From an uncultured archaeon (lineage in GTDB: Archaea > Asgardarchaeota > Thorarchaeia > Thorarchaeales > Thorarchaeaceae): a DNA stretch of 57,775 nt. Location: NCBI GenBank assembly GCA_964558645.1, contig CAZLEV010000018.1:1-57775 (forward strand), in the 5' to 3' direction. The notes beneath the pieces were generated by a model. That model worked only from the letters and a program-made list of their open reading frames with translations. It was not told the origin of the DNA and did not search any database. Numbering within the stretch: the stretch's first letter is position 1; every line of letters begins with the position of its first letter. Positions 1 through 57,775 of this stretch are shown here, piece after piece. Position numbers and translations under genes: made by a program.

Positions 1-59
1 GGCGTTGTACAAGAAGAGTCTTAAACTGCTTTCCCAGAATTCGGCTCCAGGTAACTGCG

Positions 60-743
60 ATGTTGAAGGGTGCAGTCTTCGATCTTGATGGTACCATTAC
101 CGTTCTCGAACTTCCACTCGATGCAATGAGAGAAGATGCTAAGGCCTATTTCGTATCCCGGGGCCTGCCGCCAGGAATCTTAGAACCCGCGGACGGTATC
201 TCCAGTTCTACGCTGAAGGCTAAGAGATACTTCAGAGAACATGGAACATCTGAAGAGGAGTGGGGGGACATGATGCGTGAGCTTGATGACGTCCTGAACC
301 AACATGAGGGCAACGCTGCACGAGACGTTCGCGTTATCGAGGGCGCCTTTGATGCGGTCGAGAGGGTGAGATCGATGGGATTGAAGACCGCCATCCTGAC
401 AAACAATGGCCGCCATGCAGTTGATATTGTGTTAAAGAATATCCCACTCAATCACTACTTCGACGTGATTCAGACACGGAATGAGTCGCCCAATCCGAAG
501 CCATATCCGGATGGCATACTCCTGGTAGTTGAGAGGCTTGGACTTTCTATTGACGAGGCCATCTACATAGGAGATGCAAGGATAGATGGGGCGGCTGCAG
601 AAAAGGCTGGTGTTGAGTTCTGGGGTGTCACCACAGGAGAGACAGACGCAGACGAACTCTATGAAACTGGAGCCAGTCGAGTATTTCAATCGTTGAGTGA
701 CATTCCCGATGCAATTGAGGAGCGAAACCAAGCATACCACTGA
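60..743 (+). CDS. HAD-superfamily hydrolase (phosphoglycolate phosphatase-like, subfamily IA)
   Basis: Motif I FDLDGT, motif II LTNN, KPYPDGI, motif IV IGDARID. Confidence 0.9.
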   Translation: MLKGAVFDLDGTITVLELPLDAMREDAKAYFVSRGLPPGILEPADGISSSTLKAKRYFREHGTSEEEWGDMMRELDDVLNQHEGNAARDVRVIEGAFDAVERVRSMGLKTAILTNNGRHAVDIVLKNIPLNHYFDVIQTRNESPNPKPYPDGILLVVERLGLSIDEAIYIGDARIDGAAAEKAGVEFWGVTTGETDADELYETGASRVFQSLSDIPDAIEERNQAYH

Positions 744-950
744 TGGCCATTTGTTAAGATTTAATGCCCCTTAACTGTACATGTTTTAGTTATTGTCTGT
801 GTCATGTCCGATCTCCGACCGAATCGTGACATCTCATAGTTTAGATGCCATATTCTCAGTCAAATGGTCGTCTAGCGGCCACCTGTGAACAGGTTTCCTT
901 TAGGCCCTGATTGCAGTCTCTTATATACTCCAGATATATCCTATTCAAAT

Positions 951-1418
951 ATGTCAGGATTTACTCCGTCGTCTAGGACATACTTTGATAGCTTAGAGGA
1001 AAATGAAACAATGATGATTGATGAAGGCACGTACCTTGTGCTCAGATCTGCTGCGGGGGCCTTCATGTGTCGATCACCACCTCTTCCCAAGTACTGGAAT
1101 GGTATTGACAGGCCGCATGTTGCAGTTCTTGTCCCTTCAGATGATCACGTGTTTCGGGTCTATCTTTCTTCTCCCTCTTCCGATATCGGAGGCGATGGCG
1201 TCTTTCACGTCTTAGAGCTTGACGCGCTTCCGAACGAATCAATCATTGAGATTCGTCACGATGCTGTTGAGTATAGCTATTATAGGAAAGAGAACGAGGG
1301 AGCATGGACCAAAGTCGCTGAGGCACAGAACCCGTTTCTTGTTGAGGTCTTCTCCTACGGCCTCAGTCCGATTGTCATGAATATGTCTGAACAGTTCAGT
1401 TTCACCTATTCGGACTAG
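951..1418 (+). CDS. Hypothetical protein
   Basis: Open frame 885-1418. ATG at 951 follows an AT-rich TTATAT at ~921. No motif recognised. Confidence 0.55.
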   Translation: MSGFTPSSRTYFDSLEENETMMIDEGTYLVLRSAAGAFMCRSPPLPKYWNGIDRPHVAVLVPSDDHVFRVYLSSPSSDIGGDGVFHVLELDALPNESIIEIRHDAVEYSYYRKENEGAWTKVAEAQNPFLVEVFSYGLSPIVMNMSEQFSFTYSD

Positions 1419-1756
1419 AAGTTCCTGACTGGCATGTAACTCGCAGTGGTAAGGAGGGACCTCCAATCGTCGGTTCGATGACCAAGCTGAGATGGAATTG
1501 AAGGTGCGAGGGGCCCCAGAAAAACAATGGTTCGCTCGTGGTTCTTAGAGGAGGAGGGGAAAGGAAATCTGCACCTAGGGCGCAATCGGATTTGGGAGCG
1601 GTCACCAGTCATTTTCATGAGTGGCGCTGGGACCTCCTCAGCACGCTTTCAACCAACTAGACATCCTCACAAGATAAAACGATTCCGATACTCTCACCAT
1701 TGTATCACCAAGTTCGTGACGACTCCATGGCCAAGTCAAGAGAGTCTGTCCGAGCT

Positions 1757-1981
1757 TTAGTTAAAAGAAAAGAATCCCATATATCTTTGAAGTGTTCGGG
1801 GGTTCACATCTCGTAGCAATCTTCTCTCCTCCTCCTTCCAGCGTTCTTCGAAGCCCCCGGCCACTCCTCTTTCTCCCTTCGCTTTCGATGCCGAGGCCGC
1901 TGTTTCAGTGTCATGTCTCCATCTGTGGATTGTTGAGATGAACGACTCTTGGCTTCTGATCCTGATTGGTAGAGCGGGCAT
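1757..1981 (-). CDS. Small hypothetical protein (74 aa)
   Basis: ATG start downstream of an AT-rich TATA-like tract (~2005-2030), with protein-like composition. Confidence 0.5.
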   Translation of the reverse strand: MPALPIRIRSQESFISTIHRWRHDTETAASASKAKGERGVAGGFEERWKEEERRLLRDVNPRTLQRYMGFFSFN

Positions 1982-2185
1982 ACAGAGGAGAATAGGTTAG
2001 ATACACTTATATGATATCATATACTATTATATTGTGTTGGGGACCGTTCCGCAAACAACCGCTACAACTCTCTCTCATCTGGCGTTTGCACCCTCCCGGC
2101 GACTCATTATCGGTCCCCACTCCTCTTTTCTTGCCGACAAGGTTTATAGGAGTATGATTGCCGCATTGGGTCGGAGACTGAAGAA

Positions 2186-2488
2186 ATGTCGTCGGCGAAG
2201 AAGGCTATCGATAGCACTGTCAAGAGGATTCTCGTCTACACCGCGGAGATAATAATGTCCGTTATTCTCCTGGTGATTATGTGTCTGCCACTTGCCTTTG
2301 TGGTACCGATGTGGATTCAGCAGATAGCACTGGGAGTTCCAGCCTCAAACATTGCATTGAATCCTGTGTCATGGTTCGGAATCACCGGAGCCGTTGTCAT
2401 CACCTGCTTACTGGCGATTGTGGGGGCCTTGCTTGCAGTCCTGTACACACAGCGTGTCCTTGTGTCTGGTGCATCTAAGGAGATCTAG
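2186..2488 (+). CDS. Small membrane protein (2 TM helices)
   Basis: Two long hydrophobic stretches. TTTATA at ~2143 and GGAG upstream of the start. Confidence 0.75.
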   Translation: MSSAKKAIDSTVKRILVYTAEIIMSVILLVIMCLPLAFVVPMWIQQIALGVPASNIALNPVSWFGITGAVVITCLLAIVGALLAVLYTQRVLVSGASKEI

Positions 2489-2532
2489 TGGATCCGCCTT
2501 CACCAGTGGCTAGCCAGTTAAGATGACCTTAT

Positions 2533-3444
2533 ATGGTTTCAGCACGAAATCTTAAAGCCTCCCCATCCCTTGATTTGACGGAGCCGAAGTTGTTGGATAT
2601 ACCACAGAAAACGCGCTACTGGCAGATTGGGAATCTACTGTCACCGCTGTTTCTCGGTGTTATTGGTACACTGTTGAGTATTCCCGCCGGTGACGTCGGG
2701 GATGTGTTTTCTACATCGGATTATCCCAAGTTACTATCTCCTGCGCCACTAACTTTTGCCATTTGGGGTCCGATCTTCATCTTCTTGGCCCTGTTCTACT
2801 TCTATCAGGCCAAGGGAGTTGTATCAGGCGAAACACCCGAGGAGGTGGTTAAGGTTGTTCAGAACGTGGGGCCTTTCTTCATTCTCTCATCTGCGGCGAC
2901 CACGGCATGGTATGTGCTCTGGCTGTATCGAATCATCTGGGCATCAGTGGTTTCCATGTTCCTCTACTTGGCCTTCATTCTCGGGGCATACCTCTCTCTG
3001 GATATCAACAGAAGAGATAGGCCGTTTCGAGAGCACATCTTCGTCACAGTTGGATGGAGCATGTATGCAGGATGGGTTACAGTCGCGGCAATCGTGAATG
3101 CAACCACTGGGCTTGTGGCTGCCGGTTTCACAGGGCCAGTGATCGGAGAGGTCGGTTGGACCATCTTGGTTCTCCTGATGGCCCTTGGAATCTATCTGGT
3201 GGTTCTGTTCACGCGGAATGATTTTGTCTATGCAGGAGTCGGAATCTGGGCGCTTGTCGGTTCTCTGATCACTTGGACAACACCAAGCGCTACTCCAAAT
3301 ATGACGCTTGCATCAATCGCCCTTGTAGGAATCGTGGCATTGGTAGTAGCAATGGCGTATCGTTTCCACTCCATGTCAAGGAGCGGCCAGCTGAAGATCC
3401 TCCAGAAGGTCGATCTTCTCAGCTCAGAAGAACCCAGAGTGTAA
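2533..3444 (+). CDS. TspO/MBR-related (tryptophan-rich sensory) multi-pass membrane protein; true start may be slightly downstream
   Basis: SPAPLTFAIWGPIF and SMYAGWVTVA motifs, with about 8 hydrophobic segments. Confidence 0.7.
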   Translation: MVSARNLKASPSLDLTEPKLLDIPQKTRYWQIGNLLSPLFLGVIGTLLSIPAGDVGDVFSTSDYPKLLSPAPLTFAIWGPIFIFLALFYFYQAKGVVSGETPEEVVKVVQNVGPFFILSSAATTAWYVLWLYRIIWASVVSMFLYLAFILGAYLSLDINRRDRPFREHIFVTVGWSMYAGWVTVAAIVNATTGLVAAGFTGPVIGEVGWTILVLLMALGIYLVVLFTRNDFVYAGVGIWALVGSLITWTTPSATPNMTLASIALVGIVALVVAMAYRFHSMSRSGQLKILQKVDLLSSEEPRV

Positions 3445-3452
3445 GTGTTGAA

Positions 3453-4262
3453 TCACTTGATGCCAGTCTTCTTGGCTATATTATCGACCAGCTTCTCGAA
3501 CTCTTTGGCTGCCTTTGAGTCAGAATCGCTTATGACAAAGGGCGTCCCTTCATCGCTAAGCTTGACGATTCGTGGGTCTAGCGGTAGGGTGCCAAGTACG
3601 TCTACTCCGTACTCTTCAGAGGCCTTCTTTGGACCGCCGCTTCCGAAGATATTGTACGACTCACCACAGTTCGGGCATATGAATTCAGACATATTCTCGA
3701 CAATTCCGAGTACCGGCACTTCCATCTTGTTCACGAGTCGAATTGCTCGTCGCGCATCGAGAATCGCAACATCTTGGGGCGTACTCACAATGATGACGCC
3801 ATCGATGTCGGGAATAGTCTGCAGAATACTGAGTATTTCATCCCCCGTTCCCGGAGGCAGGTCTACCACAAGAACATCAAGCTTGCCCCACCTGACGTTT
3901 CCTAGGAATTGACTTATGGCTTTCGCGACCAAAGGGCCTCTCCAAGCAACAGCATCGTCCGTATTGCGGAGTAGGAACGCCATACTCATGACCTTTGTTC
4001 CTAGAGGACCAATGACAGGATTGATCATCTCTCCCTCTGCAGTCGGATGTTGTCCTTCCAAGCCCAGTAGTTTCGGCACATTTGGACCGTAGATGTCTAC
4101 ATCCAAGACACCTGCTTTGAGGTCTTGATTGGCGAAGGATATGGCGAGGTTTGTAGCTACCGTTGTCTTACCCACCCCACCTTTTCCTGAGAGTACGACA
4201 ATCTTATGCTTGATATCTTTCATTGCCTCGATGACTTCTGGGGGAATCATTGGCTTGGACAT
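3453..4262 (-). CDS. mrp: Mrp/NBP35/ApbC Fe-S cluster carrier ATPase
   Basis: SGKGGVGKTT, DVDIYGPNVP, WRGP, DLPPGTGD, ENMS..CPNC. Confidence 0.95.
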   Translation of the reverse strand: MSKPMIPPEVIEAMKDIKHKIVVLSGKGGVGKTTVATNLAISFANQDLKAGVLDVDIYGPNVPKLLGLEGQHPTAEGEMINPVIGPLGTKVMSMAFLLRNTDDAVAWRGPLVAKAISQFLGNVRWGKLDVLVVDLPPGTGDEILSILQTIPDIDGVIIVSTPQDVAILDARRAIRLVNKMEVPVLGIVENMSEFICPNCGESYNIFGSGGPKKASEEYGVDVLGTLPLDPRIVKLSDEGTPFVISDSDSKAAKEFEKLVDNIAKKTGIK

Positions 4263-4297
4263 TGATTATTCCTCGAAGTGAATCGAGTGGATTCAGG

Positions 4298-5128
4298 TTA
4301 TAAATCGTTAGATGTAGCTAAGTTATGAAACCGCGACAGGATGTCTTCTGCCAGTTTTGCATTGGATGCAGCAACAAAGCTCATTGTTTCTGACATATCA
4401 ATTGGGAGGACAAGTCTCTGGCCATTGACTCCCATGACATATCCTCCTGCTTCTTCCACCATATGCGTTCCCGAAACGTGGACAATAGGCAGGATGCCTC
4501 GAAGATCTATCATCGCGTCAAGACCCCCGCTTGCCACCCAACACAGATCCAATAGATTGCTGGCCGTCCGGCGAATATCACGAACAGCGTGTATCGTTCT
4601 CATGGATTTCTGAAGAAACTCTTGATTCTGCGAATCATTGGTATCATAAGAGATGATTGTTTCTCTCATTGGAGCAGGCGGCCTGACTGATACAGAGTTT
4701 CCGTTGCGCTTCACCCCCCTAATCTTACTGGCCGTGAATGTTTCGTCCGTGAAGAACGAGATGATAATACTGTGTTCGACATCTTTGGCCGATGGGTTTT
4801 CACTATAGGGCAGAGTTGCTATGCCCACACAGCAAAGGGGGATACCCCGTTCAAGGTTCGCTGACCCATCGATTGGGTCGACTACCGCAATGTAGTCCGG
4901 ATTCTCCGCAAGGAAGATCTCTCCTTGCTCCTCTGTTAGGACCAAGAACGACTCACCGGATTCAGCAAGTGTTTCAATGATTATTTCCTCGCACATTTTG
5001 TCAAGCACCAAGGTCTCATCACCGAAGGGATTCGTTGTTCCTGTCAGTTGGTCTGCTTGTGTGAGATTGCTGAGAACGAGCTCCTTGGCGCTTTCAGCAG
5101 CTTCCTTCAATATCTTCTCCATGTTCAT
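4298..5128 (-). CDS. Inositol monophosphatase / archaeal FBPase-IMPase family
   Basis: TEE, VDPIDGSAN, LDLCWVASGGLD, VEEAGG. Confidence 0.85.
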   Translation of the reverse strand: MNMEKILKEAAESAKELVLSNLTQADQLTGTTNPFGDETLVLDKMCEEIIIETLAESGESFLVLTEEQGEIFLAENPDYIAVVDPIDGSANLERGIPLCCVGIATLPYSENPSAKDVEHSIIISFFTDETFTASKIRGVKRNGNSVSVRPPAPMRETIISYDTNDSQNQEFLQKSMRTIHAVRDIRRTASNLLDLCWVASGGLDAMIDLRGILPIVHVSGTHMVEEAGGYVMGVNGQRLVLPIDMSETMSFVAASNAKLAEDILSRFHNLATSNDL

Positions 5129-5244
5129 CTCGTGGTCTCCTTGTTTGTCAAGAGTATTGCTGCATCCAGTCTTGCAACATCTTGCAATTGTTTAAATGCT
5201 TCAGATACCGACATCTCCTTGTAAGGGCTAACCCGGTGGATGAA

Positions 5245-5907
5245 ATGGGCTTTCTGAGCGGCAAGAAAAAGGTTGACACTGAACGTGGGATGCTAGAGAT
5301 CAAGGGCACTATGAATGCCATGACTCTCAGAATCAGGCGCCTTGAAACAAGAATGGCTGAGGAACAGAAGGCTGCCAAAGAGGCTATGGCACGCGGAGAG
5401 AGAACTATCGCTCGCTCTCATCTCAGCATAGTGGTCGACTTGGAAAACAGGAAGTCGAGATATCAACAGCAGTATCTTACTCTTGAAACGGCTCTGCTTA
5501 ACATTGAGGAGGCAAAAGATCAGGCTGAGGTTCTCAAGGCATTTAGCATCGCCAATGAGGCACTAGCTGATGCACGGAAGCTATTGAGTCCCACAGAAAT
5601 CCAGATGCAGCTTGACAAATTATCAGAGTCCTTTGAACACATCTCCGTCGCCGGTGATCTTCTCTCAGAAGACCTCAGTTCAACTGGCTCTACTATCGAG
5701 GATGATGAGCGGATTGATCGCCAGCTTGATGCTATGGAAGCAGAGATCCTGTTGGAGAAAGAGGGTGTCCTGCCGCCTCTTGAAATCAAAGAAGGCAAGG
5801 TAGAAACTGCTGTTGAGGGAGATCGTGAAGAGAAACGTATCGACGAGCTTCTTGCCGACCTAGAGCGAGAAGCCAAGGAAGAACGAGAGAGAGAGGCGCA
5901 GAGCTGA
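5245..5907 (+). CDS. Snf7-domain ESCRT-III protein (Vps20/32/60-like)
   Basis: Basic N-terminus MGFLSGKKK, then a helical hairpin (KAAKEAMARGERTIARSHL ... LTLETALLNIEEAKDQAEVLKAFSIANEAL), an acidic C-terminal half and a terminal amphipathic helix IDELLADLERE. ATG 5245 preferred over the track's start at 5182. Confidence 0.85.
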   Translation: MGFLSGKKKVDTERGMLEIKGTMNAMTLRIRRLETRMAEEQKAAKEAMARGERTIARSHLSIVVDLENRKSRYQQQYLTLETALLNIEEAKDQAEVLKAFSIANEALADARKLLSPTEIQMQLDKLSESFEHISVAGDLLSEDLSSTGSTIEDDERIDRQLDAMEAEILLEKEGVLPPLEIKEGKVETAVEGDREEKRIDELLADLEREAKEEREREAQS

Positions 5908-5942
5908 TTTCGGTCTGACAGAACTCCCCGAATGTGATATCT

Positions 5943-6587
5943 ATGGTTTTCGATTTGGTAGTCTTTGATGTAGACGGAACACTAACAAAGCACAATAGCA
6001 TCTGGTGGCGGCTCCATGAGGTCTTCGATACCACCGCAGAGGGAACGAGATTCTATGATCAGTTCTTTGCAGGTGAAATAAGCTATCAAGAATGGGCAGA
6101 TCGAGATGCGGGTCTATGGGCTGGGAGAAGTGTGAAGGAGATTGGGGCAGTAGTACGCTCCACTGAACTCGTACCAGGGGCCGCAGAGACTATCTCGGAA
6201 CTCAAGGATCGAGGTATGGAGGTTGCCATTCTGTCCGGTGGAATAGACCTTCTTGCAGCCGATATCGCAGAGCGTGTCAATATTGATTATGTGCTGACGA
6301 ATGAGCTTGAGGTCGAGAATGGACTACTCACAGGACGGGTTCGGGTAAGAGTCGGTTGGGGTGAGAAGGTGGAAGAAATCAAAGAGATTCTCAGGCACTT
6401 CGGGACTAGCTTCGAGCGGACTGTATTTGTTGGTGACGGTCGGAACGATGTCAGCGTTTTCAAGAAGGTGGGCCTAGCCATTGCCTTCAGACCTGAGAGT
6501 GCTGAAGTCGAACGTTCTGCTCATGTTGTGGTCAACGAAGAAGATCTCAGAGCCATATTGCCCCACATCCCTCTCCGACAGGCTTGA
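5943..6587 (+). CDS. Phosphoserine phosphatase-like HAD hydrolase (subfamily IB)
   Basis: FDVDGTL, ILSGG, K, VGDGRND; SerB-like architecture. Confidence 0.8.
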   Translation: MVFDLVVFDVDGTLTKHNSIWWRLHEVFDTTAEGTRFYDQFFAGEISYQEWADRDAGLWAGRSVKEIGAVVRSTELVPGAAETISELKDRGMEVAILSGGIDLLAADIAERVNIDYVLTNELEVENGLLTGRVRVRVGWGEKVEEIKEILRHFGTSFERTVFVGDGRNDVSVFKKVGLAIAFRPESAEVERSAHVVVNEEDLRAILPHIPLRQA

Positions 6588-6616
6588 AGCAGCAGTTCAT
6601 GTTCTCCTCTTTGACG

Positions 6617-7774
6617 TTACACATACCGCAAATTAGTGCCTGTATTCAATACAACTACTTCTTCATCGAAATCTATACTTCCCGCTTCGATAAGATTGCG
6701 AACCCCCGCAAGACCGACGGCCGCCTCAGGACCCATCATAATACCCTCCATTCTCGCGACCATTACCTGAGTCGGTCTGATCTCATTCTCGGCGACGGCG
6801 ACAGCTGATCCACCGGATCGCCTAATCGCACTCAGTATCAGCCTGCCGGCAAATGGGCTCGGGACACGAAGCCCCAGAGCTTCTGTACGTGGGTTCTTCC
6901 AAGGCTCCAGTGTGTCTAATCCCTTCTCGATAGCACTCACTATGGGAGCACAGTTCTCGGTCTGCGCTGCATACAACTTGGGCCGCGCACTTCCGATAGC
7001 TCCTATACCCTCAAGCTCGTCTAGTGCCTTCCATATTCCTATCAAGGCGGTACCCCCACCAGTTGGGCAGATTATGGCATCTGGAACTTCCCAGTTCAAT
7101 TGCTCAACTATCTCAAAACCCATCGTCTTCTTTCCTTCGACTCGATAGGGCTCCTTTGTTGTGGATAGGTCCACCCAATCGCCGTTCGTCGCTGTCATAC
7201 TCTTGGCAGCGTCTGAGATTGTACCTTCAACGCGATGAGTCAAAGCTCCATACATCTCGCAATCTCTGAAGAAGGGCTCTGGCGTGTCAACTGGCATGAA
7301 TATGGACGCCTTTGCTCCTGCTGCAGCACAGTAGGCCGATGCTGAAATGGCCGCATTCCCTGCTGACGGAAGAGCGAAGCTCCTTACACCGAGTTCGAGA
7401 TGTTTTGATATCGCGCTACAAAGGCCACGGTCTTTGAAGGATCCCGTCGGGTTTAAGGTTTCATTCTTGATACGAAGTAATCGAAGTCCAACTTGCTGCC
7501 CAAGCCTTCGAGCGGTCACCATCGGTGTCCAGCCCTCGCCCAGACTGACCACGAATGAGGATGACTTTACCGGGAGTAATTGCGAGTACCTCCACATGCT
7601 ATTGATCTCTGTCGGGAATTCACCACAGCTTAAGGTATCACGGACTCCGCCAAGATTATAGATTGCCATTAGAGGCGAACCACAAATGCAGTGACCCGCC
7701 AGCCTGTCAGCTGAGTACTTCCTTGCGCATTCGGGACATTCGAGATGAGTTATGTTTGACATCAACGATGGCAC
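6617..7774 (-). CDS. thrC: Threonine synthase (PLP, fold type II)
   Basis: N-terminal CxxC..CxCG, SLGEGWTP, NPTGSFKDRG (PLP lysine), SAGNA, EGKKT, PTGGG. Confidence 0.9.
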   Translation of the reverse strand: MPSLMSNITHLECPECARKYSADRLAGHCICGSPLMAIYNLGGVRDTLSCGEFPTEINSMWRYSQLLPVKSSSFVVSLGEGWTPMVTARRLGQQVGLRLLRIKNETLNPTGSFKDRGLCSAISKHLELGVRSFALPSAGNAAISASAYCAAAGAKASIFMPVDTPEPFFRDCEMYGALTHRVEGTISDAAKSMTATNGDWVDLSTTKEPYRVEGKKTMGFEIVEQLNWEVPDAIICPTGGGTALIGIWKALDELEGIGAIGSARPKLYAAQTENCAPIVSAIEKGLDTLEPWKNPRTEALGLRVPSPFAGRLILSAIRRSGGSAVAVAENEIRPTQVMVARMEGIMMGPEAAVGLAGVRNLIEAGSIDFDEEVVVLNTGTNLRYV

Positions 7775-7844
7775 TCACATTCTTACATTCAAGCACAGAC
7801 TTATTTGTCTATACGATTTCATCTTAAAGATGGAGGTCTTTTCC

Positions 7845-9035
7845 TTGAGCGGTCTCGAACAACGCGTGATGCCTTTCACAGCATTTCTTGGTCTCGAGCA
7901 GCTCAAGCTTGCACTGATTCTCAATGGTGTCAATCCTCGTATAGGCGGTGTGCTGGTTTCTGGATCTAAAGGGACCGGCAAGACCACTATCGTCAGGGCT
8001 TTCGCATCACTTCTGCCCAAGGTTGAGGTTGTAAAGGGATGTCGATTTGGGTGCAATCCGCATCGTGATGTTATGCTCTGTGCTGAGTGTGCGGCGCGCC
8101 TTGAACGAGGCGAAGATCTTGCTATCGTCGAGCGAAAAATGCGGGTTGTCAACCTACCTTTATCCACAACTGAGGACCGTCTGATAGGAGCTCTTGATAT
8201 CGAGCAGGTCTTGCAGGAAGGTATTCAGGCACTTAAGCCCGGGATTCTCGCAGAGGCCAATCAGAATGTCCTGTACGTAGATGAAGTCAATCTTCTTCCT
8301 GACCATCTTGTTGATGACCTACTGGATGCGGCAGCCACCAAGGTGAATGTCATAGAGCGAGAAGGTATCTCTGTCCGTCATGCCTCAGATTTCATTCTTA
8401 TCGGAACAATGAATCCTGAAGAGGGTGAGCTAAGACCGCAGCTCCTCGATCGCTTTCCCTTGCATGTGTCAGTTGGAAGCTCGCATACGATTGAAGGCAG
8501 GATGACTCTTGTCAGAAGGAATCTGGAATTCGAACGAGATCCAGATGCATTTGCCAAACAATGGCTGGAGGAACAGGAATCCCTACGAGAGAGTATAATG
8601 ACTGCAAGACGGATTCTCTCAGATGTTCAGCTCCCCGAGAGCAATCTAAGAGCAATCGCAATGGCCTGTGACGCATTGGAGGTTGATGGTGTTCGTCCAG
8701 ATATCATCATCAGCAAAGCCGCCATTACCAATGCGGCCTTTGAGGGCCGTATAGAAGTCAGTATACACGACATGCAGCTTGCTGCACAGCTAGCACTGAG
8801 TCATAGAACTCGGCGTGGAGGTCTTCTAGAGCCTCCTTCACCTGAGGATATCGATCTTGCCATAACAAAGGCTGCCAAAGTGGCAGAAGCTAGTGATAAC
8901 CGAAAGTCACCTACGGAGGTTCCGGCGTCGGAGGAAGGGGCAGGACGTAGAATGAGTGGCGGCAAGTTTGGACGGGGTTCGAGGTATGCCGAGAGCGGAG
9001 TATCAGATGGCAAAAAAAAACTCCGAAGAAAGTAA
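7845..9035 (+). CDS. ChlI/BchI-like chelatase-family AAA+ ATPase (5' part of a probable frameshifted chlD-like gene)
   Basis: PFTAFLG..LKLAL, Walker A GSKGTGKT, TEDRLIGALD, Walker B LYVDEVNLL, GTMNPEEGELRPQLLDRF. TTG 7845 follows GGAGGT. The gene ends just after an A9 run (9012-9020). Confidence 0.9.
   Translation: MSGLEQRVMPFTAFLGLEQLKLALILNGVNPRIGGVLVSGSKGTGKTTIVRAFASLLPKVEVVKGCRFGCNPHRDVMLCAECAARLERGEDLAIVERKMRVVNLPLSTTEDRLIGALDIEQVLQEGIQALKPGILAEANQNVLYVDEVNLLPDHLVDDLLDAAATKVNVIEREGISVRHASDFILIGTMNPEEGELRPQLLDRFPLHVSVGSSHTIEGRMTLVRRNLEFERDPDAFAKQWLEEQESLRESIMTARRILSDVQLPESNLRAIAMACDALEVDGVRPDIIISKAAITNAAFEGRIEVSIHDMQLAAQLALSHRTRRGGLLEPPSPEDIDLAITKAAKVAEASDNRKSPTEVPASEEGAGRRMSGGKFGRGSRYAESGVSDGKKKLRRK
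9012..9020 (+). other. A9 slippery site (candidate -1 ribosomal frameshift or transcriptional slippage site)
   Basis: GGC AAA AAA AAA CTC in frame 0. A -1 shift gives ...GKKK-TPKKVRNPRGDPIKGTICAIMGF..., which joins the AAA+ ORF to the vWA ORF. Confidence 0.7.
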
Positions 9036-9079
9036 GAAACCCGCGCGGTGATCCAATCAAAGGAACAATCTGCGCCATT

Positions 9080-10513
9080 ATGGGCTTCATCGGTTTGGTA
9101 TACGGCGTTTGGATGCTATTCAGCCCACTGAACTTGCTCTTCGTTTCATATCTGGGAGTGTTTCCGGGTATGATTGGTTTTTCCTTAAACACAATTCTGT
9201 TCATTCCTTTCGGATATCTCTTGGTTCGGAAATGGCTCCAGACAATGCAGAAGAGAAAGAGCGGTCCTGCTGCTGGTATTGACGTCCTTGAGCCCGGTGG
9301 TGGCGTGCCCGAGCGCGGTGACGAATGGGGCCGGGCTACCAGACCGTACAGCAAAAAGGATGCTCCTCAGATTCTTGGCTCCAAATCCGAAATACGCGAA
9401 GCTCCACTGGGCATTGATGATGGTTTCTTTGTGAAGATGCCTGATCTTGCCGCTGGCGAGGCACTCTTTGACGCTGATGACCTCAGATCAAGGGCAATGA
9501 CTCGTTCAAAGGTGTCCTCGGGCGGCTGGATACGGAAGCGAGCAAGTTCCCGAGGGTCGGGAAGCCTGAAGTCTTCCGAAACTGAGAAACATGGCCGGCC
9601 GAAACGGTCAAAGATACCCAGTGGAGAGATTAACAGTATAGATATTCCCGGGACGGTTGTAGCCGCAGTCTCCCGTGCGGGCAAGAAGAAGAGAGGCACT
9701 CCTTTGGAGATTAAAGCAGAAGATATTCGGGAGAAGTCCTTCACGGGCAGAATTCCTCTCACAGTGATATTGGTTATTGACGTCAGCATGTCGATGAAAG
9801 GCAGTATGATTCAAGTGCGGAAACTCGTGGAACGAATGGAGCGAGAGATTCGGGGTTCTCGTGATCGAGTAGGCATCATAGCCTTCAAAGACAGTGGTGC
9901 TGTTGAGGTTCAAGCACCTACCACCAACTGGAATAAGGTGTACGGGGCTCTCTCAAAACTGAGAATATCTGGTCTAACTCCCTTGGCAGAAGGCCTGATG
10001 AGAGCCATGGAAACAATCAAACGAGAAAGGATGCGGAACCCTGACATGGAGCCTCTTGTGGTCATCATATCTGATTTCTCTCCCAATATCCCTCTTGCAC
10101 AGTCAGTTGGTCCGGGGCATGCGCGGTACACACCTGTTCGCGACTTGGTGAAGGCCGCTCGCCTTGCTCGAAAAGAGAATATTCGGCTGGCCGCTGTCAA
10201 TGTTGATTTGAATCAGAAGAACTGGGTCAAGTTCTTGAAGCGCCGCTATCACGATGCCCTTGAGTTGGCTACATTGCTGCGGATGAGAAAGGAGGGATAC
10301 AAGGATCCAGTTGCAACTATTCTTGCGGTTCCCGAGTTCAGGAAAACCTTTGGGGCCTATCTAATTGCACGGATTGCAGGTGGGCGTTGCTATCTTTCGC
10401 AAGAAGTGTTGGCCATGGATTCAGTTATTGGTGAGTTTCTAGAGGACAACACTCGGCGCACTCGAATCCGCGAACAGGATCTGAAACAGGTTGATGCCTA
10501 CCTTCCGAAGTAG
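9080..10513 (+). CDS. vWA (MIDAS) domain protein with N-terminal TM segment; ChlD-like C-terminal half, in the -1 frame relative to the AAA+ ORF
   Basis: ChlD-like IDIPGTVVAA...IKAEDIREK linker, MIDAS DVSMSM, SGLTPLAEGL, IISD. This frame is open from 8951, through the A9 run. Confidence 0.85.
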   Translation: MGFIGLVYGVWMLFSPLNLLFVSYLGVFPGMIGFSLNTILFIPFGYLLVRKWLQTMQKRKSGPAAGIDVLEPGGGVPERGDEWGRATRPYSKKDAPQILGSKSEIREAPLGIDDGFFVKMPDLAAGEALFDADDLRSRAMTRSKVSSGGWIRKRASSRGSGSLKSSETEKHGRPKRSKIPSGEINSIDIPGTVVAAVSRAGKKKRGTPLEIKAEDIREKSFTGRIPLTVILVIDVSMSMKGSMIQVRKLVERMEREIRGSRDRVGIIAFKDSGAVEVQAPTTNWNKVYGALSKLRISGLTPLAEGLMRAMETIKRERMRNPDMEPLVVIISDFSPNIPLAQSVGPGHARYTPVRDLVKAARLARKENIRLAAVNVDLNQKNWVKFLKRRYHDALELATLLRMRKEGYKDPVATILAVPEFRKTFGAYLIARIAGGRCYLSQEVLAMDSVIGEFLEDNTRRTRIREQDLKQVDAYLPK

Positions 10514-10688
10514 GTTTTCTGTTTCCTTCTCGATTACATTATTAACTAGAGTGACAAGGTTGGAGTGCGCACAGCGCCTGTATTGGTCTGGTGGCATAGT
10601 GAGCATGGAGTACCCCGATGGGGTTCAATGAAATCGCTTTTCATACATCATGACACAAGGTCTGTGCGCACCATCTCTGGAGTATACT

Positions 10689-11702
10689 ATGATGAAACCC
10701 GGAAAGATACCACCGGAAGTCCTCGAGAAGCTCGTTTTTACCCACCTTGGACGAAGTGATCCTGACCTGCTTCTTGGTCCAGGTATAGGACAGGATGCCT
10801 CAGTTATCAGGATTGGCGAATCGATCATCATTGCATCAACGGATCCGATTACCGGTTCTGTTGAGGATATTGGCTGGTTGGCGGTACACATCAATGCTAA
10901 TGACATCGCTACTTTCGGGGTCAAGCCGCGCTGGTTCTTGACTTCGATAATGCTCCCAGTCGGCTGTGACCCCGAAGAAGTCGGTCGCATCATGGAACAG
11001 ATTGATGAGGCGGCAAGAGACCTTGAGATATCTGTTGCCGGGGGTCATACCGAAGTAACTGAAGGAATAGATCGGCCAATCATTGCAGGTTTCATGATTG
11101 GCATTGCGAACAAAGGAGATTATGTCACGTCAGCCGGGGCAAGGCCCGGAGATGTGATTCTGATGACAAAGATGGTTGCTATCGAGGGCACCTCAATCAT
11201 CTGTACTGAGGGCGAACGGTACCTGAAGAAGCATCTGGGAGTCGATTTGGTGAACGAGGGGAAAGAGTTGAGGAGCCACCTCAGCGTGGTGAAGGATGGT
11301 CTTACCGCATTCTCCACTGGCCATCTAACTGCGATGCATGATCCCACCGAGGGCGGACTGGCAGGAGGGCTTCACGAAATCTGCGATGCAAGTGGCGTCG
11401 GCTTTGAAATCATTGAGGAGAAGCTGGTTCTTCACAGGTCCACATCGGCTGTGTGTGATCTACTTGAAATCGACCCGTTACAGCTGATCAGCAGCGGATG
11501 CATGGTCATGACCTGTCCTTCGGAGAATTCTCAAGATGTACTCAATGCCCTCAGTGCTTCAGGGATTAGATCTGCTATGATTGGACGGATTCTGTCTGAC
11601 GCGTCACAACGGAACATTATCATGTCCAATCAGACTCGGGAACTCCCTCGTCCGGAGTCAGATGCTCTTTGGGAGGCTCTTCAGATGGTCAAGTCCGCAT
11701 GA
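10689..11702 (+). CDS. AIR synthase/PurM-superfamily protein (HypE/ThiL-like)
   Basis: GPGIGQD, STDPI, HINANDIAT, GGHTE, MHDPTEGGL. Confidence 0.85.
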   Translation: MMKPGKIPPEVLEKLVFTHLGRSDPDLLLGPGIGQDASVIRIGESIIIASTDPITGSVEDIGWLAVHINANDIATFGVKPRWFLTSIMLPVGCDPEEVGRIMEQIDEAARDLEISVAGGHTEVTEGIDRPIIAGFMIGIANKGDYVTSAGARPGDVILMTKMVAIEGTSIICTEGERYLKKHLGVDLVNEGKELRSHLSVVKDGLTAFSTGHLTAMHDPTEGGLAGGLHEICDASGVGFEIIEEKLVLHRSTSAVCDLLEIDPLQLISSGCMVMTCPSENSQDVLNALSASGIRSAMIGRILSDASQRNIIMSNQTRELPRPESDALWEALQMVKSA

Positions 11703-12474
11703 AATCTCGAGTCCGCTCTATCATTTCTTCGTCTGTTCCGTCTATTGTTATCGGTGACAGAGATACATTGAAGTTATTTAGGATGGCATGAACATCAGTA
11801 CCCTCAGGCGCATCAACTTCTATTCCTTTGAGCCAGTAGTAGGTTCTGCCATGAGGATCTTGGCGTTCTACCACTTCGTTTGCCAATCTGACTCGAGTCG
11901 GTTTCGTTACCTCTATCTCAAGATTCTCTCCAAGCTTGCAAGGAAAATTCAGGTTAAGGATGTCAACTCCCGATGGCAGTCCTCTCTTCAGAATCCGCTC
12001 TATGATTTCAAGCGATATTTCGCATACTCTGTCGTAATCGCGACTGCTTCCGGCATTATTGAACCACTCATCTGGCCGAGCCTCGATAGAGATAGCCAAT
12101 GCAGGGAATCCTTTCAGAGCAGCCTCAAAAGCTGCCCCAACGGTTCCACTTGTCAGCATGCTCTGATATCCCACGTTAGCTCCTGCATTTATTCCAGAAA
12201 CAAACAAGTCGATATGGTCGACAAAACGCGAGGCGATTACCACAGAATCTGCCGGTGTGCCATCATGTGTGACTCTTCCATAGCCACTTGCAGAACCATG
12301 GTCGTTCACACGAAGCGGCCTGTTCAAGGTCAGTGCTTTTCCTGTTGCACTTCTCTGACCATCTGGAACAACCACGGTAAGACTGTAAGATTTGCTGATA
12401 GCTTGTGCAAGCTTCATGAGGCCCTCGCTGTGCGGTCCATCATCGTTGGTCAGACATATGTGATACACGTTCAC
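11689..12474 (-). CDS. surE: 5'/3'-nucleotidase SurE
   Basis: LTNDDG, GTPADSV, SGINAGAN, SGTVGAA, LNLNFP, DPHGRTYYW. Confidence 0.95.
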   Translation of the reverse strand: MNVYHICLTNDDGPHSEGLMKLAQAISKSYSLTVVVPDGQRSATGKALTLNRPLRVNDHGSASGYGRVTHDGTPADSVVIASRFVDHIDLFVSGINAGANVGYQSMLTSGTVGAAFEAALKGFPALAISIEARPDEWFNNAGSSRDYDRVCEISLEIIERILKRGLPSGVDILNLNFPCKLGENLEIEVTKPTRVRLANEVVERQDPHGRTYYWLKGIEVDAPEGTDVHAILNNFNVSLSPITIDGTDEEMIERTRDFMRT

Positions 12475-12535
12475 TGAACCTCGTTCATGTAATACTCTGG
12501 TGCACCGTCGGTTTGCTGATAAGAATGACGATGCG

Positions 12536-12569
12536 AAAAAAAGAGAAGGGTTGGAAGCGTGTCGCTCCC
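12536..12569 (-). terminator. Probable terminator of the histone gene (short stem plus T7 tract on the minus strand)
   Basis: The + strand has A7 at 12536-12542 and GGAAGCG-TGT-CGCTCCC at 12553-12569, just downstream of the histone stop codon. Confidence 0.5.
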
Positions 12570-12591
12570 ACTCCCGCAGGCGAGACCGTCA

Positions 12592-12762
12592 CTACAAGTC
12601 GTAGGGTTTCAAGGTCTTTCGCTTGTTCTCAGTTGTTCTCTTAGACGCTGCCTTGATGAGATTCTGTACTTCCTTATCAAGTGCATCGTAGAAGTCAGAG
12701 GCGACCATAAGGCCGTGTTTCTTAGCGAATTCTTGTACTTTACTCTTTACTATGAGACTCAT
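12592..12762 (-). CDS. Short histone-fold protein, 56 aa (alpha3-truncated, face-to-face/HTkC-like type); absent from the ORF track
   Basis: Manual translation: MSLIVKSKVQEFAKKHGLMVASDFYDALDKEVQNLIKAASKRTTENKRKTLKPYDL*. Contains the histone RKT..D signature and an LIVKSKV start. GAGGT SD and a CTTATAAG TATA box lie upstream. Confidence 0.9.
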   Translation of the reverse strand: MSLIVKSKVQEFAKKHGLMVASDFYDALDKEVQNLIKAASKRTTENKRKTLKPYDL

Positions 12763-12896
12763 CTCATTACCTCACTCCAAATTAATGGCAAATTACAGTT
12801 TCTAGTAGGTCACTTATAAGGGTTGTCAGAAAACGGGCCTAAAACCGCTGTTTTGGCCTACTATTCGGGATTTTTGTCGAAAAGAGATACATATTC

Positions 12897-13988
12897 TCAG
12901 CAAATCTCAGTGATCAGAGCCTCGACGATTCTCTCTGCGGCATCACCTGATCCGTATGGGCACTCTCGCTGCCCTTCAATTCCGCTCTTCAATTCAGAAC
13001 GAATGGCAACTGGAAACTCGTGTGGGTCAGTGCCGACCACAGTTGAATGCCCTGATTCAACAGCCTCCGGGCGTTCAGTCGTATCCCTAAGAACAAAGAC
13101 CTTCTTGTTCAGCGATGGCGCAGTAACCTCCTCTTGAATTCCTCCCGAATCTGTGATCACGAATCTGCAGGCATCGAGCAATGTCAAGAAATCAAGATAA
13201 CCTACTGGTTGGATGACTCTGATTGAGGAGTTCAGAATTGCATCCATCAAGTTGAATTCTTTCAGACGAGAGACCGTGCGAGGGTGTGCTGGAAATAGGA
13301 TCTTCTCTTTCAAGTCAAACAGTCCGTCTACAAGGCCTTTGAGGGTCATCCTGTGGTCAACATTCTCTGCCCGGTGGAGAGTCAGCAGGACAAAATCGTT
13401 TAGTTGCATATCCTCTATGATGGTGGACTTCTCACGAGCTACCGGCAACCGATGTTCCAGTGCATCAATGACCGTATTGCCTGTTACTATTATCTTACCC
13501 CAGACATTCTCTTCTTGGAGTGTTCTGGCAGCATTCTTCGTAGGAGCAAAGAGATAGTCCGAGGCATGGTCAGTAAGCCGTCGGTTATATTCCTCGGGCA
13601 TACGTCTGTCGTAGCTTCTGAGACCTGCCTCTACATGACCAACAGGTACTCCGACTTTCACGGCAGCCAGAGTAGCGCTCAGTACCGCGTTTGTATCACC
13701 TTGAACAAGTACAACGTCGGGGTCCTCCTTGAGGACTGCCTCTTCAATTCCAACAAGAGCCTTGGCTGTTTGTTGTGAATGAGTACCTGAACCGATCTGT
13801 AGATTGAGATCGGGTTCCCTCAGGCCCATATCTTCGAAGAATGATTGGCTCATGAACTCCGAATAGTGCTGACCCGTATGAAGCAAGTAGTAGTCAATGC
13901 CCCGTCTTTCAAGCTCTCTTGCGATGGGAGCCATCTTCACTATCTCCGGACGTGTGCCTATTACGACGAGGGGTTGCAATGGAAACAC
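12897..13988 (-). CDS. wecB: UDP-N-acetylglucosamine 2-epimerase (non-hydrolysing)
   Basis: GTRPEIVKM, HTGQHY, VQGDTN, HVEAGLRS, PEEYNR, HRAEN, TDSGGIQEE, TERPE. Confidence 0.95.
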   Translation of the reverse strand: MFPLQPLVVIGTRPEIVKMAPIARELERRGIDYYLLHTGQHYSEFMSQSFFEDMGLREPDLNLQIGSGTHSQQTAKALVGIEEAVLKEDPDVVLVQGDTNAVLSATLAAVKVGVPVGHVEAGLRSYDRRMPEEYNRRLTDHASDYLFAPTKNAARTLQEENVWGKIIVTGNTVIDALEHRLPVAREKSTIIEDMQLNDFVLLTLHRAENVDHRMTLKGLVDGLFDLKEKILFPAHPRTVSRLKEFNLMDAILNSSIRVIQPVGYLDFLTLLDACRFVITDSGGIQEEVTAPSLNKKVFVLRDTTERPEAVESGHSTVVGTDPHEFPVAIRSELKSGIEGQRECPYGSGDAAERIVEALITEIC

Positions 13989-14099
13989 TGAGAGAGTTGT
14001 TTTACCCCCTTCTCTTAAAGGTGTCTAGACAGCAACAAGACCTTTAAGACTGTGCATGGACTTTAACAGGGCCAGCAGACCCTGAGGTGAGGATGCGAA

Positions 14100-14879
14100 T
14101 TGAGATACGCTCGTGGGATATTCATCGGAGCTCTGTTACCTGGGATCATCCTGGCCGGAGCCACGTTCATCAAACTGGCCGGGTTCGGAGTGACCAATCC
14201 AGTGGTACTGGAAACACTGTGGAGTATCTTTCAAGTATGGATTGTTATTTCCATTGCTGTGCTTGTTATTCCTCTTGCCGTGGCCTATGCCAAGTATCGA
14301 GAGATGTTTCGGGAGCTACTGCTCTTCGAGTTGGGAGGTCTAGCCTTTTTTGCGCCGCTATGGTTTGCGCTTTTCACTGACCTTTCAGGTGATTCTTGGG
14401 TCACAGTCCTTCGTAATGGAATCGATGATGGCCTTGTGTTTCTTGCTAGTGATGGTTCTCTGATTGGTGTTGACATTGGTCCTGTAATTCTGATTCCCGC
14501 CCTTGTCATGTCAATCGTTGTCGGTTTCATACTATTACGTCCCTCATTCATCGAACAATACTCGAGTTCTATGAGATCCGCAGAAGTTCCGAAGGAACCT
14601 GCCAAACCAGAGTCAGGGGCATCTCCGGCAACCGAGATGCCTGAAGTTGGGCGCCCCGTGCCTGATGAGAACACCATAGCTGAGCTAAGAGATCTTCTGC
14701 AGACTCTATCGGTGGCCCCCACAGCTATCGAGGCGATTATCGACTCCGACATAAAGACCGTCACCGATCTGGTTGCAACCAGTGCGAAACAAATCGCGGA
14801 CATCACCGGGATGAATATTCAAGTCGCTCGTGACTTACAAGTCGCGATTCAGAAGTATGTGTGGTACGGAGGGCTGTAA
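14100..14879 (+). CDS. Membrane protein (about 4 TM) with Pro-rich linker and C-terminal HhH-like domain
   Basis: Hydrophobic N-terminal half. The C-terminal IKTVTDLVATSAKQIADITGMNIQVARDL resembles the RadA/Rad51 N-terminal HhH domain. Confidence 0.65.
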   Translation: MRYARGIFIGALLPGIILAGATFIKLAGFGVTNPVVLETLWSIFQVWIVISIAVLVIPLAVAYAKYREMFRELLLFELGGLAFFAPLWFALFTDLSGDSWVTVLRNGIDDGLVFLASDGSLIGVDIGPVILIPALVMSIVVGFILLRPSFIEQYSSSMRSAEVPKEPAKPESGASPATEMPEVGRPVPDENTIAELRDLLQTLSVAPTAIEAIIDSDIKTVTDLVATSAKQIADITGMNIQVARDLQVAIQKYVWYGGL

Positions 14880-14889
14880 TACTCTCTCA

Positions 14890-15630
14890 CTATTCGAGAG
14901 AGACTAAGGCGTCAAGAGCTATCTGGGTCATCTGATCCACCGGTGGCTTTCCTGAGATTGCAGCCTCCTCTCCGACAGGTTCTCCGATAATGACGCATAT
15001 GGTTCCCACTCTCACATCCCGAATGTGACCAATGACGAAGAGCGTTGCGGCCTCCATCTCTGTTGCGAGAACATTGGCTCTTCTGAGGGCATCCCATCTG
15101 TTTTTCGTTTCTTCAGGATTCACAACATGATCTGGATACTCACTATAGAACGCATCCTTACTGTGACCGATGCCTACTCGATAGTATGCGCCTCTCGATT
15201 CTGCTGCGTCAATGAGTGCACGTACCACTTCAAAATTAGCCAAGGCCGGAAACTCGATTGGCACATACTGCCTTGATGTACCGTCGTCTCTCACGGAGCC
15301 ACTGAAGATCACTAAGTCACCTGCATGCAAAGAGGGGTCAAGAGCTCCTGAAGTTCCCACACGAATGAATGTGTCGCAGCCAACTTTGACGAGCTCCTCA
15401 ATTGCGATTGCCGCTGAAGGACACCCTATTCCTGTGGAGCACACTGCCACTTGGTGTCCCTCATAATCTCCTTTGAAGCTCCAGTACTCTCTGTTTCTCG
15501 CGATTTCCGAAGGATTTTCGAAGAAGTTCTTCGCTATCCATTCAGCTCTCCCAGGATCTCCTGGCAATAGTACCTTTGTAGGTAGCTCTCCCTGTGCAAT
15601 TCCTATATGATATTGCCTCTCGTTTCTCAT
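14890..15630 (-). CDS. udp: Uridine phosphorylase (NP-I family)
   Basis: QYHI, LPGDPGR, NREY, STGIGCPSA.IA.EEL, RVGTSG, EMEAATL. Confidence 0.9.
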   Translation of the reverse strand: MRNERQYHIGIAQGELPTKVLLPGDPGRAEWIAKNFFENPSEIARNREYWSFKGDYEGHQVAVCSTGIGCPSAAIAIEELVKVGCDTFIRVGTSGALDPSLHAGDLVIFSGSVRDDGTSRQYVPIEFPALANFEVVRALIDAAESRGAYYRVGIGHSKDAFYSEYPDHVVNPEETKNRWDALRRANVLATEMEAATLFVIGHIRDVRVGTICVIIGEPVGEEAAISGKPPVDQMTQIALDALVSLE

Positions 15631-15741
15631 ATGCTAGGTTCCCTGACGAGCCCTCTTCCCAGAGGATATAAAGAGTTCTTCAGCATGTCACTTCTCCTTC
15701 AGAGATAGCCTTAAAACCTTCTTCCGAAGCTCGGCCATCGG

Positions 15742-15975
15742 TTGTCAAAGATGAATGACGAAATCACAGAGCTCGACCGGGCTATACTAGAGGCAGTTCT
15801 CCACGATAGTCATAGGCCCTCCGCGATTACCAGCATTGTCAGAAAACGCGGCATTGATTGCACACAGAACCAAGTGGTCCAGTCACTGAACAGTCTTGAA
15901 GAGAGAGGTCTCGTGGAGAGATATACCTCCAAGGCATGGGTGGGCACTTCTAATGCCGAGGCTTACGTCCAATAG
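15742..15975 (+). CDS. Small winged-HTH protein
   Basis: ELDRAILEAV...TQNQVVQSLNSLEERGLVER wHTH pattern. Confidence 0.7.
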   Translation: MSKMNDEITELDRAILEAVLHDSHRPSAITSIVRKRGIDCTQNQVVQSLNSLEERGLVERYTSKAWVGTSNAEAYVQ

Positions 15976-16019
15976 ATTTCTCTGAGTAGATGGAATAGGG
16001 CGTCTAGGTCGAATTCTTC

Positions 16020-17036
16020 TCAGGCGAGTCTTGTAGCAATTGTGTCAACAATGCTGTAGGTTAGGTCCGGATTGTCTTCGCAGAATATTTTGGTTCTGAT
16101 GGTGTTGGAAGTCACTATTCGTCCTTCGCTTTCATCGAACAGATTCCTCAGAAGCTCCTCCCCTTCGGTCATGAGAGGCAGGACGTGGACGACGGCCATT
16201 CCGACATCATTGGCTCCCTGTTTGTAGAGTCGTTTAGCTGTCTTCAGCAGTGTGCTCCCACTCTTAGTCAGATCGTCAAGCACTATTACATTCTTACCTT
16301 CGACAGCCAGTTCACCCCGCAGTTCGATCGTGTATGAGTCCTCCCTGCTCTTTCCGTATCCATTTACATCGAATCGCTCCTGCCCTCCCTCGTCAGGCGT
16401 CACGACTTTGAATTCGTCAAACCCGAATCTCTCTGCTCCAAACTGTATTAGGTCTCCAGTCACGTCGATTTCTTCGTAGAGACCTCGCTGCTCCAAATCT
16501 GTCACCCATTTCAGACTCTCTGTGACATGAGGATTAACTACCCATACTTTGTTACAGGACCTCGCAATCTGATCAAGGGCCCATCGAGCCGATGCCGCTT
16601 CACCGGTTTCAAAGGCCTTGTCTTGGAGAGCAAAGGGCTGGAAAGTGAGTAAGACCTCGACTTTCGCCGGTGGTGCAACAGGGGTTTCCTTGTATTCCTT
16701 GTGCCCCAGCTTCTTGACTGCAACTGGTTTCTTCAGAATGTCTAAGAGAAGAAGAAGCTCGACAACACGATCTGATGTGGTAAAGTATTCAGGTTCGGCC
16801 GGTCCTGATCCAGTGCAGGACTGAACCACCAAGACTCTTCTATCTGAGAGTTCTCTTACTTCTGCCAATCTTGCGTAGATGTCGGCATTCGGGAAGAATC
16901 TCTTTTCATCATAGTTCAGATCTGAGGTAAAGACCCTGTAGCCATGATGCTCGAATCTTGCCTTCAGATGCTCCGCACCGCTTGCAAGCACAATATCGTA
17001 CTGTTTCATCTTAGGCAGCCGGGTGTTGCCGACCAT
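16020..17036 (-). CDS. Divergent ribose-phosphate pyrophosphokinase-like / type I phosphoribosyltransferase
   Basis: FFPNADIYARL, ELLLLLD, QDKAFETGE, VVTPDEGG, PRT motif VIVLDDLTKSGSTL, VTSNTI. Confidence 0.75.
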   Translation of the reverse strand: MVGNTRLPKMKQYDIVLASGAEHLKARFEHHGYRVFTSDLNYDEKRFFPNADIYARLAEVRELSDRRVLVVQSCTGSGPAEPEYFTTSDRVVELLLLLDILKKPVAVKKLGHKEYKETPVAPPAKVEVLLTFQPFALQDKAFETGEAASARWALDQIARSCNKVWVVNPHVTESLKWVTDLEQRGLYEEIDVTGDLIQFGAERFGFDEFKVVTPDEGGQERFDVNGYGKSREDSYTIELRGELAVEGKNVIVLDDLTKSGSTLLKTAKRLYKQGANDVGMAVVHVLPLMTEGEELLRNLFDESEGRIVTSNTIRTKIFCEDNPDLTYSIVDTIATRLA

Positions 17037-17061
17037 TTCCCCTTTATGAGACTTGTCGTTT

Positions 17062-17610
17062 TCATTTTATCTCTGGCTCATCCTGCCCAACATAGCGGCT
17101 TCCCTTTCGACTGTCATACTGAACAGATGCCTCACTAGACAATTGGACGAACATTATCTGTACGATTCTCTCTCCGGGATATAGAAACACCGGGCTTAGG
17201 TTCTCACAGAAAATCTCAAGGGTCAGCCTACCTGGTTGTCGAACTCCCGTACCAGGATTGACAAGCCCCGCAGCATGTACGATAATGCCAAGACGGGCGA
17301 TGCTAGATCTTCCCTCAAGAAGACCTGCATACTTGGCAGACACCGATATCATCTCTCTTGTCTGTCCCAGAATGAATTGCCCGGGAAGTATCATGAAAGG
17401 TTCGTTTCCTGTATTGACTATCTTCGTATCTCGTCCGAGATTGTTATCATCTCGGATATCTACTGCAGCTCCCGGTCCGTAGACCCGGAATACCGAATCC
17501 AGCGTCAAATCGACACTACAGGGCCCAACGTTTTCTCTTGTGAATGGTTCAATACTGATTTCATTCTGTTCAAGCGCACGGAAAATGTCGCGGTCTGAGA
17601 GCATCATCAT
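17062..17610 (-). CDS. dcd: dCTP deaminase
   Basis: MLSDRDI, PCSVDLTL, EGRSSIARLG, AGLVNPG, LTLEI, GERIVQ, Y..RKGSRYVGQ. Confidence 0.9.
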   Translation of the reverse strand: MMMLSDRDIFRALEQNEISIEPFTRENVGPCSVDLTLDSVFRVYGPGAAVDIRDDNNLGRDTKIVNTGNEPFMILPGQFILGQTREMISVSAKYAGLLEGRSSIARLGIIVHAAGLVNPGTGVRQPGRLTLEIFCENLSPVFLYPGERIVQIMFVQLSSEASVQYDSRKGSRYVGQDEPEIK

Positions 17611-17696
17611 AGTGTACCTTCCTTCAGGAACTAAATATACGTAATGCAACAATCTAAAATGAGTCTAGTGCATAGTGACCCCGCCACCGCAGGTAC

Positions 17697-18422
17697 GTGG
17701 GTCTGTTGAGTCTAACCGCGAGAGACCTCCTTCACAGGATTGCAGAAGACATTGGCCTCTCATTCAGAGAGCTCGCTGGATTAGTGAACGATGAGATGGC
17801 ATCGGGACGAGGGATAATGGATGCTGTTCAGAAGATACTCATTGAGAACAAGCTTGATCCGAATGACTATAGACTCGACCCATCCAAAATAGCCAATCGG
17901 ATTCTGCGCTTGCTAAGAGAGGATTATTCGCAGACACTTATGATATCTGCAGTCTTGGCCCAGATGGTCGAGTCTCGCGATGAAGACCGTTTTCCTCCCC
18001 CGGCCTTCTTCGTTTTCCTCGAACTATTGAACTCAATTCCAGAAGCGAATCGTACCGGTAACGTGTTTCTGCCCAATGCAATCGATGAGAAGACTACTGA
18101 GATAATCGAACTGACTACCACCCTCGTGTCTATCATCTGTAGCTGGTCTAAGCAGGGAATAACTGGAGTCGCTCGTGACTGCCCAGAAGAACTCCGCAAT
18201 CTTGCGAGAGTCTGTTCTCGGAAGACTCGTCTATATCAGGCCGGCCTGTGGACCTGTCTATCCTGCGGCAAGGTAGTTGATCTCAAGGAAACACGTGCAC
18301 TGCTGTGTTCTGAATGCGATGCTAACATGTACGATGACTCAGAAGATGGACAGTTCCGCACATACCATGAACGAGAACGGACAGGATATGGCAAGACGAA
18401 GAAGGGAACAGAACTGGATTGA
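17697..18422 (+). CDS. Hypothetical protein with C-terminal Zn ribbon
   Basis: WTCLSCG ... LCSECD (CxxC-x13-CxxC). Confidence 0.7.
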   Translation: MGLLSLTARDLLHRIAEDIGLSFRELAGLVNDEMASGRGIMDAVQKILIENKLDPNDYRLDPSKIANRILRLLREDYSQTLMISAVLAQMVESRDEDRFPPPAFFVFLELLNSIPEANRTGNVFLPNAIDEKTTEIIELTTTLVSIICSWSKQGITGVARDCPEELRNLARVCSRKTRLYQAGLWTCLSCGKVVDLKETRALLCSECDANMYDDSEDGQFRTYHERERTGYGKTKKGTELD

Positions 18423-18429
18423 CAGCAAA

Positions 18430-19098
18430 TCAACCGAGTCTGATGTCTAGTCCCTTCTCAAGAAGCGTGATTGCCAGAACAACATCTTCCTCTGTGACAG
18501 TCTTGTCATCTATCTGGAGAACGATGTCACTAGAGGGATGGCCCTCAAGAAACAGTATGACGGGGTCAAGAGATGTAGGCGCAGCCAGACTTAGTAAGGG
18601 TCCGGCTACTCCATCATAATAATCTCCATATCCCCGAGGAACTTCCATTCTCTCCAGAAGAAGACCTCCTTTCTTTGAGAGTGCTTGTCCGCAGGATGCA
18701 GCGTCATGACTCATCATTCCGAAGACAAAGCGGCTTGGCACGTTCGCTGTGAGATAGAACAGGAGATCTGGAACCCATTCATGGTCGCGAATGAAGACGT
18801 CTCCAAACACCAACATCAAGTCACCTGCTGCAAGAGCCTGAATGGGTATCACTGGGGGCTTGATGTCCGAAGGATATCGGTTCCAGGTTGAGAATGCTGA
18901 GGAGTTGAAGATAAGCAGCGTTTCAAAATAGTTGTCATGGTATATCCTTCGACAGACTGCTTGGCCCAAAGGATTGAGTCCCAAGATAATTGAGTATGTC
19001 TGGTCTATCTCCTGCTTCTTGTATACTTCGAGAATGGGGCTGATCCATTCCTGTTCGAATCCCGGCATTTCTTCTCCGTAGATACCTCTAAGTTTCAT
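18430..19098 (-). CDS. Hypothetical alpha/beta protein, possibly PAC2 (proteasome assembly chaperone)-like fold
   Basis: Good ORF with GAAGGAA upstream. IILGLNPLGQAV and DGVAGPLLSLA loosely match PAC-family patterns (weak). Confidence 0.5.
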   Translation of the reverse strand: MKLRGIYGEEMPGFEQEWISPILEVYKKQEIDQTYSIILGLNPLGQAVCRRIYHDNYFETLLIFNSSAFSTWNRYPSDIKPPVIPIQALAAGDLMLVFGDVFIRDHEWVPDLLFYLTANVPSRFVFGMMSHDAASCGQALSKKGGLLLERMEVPRGYGDYYDGVAGPLLSLAAPTSLDPVILFLEGHPSSDIVLQIDDKTVTEEDVVLAITLLEKGLDIRLG

Positions 19099-19304
19099 CA
19101 GTTAAATCGTTTCCTTCTCTTATTTCGAATGTACCGTGCCCATTTATCTGCTGAACTTGAGATACGGTGGGTTCTCCCTGCGTCGTGATGACCACCGGCG
19201 CGCTCCTCCTCTCAAAGCGATGCTTTCCAAAGTTATTTATGCAAGGCTTAGAGGCTGCATTCTCAACCGAGAACGACCTGAGAAGGTCGATGAGGATACC
19301 ACCC

Positions 19305-20567
19305 ATGACGAATCACGAAACAAACCCCTGGCAAAATTTCCTTGTATCGCTGCATGGTGCTGCTGATGTTATGAGTCTCGATGAGAGCATCCTCAAGTTC
19401 ATCGAGAATCCTTACCGAACGGTAATCGCTTATTTTCCTGTGGTTATGGATGACGGACGAGTGGAGATCTTTGAAGGTATCAGAGTTCAACACTCCCGCG
19501 TCCGCGGTCCCTGCAAAGGAGGCATTCGCTACAGTCCAGAAGTCGATTTGGACGAGGTGAAGGCGCTGGCTGCTCTTATGACGTTCAAGAGCGCAGTCGT
19601 GAACATCCCATTTGGCGGAGCGAAGGGCGGAGTTGTCTGCGATCCCTGGACCATGAGTCACGACGAACTCAAGCGATTGACCAGGAGGTTCACTTACAGC
19701 ATCAGTGATGTAATTGGACCGAAGACTGACATTCCTGCTCCGGATGTTAACACCAACTCAGAAACCATGGCCTGGATCATGGACACATATTCAATGATAA
19801 AGGGTCAAATCGAACCGGGTGTTGTCACCGGCAAACCCATTGAGATTGGCGGTAGCGCCGGAAGAACTGAGGCCACAGGTCGCGGCGTCTTCTTCACAAT
19901 GGAACAGGCCCTGAAGTACAAAGACATGCCAATGGAAAACACGACCATCGCCCTCCAAGGATTCGGTAATGTGGGAAGCTACTTCGCCCTCTTCGCTAAT
20001 CAGGCCGGTGCGAAAGTCGTAGCTATCACAGACGCATTCGGAGGAGTATATGATCCAGACGGTCTAGACATTCCAAAGCTCTTTGAATACGCTCAAAATC
20101 ACCCCAAGAGGTCCGTTGAAGGGTTCCCAGGTGTCGATTCGATGAGGAATGAAGAGATATTCGGAGTTGACGTTGATATCGTTGCCCCTTGTGCTCTTGG
20201 CGATGTTCTCACTACTGAAAACGCAGACTCAGTCAAGGCGTCAATCATACTCGAGGGAGCCAACGGGCCCACAACCCCAGGTGCTGACAAGATCTTCACT
20301 GAAAAAGGCATCATGGTTGTTCCCGATATCTTGGCGAATGCTGGGGGAGTGACTGTTTCCTACTTCGAGTGGGTACAGGGACTCCAACGTTTCTTCTGGA
20401 AAGAAGAACAGGTCAACGAAGCCTTGAAGGACATCATGGTCCAGTCCTTTGCTGACGTATGCAAGACTGCTCAGGAGTATGGCATCAAGAACCTACGTAC
20501 TGCAGCACTTGTGCTTTCAGTGAAACGGGTTGCAAAGGCTGTTGAGCTTCGAGGAATATTCCCGTAG
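19305..20567 (+). CDS. gdhA: Glu/Leu/Phe/Val dehydrogenase (glutamate dehydrogenase)
   Basis: RGPCKGGIRY, PFGGAKGG, DIPAPDVNT, GRTEATGRG, QGFGNVG, EGANGP, PDILANAGGVTVSYFEW. Start refined to ATG 19305. Confidence 0.95.
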   Translation: MTNHETNPWQNFLVSLHGAADVMSLDESILKFIENPYRTVIAYFPVVMDDGRVEIFEGIRVQHSRVRGPCKGGIRYSPEVDLDEVKALAALMTFKSAVVNIPFGGAKGGVVCDPWTMSHDELKRLTRRFTYSISDVIGPKTDIPAPDVNTNSETMAWIMDTYSMIKGQIEPGVVTGKPIEIGGSAGRTEATGRGVFFTMEQALKYKDMPMENTTIALQGFGNVGSYFALFANQAGAKVVAITDAFGGVYDPDGLDIPKLFEYAQNHPKRSVEGFPGVDSMRNEEIFGVDVDIVAPCALGDVLTTENADSVKASIILEGANGPTTPGADKIFTEKGIMVVPDILANAGGVTVSYFEWVQGLQRFFWKEEQVNEALKDIMVQSFADVCKTAQEYGIKNLRTAALVLSVKRVAKAVELRGIFP

Positions 20568-20591
20568 CCAATCTGTTTGAAGCCATTGTGA

Positions 20592-20644
20592 GTGCCCCTG
20601 CAGAGGTCCAAGCGTCTGATTGTGGCGACAGCTGCAGGTGGCAC
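20592..20644 (+). terminator. GC-rich inverted repeat 25 nt after gdhA (terminator or 3'UTR stem)
   Basis: GTGCC-CCTGCAG ... CTGCAGG-T-GGCAC: a 12-bp stem with one bulge. Confidence 0.45.
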
Positions 20645-21059
20645 CGTTCATCATATGTTGCGCAGACTTAGACACTAGAGAGTTGTCCAAGCAAGTCGCG
20701 ATACTGGGTGATCTCCGACGATGTCAGCAATGCTGTATGAGTGACCAACTCTCAGTCATGGGTTCGAGGATATAGACTGCTACGTTGAACGATCCAGCTC
20801 TGTCCAACTCTTCTGTAGATGTTGGTGTAACCCAGTCTGATTCTGCTATCCATAAGAGGTTCCCGCTATTCTTCATTTCCTAGATTGCAGAAGTCAAAAG
20901 CTGTCAGGTGCCATAGCCGCTTTGTTTCGCATCGAGGAAAGCTGAGTCGATTTGACTACTTCAGATTCCTGTTCTCTCCCATGCGAATCCGCAATACTCT
21001 CTGCCAAGTCGACAAGGCTGTGAACTGCAGGATGTGCTAGGGCCTGAAAATTCACTTTC

Positions 21060-21662
21060 CTATTTTCTAACTACCTCAAGAAGCTCCGACAGGCGTCCTT
21101 TGACATCATTTTCAAGGGTTCTAAGCTCAGCTAGTCTGCGAATCTGGTCAACTCTGGCTTTCCTATATTCTTCATCGGAAACCTTCCCACTTCGGCGTTT
21201 CAATTCCAGATCGTCCATCTCCGACGTGATCTCCTTGCGTCGACCCATGATTAAGTCAAAACCTTGTTTCAGTGACATCCACTCAATCATAGCGTTAGTC
21301 TTTTCCTGTTCTATCCTCTCTCTTCGACGTTTCGCTGCTTCCTGTTCCTTAAGCTGCTTGTTGGCCGCCCGTATTTCACGTTGTATTTCATATAGTCGGG
21401 ACTCAACCTCGCGCTTCACTTGGACCATCTGAGTTGACTGGAGCCACTTCTCCCTGTACTTCTCATTATGCTCTCGCTCAGATATCTCTTTGTTCTCGAG
21501 CTGCTTGTCCAAGTCATTCAGTTCATCGCGTACCTGGGAGAGGTTCGCTTGGATCTCCTTGTAGGACTTTCTTAGGGCAACCCATTCGACAGAGTACTGT
21601 GACAGAACTTCCTTCGGGTCTAGATAGAGATAGTCATCCGGGACATCTTCACCGTGACTCAT
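21060..21662 (-). CDS. Coiled-coil protein with internal tandem duplication (CdvA-like helical hairpins)
   Basis: ATG 21662 after GGAGGA. Repeats EWVAL...DLDKQLENKEISEREH...VESRLYEI and EWMSL...DLELKRRSGKVSDEEY...VKGRLSEL. Confidence 0.7.
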   Translation of the reverse strand: MSHGEDVPDDYLYLDPKEVLSQYSVEWVALRKSYKEIQANLSQVRDELNDLDKQLENKEISEREHNEKYREKWLQSTQMVQVKREVESRLYEIQREIRAANKQLKEQEAAKRRRERIEQEKTNAMIEWMSLKQGFDLIMGRRKEITSEMDDLELKRRSGKVSDEEYRKARVDQIRRLAELRTLENDVKGRLSELLEVVRK

Positions 21663-21816
21663 AATGGATTGTCCTCCAGTTATCACTAGAGTCCTGCTTG
21701 TAGGTTTTAAGCTATTCTCATAGGTACATGGAGGTACATGTGGCTTCGTCCGTACTGAATAGTCTAGGACTCGTAACATCTAAGAATGCGTTTGTTGGTG
21801 AAGATTGTGAATTACC

Positions 21817-22884
21817 ATGGATCTGAGAATTGAGCGCGCATCAGATGATGAACTCAAGCCGAAGCCAGGGGACCCGATGAGTCTCTCGTTTGGCACTGTT
21901 TTCACTGACCATATGCTCATAATGCGGTATTCCGATGGTGAGTGGCATCAGCTCAGGATAGAGCCCTACCATTCACTGAGTCTGGATCCTTCAGCCATGG
22001 TCCTTCACTATGGTCAGGGCATTTTTGAGGGGATGAAGGCATACCGAAGAGGAGATGATATCTACCTCTTCCGTCCGGAGATGAACATGAAACGTCTGAA
22101 TTCATCGGCTGAGAGGATGGTCATTCCCACCATTGATGTTGAAAAAGCCCTTGAAGCGATGAAGGAACTACTCCGCATCGAGAGGGACTGGATCCCCCAA
22201 GAAAAGGGGACCTCACTGTACATGCGGCCCACAATAATCGCTACCGAACCACGGTTGGGGGTCAGTCCATCCTCTGAGTATCTCTTCTACGTCATTCTAA
22301 GCCCTGCAGGCCCCTATTTCAAAGAAGGCTTCAATCCCATAAGTGTCATGATTTCACAGAAGTATGTTCGGGCAGTTCGAGGTGGAGTCGGACATGCAAA
22401 GACCATGGGGAACTACGCCGCCAGTCTGAAAGCGAATGTGAAGGCCACAGAAGCTGGCTTTTCGCAGACCCTCTATTTGGACGCCATTGAACGCAACTAC
22501 ATCGAGGAGTGCGGCACGATGAACGTGTTTGTACGTTTTGACGATGAGCTTACTACTCCACCACTTGCTGGCACCATTCTTCCGGGTATTACTCGAGACT
22601 CGGTCATTCAGCTCGCACGCGACTGGGGCATCCAAACCAGTGAGAGAAGGATATCAATCGAAGAGGTCATAGATGGAATCGAGTCGGGACGGACATTGGA
22701 GGTCTTCGGGACCGGCACTGCGGCCATAATAGCCCCAATAGGGGTCATCGGCTATGAGGGAAAGAGATATCAAGTCGGTGGAGGAGAAGTGGGAGATCTA
22801 TCGAAACGTCTGTTCGAGGAGATAACAGGACTGCAAAGAGGCATTGTAGAGGACACACATGGTTGGGTTGAGCGAATATCGTAG
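21817..22884 (+). CDS. ilvE: Branched-chain amino acid aminotransferase
   Basis: FGTVFTDHM, LHYGQGIFEGMKAYR, SLYMRP, AKTMGNYAAS, EECGTMN, ILPGITR, GTGTAA. Confidence 0.95.
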   Translation: MDLRIERASDDELKPKPGDPMSLSFGTVFTDHMLIMRYSDGEWHQLRIEPYHSLSLDPSAMVLHYGQGIFEGMKAYRRGDDIYLFRPEMNMKRLNSSAERMVIPTIDVEKALEAMKELLRIERDWIPQEKGTSLYMRPTIIATEPRLGVSPSSEYLFYVILSPAGPYFKEGFNPISVMISQKYVRAVRGGVGHAKTMGNYAASLKANVKATEAGFSQTLYLDAIERNYIEECGTMNVFVRFDDELTTPPLAGTILPGITRDSVIQLARDWGIQTSERRISIEEVIDGIESGRTLEVFGTGTAAIIAPIGVIGYEGKRYQVGGGEVGDLSKRLFEEITGLQRGIVEDTHGWVERIS

Positions 22885-22963
22885 ATGGCCTGCTCCCATG
22901 AATCTCTTTGACCACATTAGTAACCTTTTTTGCGTGTTAGTTAGATGACAGCAGGTCTGCGAG

Positions 22964-23461
22964 GTGCCATACTTGGCAAAACAACTCATAGTTGATTACA
23001 CAAAATGCACAGGCTGTCGCATCTGCGAGCTTGCATGCTCTGCAAAGCAAGAAGGTGTCTTCCAGCCCAGCCTGGCCCGACTGAAGATTGTGAAATATGA
23101 TGACTTGGGCGTTGATGTCCCCAATGTCTGCGGGCCCTGTGAGGAGGCACCATGTGTAGATGTCTGTCCGGTCTACGCGATGCGACGTGACCCAATCACA
23201 AAGATGATCTACCTCGATGAAGACAAATGCATCTTATGCAAGTCGTGTGTTGGTGTATGTGTGAATGGGGTGATACGATTGGACACTGGGTCTATGAGGA
23301 TCATCAAGTGCAATCATTGTGATGGTGATCCTGAATGTGTCAAGATGTGCCCCACACACGCGATTACCTATGGAACACCTTCTCAGTCTGCAGTGGCAGA
23401 CCGTCATGAGAAGCTGGGGAAATACCTGAGCGAGGTCAGAAGAACTGCTAAGGCGCAGTAA
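22964..23461 (+). CDS. 4x[4Fe-4S] dicluster ferredoxin-like subunit (AOR partner)
   Basis: CTGCRICELAC, CGPCEEAPCVDVCP, CILCKSCVGVC, KCNHC..DPECVKMCP. Confidence 0.9.
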   Translation: MPYLAKQLIVDYTKCTGCRICELACSAKQEGVFQPSLARLKIVKYDDLGVDVPNVCGPCEEAPCVDVCPVYAMRRDPITKMIYLDEDKCILCKSCVGVCVNGVIRLDTGSMRIIKCNHCDGDPECVKMCPTHAITYGTPSQSAVADRHEKLGKYLSEVRRTAKAQ

Positions 23462-23476
23462 TGCTGGAGGCTTTGG

Positions 23477-25369
23477 ATGCAACTAGGTGGATATCAGGGC
23501 CGAATTCTTCGCGTGAATCTGAGTGACGAAACAGTTTCCGTAGACAAACTGCCCAAGGAATGGATTGAAGACTACATCGGCGGTGATGGCTTTGCAGCTC
23601 GACTCCTCTACGAAGAGGTTCCGGGCAGAACGAATCCCCTCTCTCCTGAAAACAAGCTGATAATCGCAACGGGCCCGATAACGGGAACGCTATGGCCCAT
23701 GAGTGGGCGGACAGTGTTCGTGTCAAAGGCTGCACAGACTGGCATTTGGGGTGAGAGTCATGTTGGTGGTTTTCTGGGTCCAGAGCTAAAATACGCAGGA
23801 TATGACTTGCTTGTTGTAGAAGGGGCGGCCGAGAAGCCTGTCTATATCGCAGTTGAGGACTCGTTGACGGAGATCAGAAGCGCGAATGAGTTCTGGGGAA
23901 TGAAGACTGATGAGGCAACAGAGGCCATCAAGAAACACCACAGGGACTCGGACATGCAAGTCGCAGCCATCGGGCCTGCGGGAGAGAAGCAGGTCAGATT
24001 TTCCTCAATCATTGTGAATCATGCAAGAGCCGCCGGTCGAAGCGGGATGGGTGCTGTACTCGGTTCGAAGAATGTGAAGGCTATCGGAATCCGTGGTCAT
24101 GGCAGGGTGAGTGTTGCCCATCATGATGGATTTGTGGAGCTTGCCAAGAAGGCTCACAACCGAGTGAGAACCAACCCTCAGGCTCAGGAGATGCATCGGT
24201 GGGGGACTTGGATTCTTACGGCGGTCAAGCAAGAAATAGGCGAGCTGCCCACCTTCAATCACAGGACTGGGGTCTTTGAGGGATGGGAAGGCCTTAGTGG
24301 AGACTACATCCGCCCTCGGTATACGGTCTCGGACCGCGCCTGTTTCGGTTGCAGTCTGGGATGCAAGAAGGTGAACTACGTAAAGTCTGGTCGTTATGCC
24401 GGCACATTGGAAGAGGGCCCAGAATACGAGGGACTGATGTCATTTGGAAGTCTTCTGGGTATCTCTGATTATCCTACAACTCTGAAGGCTAATGAGATAT
24501 GTAACCAGTACGGGATGGATATCATCTCCGCAGGTGCGACTATTGCATTTGCAATAGAGGCCTTTGAAGAAGGACTTATCGATGTCAATATTACTGGCGG
24601 ACTCGAGCTGAGATGGGGTGACTCGGAAACGGTCATCAAGCTTCTAGAGATGATTGGACGGAGGGAGGGTTTTGGGAAGACTCTCTCCCTTGGTTCGAAA
24701 GGTGCAGCTGAAGAGATTGGTCGCGGAACCGAACGTTACGCGATGCATGTCAAGGGTCTTGAGATATCTGGTCAAGATGGCCGTACGCATAGAAGCATAG
24801 GGTTGGCTCATGCTACTGGTGCTAGAGGTGCAGATCACTTGAGGAGTCTTGTCACAGTGGATCAACTCGGATATGAGGATGTTGCCGCCGAGCGATGGGG
24901 CGCCGATAAGCTCCCGGAGATTATCAATCCGTACACCGAGAAGTATAAAGCTGCAGCTGTTGTTGAGACCGAGAACGCGTACTGCTTGCGCGACACACTC
25001 ATCGTTTGCTGGTATTCGGTATCTTGGCCGCCTATTTTCTGGGTGGAGGACTTTGCTGAGGTGTTACCCCTCGCAACAGGAATCCAGTCTCTGGGAGATA
25101 TTGATCGTCTGACAGAGATTGCTGAGCGCCAAGTCACGCTCAAGAGGCTCTTCAACGCCAGAGAGGGAATAACACGGGAGGATGATACCTTACCGGACCG
25201 GTTCACAAAGACACCAATGCCCGAAGGGCCCGGAAAGGGACAGATGGTGGATCTTGGTCCTATGTTGAATGATTATTACAGACTGAGAGGCTGGGACCAT
25301 GAAACGGGTCTTCCAACTGATGAAACCATCGACAGACTACGTCTATCATGGGCCAGAGAGTACAGATAG
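23477..25369 (+). CDS. aor: Tungsten-dependent aldehyde:ferredoxin oxidoreductase family
   Basis: GRILRVNLS, GPELKYAGYD, IGPAGE, AAGRSGMGAVLGSKNVKAI, CFGCSLGC, EGPEYE, DDTLPDRF, YYRLRGWD. Confidence 0.93.
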   Translation: MQLGGYQGRILRVNLSDETVSVDKLPKEWIEDYIGGDGFAARLLYEEVPGRTNPLSPENKLIIATGPITGTLWPMSGRTVFVSKAAQTGIWGESHVGGFLGPELKYAGYDLLVVEGAAEKPVYIAVEDSLTEIRSANEFWGMKTDEATEAIKKHHRDSDMQVAAIGPAGEKQVRFSSIIVNHARAAGRSGMGAVLGSKNVKAIGIRGHGRVSVAHHDGFVELAKKAHNRVRTNPQAQEMHRWGTWILTAVKQEIGELPTFNHRTGVFEGWEGLSGDYIRPRYTVSDRACFGCSLGCKKVNYVKSGRYAGTLEEGPEYEGLMSFGSLLGISDYPTTLKANEICNQYGMDIISAGATIAFAIEAFEEGLIDVNITGGLELRWGDSETVIKLLEMIGRREGFGKTLSLGSKGAAEEIGRGTERYAMHVKGLEISGQDGRTHRSIGLAHATGARGADHLRSLVTVDQLGYEDVAAERWGADKLPEIINPYTEKYKAAAVVETENAYCLRDTLIVCWYSVSWPPIFWVEDFAEVLPLATGIQSLGDIDRLTEIAERQVTLKRLFNAREGITREDDTLPDRFTKTPMPEGPGKGQMVDLGPMLNDYYRLRGWDHETGLPTDETIDRLRLSWAREYR

Positions 25370-25378
25370 GCCCGACCT

Positions 25379-26335
25379 TCAGAATCGTTCGTACTCAACA
25401 CGGTGGGTAGAGCCGCACGATGGGCAGGCATATTGATCGGGTCCAGTCCAGTCAATAGATTCCCACGTCATTGGTGCATTGCAGTTTGTGCACCTGTCTC
25501 TTATCACTGGTTTCACGTAGACAGTTGTGCCGGGACTAGATGATGCTGCTGCTTGGAAGTCCTGGTGACTCTCTTTTGCAACCTGTGATGGACCCTCGGC
25601 CATGTCGCTATAGGTATACTGCGATAAGGGATGGCGTGGCTGAATATAGCTGAACGGTCTGATCAGCCAGTCAAGATGTTCCTTTGGGACACTGTTCCAC
25701 GAACGTTGCTGCCACAACTTCAGAAGATGATCCTGTCTCGGAACCTTTCCTCTGATGTCGAACTTCCCGCTGGTAGCTTGAATCTTGAGTCGATCTCTCT
25801 TCGCTTCGAAAGTCTCTACCATGTGTAACGGAAACATATACAGTTTTTTGCGCCTGGAGTCATACTGGTAGAGTCGATAGTTAGTTAGAATGAAACTGTC
25901 TGGCCAATAGGTGAAAACTTCCTCTCCCTTCAGCCAAGCGAACTCTTTGTAGAAGTGCTTTGAGAATGGACGATGGTAGCCAACCGTTATCCAACGGTTA
26001 TAGGGATGGTCAGGATGAACGAAAGGCACGCCGCATACTTCGCAGAGCTTCCTCTGGTCACCCATCCTAAGGTTGTCGAACTCTCTGAGCCCGAGGGCAC
26101 CTCTTATTTCATCGCTTCGTGGCATGGCCCCTATCACATTAACAATTCCATTGATAACTTTGAACATGGCTGACTTCGGTGTCAGCTTGTACTCTGTAAT
26201 CATGTGCAGAGGTATACTCGTGCTGCTTCCTGAGCCTCTATCATTCTGGATGTATCTGAAGTTGCTGATGATGTATTCACTGCTCTCAGCGATAATCCGC
26301 TCGCCTTCTATGGGTATGTAGACTAGAGTTGGCAA
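25379..26335 (-). CDS. Tandem PH-like (bPH/GRAM-type) domain protein with C-terminal Zn ribbon
   Basis: Repeats GERII..YIISNFRYI..SIPLHMI and GEEVF..FILTNYRLY..MFPLHMV; C-terminal CTNC..CPSC. Confidence 0.65.
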   Translation of the reverse strand: MPTLVYIPIEGERIIAESSEYIISNFRYIQNDRGSGSSTSIPLHMITEYKLTPKSAMFKVINGIVNVIGAMPRSDEIRGALGLREFDNLRMGDQRKLCEVCGVPFVHPDHPYNRWITVGYHRPFSKHFYKEFAWLKGEEVFTYWPDSFILTNYRLYQYDSRRKKLYMFPLHMVETFEAKRDRLKIQATSGKFDIRGKVPRQDHLLKLWQQRSWNSVPKEHLDWLIRPFSYIQPRHPLSQYTYSDMAEGPSQVAKESHQDFQAAASSSPGTTVYVKPVIRDRCTNCNAPMTWESIDWTGPDQYACPSCGSTHRVEYERF

Positions 26336-26411
26336 CTTGGGATGCTCCAGAGTTCTTTATTCAATCGTGTTCTAGCTGTCGGAGAGGCCTATAAAGATTC
26401 ATGGTAAGTCT

Positions 26412-26627
26412 TCACTGTTGTCTTGGAATTGATATGTACAGAATGTCCTCATAGGCAAGAATACCATATCCTGATGGATTCTCTAGCTTGACATAGTCCT
26501 CATTGATTTCATTGACTCGTACATTGGGTATCTTGGCGAGTGTATCCTTTTGCATATACTTGAGGTAGATTGTGAAAGTCTGTCCCTTGCTCTTCAGATC
26601 TTGAAATATAGACATCCAGTTAGGCAT
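26412..26627 (-). CDS. Small Sm/Hfq-like (SH3-barrel) fold protein
   Basis: N-terminal helix followed by a beta pattern: FTIYL..VRVNEINEDYVKLE..GILAYEDILYISI. GAGGA upstream. Confidence 0.55.
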   Translation of the reverse strand: MPNWMSIFQDLKSKGQTFTIYLKYMQKDTLAKIPNVRVNEINEDYVKLENPSGYGILAYEDILYISIPRQQ

Positions 26628-26670
26628 TCGTGTGGTCCTCCAGTTTTGTCTAATGCATGAGTTTTTCCAT

Positions 26671-27144
26671 TTAACACTTGCCTAAGATGACGTCGGCGTT
26701 ACTGACAACAACGCCTTTGATTTCCAAAGACTCCAAGATGCGTAGTAGCTCCTTCCGAACATCGCCTTTACCCAAGTATCTGAAGAGGTGTGTGGTGCAT
26801 CCTGTTCGGCAGTCCGATGATCCGAACCCAACTGGTCCCTTCTCGAATTCAGATTGTTCTCCGATTGCCTGAGCAAGAACACACTCGGATTTCTCGTCGG
26901 TCTCTGAATAGATGGCGAAGTTCGGCACCAATCTGCCATCGAGAAGGTAATCGATATGCCAATGCGTCTTCTTGTTCGTGGAGAAATGGCGTGCAATTCT
27001 TCTCTCGATACTTGTGGAACTTGCGCCCATTGCCGATCCGACGTAGACCCAAGACCCTTCCTCGAATTCATGAGGACCAAGTGCTCCAACATCTCTGAGC
27101 ATCGCTTCTTTGATATGCATTACTAAGAGATAGACTCCTCTCAT
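26671..27144 (-). CDS. DUF123 / GIY-YIG (Uri) family nuclease
   Basis: GVYLL, YVGSA, RIARH, HWHIDYLL, GFGSSDC..GC.THLF. Confidence 0.85.
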   Translation of the reverse strand: MRGVYLLVMHIKEAMLRDVGALGPHEFEEGSWVYVGSAMGASSTSIERRIARHFSTNKKTHWHIDYLLDGRLVPNFAIYSETDEKSECVLAQAIGEQSEFEKGPVGFGSSDCRTGCTTHLFRYLGKGDVRKELLRILESLEIKGVVVSNADVILGKC

Positions 27145-27149
27145 ACACG

Positions 27150-28184
27150 TTAGTCTCCTTCGTCATTGTGGTTTTGCAGTATCGGTTTCAAGATGGATTT
27201 GATGTACTGGATAGATTGGCCTGGTGTAAGCACGTTTGCTTGAGTCTCTCTAAGGACGCGGTAGATTGACGGTTGTATTCCTTTCCACGCCTTTGCGTGA
27301 ACACACCGAAGAAGAGAGCAACCGAATCGTATCGGTCCTGTTTTGAAACCCTTCTTCTTGCATAGCAACCGTGTATTGTACTTCGTTAGAGCAAGTGCTG
27401 CAGGAAGATGTACCAACAACATCTCATCTCTCCAAACAAGGGACTGCCGTCCGGTTGGCAAGAGCTCTCCAGTCACCAATATGTCAAGGTCATGTGTCTC
27501 CGCTTCCTCTAGAGCGTGGCTGATGATTAGGCCATGGCAATCCCCACAAGGATGGATTCTGCCCTCTAGCGTTCGTTCGATTACCTCTCGAAATTCGACT
27601 GAGCCCTTGACCACTATTTGCCTGCAATCAAGTGCTCTGCAAATATCTGATGCGCGACGTTGGGCAAGGTAGTTGTTGTACTCTTCTAACAGCTCAACAG
27701 TGATTCCTACTGGTCTGAGTCCCATCTCTTTAATCAGAATCATAGTTGCACAGCTGTCCACTCCGCCCGATAGAGCAACAGCGGGTGTTGGTTCTCTAAG
27801 TGTGGAGAAACCGTGAACCGGCTGTTTCCTCAGACGTTTCTCAATCGTTTCTTTGAGGCGTTGGACAAAGACTTTCTGATTGGCGTTCAGGTCTTTCCAG
27901 ATCTCCTTGATTCTCACCATGGTGGTGTGCAGTCTGTGTCTATGGATGATTTCATCCTCTATTGCTACGACAGTGATATGTTTCTGTAACTCCTGAGCAA
28001 GTCTTGCAACGATGCTGCCCCCGGGTCCCAAGCACATACTTTTCTCTGCCCTGTCAGGTACAACTATCTCCATGGCATCAGCTTCTCGAGTTCTGATGGC
28101 TGAGATTCTGGGTTGGACTCCTCGATTTAGTCCTTGTTCTTCCCGTATCCTTGCAAGCAATCTCTCTATTGACTCGACATCCAT
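27150..28184 (-). CDS. KH-domain + PP-loop ATPase (COG1365-like)
   Basis: PDRAEKS.CLGPGG (KH GxxG), ALSGGVDS, HPCGDCH, LPAALALTK, FGCSLL. Confidence 0.8.
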   Translation of the reverse strand: MDVESIERLLARIREEQGLNRGVQPRISAIRTREADAMEIVVPDRAEKSMCLGPGGSIVARLAQELQKHITVVAIEDEIIHRHRLHTTMVRIKEIWKDLNANQKVFVQRLKETIEKRLRKQPVHGFSTLREPTPAVALSGGVDSCATMILIKEMGLRPVGITVELLEEYNNYLAQRRASDICRALDCRQIVVKGSVEFREVIERTLEGRIHPCGDCHGLIISHALEEAETHDLDILVTGELLPTGRQSLVWRDEMLLVHLPAALALTKYNTRLLCKKKGFKTGPIRFGCSLLRCVHAKAWKGIQPSIYRVLRETQANVLTPGQSIQYIKSILKPILQNHNDEGD

Positions 28185-28267
28185 ATTCCCGATCTAGGAT
28201 TCCTCTTTCATAAGGCTCACTGATTGCCGATAGCATCATAAGCATTGGCCCATATCTATCGATAGCG

Positions 28268-29215
28268 ATGCATCTGAAGGAGATTATATCCGGTTTCTAT
28301 GAGGTTCCCGGTGCCTTTGTAGATGACTTTGGCTATATCAAGAGCTATCTGGTTGTAGACTCTGACGAAGCTCTTGTGATTGACCCAGGAACTGCAGGAG
28401 ACCCCGGGGAAAAGATTGTCCAGAGCATCGAGTATCTTGGCCTGAAACCGAAGAAGCACGTTGTAGGGGTGCTTTGTACCCACGCTCATCCTGACCATGT
28501 GGGAGGAGCTTGGCATCTCAAACGAAAGATTGACGCTCCCCTGATGCTTCATAGTGGCGATGTGGACCTTCTCGGCGACCCGAGTCAGTTCGTGAACGAT
28601 CGATTGCTGCTTGGGCTATCAGGTCGGTTGGCGATGAAGCTCGAACGCGGGCCCTTGAAGGTGAATTACAAGGGGCTTGAGACCGACCGAGTGTTGAAGA
28701 CAGGTGATCACATTTCGGTAGGCAACCTGAATCTGCGTGTTATTCATACTGGAGGACATTGCGCAGGACACTGTGTCTTCTTTGAAAGAAGGAACAAGGT
28801 TCTTTTTTCTGGTGATGAGGTGAATAACTACGCCAACGATCCTCGGAAGTTCTACGTGGACCTCACTGGCAGCTTCACAGCTAAGACGAAGGCTTTGGAA
28901 ATTCTATCGAAGATTGGTGTGGAGCACCTTTTTTCATCTCACGACATACCGCACATTCTGGGCGATGTTGGGCTTCAGTTTCAAGAGGCCCTGGATAGCG
29001 TTCGTCATTTTCAGGATAGCATCCTATCGCAGATCTGTGCACGAGAGGAGGCTGACATTGACCAGCTTGCTTACGATATGCTTCAGAGTCGAGGTGTTCC
29101 TATCCCGGACACCTTGGACGCCCTTCTTCCAACAACCATCAGAGTGGGGTTACGTAGTCTTGAACAAGCGGGTCTAGTTCTTCGCACAGACGAGAATGTC
29201 TGGCGACTTGCGTGA
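28268..29215 (+). CDS. MBL-fold metallo-hydrolase
   Basis: IDPG, THAHPDHVGG, TGGHCAGH, FSGD, SSH. Confidence 0.9.
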   Translation: MHLKEIISGFYEVPGAFVDDFGYIKSYLVVDSDEALVIDPGTAGDPGEKIVQSIEYLGLKPKKHVVGVLCTHAHPDHVGGAWHLKRKIDAPLMLHSGDVDLLGDPSQFVNDRLLLGLSGRLAMKLERGPLKVNYKGLETDRVLKTGDHISVGNLNLRVIHTGGHCAGHCVFFERRNKVLFSGDEVNNYANDPRKFYVDLTGSFTAKTKALEILSKIGVEHLFSSHDIPHILGDVGLQFQEALDSVRHFQDSILSQICAREEADIDQLAYDMLQSRGVPIPDTLDALLPTTIRVGLRSLEQAGLVLRTDENVWRLA

Positions 29216-29321
29216 ACACAGTTACAACCGAACTAGATTCAAAAGGCAGCTTCGCACCTTCTGATTCTGAGCCTATTAGCAAGCGATGCCGCTTGTGAAG
29301 GGCTGACTTGGAGGTATCTTA

Positions 29322-31916
29322 TTGGAAGACGCGCGTGATATAGATCTCTCAACCCCGAGCACAGCTGAGGCGATAAGCCTTGCATCAGCATCTGTTTTAG
29401 GTTCAACCACCCGACGCGGTCACCCATTGGGGACTGCAGTCGGTTCAGGGTCGATGATGGAATCCAACTCTGAAGAGGTGGCACTCAATGTGATGCCTAT
29501 TGTGTTCTCGGCAAGGGATAGTCTGTTGCAGGCTGAGGATCTTGAGTTGCTTGCTGCTGAGTGGTATCTAGAGGGATCTGCTGGTTCGGAATTGCTTCCT
29601 GAGGAGCTTGTTATCGCTGGCAGCAATTTTGGCGGCATCAGTACTCATGTATGTGTCCTATCTTGGGAGAAAGGAGTTGTTGACCCCTTCAAGATTGACT
29701 CACATATGGCGAATCTCTCGAAGAAAATCGGAGATATTGAACAGGCAATCGAAGCCAATGAACTTGACTATGAGACTGACGGGCTTCTGGTGCTTAGGAG
29801 ATTCTCTGACCGATTCAACAGAGTCCTCTTCGTGGACATGATGGACAGGAGGTTCAAGGGTTCGTGGGATTCGATTCAGATTAAGCACGAAGGGTCTGAA
29901 GCATATTTCCGTGTTCGGTTTAGATTCTCTGAGGACTTCACTTCGATGCCTCCGAGTATACGTGTACTGGAGCGCCAAAACATCGAGTTCTTGGCGTCTG
30001 GCATTCCTTGGAACCGGGACGCCGGTTCTCTTTCTCGTATGATCTCGACTCCTCTGGGCATTGACACAGTCACAAGGCGCTTACCTGAACTAGGTCGTTC
30101 TATTCTCCGAGAGATGAATGCGTATGCTTACAGCACAGAGGAACTGGATATCGCTCGCTCTCTGGTAGATTCTCTCATCATCCGACTGGGCAAGGAGAAG
30201 GTCATGTACTCTGAGTTTGATGACGTCTTGGAAGCTGCTAAGGATATGATAGAAGACACAAGTGTTATCCTCTCTTCAGTCACCAAGTCTCTCGAGGAAC
30301 ACATCAGGTCTGGCAAGACATTGACAGTTCCTCAACACATTGACTCGGTAAGAGAGGCTCTGGATGAGTTGTCAGAGGGTGTTGGAGATGGCGAGGTGAT
30401 TAAGAGCTTGCTTGAGCAGCTCGAAAGATCACTACTCAGAACTTTCCCCAAGGAGAACGAAGTGAGAGCCTGGCAGATGCGGAGTTCCATCAGGTATTTC
30501 CTTACCTATTGTCGGAGAGTCAAGAGCTATTTCATTACGGAGTTGAAACGATACTTGGTTGTAGGGGCGGTGACAGAAGCCTTCATGTCAGCTCTTGAGG
30601 GATTCAGGGATGACTTAGGGGTCGAGGATTATGACAACATAGACTCCCTGCTCTTCACCAAGTTTTTTGTCGAACTGGTTTCGCAGCTCCGGGCAATATT
30701 TGATAGAGAGGCATTCGAATCGGGCAAGACCAGTGAATATTCGGAACTCGCAGAGTTTCTCGGGCACAGGCTTATGGATGCATTCGAGCAGATTGAGATC
30801 TGGAATCTCGTGTCCTTTGGCGACTTGGCTGAGATTGTACGGACACAGATTGTTTCTGAGTACTCAGACTCGGGTTCAGAAGACACACTAAACGATGAGG
30901 GTAAACGACTGATTCAACGTCTGGATGCCCTTGAACTGGTTATCTCTGAAACATTACCTGATTTTGTTGAGCATGTTTCCTCAACTCCATTCATGTCTGA
31001 GTTCTTGATGAGAGGCTTGGACGGCGATAGACTTGGCAAGGATAGGCTGATAGAGATTCTTAGAGGCTCAGAGAGCAAGTCTGATGAATGGATTCAAGAA
31101 TCTGCAGGATGGGTAGATGCGTTCGATCCAGATACTCCATACAGCTCCGCTACCGAGCTACTCGCAGACTTCCTAACCTTTGTGCATGAGAGGTATGGAG
31201 CTGGTATATCCGCCGCCTCCATGGTGGAACGAGTAGCTGCTGAGGAGAAAGCGCTTGAAGAGGACTTCCAAGAACAGCTACAGTTGTGGCAAGATGAATG
31301 CGGCAGGGTCGAAACTGAGAATGCTCCCATTGTCGAGAGGAACAGGAAGAGGCTGGAACTAATTGCTGAAGCTCGGTCCGACTTTGAAAACGAACAGGCC
31401 GAGTACCAAGAGGCACTTGCGGAGTATGAAAAACAAAGAAGATTGGATTCCGATGGTGTGCTTGATAGCCCAAAGCAGCCAGTTGCTCCCGAGCCTCTTG
31501 ATCTCAGAATAGCCAGAATAGAGGGCGAGTATCCCGAAGGAATTCCTAAGCCAATTCCAGAGAAGCCTCTACCATCTGAAACTCTCATCGCCCACAGGCG
31601 GCTCCGTGCGCTGCTTAGTGATAGATTGGAGCGGATGGACGAACGACTCCAGGCTATGAGTACCGTCTTCTCGAAACGGCTAGAGCAGTTGAAATCCGAA
31701 GGAACGCATCGAGTAGAAACCACCAAGCTGAGCATCTCTGATGGATTTCTAGATCATCTTTTGGATTCGATGATTCGTTCTTTGGGAAAACTCATGCCGC
31801 GTATTCAGCGAGTCCTGCTTCGTGACCCCGATACCCCCTCGCGGGTACATGTGGTTTCATACGACTACGTGGACGACGAATTCATCGTCACTGTTGGATA
31901 CAAGGAGGTCGCCTGA
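29322..31916 (+). CDS. Large acidic hypothetical protein (864 aa) with coiled-coil and Pro-rich insert
   Basis: Long ORF with a TTG start after GGAGGT. Its 3' end carries the SD (AAGGAGGT) for the next gene. Confidence 0.8.
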   Translation: MEDARDIDLSTPSTAEAISLASASVLGSTTRRGHPLGTAVGSGSMMESNSEEVALNVMPIVFSARDSLLQAEDLELLAAEWYLEGSAGSELLPEELVIAGSNFGGISTHVCVLSWEKGVVDPFKIDSHMANLSKKIGDIEQAIEANELDYETDGLLVLRRFSDRFNRVLFVDMMDRRFKGSWDSIQIKHEGSEAYFRVRFRFSEDFTSMPPSIRVLERQNIEFLASGIPWNRDAGSLSRMISTPLGIDTVTRRLPELGRSILREMNAYAYSTEELDIARSLVDSLIIRLGKEKVMYSEFDDVLEAAKDMIEDTSVILSSVTKSLEEHIRSGKTLTVPQHIDSVREALDELSEGVGDGEVIKSLLEQLERSLLRTFPKENEVRAWQMRSSIRYFLTYCRRVKSYFITELKRYLVVGAVTEAFMSALEGFRDDLGVEDYDNIDSLLFTKFFVELVSQLRAIFDREAFESGKTSEYSELAEFLGHRLMDAFEQIEIWNLVSFGDLAEIVRTQIVSEYSDSGSEDTLNDEGKRLIQRLDALELVISETLPDFVEHVSSTPFMSEFLMRGLDGDRLGKDRLIEILRGSESKSDEWIQESAGWVDAFDPDTPYSSATELLADFLTFVHERYGAGISAASMVERVAAEEKALEEDFQEQLQLWQDECGRVETENAPIVERNRKRLELIAEARSDFENEQAEYQEALAEYEKQRRLDSDGVLDSPKQPVAPEPLDLRIARIEGEYPEGIPKPIPEKPLPSETLIAHRRLRALLSDRLERMDERLQAMSTVFSKRLEQLKSEGTHRVETTKLSISDGFLDHLLDSMIRSLGKLMPRIQRVLLRDPDTPSRVHVVSYDYVDDEFIVTVGYKEVA

Positions 31917-31919
31917 TAC

Positions 31920-34361
31920 ATGTCTAGCACTTGGATATTGAAGACTAAGCAGATGAGCGAGGCGGGTAAGGAGATTATTCTCACTGAGGCTCTAGCAACT
32001 CACATGCGTAGTAACAGGGACAGAGAGCTTCTTTCCAGCATACTCAAGGAGAACAGACCCTTGGAGGACATAATGTCGTTTTTCGCAGCCTTCTATCTCT
32101 ACAACTATCAGGGTCTTCGACTACTCAGCATGAGTGATGACGAACAACTGACTATTGAGAAGAAGAATGAACTCTCACACGATGAGCGTCGCTATCTTGA
32201 GATGGAGATTCGTGAGATACTGGAGAATAGGCTGAGAGAAGAGATTGACATCGAGCGACTGATTTCGGAGTTTGTGTTGGAGCTCGTTGATATACCGGGA
32301 GTGCAGGCACAAAATGACGAAACAGCTTCTAAGGTGATCGGTCTCGTTGAAGGCTATCTTGAGAAGATTCCACGCGACTATTCCCCCAATAGCGCCCTTG
32401 ATTTCATCCTTGGCATCACCGGTTGGCGAAAGCGGTGGCTGGATGAGCTTTATGCAAAGGCCTCGGGACTGCAGGAATCCTCGCTCTCTCTCAGGGATGA
32501 GTTGCTCAGAGAACATGAGGCTGAAGTCGTAGAAACCTCTGTTGTTAGGAGACTGCTATCACTCATTTCCGGGAAAGAATCTTATTTGTGCAGCCCTCTG
32601 ACTGCGGCTAACATTCCTCATGACACACTTGTCGAGATTGCTCAGGCGTCAGTTGACTTTATAGTTCCTCGGTCCAGTTTTCTTGATCCTGTCCGCTTGG
32701 CTCATGGCTCGCGGATTGAGGTACTTGACTGGCTTGTTGAGGAAGTCGATTCTCTTACTAACCTCAGTGAACTTGAAGGGGGGATGGCTGACAGAATAAC
32801 TGATGAGATTACTGCCAGTCTTCCAGATAATCCGCAGTATGCCTTTCCCTTTATCAGTCACCTCGTGTCTGTAGACGAAGAGACGGTACGAAGCGGACTG
32901 GCCTCTAAGCGCTTGATGGATCCTAGCACCCTGCTTGAAGGCCTCAGCTCATTTTCAAGTGATTCTGCTGTAGAAGAAGCATCAAGTCAGTACAGCCCGC
33001 AGGAGCTCGAGGACATAGAGCGTTCGCTAAGAACTCTAGAGAAGCTGGAACACACACTGGAAAAACCTGTCAAAGGAATGCTTAGAGCACGAGGCCTCAG
33101 AGCGGACGAGCTTGACAAAGTTGGTATCGCTGTCTTGGGAAAGAATCCATCAGAACTTATCGCCATCGAGTCACAAGTATTGGATGAACTAAGAAAGAAG
33201 ATGAGGGTGCCCTCTCGTGAAGACTTCCTCGAGATGCTGAAGGCCCGAGAACTCGTTGAGCGTGGTGACCTAAAACAGATGGGCATCTCTTCCTCCACCG
33301 ACATGACAATACAGAGACAACATGAGGAAGCGATAGCAGCTCTACGGATGGACCTAGTCTGGCATTTCATGATAGGGGTTCTGAAGAACCTCGCAAGGGT
33401 CGTCGAGACCTATCTGCGGTCGAAGCAAGATCTATTGCGGAGCAAGGCGCTACTCCTGAGCATTTATCAGGATGCCGCCACAGAACTCCAATTCCTGCGG
33501 GAGGAGATTCTCATTGACTTATTGTCGGAACGCATTCTCGAAATGAAACAGGTTCATCCACATCTTGATGGGATGATGATACGTTCTTGGATGCATGCCC
33601 GGTTATCAAATCAGTACATGTCGGCTGCTAGAGAGGAGCTGGAGAAGACGCCGAGCCCGGTCTTTGAGGGAGTGACAGACGAACCTCTGCAGGCTAGTAC
33701 ATTATTGTTCGACAATTATGCCATATCGTTTGACTTGATGCAACGATTCCTAAGACGCGAGCGCAGGAAGAAACTCGCCAAGGAACAGCTTGCACTTGAG
33801 GCAAAACGAGAGGAGAAGCGCCTTCTTGAGAAGAAGAAGAGAGAGATTGATGTTCTCTCGTTCATCTATACCAAGGCACACACAGTATTCAGAGCAACCG
33901 GCAGAGTTGGCACCGCAGGTCTGGAGTGGGATGAGAACGATTCAGCAAAATGCTCGAATATGCTCTCTTTCTTCGTACGGACAAACAGAGGCCGCCCAGT
34001 ATGCCAAGTCTGTGGAAGTACGCCTAAGAATGGGAAGTGTGAAACACACGGCAAAGGGCAGATGAAGGCCAGCGATGACATCGACAATCTGTCGGTCTTT
34101 GTGATGAGGGCTCTCTCAGATATAAAGTCCGGGCTGATTGGGCCTACCGCCGAACCAGTATCATGGAGCGAAGCAAGGTCAATCGTTCAGAGACAGATAG
34201 GCCGTCTGAAGCGGAAGGGTAAGATCACCTCAAAGATGGATCTCAAACAGCTAATGCCTGGAGAGATAAACCAGATCATTGGTCCTGCGATAACTGGCGT
34301 CATTGCGGATTACTTCAATGACTCATTGGGGTATGCCGCCCGGAGCGCTGGAATAGCTTGA
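31920..34361 (+). CDS. Large helical hypothetical protein (813 aa) with C-terminal CxxC-x8-CxxH Zn finger
   Basis: Long ORF starting 3 nt after the previous stop; CQVCGSTPKNGKCETH. Confidence 0.8.
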   Translation: MSSTWILKTKQMSEAGKEIILTEALATHMRSNRDRELLSSILKENRPLEDIMSFFAAFYLYNYQGLRLLSMSDDEQLTIEKKNELSHDERRYLEMEIREILENRLREEIDIERLISEFVLELVDIPGVQAQNDETASKVIGLVEGYLEKIPRDYSPNSALDFILGITGWRKRWLDELYAKASGLQESSLSLRDELLREHEAEVVETSVVRRLLSLISGKESYLCSPLTAANIPHDTLVEIAQASVDFIVPRSSFLDPVRLAHGSRIEVLDWLVEEVDSLTNLSELEGGMADRITDEITASLPDNPQYAFPFISHLVSVDEETVRSGLASKRLMDPSTLLEGLSSFSSDSAVEEASSQYSPQELEDIERSLRTLEKLEHTLEKPVKGMLRARGLRADELDKVGIAVLGKNPSELIAIESQVLDELRKKMRVPSREDFLEMLKARELVERGDLKQMGISSSTDMTIQRQHEEAIAALRMDLVWHFMIGVLKNLARVVETYLRSKQDLLRSKALLLSIYQDAATELQFLREEILIDLLSERILEMKQVHPHLDGMMIRSWMHARLSNQYMSAAREELEKTPSPVFEGVTDEPLQASTLLFDNYAISFDLMQRFLRRERRKKLAKEQLALEAKREEKRLLEKKKREIDVLSFIYTKAHTVFRATGRVGTAGLEWDENDSAKCSNMLSFFVRTNRGRPVCQVCGSTPKNGKCETHGKGQMKASDDIDNLSVFVMRALSDIKSGLIGPTAEPVSWSEARSIVQRQIGRLKRKGKITSKMDLKQLMPGEINQIIGPAITGVIADYFNDSLGYAARSAGIA

Positions 34362-34694
34362 TTACTCCTTAGAAGACTCTGGGCTGACACTCCGTGCTAT
34401 CCAGTCTAGATAGGCATCATGCCCTTCAATAATGGGGAGAACAATGAACTCTGGGACGTCGTAGGGATGAGATGCCAAGAGCACCTGCTCCAGAGACGCG
34501 ATTTTCCCAGCTGTGGTTTTGATGATGAGGAGGTCTTCTGGTTCCTTCTCGATTTCACCCTTCCATCGGTAGACGCTTGATAGGCCTCTGACTATGCTCA
34601 CACATGCACAGAGCTGCTTTTCAACGAACTCTTCTGCGATGCGATCGGAAGAATCGCGACGGCAAGTAGTTAATGCAACACGGAATTCAGTCAT
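34362..34694 (-). CDS. cutA: Divalent-cation tolerance protein CutA
   Basis: LCACV, SVYRWKGEIE..E, IKTT, HPYDVPE, YLDWI. Confidence 0.95.
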   Translation of the reverse strand: MTEFRVALTTCRRDSSDRIAEEFVEKQLCACVSIVRGLSSVYRWKGEIEKEPEDLLIIKTTAGKIASLEQVLLASHPYDVPEFIVLPIIEGHDAYLDWIARSVSPESSKE

Positions 34695-34763
34695 GGCATC
34701 ATATCGGGAGTGGAAACTTATATACGCCCTCTATCTCCGGAGTGAGTGTTGAGGGAACCCTGA

Positions 34764-36164
34764 ATGGTTTCAAAGTTCGAGCCCAAAGGAGTCATGCCTG
34801 CTCTGGTTACGCCCTTCACAAGAGATGGAGACATCTTGGAAGACGGGTTCAGAGAGGTAATCGACTACACAATTGAGAAAGGTGCCACCGGGGTTGTCCC
34901 GGCTGGAACCACCGGTGAGTTCGTATACATGCGGACAGAGGAGCGTAAGAAGCTTCTGAGGCTCGCTGTAGAGTATGTAGATGGTCGAGTTCCAGTCATT
35001 GCTGGCACTGGGCAGAACAGCACGAGGGCAACAATAGCGCTCACTCAATATGCCGCCGATGTTGGCTGTGATGCTGCTCTTGTTGTATCTCCGTTCTATC
35101 TCAGGCCTTCTGACAAGGGCTACTATGAACACTACTCCAACCTTGCCCGGAAGGGGAATCTACCCCTGATTCTCTACAACATTCCTCAATGTACTCTGGG
35201 GGAACTCAGCTCAGATCTAGTGTACGATCTGGCTGCTCTAGATAGCATTGCGGGGATCAAAGATAGCAGCGGCAATATTGGTAAGACGGTCGAACTCATC
35301 CAGAAGCTCGAGGGGAAAATTCCCGTATTGATTGGCCACGATGAATGTTTTCTGTCTGCAGTGGCTGCAGGTGCCAGCGCAGCAATACTGGCATCTGCCA
35401 ATGTCATTCCTCATATCTGGCTGGATATCATGAAGAAGGTCAATGATGGTAAGATGAAAGAGGCAATGAAGCTTCAGCATTCTGTTCAGACATTTGCCCG
35501 ACTGGTTACCAGAAATGGCGGTGCCCCTCCAGCAAAGGCCGCACTGAAGATGATGGGGATAAACGCCGGCAAGTCGCGATTACCTCTTAATACCGGTGGA
35601 ACGCTCACAGTTGAGTTGAAGGACGAGATTCGCATGGAGCTTGAGAAGTTGGGGCTCATCTCTTCACACGGCCAACAACCCCTGACTGATAATTTAGACG
35701 TGGTTTCGCTCTTCAGTGAGTTCAACATTTCCCCGGATCTTCTCGACGGTGCAAGATTCGGACAGGCCTCGAATGAGCAGGTCAGTGTATCTATCGCCGC
35801 GGGGCCAAAGAGAGGTGGCCTGGGTCGCATCTTTGTGAAACTGCTTACTCAGGCAAAGATTGGACATGAAGCGCTCTCGGTTATTCTTGAACCAAATCTC
35901 TTTGTCAAGCCGAGTAGCATCATGGTTCCGACCCGTACCATAAGGTCGATGCGCCAGGCTTCTCTTTTCTATGGTCCCGTTCAGTCCGGTGCAGCCAAAG
36001 CAGTATCGGCATACCTCGATGCGGCGAAGATACCAGCTGAAGCATTGGACGGCAGTGTGATGATAATGGCAATGGATGTTGACTTGAACAGCAGAGATCG
36101 AAGAGCTGTGACAGATGCTGCAGAAGATGCGGTTGGAAGAGCATTGGCTGAGGTGTGGAGGTGA
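34764..36164 (+). CDS. DapA/NAL-family class I aldolase fused to a degenerate formaldehyde-activating enzyme (Fae) domain, copy 1
   Basis: PALVTPF, GTTGE, LYNIPQ, GIKDSS. The C-terminal GHEALSVILEPNLFVKPSSIMVP...FYGPVQSGAAKAV is the Fae core. Confidence 0.85.
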   Translation: MVSKFEPKGVMPALVTPFTRDGDILEDGFREVIDYTIEKGATGVVPAGTTGEFVYMRTEERKKLLRLAVEYVDGRVPVIAGTGQNSTRATIALTQYAADVGCDAALVVSPFYLRPSDKGYYEHYSNLARKGNLPLILYNIPQCTLGELSSDLVYDLAALDSIAGIKDSSGNIGKTVELIQKLEGKIPVLIGHDECFLSAVAAGASAAILASANVIPHIWLDIMKKVNDGKMKEAMKLQHSVQTFARLVTRNGGAPPAKAALKMMGINAGKSRLPLNTGGTLTVELKDEIRMELEKLGLISSHGQQPLTDNLDVVSLFSEFNISPDLLDGARFGQASNEQVSVSIAAGPKRGGLGRIFVKLLTQAKIGHEALSVILEPNLFVKPSSIMVPTRTIRSMRQASLFYGPVQSGAAKAVSAYLDAAKIPAEALDGSVMIMAMDVDLNSRDRRAVTDAAEDAVGRALAEVWR

Positions 36165-36169
36165 CCAAG

Positions 36170-37645
36170 GTGAGCGGCGATTTCCATTTCAAGGGTGCTT
36201 ACCCTGCACTGGTCACACCTTTTGATGAGGACGGCGTCAATGAAGAGCAGTATCGAGGTCTCATTGACTACGTCATAAGAGCCGGTGCAACAGGAATTGT
36301 CCCCTGCGGCACCACTGGGGAGTTCACCAGTATGCGCTTCGAGGAGAAGATGGAGGCCATCCGCATAGCATGTGATGCATCGAAGGGCCGTGTTCCTGTT
36401 TTGGCTGGAACAGGTGCAGCCTACACAAATGATGCCATCAAGCTCACTCGTCGTGCTGCAGAATTCGGTGCTGATGCAGCTCTGGTTGTGACCCCGTATT
36501 TTCTGAGACCTTCTAATCGTGAGATATACGAGCACTTTGAGAAGATTGCCAACAACAGTGACATTCCTCTGTTTCTGTACAATATTCCTCAAGTAACGGG
36601 GGTTCCCCTTCACTGGACCCTTGTCGACGGTCTTCGGGAAATCGATGGGGTAGTCGGGATGAAGGACTCGAGTGGAGATCTTGTTAATCTCACAACCATC
36701 CTCGTCAGAAGACCTGAGGATTTCCAGGTTGTTATTGGTCATGATGAGGTTGCTTTGCCTGCATTAGCTGCAGGATGTGATGGAGCAATCCTGGCGAGTG
36801 CTAACGTGTTCCCTGACAGATACATCAAGATGCAGGCTGCACTTGCGGAGGGCGACCTCAAAGGTGCTATGATTATCCAACGGAGCATACAGAAGACCGT
36901 GCGGGTGCTTGTGAACAGAGGTGGGGGTCTCGCAGTGAAAGCAGCTCTCAATATGATGGGCGTTCCTGTCGGCAAAGCTCGGCTTCCCCTTATGGAAGGC
37001 GACTCTCTCTCTTACGAGGACATAGATGAGCTTCGCACATGCCTTGAAGATATGCAGCTGATCGAGCGCGGACCGGTACGATTCGTCATGGGTGAGCGTA
37101 GTCTTGTTGCGGAGTCCTATCCAAAGGCGGTGGGCCTGGTGCCGGATGAGGTGTCTGATCTGACACTGCTCCATGGTGAGGCCTTGGCTGGCAGTGGTCT
37201 GGAGGTTGCTCATGTGGACTTGGTCATGGGAATGAAGAACGGACCTCTCGAAGTGGCAATTGACAACGCAGGAACTGTTGTGGAGGGTTTCCATCCATCG
37301 AATATAATCAAAGGTCTTGAACCCACAACCATATTCGCTCCGACAGTGACCATCACCAACGAGCGACATAGGAGTCTTGTCTATGAGAGCGCCCAGAGGG
37401 GTGTTGCTGATGCCGTCACAAGGACAATCACCGACTGTATCATTCCTGAAGAGCTAGTGCAGGATATTGCAATTGCTGTGAATGTCTTTGTCCATACAAA
37501 GGCCATCAATCCACGACGCGTACACATCAACAACTTCCGTGCAGTAAGGTTCGCATTGCGCAGAGCCATTGAGGGGAGGCAGAGTGTAGAGGAGATCGCT
37601 GCAAGGCGTGATTCGGCCCGCCATCCGTTTGCCTACAATCCCTAA
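36170..37645 (+). CDS. DapA/NAL-family class I aldolase fused to a Fae domain, copy 2
   Basis: PALVTPF, GTTGE, LYNIPQ, GMKDSS. C-terminal GEALAGSGLEVAHVDLVMG..GP, AQRGVADAV, VNVFVH, NFRA..A.RRA, HPF. GTG 36170 follows GGAGGTGA. Confidence 0.88.
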   Translation: MSGDFHFKGAYPALVTPFDEDGVNEEQYRGLIDYVIRAGATGIVPCGTTGEFTSMRFEEKMEAIRIACDASKGRVPVLAGTGAAYTNDAIKLTRRAAEFGADAALVVTPYFLRPSNREIYEHFEKIANNSDIPLFLYNIPQVTGVPLHWTLVDGLREIDGVVGMKDSSGDLVNLTTILVRRPEDFQVVIGHDEVALPALAAGCDGAILASANVFPDRYIKMQAALAEGDLKGAMIIQRSIQKTVRVLVNRGGGLAVKAALNMMGVPVGKARLPLMEGDSLSYEDIDELRTCLEDMQLIERGPVRFVMGERSLVAESYPKAVGLVPDEVSDLTLLHGEALAGSGLEVAHVDLVMGMKNGPLEVAIDNAGTVVEGFHPSNIIKGLEPTTIFAPTVTITNERHRSLVYESAQRGVADAVTRTITDCIIPEELVQDIAIAVNVFVHTKAINPRRVHINNFRAVRFALRRAIEGRQSVEEIAARRDSARHPFAYNP

Positions 37646-37755
37646 TCATCAAGAAAGATAGGTGCATTGGATGAACGGAAAGAGTCATTAGTTGCGTGCG
37701 CTGCTCCCCCGCAGGAAAGCACCTCGAACGTTAATATGACACTCTTAGACTGAAC

Positions 37756-37974
37756 ATGAGGCTTGACATGATGACAACTTCATACAGTGATTGGCTGAAG
37801 AGAATGCTGGATGAGATCATCTCCACTGGAGCCGATCGCTTCCTCGAGGAGGGCGAGGAGATGAAACTTGACCTTGGAAGTGAGACTGTGACTCTGTCGA
37901 AGAAGAGTGGTCACATATTGGTTCGTCCCGAGAGCGATGCTCTAGATGAGTTCGTCTACATTCCTCGAAGCTGA
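37756..37974 (+). CDS. Small hypothetical protein
   Basis: ATG ~25 nt after a TTAATAT box; protein-like composition. Confidence 0.6.
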   Translation: MRLDMMTTSYSDWLKRMLDEIISTGADRFLEEGEEMKLDLGSETVTLSKKSGHILVRPESDALDEFVYIPRS

Positions 37975-38124
37975 TTCTCCTTTGTGTCAACGGGATGGGT
38001 CGTGGCTTCAACTTATTCCAAGATTCCTGAGATCTTTTTCTTGGCTAATGCCTGCTTGGTTGCCTTCAGTTCTTACAGAACCCATCTGTTTCGCTCAAAG
38101 AAATTATAAGCATTTAATCCAATA

Positions 38125-38412
38125 GTGATACGATGGCTAATGTTTGAAATCATCGCGTTTGTGGTAGTGTTTGTTACCTTGCTCCTCCTAGCCGGGAAAT
38201 GCTATGGGTCTGCACCCCCTGCTGGCCGAGTGAAGACGACTAGGCCGGATCCTAAGACCGTTGACGGTTTCGGCGGAGCAAGAGGGTATGACTACTCGTA
38301 TTCCGGGCAGTCGGGTCGGGGATACGGCAAACCTTTCCCGGTTGGTCTTCGGACTGAGCGGGAGAAGACCGAAACCCACAAGGCCTCTAAGGGCAAGGAC
38401 TCCAGACGCTGA
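38125..38412 (+). CDS. Small single-pass membrane protein, paralog A
   Basis: N-terminal TM, then VKTTRPDPK.VD.FGG.R..D.SY...GY.KP.PV.LR.EREKTET, shared with 38719-38964. Confidence 0.75.
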   Translation: MIRWLMFEIIAFVVVFVTLLLLAGKCYGSAPPAGRVKTTRPDPKTVDGFGGARGYDYSYSGQSGRGYGKPFPVGLRTEREKTETHKASKGKDSRR

Positions 38413-38718
38413 CCTCAATTCGTCACTGTGAGTCTACGAACACATCTGGAGAGAGGATTGCAGATGAGATGGCTTCTCATCCATAGGTCTGCGCTTTCTT
38501 CGCACTGTGACCAGCTGATCCTGATATCCTAATGCGCCCCAAGAGTGACTATTTGGACGAGTTCGTCTGCGTCCCGAAAGGATGAGTGTCAAGCGGTTCA
38601 CAAACAGATAGTAGTGTGGTCAGGTTTCTGTGGTTGATTCCTGCAACATCATCTTCTGGTCAGTGGCTTATCTCTGTGCCAAGAGGACTAAACCAAAAGA
38701 AACGTATGCTATTCACGA

Positions 38719-38964
38719 ATGCTGATGCTAGAGATCATTGGATTTGGGATTCTCTTTGTCATACTTCTGTTTCTAGCTGCACGATGCTGCGGCCGCTCGC
38801 TTGGCTCGGCCGGAGTGAAGATTACTAGGCCCGATCCCAAAAGAGTGGATAGATTCGGTGGGACACGAGCTCACGATTTCTCTTATGTTGGAGCCAATCC
38901 CGATGGATACCCCAAGCCACTCCCTGTTAACCTTCGGAGGGAACGCGAAAAGACAGAGACTTAA
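38719..38964 (+). CDS. Small single-pass membrane protein, paralog B
   Basis: Same motif string as 38125-38412. Confidence 0.75.
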   Translation: MLMLEIIGFGILFVILLFLAARCCGRSLGSAGVKITRPDPKRVDRFGGTRAHDFSYVGANPDGYPKPLPVNLRREREKTET

Positions 38965-39395
38965 AGCACCTCCAAACTGGAGAAAAAAGACTCCCAGTGA
39001 GGAGTACGATCCAACGAATTAGCCAACCATCATGATTGGTATAAGGGCATGTGCTTACAAGCCCGTAGCTGAGCGCTCCCTTCCCACAAGACGTACAAAC
39101 AGATGAATTCAGACTGCCCTCGAGTACTGAATTGGCAGTACCCCCTCCCGTGTTCATGTCCGTTTGTTAAGTTGCTGCTTACGCCATTGTCCGCAATTCA
39201 GACATGAATCTCGTCGAACCCCTCCTTCTTTGCAAGCAGGCCGAATACGGCTTTTAGAAGGCTTCTAGCTGCCATCTGTGGCACCCACTTCTGTTGATGT
39301 ATTATATATACCATGTTGGCAGTAGTATTCTCTGTGTAGCATTCCTCAATCTGAATGTTACCAATGCATCCGTCGAAAGAAGAAGGCTCTACAAA

Positions 39396-39578
39396 ATGGC
39401 TGAGATCCACACACTGCACCTCCGTGAGATACCCTCTCGCACACTCAGAAAGAAGGTCCGCGTCTTTCTTCATGGGGGAGATGTTAGTGTGGAGGTAGAG
39501 TCCGGAAGCAGATACGAAGTAGAGCTAGAATCGTCAACCAAAATCGTTCTGCGACCCATGGACGCTTGCGCGCTCTGA
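39396..39578 (+). CDS. Small hypothetical protein (beta-rich)
   Basis: 3' part of track ORF 39294-39578, starting at ATG 39396 after GAAGG. Confidence 0.35.
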   Translation: MAEIHTLHLREIPSRTLRKKVRVFLHGGDVSVEVESGSRYEVELESSTKIVLRPMDACAL

Positions 39579-39784
39579 ATTCTAGGGGCGAAGGGGATAG
39601 AGCGCACATTCGGACTCTGCCTGACTGCCTGTGTGGTTGTCTCAGCCTTACCTTTTGTTTTTACTTCTCCTGAGAAGGGAAAAATCGGTCTCAGCTTGCT
39701 CTTGGATCTTCATCGCAGTTATGCTCCGCCAGGGGTAATGACATCACGGGCCGACGAGATAGGAAACAACACTCTTACTAAAAA

Positions 39785-40072
39785 GTGCTTGGCTATGATG
39801 GCAGCCATGCGGCAATATGCTTCCTTATGAACGTGCATAACCATTTCCTTTTAGACGAAATCAAGTCACGCTCGGGGGATGAACCTGACGAGCTTGAACA
39901 AGACTTCATGTTCGCCCTCGCCCTTCTAGGGATGAGCTTCTTGGTCAAGCATGAGAGGATAAGCATTGACCTCGCCCATTTTGGAGACGAGGAGGGAGAT
40001 ATCTTGGATTTCATCCCGCATCTAACCAGAACAGTGGCCCCGGTCATTATCCCGCTAGTTCGAGACCTGTAG
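39785..40072 (+). CDS. Hypothetical protein or gene fragment
   Basis: Protein-like composition; start unclear. Confidence 0.35.
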   Translation: MLGYDGSHAAICFLMNVHNHFLLDEIKSRSGDEPDELEQDFMFALALLGMSFLVKHERISIDLAHFGDEEGDILDFIPHLTRTVAPVIIPLVRDL

Positions 40073-40302
40073 CCTGCTGCACACTCTCGCCTATGAAGAC
40101 ACAGAGGAATAATTGCTAAGATCGGGAATCCTCTTGCCTGATATGATACTCTCTATGAGTGAGGGATATTCCGGGACAGCATCGCCTGCGACTCAGAAGA
40201 CAAGGGTTATGGAGTCTTCTCTGGACAAGTTTGATATGTCTGAGAGGCTACTGCAAAGGTGAATCAAGTATGAACGGCTAAAGATGTTTCTGTTCAGATT
40301 CT

Positions 40303-40494
40303 TTAATGCTTTCTGATTAGTTTCTCGTAATCATCGGAAGAGAAGAATACGCCCATCATGGTCACATGATCCTCCCACGGAATAGGCGGACCATAGTAGA
40401 GGGGGTCGCCAGTGAGAATAGAGAGAAGCCTTTTCTCTTGACGGCTAGGATACTGATCTACATAGTTCCAAAACTCGTCTTCTGAAAGAAACAA
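40303..40494 (-). CDS. Small hypothetical protein or fragment
   Basis: ORF track entry with plausible composition. Confidence 0.35.
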   Translation of the reverse strand: MFLSEDEFWNYVDQYPSRQEKRLLSILTGDPLYYGPPIPWEDHVTMMGVFFSSDDYEKLIRKH

Positions 40495-40680
40495 TGTGTC
40501 ACTGAGAAGGTCAAGGACGTTTCAATGCTACACAAGATTAGATGAAATGACGGTTGCCTTCCCCCGGAGTGCCTTCTTTCCAACACTTTCATGGAATATA
40601 GTCTTCTGTTTCACAGTCGGATGGCAAGAAATGCTACGTAGTCAGGAATACCATTGACCAAGTTCAATCTTCAGGCTTCC

Positions 40681-40890
40681 CTATCTACTAAGGCCTGCTT
40701 CTCTGAGTCTTCTCTGAAGTTCCTCCTTGAAGAGCCTCTTTGCCTCTGCTCTATCTCTGACTTCTACTTGATAGGCTTCCATGCCTTTGATGACTTGTTT
40801 CAGTTTTTTCAAATCCTCCCTGTGTGATTCAAATCGTATCGTTACGTCTATCTTTTGGTCCATTGGAATTTCACCACAAATAACTGGCAT
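40681..40890 (-). CDS. Small charged hypothetical protein
   Basis: Helical, charged ORF. Confidence 0.5.
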   Translation of the reverse strand: MPVICGEIPMDQKIDVTIRFESHREDLKKLKQVIKGMEAYQVEVRDRAEAKRLFKEELQRRLREAGLSR

Positions 40891-41137
40891 CTAAGAGTCA
40901 TAAGAACTCCGCTCGTTACAACCGAGTCTGCGCCATAAGTAGTAAGTATCAAAGGCGCTTCAGTTTGGTTTCTTTGATATACTCCTGTTTTTCTTGGTCT
41001 GTAAGTTGCCCATAATCCTCCTTCTCTGGGTCATAGATCGTAGTGATTCCCGAATTAAAGTCTGAATCTGCCACCGCTACGAGATTCAAATCGTTCGTAT
41101 GTCGTATCCTTCTGGTTTGGTCACTTCTGGAATCTCC

Positions 41138-42143
41138 GGCTCTGTGTGAAAAGTCGAGGAGAGTAATACAAGGATATGTGATCAGACCGGCTGGTTCGCA
41201 TGATTCAATTCTTACTCTTCATCGTATGACACAGCTAGGTCTCGTCATCCTCAGTTCTTGCTTCATGAGCTTATGAAGAGTAGTACTATGGTTCCCGCCC
41301 GCTTCCATACCCTCGGGAAACCTCCGGACGTGACCCTCCCTGCTCTCTTTGTCCTTCTGGGCCTCAAGTTCGATGCTGGCCTCATCCACACGAGCTTCGC
41401 GGCCCAGCTCTCCTCAAACCCTCAGCTCCTTGAACTTCTCGGTCTTGAGAGGGCGCCAAGTTATTCCTTCCTCCAACAGGCACTCAGGCGCCTTGACACC
41501 CAGCCCCTTCACAGGATGTATCAGCTGCTCACTCGGAGGAAACCTCCTTCCAGCCACCTGACTGTGGACGCCACCGGGTTCTCTCACACCACTGCGTGCG
41601 AGTGACTGCCCGTGCGCTTCAGAAAGACGCGGGGACGGCATTTCACGGCACTCCACATAGTTGTGGACACCGACTCCCTCATGACCATTGCTGTCCGGGT
41701 GCGACCTCGGCCCGGTGGTGATACAAGAGACCTAGCAGCCCTGATGGGACGAGTCGATGCATCACAGCTTGAGGCCGTCTATGGTGACAAGGCGTACATC
41801 ACATCTCCCGGGAGAATGTCCAGTGCATAACTGACCGTGGGGCCTATCCCGCGATAGAGCCCGAGAAGAAACTGCCAGCACAGTCCCGGGCATACCGTGG
41901 TTACAGGGAGCCGATTCTAGAGTACAGCCGAGATCCTGTGGAGTGGAAACGGTTCCGCGAGTATGGACAGAGGAGTCTTGTGGAGACCGTGTTCAGCATG
42001 ATGAAGGTGAGATTCACCGGAGGTCTGAGGTCGAGGGGGGTTCAAGGAGCAGAGAAGAGAGCTGCTGATTAAGGCGGTGCTTCACAACCATGGATATCCA
42101 AACTTCTTAGAGTGTGGCGGGAGGTGCCTTTTCACACAGAAGC
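41138..42143 (+). mobile_element. IS5-family insertion sequence (~1.0 kb), inactivated
   Basis: Left end GGC-TCTGTGTGAAAAG (41138-41153) and right end CTTTTCACACAGA-AGC (42128-42143) share a perfect 13-bp inverted core. Flanking 3-bp direct repeat TCC at 41135-41137 and 42144-42146. Confidence 0.85.
41258..42120 (+). pseudogene. IS5-family DDE transposase pseudogene
   Basis: Fragments PSYSFL, TVDATGFS, LHIVVDTD, YGDKAY and YGQRSLVETVFSMMK, separated by an in-frame TGA (41603-41605) and frameshifts. Confidence 0.85.
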
Positions 42144-42204
42144 TCCATGAAGCAGATGGACAAATTGATTAGAACTCAAGCTAGTATCTACTTGGAGAAA
42201 CCGC

Positions 42205-42837
42205 ATGATACAGCTTGATATGATTGTCGATCTGCTGAGGGAGGATTATTCTATCTTCCACAATGAGTACGATTTTGGTCGAGCCCTGATTCAGGTTTTG
42301 TTTAATACCTATCCGGACTGCCGAATCTACTCAGAGTGTACACCACAGCCACATGATAGAGAAGAGAGGTTGGATATATGTATTATATTGGATGAAATGG
42401 AACACCTAATTGAACTGAAGTACAAAACTAACCGATTTGATGTGCAAATTGAGGGAACAGATTATTCTTTGGGGAAGAATCCGGTTGATCTTGCTTGTTA
42501 TGATTATCTCAGAGATATAGAACGATTGGAAAGAGTTGTTAGTAGAAGAGAGAAATCTCTGGGATCTTCAATGCTCCTCTCGAACAAGAGTCTGTTGTGG
42601 AGAGGTCCCCCTAGGACGGGAGCCCAGTACTATCCTTTTCGCTTAGAAGAAGGTAGAAAGATCCAAGGCGAGCTAGATTGGACAGGCAACAGAGAAAGGA
42701 AGGGAAGAAGCCGACAGAATCCCATTGCCATTAGGAATAGCTATGAGCTTCACTGGGCGGATTATTCTGATTTATCCGAGAAAGGAATGCCAGCCAAGAA
42801 TGGTGTTTTTCGTTATCTATTGGTCCACGTGACATAA
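42205..42837 (+). CDS. PD-(D/E)XK-family nuclease
   Basis: FHNEYDF, RLDICI, LIELKYKT, YDYLRDIERLE. Sequence is visibly more AT-rich than the core region. Confidence 0.75.
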   Translation: MIQLDMIVDLLREDYSIFHNEYDFGRALIQVLFNTYPDCRIYSECTPQPHDREERLDICIILDEMEHLIELKYKTNRFDVQIEGTDYSLGKNPVDLACYDYLRDIERLERVVSRREKSLGSSMLLSNKSLLWRGPPRTGAQYYPFRLEEGRKIQGELDWTGNRERKGRSRQNPIAIRNSYELHWADYSDLSEKGMPAKNGVFRYLLVHVT

Positions 42838-43796
42838 TGAGTACGCCATCTTTGGCTTCTGTTGCATGGTGATTCATGCAATATCAGGTAAGTGCCAACC
42901 ATCGCATCCTTAACGGGATAGATCCATTGCACAAGCGCTATCTAAGAGGTGCTCTTGTTTAGGATGCTCCTTGAGTATTTGTTCTGAGGTGTTATAAGAC
43001 GATTCTGAAGTCAAAGCTACTCCCGGCCTTCACTCTCCTCTCAGCACTAAGGGGTATTCCATCTTGAAGGTATTTTGGGTCCCTACCTGACTCTCTCATT
43101 GAAGAAGATATTCATCTCGCAAGAGAAGAGGAGTCGGAGGTGACTAGAGATCGAGCAAAGCTAGATGAAGTGGAAAGGATACAAAGACCATGTAATTTCA
43201 AGGGGCAGAAATCTGAAGAGGAACAAAATATCCATACAGCATTAACCCAGTCTATCACTTTGCCTGTCTTCTGCCTTACCGCCCAGCTTGCTCTCTGTTC
43301 GGTTTTCATCTCCCTGAGCTCAGATGCGAGATTGCTAATGAGAAGAAAGAAGCGAAACCCTCAATGCAAACAACTGCAGCGCTACATGTATTGAGAGATG
43401 ATTGAGAAATGGGTTTGTTGATTGCCAAATACCATTTTACTGAGTCGAGTTTCTGAAAGACGGGATTTGGAAGAAAGGAACAGTTCTTCTTACGAAGAAA
43501 GTTATTAATCAAAACTCTACTTGAGGGGCGTGTGGCGATATGCTCCAAGAGAATCTATCATGCCATTTGAAGAACAATTCAGTTTCTCTTGACAACACTG
43601 ATAACGTTCTCCCAAATCACTTCGAGGAGGGTCTTCTAAGTAGCAAAGACGTGATTGTTCTTGAGAAACGTTTTCATCAAAGAGATTGGAATGCGGCTCT
43701 TGCTGCAATCAGAGAAGTAGGGAATCAGAGACCGGATGGGTTATCAAGTAACCAGCAGATTTGACATATTTGGACTAGCTCAATAGGATTGGATTC

Positions 43797-44456
43797 TTAT
43801 TTGAGAGTCTTTTGGATTCTATCTGACCAAAGCATTACCCATTCAGTATCGAAATCTTTCCCCTCTTCTTCAGGCTTGAGTTCATCCCAATTCAACTCTT
43901 CTGCCACAACTCTGATATTTTCCTTTGTTGAACTCATCCCACTCTGACGCATAGTCCTCGCCACCTTATTGACCACATAATCAGATAGCTTTACCATCTT
44001 CTCTCTGTAGAGTTTATCGCGTTCCTCTTCAGTTTCAACTGCATCACTTCCGACCAGCTCTCCATGATATTCCGTAAGCCAATCAATCGTGGCCCAATCT
44101 TTGCTGTAAGACTTCTTCCCCTTCTGCTTCCAGTAGTAATAGTACCCCCGAACCCAAGAAACACTGTCATGCTCAAGAGACAATGAAAAACATCGGTCGT
44201 CAGCATACGCTTCTGTTCTTATGTGGAAGTCCCATGAGTCATCTTCGACAAAGTCGATTGTGTTATGGCTCATGGATTCAGCTCGGTCCAGGAGAGAGGA
44301 TTTGAATTGCTCTGAAAACGCTCCTTCGACCTTGATTCTGACTTCCGTTCCTACTGGCAAGCCTTCCTTCTCTCTTCTCTTATACTCATCATAATCCCTG
44401 ATGAATTCTTCAATTCGCTCAAAATCCATAGCTAAGAGACCTGAATCAGAGAACAT
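43797..44456 (-). CDS. Hypothetical protein
   Basis: 219-aa ORF with no recognised motif. Confidence 0.65.
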   Translation of the reverse strand: MFSDSGLLAMDFERIEEFIRDYDEYKRREKEGLPVGTEVRIKVEGAFSEQFKSSLLDRAESMSHNTIDFVEDDSWDFHIRTEAYADDRCFSLSLEHDSVSWVRGYYYYWKQKGKKSYSKDWATIDWLTEYHGELVGSDAVETEEERDKLYREKMVKLSDYVVNKVARTMRQSGMSSTKENIRVVAEELNWDELKPEEEGKDFDTEWVMLWSDRIQKTLK

Positions 44457-44842
44457 ATCCTTTCATTACCCAATCCAACTTGAATCTTGAGTATCTCTTA
44501 AGATTTATGCTCATTCTACCTACACTGCACACTGAATTGGCCAAGCCATCTTCGGAGATGAGGATGAACTGGAAACAGACGGAGAGGTCTGTGTGATGGA
44601 GCGCACTTCGCGGAGCCGCCTGCGCAGGTTCTCTACCGGCGGGCTGACCTTTCAGCAGCAACATGTGTGAGTAGCAACTCACAAGAGAACATGAAGGACT
44701 CGTAGATACTCCACGTCTATGTACTGGGATACCGAGGATAGCCTTTCTCCTCATAGTCACAAGAACATCTTGACTTCATCGAACACGAGAGCAATGCTTA
44801 TTCCTAGTCGCAGTAAAGGGGTATCGATGGAGCGTACCTAAC

Positions 44843-46477
44843 ATGTCTCTGCTAGTAAATAGGGCTGAGGAGAACGACTGGTATCTTTATCTCGCTCTCC
44901 CCGCATCAACGCTACCCTTCGTGACTGCCGTATCTCAGACTGTATTGGGGGTCGAGGCGGCGGGTTCTCTGGGGCTAGTCATTGTTTCCATCTTCTCCTT
45001 TCTTCTTTACGCCTACGGCCCTGAGCTCAACTACATCTACAGAGAGCTAAGCGAGTCGCTGATGGATATCAACCTAGCAAATCTCAAAAAACGCATACTT
45101 GAAACTGCGCTTCTGACAGGCAATTGGGCTAATGAACTGAAGGGCCCCGGCGCACTCAAGAACGCCAAAGGGACCTCCCCTTATGCTACAGACATGTTGG
45201 AAGACTACCTACCGTCGCTTCTGAAGAGCGTTGCGATGAAGAAGAGGCTTTGGAGAGTCCGGATCTTCATCTATCTCATGCCCTCACTCATCTTTCTCTT
45301 CTTGGGGGCCGTCGCAATCCTATATCCCCACTTTCTCCGTGTTGTGAGTTTGATGCCCTTTGTCCCTATCCGTATTCCACTGATTATCATCAGTGCCGTA
45401 CTGGGCGGGATTCTTTTACTCTACTTCTCATGGAGAGTGTATGCGAATGAACTTGGCGAGGTGGAGAAAGACTTACCTCAACTCCTAGACGCGATGTACG
45501 TACTGGATAGAGTTGTTGTTGCGGATACGTCTCAACATCATGAAGAGATTGAGAGCGTCTATAATGCGATGAAAGGGCATCTCGAATCAACACGTGAACT
45601 CATCTTGCAGAAGGACTGGGAACTCTTCGCAAAACGATGGGTGAATCTTACAGCTGGAGTAAAATATGGGCTTAGGAGTGAACAAGAAGGCATTCTCGAG
45701 AAGTTTCAGAAGGCTTGGGGAGGTCGTATCTGGGAGAAAGAGGACATGAGTCTTGAGTACCGACCGGATTGGCTCTTCCACCTCTTGTATCACCTCCGCA
45801 ATCTTTTCGACCCCGACGTAAAGGAAGTTCTCGAGAATATCAGGAGTGAGATGTCAGGGAACTTCAGCTCCTTTACGCGTCTGAAGCTCCTCCTGGACTT
45901 GTTCCCAGACAATCTGTTCATCGAGGTTCCGTCAAAAAGAGGAATGAAGACGATAGAGGTCTCCCGCGTAGGCATACTCAAGGGTGTGCTGGATTATGCA
46001 ATCAAGCCAGATCCGAATGATGACTTCGCAAATACTCTTTCAATGTTGTTTTCATTCCTGGGGGGTAATTGGCCGGAGCACTGGGGGGTAGATGACGCAC
46101 CCGAGGAAACATCCTCCCTCCTTATCTATCGTTTCCTGTCACAGGCAGAGCATGATGCAAGAACACATTCCAGTCTCTGGAAGAAACCTGGGGGAACGGG
46201 CAAGGTACTGAAGCGTGCTCATGCACTTCTTATGTCGCTGCCTAGTGCAATAGACCGTCTGCCGGTCTTCTTATCACTCGCGCGGGTTGCCTCCAACAAG
46301 AAGGAGATGGCCGAATTTTTGGACGATTTGCCCGTTACTGACAAGGAATTGACGGATTCTCGACTTGCAGAAGCACTCCAAAACCTTCCGGAAAAGCCCA
46401 CCCCAGGTATGGAACAACATGCAACAGAAAGCCTGCGGAGCATCTATACCAAAAGGGGTCTGAATCCTCCAGTCTAG
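44843..46477 (+). CDS. Membrane protein (about 4 N-terminal TM plus helical C-terminal domain), paralog of 49421-50830
   Basis: Hydrophobic segments and the shared blocks WRVR, LLDAMYVLD, KDWELFAKRW. Confidence 0.75.
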   Translation: MSLLVNRAEENDWYLYLALPASTLPFVTAVSQTVLGVEAAGSLGLVIVSIFSFLLYAYGPELNYIYRELSESLMDINLANLKKRILETALLTGNWANELKGPGALKNAKGTSPYATDMLEDYLPSLLKSVAMKKRLWRVRIFIYLMPSLIFLFLGAVAILYPHFLRVVSLMPFVPIRIPLIIISAVLGGILLLYFSWRVYANELGEVEKDLPQLLDAMYVLDRVVVADTSQHHEEIESVYNAMKGHLESTRELILQKDWELFAKRWVNLTAGVKYGLRSEQEGILEKFQKAWGGRIWEKEDMSLEYRPDWLFHLLYHLRNLFDPDVKEVLENIRSEMSGNFSSFTRLKLLLDLFPDNLFIEVPSKRGMKTIEVSRVGILKGVLDYAIKPDPNDDFANTLSMLFSFLGGNWPEHWGVDDAPEETSSLLIYRFLSQAEHDARTHSSLWKKPGGTGKVLKRAHALLMSLPSAIDRLPVFLSLARVASNKKEMAEFLDDLPVTDKELTDSRLAEALQNLPEKPTPGMEQHATESLRSIYTKRGLNPPV

Positions 46478-46850
46478 TGCTTCGAATCGATCTGTCAAGA
46501 CCATTTGGATAGGTCTGGAGTCGATGCTTCGTAGAAGAGTAAACCTGTCATCATGCTCTCTTGAAATCAGGAGCCTTGTCCCGGCCGGGAGAATGCACTA
46601 GCAGATCCGCTGAGATTAGCCTCTGTCTTTTCGGCCGATAGAGCTAGATATTTACTCAATCTCACATCCCCAGCCTATGGTACGATGAGCGAAGCAACTA
46701 TCCGACGCCTCCCCTGCGCGGGTCTTTCGCTCCCATACTCCACGATGCTCGATCAATATGGCCTCCATGAGGCTGGTTGAGAGGAGTGTCTGAGACTCAT
46801 AGACTTCCATTCTCTTCTTATTGCGTACCGCATTGTGCGATCGTCCCGAA

Positions 46851-47243
46851 TCATTTTTCCTGATGACCTTTATTCCAGACATGCAGACATAGCTCTGAAC
46901 CCTGTTCCTCAACTGAATGTGCGCCCTGCCAAAGCGCCAAGTGTTCGTCAAAATGGAGCACTAGTTCCCTCTCTGTTTTCCTGCCCCTCAATGTGAAGCC
47001 AGTTACGGTATAGGGCGTCTGATCCACTTCTCCTCCCTGCGTAAGCAATTCGAACTCGACATTCCTGCATTCTCTGACCATAGTTTCATGACACTTCATC
47101 AGGAGATTCAGCAAGCCAATCAACTGCTCAGATCGGTCATGCACGAACACCGTCAAGTCGGGATTACCGCCAGTCGCACACCGGATACGCACGCGGTCCC
47201 GTGGCTCCTTCGCCTCGTGGTTGTACTCATCTATCGAGAGCAC
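46851..47243 (-). CDS. Hypothetical protein (virus/plasmid-like cluster)
   Basis: Same frame as 47316-47579, separated from it by a single TGA. Confidence 0.5.
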   Translation of the reverse strand: MLSIDEYNHEAKEPRDRVRIRCATGGNPDLTVFVHDRSEQLIGLLNLLMKCHETMVRECRNVEFELLTQGGEVDQTPYTVTGFTLRGRKTERELVLHFDEHLALWQGAHSVEEQGSELCLHVWNKGHQEK

Positions 47244-47315
47244 AATGGCTAGCTGAGCCTCAGCATCGTCGAACTCCCCGCCAGATCGACTTATCAGAAA
47301 CGATTCAGAAAGATG

Positions 47316-47579
47316 TCACAGTAGGACCATGTCCTCTCTGAGCACCAACTGGAGTCTTTCTACCTGCTTAGACTCCTTGTCAATCCCTGAAGGCAACCGC
47401 TTGATACAGTGCATGCATCGCCGCAGGTGCCGCTCGTCTTCCGACATTACATAGCAGTCCAGGCCGGGATAATCGCCCGGAAGATGATTGCAGATTGCAT
47501 GACCACCTTCAAACCAATGATATTTGGATTGTTTGGTTGGCTTCCCCCAACCATTACCCAAGTGCTTCACATACTTCAC
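47316..47579 (-). CDS. Small Cys/His metal-binding protein, virus-like
   Basis: KYHWF..HAIC..CMHC. The GTG start overlaps the upstream stop (GTGA). Confidence 0.55.
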   Translation of the reverse strand: MKYVKHLGNGWGKPTKQSKYHWFEGGHAICNHLPGDYPGLDCYVMSEDERHLRRCMHCIKRLPSGIDKESKQVERLQLVLREDMVLL

Positions 47580-47701
47580 TTACATCTCCCACCAAACCTT
47601 GAGCATGTGCCACATAAAAGTGGTCGCCTTCGGCCGGGAGAAGGGCACTCTTCTCACAGGTTTGGGAACAGCTTAACCAGATTTACTCCAGCAGAATTCA
47701 T
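47576..47701 (-). pseudogene. Tiny Cys-rich ORF with internal TGA (pseudogene or recoded)
   Basis: MNSAGVNLVKLFPNL*EECPSPGRRRPLLCGTCSRFGGRCK*, with ATGA and GTGA overlaps with both neighbours. Confidence 0.4.
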
Positions 47702-48033
47702 CCGATGCCTTCTTCTGACTCAACGCACTCTCGTGCATGTTCCACGGTGGACTCAAGCTGACTCGCCGCCACTCTAACGCCCACTGAGGCAAGCAATACC
47801 CTGCGCATTTTCCCATCAAGATACATCTCCTCGACACTCCGAAGGGTCACCAGCAGGCTCGACCCTCGCCCGAACTCAGCTACCTCAACCCTCGCATCGG
47901 GATACGCGTGGGCCCGGAGGATCTCAATCCCATGCACAGCCTCGCGGATCCGGTCACATCCCCTGAGATCAAGGTTGTCCCATTCCTTCTCTTCTTTCGT
48001 TTCGTGCGGCACGGTCCTGTCACACATCCCCAT
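47698..48033 (-). CDS. Hypothetical protein (virus/plasmid-like cluster)
   Basis: First ORF of a tightly coupled minus-strand cluster. Confidence 0.55.
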   Translation of the reverse strand: MGMCDRTVPHETKEEKEWDNLDLRGCDRIREAVHGIEILRAHAYPDARVEVAEFGRGSSLLVTLRSVEEMYLDGKMRRVLLASVGVRVAASQLESTVEHARECVESEEGIG

Positions 48034-48330
48034 TCATGCATACGTTCGTCGTGAAGCGAGATAATTAGCTAGCTCGGGGTTGGCGAGCTTCTCCTACCAG
48101 CTAGGTCAGACAAAATCAGAAAGAGGAAACTATTCGGCGGCTGAATGGACACAAACACGTCGCGAGGATCATGGATAATCCTATCGTAGGCTCGGCTAGG
48201 AGAGTCCTATGGTTCTATCTTGGTGTCGACAGAACTGAAAGCTATGACCACTTGCTTCTCCCTGCGAACGGTTGAAATACCGGAATTCATATCGGATCTA
48301 TGAACCACCTCGAAATCGGTAGGATGGAGA

Positions 48331-49185
48331 ATGCCAATAAGGAAGTACTTTGCAGAGAGAGCAGGGAAACCCCGACAGCTCGATATAGATTTGGATACTC
48401 TGAGAGAAGCTTTCTGTCACACAGTTAGATCCTTCATGGAGCGTTACTACTTCCAAGAGGCTACAGGCTATGAATGTGTTGATGCTGGGAGAACTCTAGG
48501 CACATGGGGTGACAACCCAAGAATCTATATCATGAGCGAAACCGGGTTGGATGACGTTTGGCCGATCAAAGACCACGCATCTGACTTCGATAAGCTTGAT
48601 CTTTTCACCATGATTGAGTTTCTACATGACCACGTTTCGAAGCCTGAAAAGGGGTTTAACCACAAATGGAACAATTGCGGGTGGCACTACTCTACTTTCA
48701 ATCGTGAGGAGGGACAGAAGGAATTCAGTAACGCGATGAATCAATTCCTACCTTTCTTCCAGAAAGGATACGAGTTGCGTCATAACGGCGAAATCTGGCG
48801 CAAGATATCCGAGGGCCTACAACCCTTGCTCGATTCGACGCCGAAGACTAACAATCCTGAAGCCATCGATCATCGCGTTGAGGATGCCAAATCCAAGTTT
48901 CTCAGGCACAACGCCTGTCTGACTGACAAGAAAGATGCTGTGAGGACACTCGGGGACGTTCTAGAACGAATAAGACCACAGATAACGGCCTTTGGGGCTA
49001 TGTCAAAGAGCGACGAGAGCGATCTCTTCAAGATTATCAACGGATTCGACATCAGACATCACAACCGGGACCAACAGGGGGAGTACAATAGAGAAATCTT
49101 CTACGACTGGATGTTCTACACTTTCCTGAGCTCAATCGACCTGATTCTAAGATATGCTGAAGAAACCAACCAGAGTGTAGTATGA
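48331..49185 (+). CDS. AbiJ N-terminal-like / HEPN-like putative anti-virus protein
   Basis: N-terminal RKYFAERAG, DLFTMIEFLHD, GYEL..NGEI; C-terminal DAVRTLGDVLE..R and NGFDIRHHN. Confidence 0.6.
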   Translation: MPIRKYFAERAGKPRQLDIDLDTLREAFCHTVRSFMERYYFQEATGYECVDAGRTLGTWGDNPRIYIMSETGLDDVWPIKDHASDFDKLDLFTMIEFLHDHVSKPEKGFNHKWNNCGWHYSTFNREEGQKEFSNAMNQFLPFFQKGYELRHNGEIWRKISEGLQPLLDSTPKTNNPEAIDHRVEDAKSKFLRHNACLTDKKDAVRTLGDVLERIRPQITAFGAMSKSDESDLFKIINGFDIRHHNRDQQGEYNREIFYDWMFYTFLSSIDLILRYAEETNQSVV

Positions 49186-49420
49186 AAAGCCTATTCTGCA
49201 GTTGGGAATTGGCGGTTCAGACGAGGGAAGAACCTTGACGCATTTCCATGTTCTACGCAAGCATGGAATCACAACTGCATGGTAGGTCCCCAGGAATCCA
49301 GTAGTCCAGAATCATAGTCCCACATGAACCCAAACATTGCGTCTGTGCTCTTTCTGTCTATTTCCATAATCGTTTTTAGGAAGGACTAGCATTCCCAAGT
49401 TCGGATAGGAGGTCTGAAAG

Positions 49421-50830
49421 ATCAGTATCATAGCCACTAGCCCAAGCCACAAGGCCGAGAACTCGATCTACTTCGCGGTGTCAACAGCTCTGGTCGTGTT
49501 CATTCTCCTTGCTTTTCAAGGGATGCCTGGAAAACTACCAGATGATGTTGACCCTGTTCTAATCTTGGTCGTCGCTTCAGGAGTAACAGGTCTGCTCGTA
49601 TATACTACTCCTATCAAAGGGATAATGGGCTGTTGCCTTGTTAAGACCTTCAAGAAGCCAAGTAACAATCCCAGACACCTGATACTCTACGGGATCTACA
49701 TCTTCCGTATGTACAGACTTCCATATCAGGATATTGCGCCACCTGATGACATGCTCCTGACAGCAGGGGAAATGACAGTATCGAATAATGACTTGGTAGA
49801 AAAGGGATGGAGAATCCGTGGTGGAGCGTGGTTCCTTCTGACCCTCTTTCTCGCCTGTCCCTTTGTACGAGCTGTTTCTGGTGCGGACGTTGAGGTTTGC
49901 AAAGCCTATCTCGCCATCCTGATAGTCGCTACTCTGGCAGTTTCAATCGCCATCTCCAGGGAATGGCGTACCATGAAAGACGTAACTCTTCTCCTTGCCC
50001 AGTTCTACTGGCTCGACAACTTGGTCACGAGCAAGAGAAGGACCGAAGTGACGAGTGAACCGTCACAACATCAAGTTAGTTTCCGGCAACCACTACCCTT
50101 GGACACAACAAGAAAGAAACCTGAGAAAGGGAAGAAGGCCAAGTATATACCAGTTGCCGTCATCAGGGATGTAACTGTGAGACGAACCAGCGAAAGAAGA
50201 TACAGCGAGCTTGTCGATGGTGAGTGCGAGGTTCTGAGGGACTACATCACAAGAAAGAGCTGGGACATCTTTGCGATGAGATTCGAGAAACTGAGAGATG
50301 CCCTGATAGCAAAGGGGCGCGGAGAACTCCGTTCCTTGCTAGACCGACTACACCTAGAATGGGCATTATCATGGCAGACCACCGAACACCACGTACCCTT
50401 TCAGAATCTTCGGGAGCTCTCACACCTCCTCTTGGAGGAATGTCAGGTTCCAGACAACAGCTGCTCCACAGTCAAATTGATCTTACGCCATGATCAGGAT
50501 TGGATGTCGGATCCGAGCTGGTCTAAGGGCTTCATCAAGGAGGTCTACAGCAAAGACAACTTTCGACGGCTCGACCTTGCAAAGACGAACCTGAGGAGAT
50601 ATGCCGTAGAGATCCGCGTGAGGCAGACAAATGTAACGGTCTCACCCAGACGCGATGATGAGAGTATCTGGGAGTATCTGGACCGCCTCGATGATTATGC
50701 CAAAAGAAACGGCGGGCATATATTTCAACCAGTTCCCAAAGAGCAGATTGAAGAAGCACCACTTGCAACATATTGGGGAACTACATACGGCCCTGAAGAG
50801 AACCATGCCAGTGAGGACAGCCAGACCTAG
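49421..50830 (+). CDS. Membrane protein (about 4 TM plus C-terminal domain), paralog of 44843-46477; start possibly a non-canonical ATC at 49421 (track start GTG 49478)
   Basis: Shared blocks WRIR, LLAQFYWLD, KSWDIFAMRF. The frame is open from 49418, and GGAGGT lies 7 nt before ATC 49421. Confidence 0.7.
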   Translation: MSIIATSPSHKAENSIYFAVSTALVVFILLAFQGMPGKLPDDVDPVLILVVASGVTGLLVYTTPIKGIMGCCLVKTFKKPSNNPRHLILYGIYIFRMYRLPYQDIAPPDDMLLTAGEMTVSNNDLVEKGWRIRGGAWFLLTLFLACPFVRAVSGADVEVCKAYLAILIVATLAVSIAISREWRTMKDVTLLLAQFYWLDNLVTSKRRTEVTSEPSQHQVSFRQPLPLDTTRKKPEKGKKAKYIPVAVIRDVTVRRTSERRYSELVDGECEVLRDYITRKSWDIFAMRFEKLRDALIAKGRGELRSLLDRLHLEWALSWQTTEHHVPFQNLRELSHLLLEECQVPDNSCSTVKLILRHDQDWMSDPSWSKGFIKEVYSKDNFRRLDLAKTNLRRYAVEIRVRQTNVTVSPRRDDESIWEYLDRLDDYAKRNGGHIFQPVPKEQIEEAPLATYWGTTYGPEENHASEDSQT

Positions 50831-51096
50831 AGAATACGTCCCCTCGGTCCTAAAATATCATGTGGTTCAGCAAGCTTGAATCTCGCATAACCCGCTTTTG
50901 CGCATTCGGTGAATGCCTGGTGTACTCACGAGGAAATGCCTTCGAAGTCTAGCCGAGAAAACCATCGGTGACATGTACCTCTTGCTATCATTAGTCCATC
51001 GCTGGCTCCCACTATCCCGCAAGCTAGCTATCGCAGGTTCACAAATAGGTAGCGTAATCGAGTAACCGAATGAGGGGATGAGTCATCTCACGTCAC

Positions 51097-52560
51097 TCAG
51101 TGAAAGACCTCCTCTCTCCATCTGTCTAGGGCGTACGTGAGGAGTCGCACAGAGTCAAGTTGCCTCAGAATCATGCGTCTGTTCTTCTTGTTCTTTGAGA
51201 TTGGCATCTTGTCATGGATCACCCTATTCCTCAGCGACCGGGCATCGTCCGCATCCTTCCACCACCTGTCAAGAAACCTCTCCTCTACTTGAAGTACGTC
51301 CTCGGTGAAGTAGTTCCTTCCAGAGCCCATCATGTAACCAACCGCTGTAGTTTCCCTCCCCATTTTGTCCTTAGGTGAAAAGGGGTTGTCAATACACTTC
51401 GGCTTCCTTCTCTGGTCTTCAAGAATGAAGTTCAGCTCAGCCTCAATTGCTGTGATTGCCAGAATCACTGCTTGCTCTAGCTTTGACTCAGCTAGGGCCT
51501 CATAGGTTTGTGAGAAGATTCCACCGAGCTCGAACCCTTCGGCATACCTATCTAGCGCATCAGGGTCATCAACGATTTCCACAGAATTCCACCAGTCAGT
51601 TTCATCCATATACACCTCATCCATCTTCAACATCGACATGATGACAGAGTGCACACCATAGGGGACAATCTCCTGACCATTCCAGGTGACACGATTCTTG
51701 ATGAAGAAGTAGCCTGACTCGGATTCTCTGATTTCCTTCAGCCAGTGATGCATCCGCTCGTATTTGAAGTACCGTATCACCTTGTTCATGTAGTAGCGAA
51801 AGACCCGAAAGACATATTTCGCAAGCTCCTGAGCATCCAAGAATCCTCTCTCCACCTTCTTGTCGCGAAACCCCTCCATCTTCTTTGGTGCCTCATCCAA
51901 TGAACTCGCAAGGATGCTTCTTCGAGAGCCTCCATCCTTATCATCTGCTTCTCTGAACTCAGCGAATCTCGGAATCAGTTTCTCCACCTCCGACTGAAGT
52001 GCTCCGAGGTTGTTTCGTGTGAAGCCTTCTCCCTTTAGGGTTTCAAGTAGCGTTATGGTTCGCTCCCACTTCTCGTATTGTTTCTTCTCGGTATGAGTGG
52101 GAGCATAGTCGGCATCGTCCAGTATCCTCTTAGCTAGGGCAAATCCCTGCTTCAGATTCTCCTTGATATGGTGCTTCCAGTCGAAATTCCTAACGAGTCC
52201 TGCATTCCACCTGAGCCCCGTTCTGGCGTTCTTGTTGTATTTCTCAAGCTCGATTCTGATCGTGAAGTTCGCCCGGGGGATTTGACATCCTCCATGTTTC
52301 GAGTCTGCAAAGAGCACCTCAAAGTGTTCCCCAAGGGTTATTCCGGGGACATCGATGTTGTCAAGGGTTATAGTAATCGTGCCCGGAAGATGCATCTCCT
52401 CTGATATCTCACGGACATCCTCTATGCACCTGCTGAACAGCATAGTCGCATCTGGGTATTCGGGCACCTCAGATGGGCCCTCGGGGGTACCGCTCTCCGG
52501 CCTTATAGCGAAGAAGGAATCACGATGATACTCGATCTCAAAGACATTCTCCAGATTCAT
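51097..52560 (-). CDS. C-terminal HEPN-domain protein (Apea-like), putative RNase toxin or defence effector
   Basis: AVILAITAIEAEL helix and Rx4H motif RNRVIH. AAGGGAG SD. Confidence 0.7.
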   Translation of the reverse strand: MNLENVFEIEYHRDSFFAIRPESGTPEGPSEVPEYPDATMLFSRCIEDVREISEEMHLPGTITITLDNIDVPGITLGEHFEVLFADSKHGGCQIPRANFTIRIELEKYNKNARTGLRWNAGLVRNFDWKHHIKENLKQGFALAKRILDDADYAPTHTEKKQYEKWERTITLLETLKGEGFTRNNLGALQSEVEKLIPRFAEFREADDKDGGSRRSILASSLDEAPKKMEGFRDKKVERGFLDAQELAKYVFRVFRYYMNKVIRYFKYERMHHWLKEIRESESGYFFIKNRVTWNGQEIVPYGVHSVIMSMLKMDEVYMDETDWWNSVEIVDDPDALDRYAEGFELGGIFSQTYEALAESKLEQAVILAITAIEAELNFILEDQRRKPKCIDNPFSPKDKMGRETTAVGYMMGSGRNYFTEDVLQVEERFLDRWWKDADDARSLRNRVIHDKMPISKNKKNRRMILRQLDSVRLLTYALDRWREEVFH

Positions 52561-52694
52561 TCACTCCCTTTTCGTTTCATTCCTAGAAACCACGATATCC
52601 CATCATATGTGAGATATCCAGATAAGTGTTCCAAGGGGAGCGACAAAACATAGATATATCCGGTCACAGAAGGATTCTACTTGGTTGAGGGGCC

Positions 52695-53501
52695 TTGAAG
52701 CTGGAAGAATCGACTCCAGAACCGAAGAGCTGGGTCTACGGATGTCTTGAGTCAGGCGGATGGCGTATTCATACACTGGAGGGATACTCCATAGATGACT
52801 CTGGAACTACGGCATGTTTCGAGAGAAGAAAGAGTGACTGCCCTCCGCTGGAAATCGACGAAGACGAGCTAACGGATTGGTTCTACAAGCACGAAGACTT
52901 GGACAAATGGCAGGCCAGAACTCTGCTTGCTAAGCAACTTGGTGTTGACCTCGTACTTGTCATCTGGGACGATAGTTTGGAGGAGATCAACACCTTCACT
53001 GTCAATGTCGGGGCTGACAGATGGGTCCAGGTAGATTCTCTCATCTCCTTTGCATCATGTGCTGAATTCGCTGACTGGCTCGCGGAACTCAAAGGAATCA
53101 CTGTGACCAAACCCTTCGCTACTGGAGGTAGGTTGGCAGATATCGATGAATGGCTGCGAGAGTATGGGGTGCCGTGGCCTGGAAATCTGGACGGCTTTCT
53201 GGTTTCTCGACGCAGAGAGGTGCTCGCGCTATTCGAATTCAGTAGGACACGAAAGATGCCCGTTCGATACCATGATGTAAACAAGTACTTCCGCAAGGAC
53301 ATCAACCGCTGGAAACCGCTCGATATCCTGAAGAAGGAGCTTGACGTGTTTCTTTACATCATACTCTGGTCCAGTAGCGAGGATATCGTGAAACTACAGA
53401 AGTTATCACGCATCACAAACGGATTACACTATGAATGGCAGGAACTACTCAATTCTCAGGGGCTAATATCAGCCTTCAACAGAGAATTTGGGAATCCTTA
53501 A
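52695..53501 (+). CDS. Restriction-endonuclease-like protein with two tandem PD-(D/E)XK-type repeats
   Basis: LEGY..CFERRK..DLDKW..LAKQLGVDLVLVIW versus LDGF..LFEFSR..DINRW..LKKELDVFLYIILW. Confidence 0.6.
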   Translation: MKLEESTPEPKSWVYGCLESGGWRIHTLEGYSIDDSGTTACFERRKSDCPPLEIDEDELTDWFYKHEDLDKWQARTLLAKQLGVDLVLVIWDDSLEEINTFTVNVGADRWVQVDSLISFASCAEFADWLAELKGITVTKPFATGGRLADIDEWLREYGVPWPGNLDGFLVSRRREVLALFEFSRTRKMPVRYHDVNKYFRKDINRWKPLDILKKELDVFLYIILWSSSEDIVKLQKLSRITNGLHYEWQELLNSQGLISAFNREFGNP

Positions 53502-53550
53502 ATCGTTCTGGATTGGACTATGGTTTCAACCATCCCGAGGGGGTACAAGT

Positions 53551-56484
53551 ATGCCAAAAGAAGCAGATATCCACTTCGAGTTGTATCGGCATCTCCAGAA
53601 TGCTGTTGAGAAGAAGGCTAAGTATCACGGCTTGGAGTATGGCAAGGTCATCCCCGAGAAAGAGGTGGACTCCGGAAGAGCGGACATCGTCATCGAAGAT
53701 GCACGTGGTCGAGCAGTGCTCGTTATTGAGGCCAAGAGAGAAGTCAGGGAGAGATATCATAGAGATCTGGACCCTTATTCGCCCCATGTCATTGGGCAGG
53801 CGTTCAACTATGCAGGACGACTGGGAGCAGAATACTTCGCCACGTACAACGGAGGATACCTAGTCCTCTTTCGAACGTTCGAGGAGGGTGTTCCACTCCT
53901 CAAACGGAAGAGTCGTGCATATCGTGTTCGCAACACCAAGGTGTTTGCGGGTGAACTGCTTGAGCAGTTGGCAGCCATAGAGAAGGGTCGGCTGGGTTGG
54001 GAACCTGACCCACAAGCGTTTGTCAACAGACTTCGGGTTTTCCACCAACGGCTGGCAGATGAGCTTCTGTCGCAACTTGATAGCCTCGGTGACGAATTCT
54101 TCCAGACGTTCAATGAGTGGACTGCGAAGCAGGGATGGGATGGTGATAGCCAAGAGCAAAGATCGAGGTTCGCACGACAGGCCGCATACCTACTCATGAA
54201 CAAGCTTCTCTTCTACAAGGTGTTAGAGGACACAGGGCATGATGTACCCACGATTGACTCTGAAGCCCTTGTAGACCCGGAGAAACGGCGTGAGAGCTTC
54301 AAGAGGATTACTGACAGAGTGGACTTTGAGGCAATCTATGCTCACGATCCCCTGTTCGACCGGATCCCCCTCTCAGAGAGAGCCACACTGGAAACGCAGG
54401 AGTTCTTGGAAGAACTGGAACGCTATGACCTGGACAGATTTCAATACGACACCATCGGCCATATCTATGAAGACATAATCCCTATCAAGGAGAGGCATGA
54501 CCTCGGGCAATACTATACACCGCCAGAGGTTGTGGAACTAATCACTCGAATGACAATCCTCGACCCCGATGCGCTAGTGCTTGACCCTGCATGTGGCAGC
54601 GGCTCGTTTCTGGTAAGAGCCTACAACAGGCTCCGCGAGCTCAAGCACCAACCTGGGCGAGAATACGGACACAAGGAGACCATCTCACAGCTCTTTGGAA
54701 TCGACATCAACCGTTTTCCTGCACACCTCTCTGCCATCAACCTGGCATTACAGAATCTGAAGGAACAGACAAAGGACGTGAACATCATAGTGGCCGACTT
54801 CTTTGACATTGCTCATGGCCAAGACCGTCTGTTCACTGAGACTGTCAGTCTGAGTAAGCCCGTTGACAGCCCCCTTTATGTGAGTGTGCAACCAACGAGA
54901 TCATACGTCGATGCAGTAGTTGCAAACCCGCCTTATATTCGTCAAGAGAAGATCGATGACAAGGAGAAATGCCGGAACCATCTTGTAGAGCTTGGATATG
55001 CTGACATGAGCGAGAGGTCAGATATCTACGTGTATTTCTTCACCCACTCCACTCAGTTCCTGAAAGAGGGTGGCAGGATGGGCTATATCACATCGGAGAA
55101 ATGGCTCACCGCCGGGTACGGCAGCGACCTACAGAAGTTCTTCCTCGACAACTACAAGATACTTGCCATCGTCAGCTTCAGCAGACGTGTCTTCACGGAT
55201 CCGCTTGTTCCCACCTGTGTTACTATTCTCGAGAAATCCAATTCCAGCGAAGAACGGAATAGCCACGTTGCAACCTTCCTTAGAGTGAGAAAGCCAATTG
55301 ATATCGATGAGCTCATCGAGATACTGAACACAAGTAGACCACCCGGCACAATCGAAGAGCAAGAGAGCTATCGGCTCATTGCGCTCACACAGAGCGAACT
55401 AGCCACTGCCAGCAAGTGGAACCGGTTTCTCACCGCACCGACCCTCTACTGGGACCTGTTAGGGCATGAGAGAATATGTGCGATGAAAGATGTGGCCGAG
55501 GTCACTCGCGGCATCACGACGGGGGCCAACGACTTCTTCTACCTGAAGGTCGATGAACTGGGCTCTTGGCCCATTACCGAGCAGTTTGTAAGCCCTCTGG
55601 TGAAGTCCATCAAACAGGCAGACAGACTTGAGTTCCGCCACTCAGACACCGACTTTGTAATCCTCGACCTCAGCGACTACGTTGAGCAGGTTCTCTCCGA
55701 AGCAAAGGATGAGATCCAGACCGACATTCATCTCCAGAATCTGCCAAGCGTGGCTCTGCCAGACGAACTCACACCGGAGGAGATCTATGTCTTGGACCGC
55801 ATGTATCAAGATGGTCACAAGGGACTATACCGATACATCATCACTTCCATGTGGGAAAAGGACTGGGAACGAGGGGGGCCTCCTCAGAGGAGGGCAACCT
55901 GCCTCCAGTATCGTAGTCGCAACAAGTGCTGGTTCAATCTTGGTGACTTGAAGAAACCTGAGCTCTTTGCGGCCAAAGGATACTGGGACGATATGCTGGT
56001 ACCACTGAATCGTGATAGACTGGTGATTGATTGTCGACTCTATCAGATTCACAGTGAGTATGGACTCGTGTTGGCTGGCATATTGAACTCAAGTCTCACC
56101 CGGTTCTTCCGAGAGATACATGCTCGAATAACGGGAGGAGGAATGAGCGAGATGATGGTCTACGAGATGGAACGGATGCCTATTCTCAATCCTAGGACTC
56201 TCTCGGAAACAGAGGCAGAACGGATTGCAGAGTCTATATCGGACATAATCAAGGATGGTGAAACGAGAAGCACAGATTTGGACAAGGCCGTCCTTGCCCC
56301 TCTCGGACTGGAGGAGCGTGTGTCTGAGTTCAACGACCTTGTCAATGGAATATCAGAGGCACGAAGACAGGGGAAGGATGTTTCACTCATGCTCGATGGC
56401 GTTGAAGGTGCTGAACGGGTCACTACCTTGAGAGGTGCAGATGTGATAGATAGATCGAATCAGACTAGGCTGACTGACTTCTAG
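53551..56484 (+). CDS. Type IIG-like restriction-modification fusion (HSDR_N-type nuclease + gamma-class N6-adenine MTase + TRD)
   Basis: RADIVI..LVIEAK..QAFNYA..ATYNG; GQYYTP; motif I VLDPACGSGSFL; motif IV VANPPYIRQE; RGITTGANDFF; GILNSS. ATG 53551 after GAGGGGG. Confidence 0.92.
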   Translation: MPKEADIHFELYRHLQNAVEKKAKYHGLEYGKVIPEKEVDSGRADIVIEDARGRAVLVIEAKREVRERYHRDLDPYSPHVIGQAFNYAGRLGAEYFATYNGGYLVLFRTFEEGVPLLKRKSRAYRVRNTKVFAGELLEQLAAIEKGRLGWEPDPQAFVNRLRVFHQRLADELLSQLDSLGDEFFQTFNEWTAKQGWDGDSQEQRSRFARQAAYLLMNKLLFYKVLEDTGHDVPTIDSEALVDPEKRRESFKRITDRVDFEAIYAHDPLFDRIPLSERATLETQEFLEELERYDLDRFQYDTIGHIYEDIIPIKERHDLGQYYTPPEVVELITRMTILDPDALVLDPACGSGSFLVRAYNRLRELKHQPGREYGHKETISQLFGIDINRFPAHLSAINLALQNLKEQTKDVNIIVADFFDIAHGQDRLFTETVSLSKPVDSPLYVSVQPTRSYVDAVVANPPYIRQEKIDDKEKCRNHLVELGYADMSERSDIYVYFFTHSTQFLKEGGRMGYITSEKWLTAGYGSDLQKFFLDNYKILAIVSFSRRVFTDPLVPTCVTILEKSNSSEERNSHVATFLRVRKPIDIDELIEILNTSRPPGTIEEQESYRLIALTQSELATASKWNRFLTAPTLYWDLLGHERICAMKDVAEVTRGITTGANDFFYLKVDELGSWPITEQFVSPLVKSIKQADRLEFRHSDTDFVILDLSDYVEQVLSEAKDEIQTDIHLQNLPSVALPDELTPEEIYVLDRMYQDGHKGLYRYIITSMWEKDWERGGPPQRRATCLQYRSRNKCWFNLGDLKKPELFAAKGYWDDMLVPLNRDRLVIDCRLYQIHSEYGLVLAGILNSSLTRFFREIHARITGGGMSEMMVYEMERMPILNPRTLSETEAERIAESISDIIKDGETRSTDLDKAVLAPLGLEERVSEFNDLVNGISEARRQGKDVSLMLDGVEGAERVTTLRGADVIDRSNQTRLTDF

Positions 56485-56664
56485 AGGACCTAGTGAAACG
56501 GGGCAGAGGATGGGGAACCTCTGAGCAGCTGGGCGGTCCGTCAGATGCTAGTTCCTTGCAAGCACGGCCAGGAATCCGGAGCGCCTTCAGGTTGATTTTC
56601 GTATATTCAAACTGTCTACTCCCGGCTGTATGCATGTTCTCCCAGAACGTATTAATACAATAGG

Positions 56665-56750
56665 GTGGCGACCTCGCGGGTAATCGTGGTAGGAGGGGGG
56701 GAGTTTCGTAATGAGGGCATGTAACGAAAACTAGCCCGCAGGGCCGCCAT
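56665..56750 (+). other. Nested inverted-repeat element (possible structured RNA) behind a palindromic TATA-like box
   Basis: GTGGCGACCTCGCGGG pairs with CCCGCAGGGCCGCCAT; inner AGTTTCGT/ACGAAAACT; GTATTAATAC palindrome at 56649-56658. Confidence 0.45.
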
Positions 56751-56865
56751 GTCTCCGCTGGTCCGTACCACTCGATATAGCCTCTCCGCGGTTCCTAATA
56801 AAGCCTTATCATTTGACAGCGAGGGGTGCTTTTCTACCTCTCACGGATACACCATACTGATCACC

Positions 56866-57231
56866 ACGGGCCGAACCGTTCGAACGTTCCGAGAGGCAAT
56901 CGACATAGAGGAACAGCGATGGAAACAGGTCAGACAAACACTCCGACCTTGGGACCGTGAGGCACTGGACTGGATCTTCAACGCAGCACGACAGCACGGC
57001 GATGCCGGGACCATGTGCACCTCCCCGCGCATGATCGAGGTCACCATGCTCTTCGCTCTAATCGAGATTGTCAAGCGGCTGGATGTTGTCGAGAAGAAGC
57101 CGAGTGTATTGCTGCGAAAGCAATCAGTGATATTCATAAGCGAAGACAATCATCAGCAGCCTGGGGGACACCGTAGCCCGCCGTTGGAGCATAACGACTC
57201 AACTCTGTGTGTCCACATGCAAGTAAGCTGA
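56866..57231 (+). pseudogene. PolB2-operon-associated small helical protein (arCOG07300-like); expected ATG is ACG
   Basis: (T)GRTVRTFREAI..EEQRWK..R..LR..DREALD.IF..AR.H.DA..E..L..LIEI.KRL matches the MGRT.P.. family pattern. Confidence 0.6.
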
Positions 57232-57234
57232 GGA

Positions 57235-57775
57235 ATGGCAATGGATGACTCGGACGAACAGATGGAGAATAAACAGCGGCTTCTGGATACGATAGAGCGC
57301 CGCAGACGCCTGTACGATGGTGCTTTCATCGGTCTGGCTATGAAGAGAGAGGACAGACTATCTCTGAAATACTGTATTGTCCGGTTCTTGCACAGATCCG
57401 AGGGTGAACCTGACACTGGCGTCTATGATTACGGGTCGATGGTGATCGGAGCTTACACAGTTGAGGTTGAGGCGGCTGTTTCGTTCATCTCCGAGCTGCT
57501 GGACACTTCAACCGTGACAATTGACGGAGTCGAGTCGGAAGTCGTAGACCTCCAGATTGGGGAAACAAAGCATATTGACTCAGAAGGAAGGTATGGCCGG
57601 TTTGTCTATGATTGGCCGGTCATACATTGCGAACTGAGAACTGGTGACGTACGTATCGGAGGAGCATTTCCGAGCAAGATAGACCTGCCATACTATCCGC
57701 ACTACACCGACGCAATACGAGACTTGCTCAAGCTAGCCCCTGATGCAAACCCGGAGAACATCGACCTCTTCATGC
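57235..57775 (+). CDS. Hypothetical protein, truncated by the window end (not in the ORF track)
   Basis: MAMDDSDEQMENKQRLLDTIERRRRLYDGAFIGLAM...DLPYYPHYTDAIRDLL..., open to position 57775. Confidence 0.7.
   Translation, partial: MAMDDSDEQMENKQRLLDTIERRRRLYDGAFIGLAMKREDRLSLKYCIVRFLHRSEGEPDTGVYDYGSMVIGAYTVEVEAAVSFISELLDTSTVTIDGVESEVVDLQIGETKHIDSEGRYGRFVYDWPVIHCELRTGDVRIGGAFPSKIDLPYYPHYTDAIRDLLKLAPDANPENIDLFM

Follow-up and report, generated by a model that had tools for sequence, protein, structure and literature searches.

Which reaction is served by two adjacent genes that each join an aldolase barrel to part of a Fae domain? The question is raised by genes A and B (Table 1), found in a Thorarchaeaceae genome on a contig stretch of 57,775 nucleotides, hereafter called the window. 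A first, sequence-only reading had described them as two DapA-type barrel-Fae fusion genes lying 5 nt apart, and had proposed that they form a heteromer handling formaldehyde in connection with the H4MPT pathway. We followed up this proposal by profile searches, homologue alignments, genome surveys and structure prediction.

Two adjacent genes encode aldolase-Fae fusions

Profile searches confirmed the architecture. PF00701 matched both proteins (E about 3e-74 each), and PF08714 matched A (E 2e-23, profile positions 9-135) as well as B (E 1.5e-30, profile positions 2-158); the Fae parts of both also align with M. extorquens Fae (1Y5Y). A and B share 40% identity, their homologues in sequence searches carry Thorarchaeota names, and they hold the only Fae domains of the genome. 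The GTG at 36170 is likely the start of B, since the GGAGGTGA site lies upstream and the resulting length matches that of homologues. The overlap of this site with the stop codon of A suggests that translation of the two genes is coupled.

Table 1. Positions of the genes and features discussed in the text.
Feature	Position	Strand	Description
Gene A	34764..36164	+	466 aa; class I aldolase barrel (about residues 1-300) and Fae half-domain
Gene B	36170..37645 (likely start)	+	491 aa; class I aldolase barrel and Fae half-domain
Fae domain of A (Gln88 face)	35769..36152	+	Domain search
Fae domain of B (His22 face)	37175..37630	+	Domain search
Ribosome-binding-like site GGAGGTGA	36158..36165	+	Overlaps the stop codon of A; 4 nt 5' of the GTG of B
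X	G000 C15:27266-28540 (L123:9267-10541)	-	U32-like TIM barrel, 425 aa, no cysteine cluster

Promoter and terminator scans gave signals at chance level, and the Pfam search yielded no functional clue from cutA and the two large genes adjoining the pair. Two adjacent large genes (864 and 813 aa), convergent with cutA and without a Pfam match, occupy positions 29322-34361 of the window. The region 3' of the pair (37700-57775) has a low coding density and is likely a defence or mobile island; it contains a transposase-like fragment (41258-41605) and a weak AbiJ N-terminal match (48331-49185), and an Eco57I-type restriction-modification gene lies at 53488-56484.

The GTTGE motif, the catalytic Tyr and the Schiff-base Lys noticed at first sight are indeed common to both barrels (T49, T50, Y138, K166 and S168 in A; T48, T49, Y137, K165 and S167 in B), so that equivalents of Thr44, Tyr133 and Lys161 of dihydrodipicolinate synthase (DHDPS) are present. 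The catalytic Lys is kept in all 117 A homologues and in 104 of 107 B homologues, and at the Tyr107 position A has Tyr where B has Phe; A may therefore be the main aldolase of the pair. The Ser two residues after the Lys, found in both barrels, corresponds to Ser198 of HOG aldolase, which binds the 4-hydroxyl of the substrate (PMC3188589). This Ser is found in some true DHDPS too.

A and B are almost certainly not dihydrodipicolinate synthases

Database names make A and B ordinary DHDPS, and both exceed the TIGR00674 dapA cut-off of 206 (with 224 and 241) and are the only PF00701 proteins of the genome, but there is hardly any chance that the names are right: the Arg138 that binds aspartate semialdehyde in DHDPS (PMC3188589) is replaced by Cys in A, by Val in B and by Cys, Val or Leu in all 224 Thorarchaeia homologues, the genome (93% complete) showed no DapB above cut-off, no Asd and no homoserine dehydrogenase (Hom), and Lokiarchaeia with the fusion retain a DapA-like gene in addition, which in two genomes neighbours asd. 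The absence of the Arg, from which the sequence-only reading had argued against DHDPS, thus extends to every homologue. A and B also score under the cut-offs of the NanA, KdgD, HpaI and archaeal KDG aldolase models. In hundreds of Asgard and Bathyarchaeia genomes, relatives of A and B wrongly bear the name dapA, and a capacity for making lysine is thereby falsely implied.

Fae site residues are divided between the two chains

No single chain holds a complete Fae site, the residues being divided between A and B. The Fae half of A keeps Leu371, the ILEPNL loop (Pro377-Asn378) and YGPxQ407 (Gly404-Pro405-Gln407), and is without the His/Asp strand and the C-terminal tail. That of B keeps GEAL (Glu337), His348, Asp350, Thr394, VFVH and the HPF tail, and is without the PNL loop. 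This complementary loss had been read from the two copies alone, copy 1 without the His and the tail and copy 2 with a degenerate PNL segment, and it holds throughout the Thorarchaeia homologues. His22 of Fae is present in 106/107 B versus 0/117 A; the HPF tail, too, is found in every B (107/107) and in no A (0/117). Conversely, every A (117/117) has the Pro of PNL, which is deleted from every B (107/107), while Gly-Pro-x-Gln88 is kept in 114-117 of 117 A and its Gly is missing from 103/107 B. The Lys in the VKP motif of A corresponds to Fae Lys63, not Lys71. At the Lys71 position, B and the intact fusions of Bathyarchaeia have Thr.

Decay is specific to the face. Compared with the consensus of intact fusions, the His-face columns match at 0.58 in B and 0.15 in A, and the Gln-face columns at 0.50 in A and 0.19 in B. 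The unused faces have decayed alike in Thorarchaeia and in other pairs (0.15-0.20 match versus 0.49-0.67 for the retained faces). In the Fae structure, the active site lies between subunits, with His22 as acid.

A predicted complex of the two Fae domains scored 0.88 and the best control 0.00; the mark used for this score was attained by 58 of 80 solved complexes and by 2 of 110 mismatched pairs. At least 85% of the contacts agree between runs, with a partner pLDDT of at least 87. Residues 348, 350, 392-394 and 483-487 of B are placed against 369-382 and 403-408 of A, so that the retained halves of A and B meet in the modelled interface. The score may stem from likeness to the solved Fae pentamer, and which faces touch in the model appears more telling than the score. 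Together, the face-specific decay and the model support the earlier idea that a heteromer rebuilds Fae sites, and A and B very probably form one. The pair would then illustrate clearly how the active site of a homo-oligomer can be divided between paralogues.

A five-membered ring has no way of closing when each chain offers a single Fae face; an assembly with one site per A-B pair, probably an A2B2 tetramer, is therefore likely. An unusual assembly had been expected from the mismatch between tetrameric DapA and pentameric Fae symmetries. The mismatch probably resolves into this single site per pair, a Fae ring being unlikely. Neither Fae domain exceeds the TIGR03126 cut-off of 118.05 (75.6 and 117.6 for A and B), and Lys71 is replaced; cofactor binding may therefore differ from that of Fae.

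The fusion forms one clade and occurs with the H4MPT pathway

We surveyed the conservation of the pair and its co-occurrence with H4MPT genes. A Fae match was found in 79 of 87 Thorarchaeia genomes and at least two matches in 72 of 87, the related genomes in these counts being kin and not independent samples. When a single contig carries both, the short domain (A) comes first and the long one (B) follows about 1.4 kb downstream. The A-B order is also found in pairs from Anaerolineae, Thermoproteota and unnamed contigs. One such pair (L215:8544-11449) has lost the catalytic Lys from both barrels and kept the Fae halves, with a RibD_C gene directly upstream. Bathyarchaeia (80 loci) carry a single fusion with all motifs of both halves intact, and single fusions with both halves intact were likewise found in several Asgard families, including Lokiarchaeia.

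In the barrel tree, all fusions form one clade (support 100/99), within which the A types group at 92/80 (with one B-type barrel among them), the B types at 97/94 and the singles at 91/95. The node bearing on the single fusion as the ancestral form has 83/79 support. One old duplication followed by transfer would be the simplest account of this tree. In the Asgard sample, the fusion occurs solely where Mch is present, and mch, mtd and ftr are all found in the genome studied here, in agreement with the proposed link to H4MPT.

A conserved barrel protein, X, accompanies the fusion

The gene context of the fusion elsewhere pointed to a partner, X (425-430 aa across relatives). Of 80 Bathyarchaeia loci, 68 have X next to the fusion, the other neighbours there being housekeeping genes only. 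In four X-A-B operons and in loci of the Lokiarchaeia type, X lies directly 5' of the fusion. In Thorarchaeia, X and the A-B pair are not neighbours; in this genome X lies on another contig (68% identity), and it is likewise present in 70 of 76 family members. X proteins share 60-78% identity across Asgard archaea and Bathyarchaeia and 55% with a Polaromonas protein, and the family comprises at least 8000 clusters. X had no match in Pfam, NCBIfam or PDB sequences, an Atlas feature search gave no clue, and X was not found on viral contigs. Its predicted fold is a TIM barrel (pLDDT 87.8), which retrieved generic TIM barrels only (Z up to 12.5, U32 Mk0906 among the ties). In two X-less Asgard families the fusion is preceded by Y, a distant paralogue of X that is U32-like by Atlas features.

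X also occurs with other modules. Metagenome X loci have a PanB-family neighbour in 39 of 80 cases, Lrp in 9 and a Hom module in 4. The PanB-family neighbours exceed the panB cut-off and are often accompanied by Lrp and an aminotransferase, with no recurring panC, panD or panE cluster at these loci. They have bulkier residues at E. coli PanB positions 179, 212 and 214, which presumably belong to the pocket; these X-linked paralogues may act on pyruvate/HOB (4-hydroxy-2-oxobutanoate). In the Asgard families f5 and f22, X heads an operon with an aminotransferase, Hom and aldehyde:ferredoxin oxidoreductase (AOR); gene counts there were 0/23 for Mch, 0/49 for Fae and 1/23 for Asd, with one weak DapA-like match.

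Several further loci deserve mention. Lrp, panB-like and X genes, sometimes with an aminotransferase, occur without panC and with altered pocket residues at L252, L253, L284-L286, L294 and L299. The X-aminotransferase-Hom-AOR operon was seen at L189-L196, L226, L288, L290 and L292, in genomes with no Asd; it is a candidate homoserine-oxidising route to aspartate. X lies within an acetyl-CoA synthase accessory cluster (CooC-like, AcsE) at L272 and L283, followed by an Ldh_2-family dehydrogenase that could possibly serve a HOB/2,4-dihydroxybutyrate step. One locus has the order activator, X, amino-acid dehydrogenase, PanB, MttB-family methyltransferase, and in two Mch-less Asgards a lone DapA-like gene lies 5' of X. 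A Y-like gene is found 5' of a 4-hydroxy-2-oxovalerate aldolase pair on a Mycobacterium plasmid, and a Y-like U32 gene with an aminotransferase and two iron-containing redox enzymes on an Enterobacter plasmid (L211:10910-19873), resembling a small-molecule biosynthetic cluster.

Two roles of X were considered and rejected. As a replacement for methionine gamma-lyase it showed no clear pattern, PF01053 enzymes co-occurring with X in many genomes; as a replacement, with the fusion, for homocysteine synthesis it is at odds with the co-occurrence of PF01837 with both.

A proposed H4MPT-dependent cleavage of 4-hydroxy-2-oxobutanoate

The three modules found beside X (aldolase-Fae, PanB-like and aminotransferase-Hom-AOR) share one plausible intermediate, HOB. 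In the PanB reaction, which is aldol chemistry involving formaldehyde, a methylene unit is exchanged between folate and a 2-oxo acid, and PanB tolerates several such acids as substrates (PMC7611260). By analogy, aldolase and Fae would perform a PanB-like transfer with H4MPT. The aminotransferase, Hom and AOR together would convert homoserine's keto acid into aspartate. As HOB is the compound that fits all three module types, it is rather likely to be the substrate; the gene context of X thereby lends independent support to what had been offered only as an example. That A and B couple formaldehyde with a 2-oxo acid, whichever it is, we hold with good confidence. On balance, we favour the view that they are two obligate subunits of an H4MPT-dependent HOB hydroxymethyltransferase, with the net reaction HOB + H4MPT <-> pyruvate + methylene-H4MPT.

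In such an enzyme, the barrel would bind a 4-hydroxy-2-oxo acid, most likely HOB, as a Schiff base with its Lys and split it into pyruvate and formaldehyde. The formaldehyde would be channelled to a composite Fae site, with His348/Asp350 and the tail from B and Leu371, the PNL loop and Gln407 from A, and condensed there with H4MPT. Formation of methylene-H4MPT would pull the aldol cleavage and feed the Mtd/Mch/Ftr branch. HOB would probably be supplied by X from an amino-acid-derived 2-oxo acid. X could remove a leaving group from C4 of this acid, with methionine as the obvious source, a role we regard as possible but short of probable; hydrolysis of a methionine-derived thioether by X is uphill on its own.

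The opposite direction would make methylene-H4MPT and pyruvate into HOB and then the homoserine skeleton (or, with a thiol and X, the methionine or homocysteine keto acid), replacing aspartate kinase, Asd and Hom. Fusion-bearing families are mostly without Hom (3/76, 0/11, 0/19 and 0/3), several fusion-less H4MPT families have it, and across families the two almost exclude each other. Reversibility is to be expected, as for PanB, and thioether formation from an alcohol, which is thermodynamically favourable, also counts for synthesis. Against this, thrB and metE were found in 0 of 12 Thorarchaeia tested, Lokiarchaeia with X and the fusion retain Asd and the homocysteine-forming PF01837 enzyme, and Hom without Asd, beside AOR, in f5 and f22 reads as homoserine oxidation. 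Because of these observations and of the Lrp and ACT-domain regulators, the direction, if HOB is the substrate, is probably catabolic and an anabolic role appears unlikely. The sequence-only reading had left both C1 entry and C1 exit open; exit by HOB breakdown is now the more likely and entry the less.

The substrate might instead be another hydroxymethyl 2-oxo acid (ketopantoate or 3-methyl-HOB), and the pair an H4MPT counterpart of PanB that makes or degrades pantoate. That the commonest neighbour of X scores as PanB speaks for this possibility, yet we consider it improbable: the X-linked PanB loci are without a recurring pan cluster, their presumed pocket residues are bulkier, and the Hom module indicates an unbranched C4 acid. 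The genome also has its own panB, and a role of A-B as stand-in for a missing PanB in CoA synthesis was rejected on that ground.

Just as improbable is that the two domains are uncoupled, the barrel being a broad 2-keto-3-deoxy-sugar-acid or HOG aldolase and the Fae domain having only a scavenging role for formaldehyde, or one in structure or regulation. In favour of this are the promiscuity of DapA-family aldolases, the loss of Lys71 and the L215 pair, which retains its Fae halves without a catalytic Lys in either barrel. However, the fusion is a single well-supported clade and, in the Asgard sample, confined to Mch-positive members, and PanB-like enzymes, with the same coupled chemistry on folate, replace it beside X.

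Returning to HOB cleavage by A and B, it is possible, though less likely than not, that the pair is the last step of a widespread and so far undescribed anaerobic amino-acid pathway, for example from methionine via 2-keto-4-methylthiobutyrate to HOB and methanethiol (by X) and on to pyruvate and methylene-H4MPT. HOB would be the natural hub of at least three unrelated modules (aldolase-Fae/H4MPT, PanB-like/folate and aminotransferase-Hom-AOR), and, in Asgard archaea and Bathyarchaeia, peptide fermentation would be joined to the methyl branch of the Wood-Ljungdahl pathway. If A and B do act on HOB as proposed, HOB is a natural metabolite, and Thorarchaeia and Bathyarchaeia have a direct route from organic carbon to the H4MPT branch, whose role is debated. 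There would also be an aldolase dedicated to pyruvate and formaldehyde and coupled to a C1 carrier; for this activity, synthetic methylotrophy currently depends on promiscuous enzymes. The proposed reaction would also make X, a very conserved family without a name, testable.

Comparison with known systems

A literature search, with most subscription papers outside its scope, found no paper on a DapA-Fae fusion. The pair is made of known parts and probably catalyses a natural reaction that has no earlier report.

The closest relative of the C-terminal halves is Fae of M. extorquens (PDB 1Y5Y/1Y60; PF08714, TIGR03126; EC 4.2.1.147). His22, Asp24, Thr73, the Leu52/53 region and Gln88 are all present in A and B together. 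Fae, however, is a free homopentamer, whereas A and B have one face per chain, a replaced Lys71 and a fused aldolase. Fae-Hps of archaea (NF009833) similarly joins Fae to a formaldehyde-releasing or formaldehyde-fixing barrel enzyme; in A and B, Fae is C-terminal, the barrel is a Schiff-base pyruvate aldolase and not a hexulose-phosphate synthase, and there are two paralogues. Against the NF009833 model, A and B reached 65 and 92 bits versus 274, with the Fae part alone aligned, and Lokiarchaeia carry both types of fusion. Within the DapA/NAL family (DHDPS, 4-hydroxy-2-oxoglutarate aldolase and KDG aldolase; PF00701), the barrel Thr-Thr, Tyr133 and Lys161 are shared, as is the Ser of HOG aldolase; A and B differ by the missing Arg138 and the added Fae domain.

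The likeness to PanB (PF02548; EC 2.1.2.11) is functional only and proposed: a pterin-bound methylene would be exchanged with C3 of a 2-oxo acid via formaldehyde, and PanB-like genes occupy the place of the fusion beside X. PF02548 matched neither A nor B, and PanB is unrelated in sequence, depends on a metal and uses tetrahydrofolate and 2-oxoisovalerate. Finally, the synthetic homoserine cycle uses the HOB aldolase activity of E. coli RhmA and a HOB aminotransferase, with promiscuous enzymes and free formaldehyde, and HOB is called a non-native metabolite there (PMC8879981). The reaction proposed for A-B and the link between HOB and homoserine are common to both, but A-B would be a dedicated natural enzyme tied to H4MPT.
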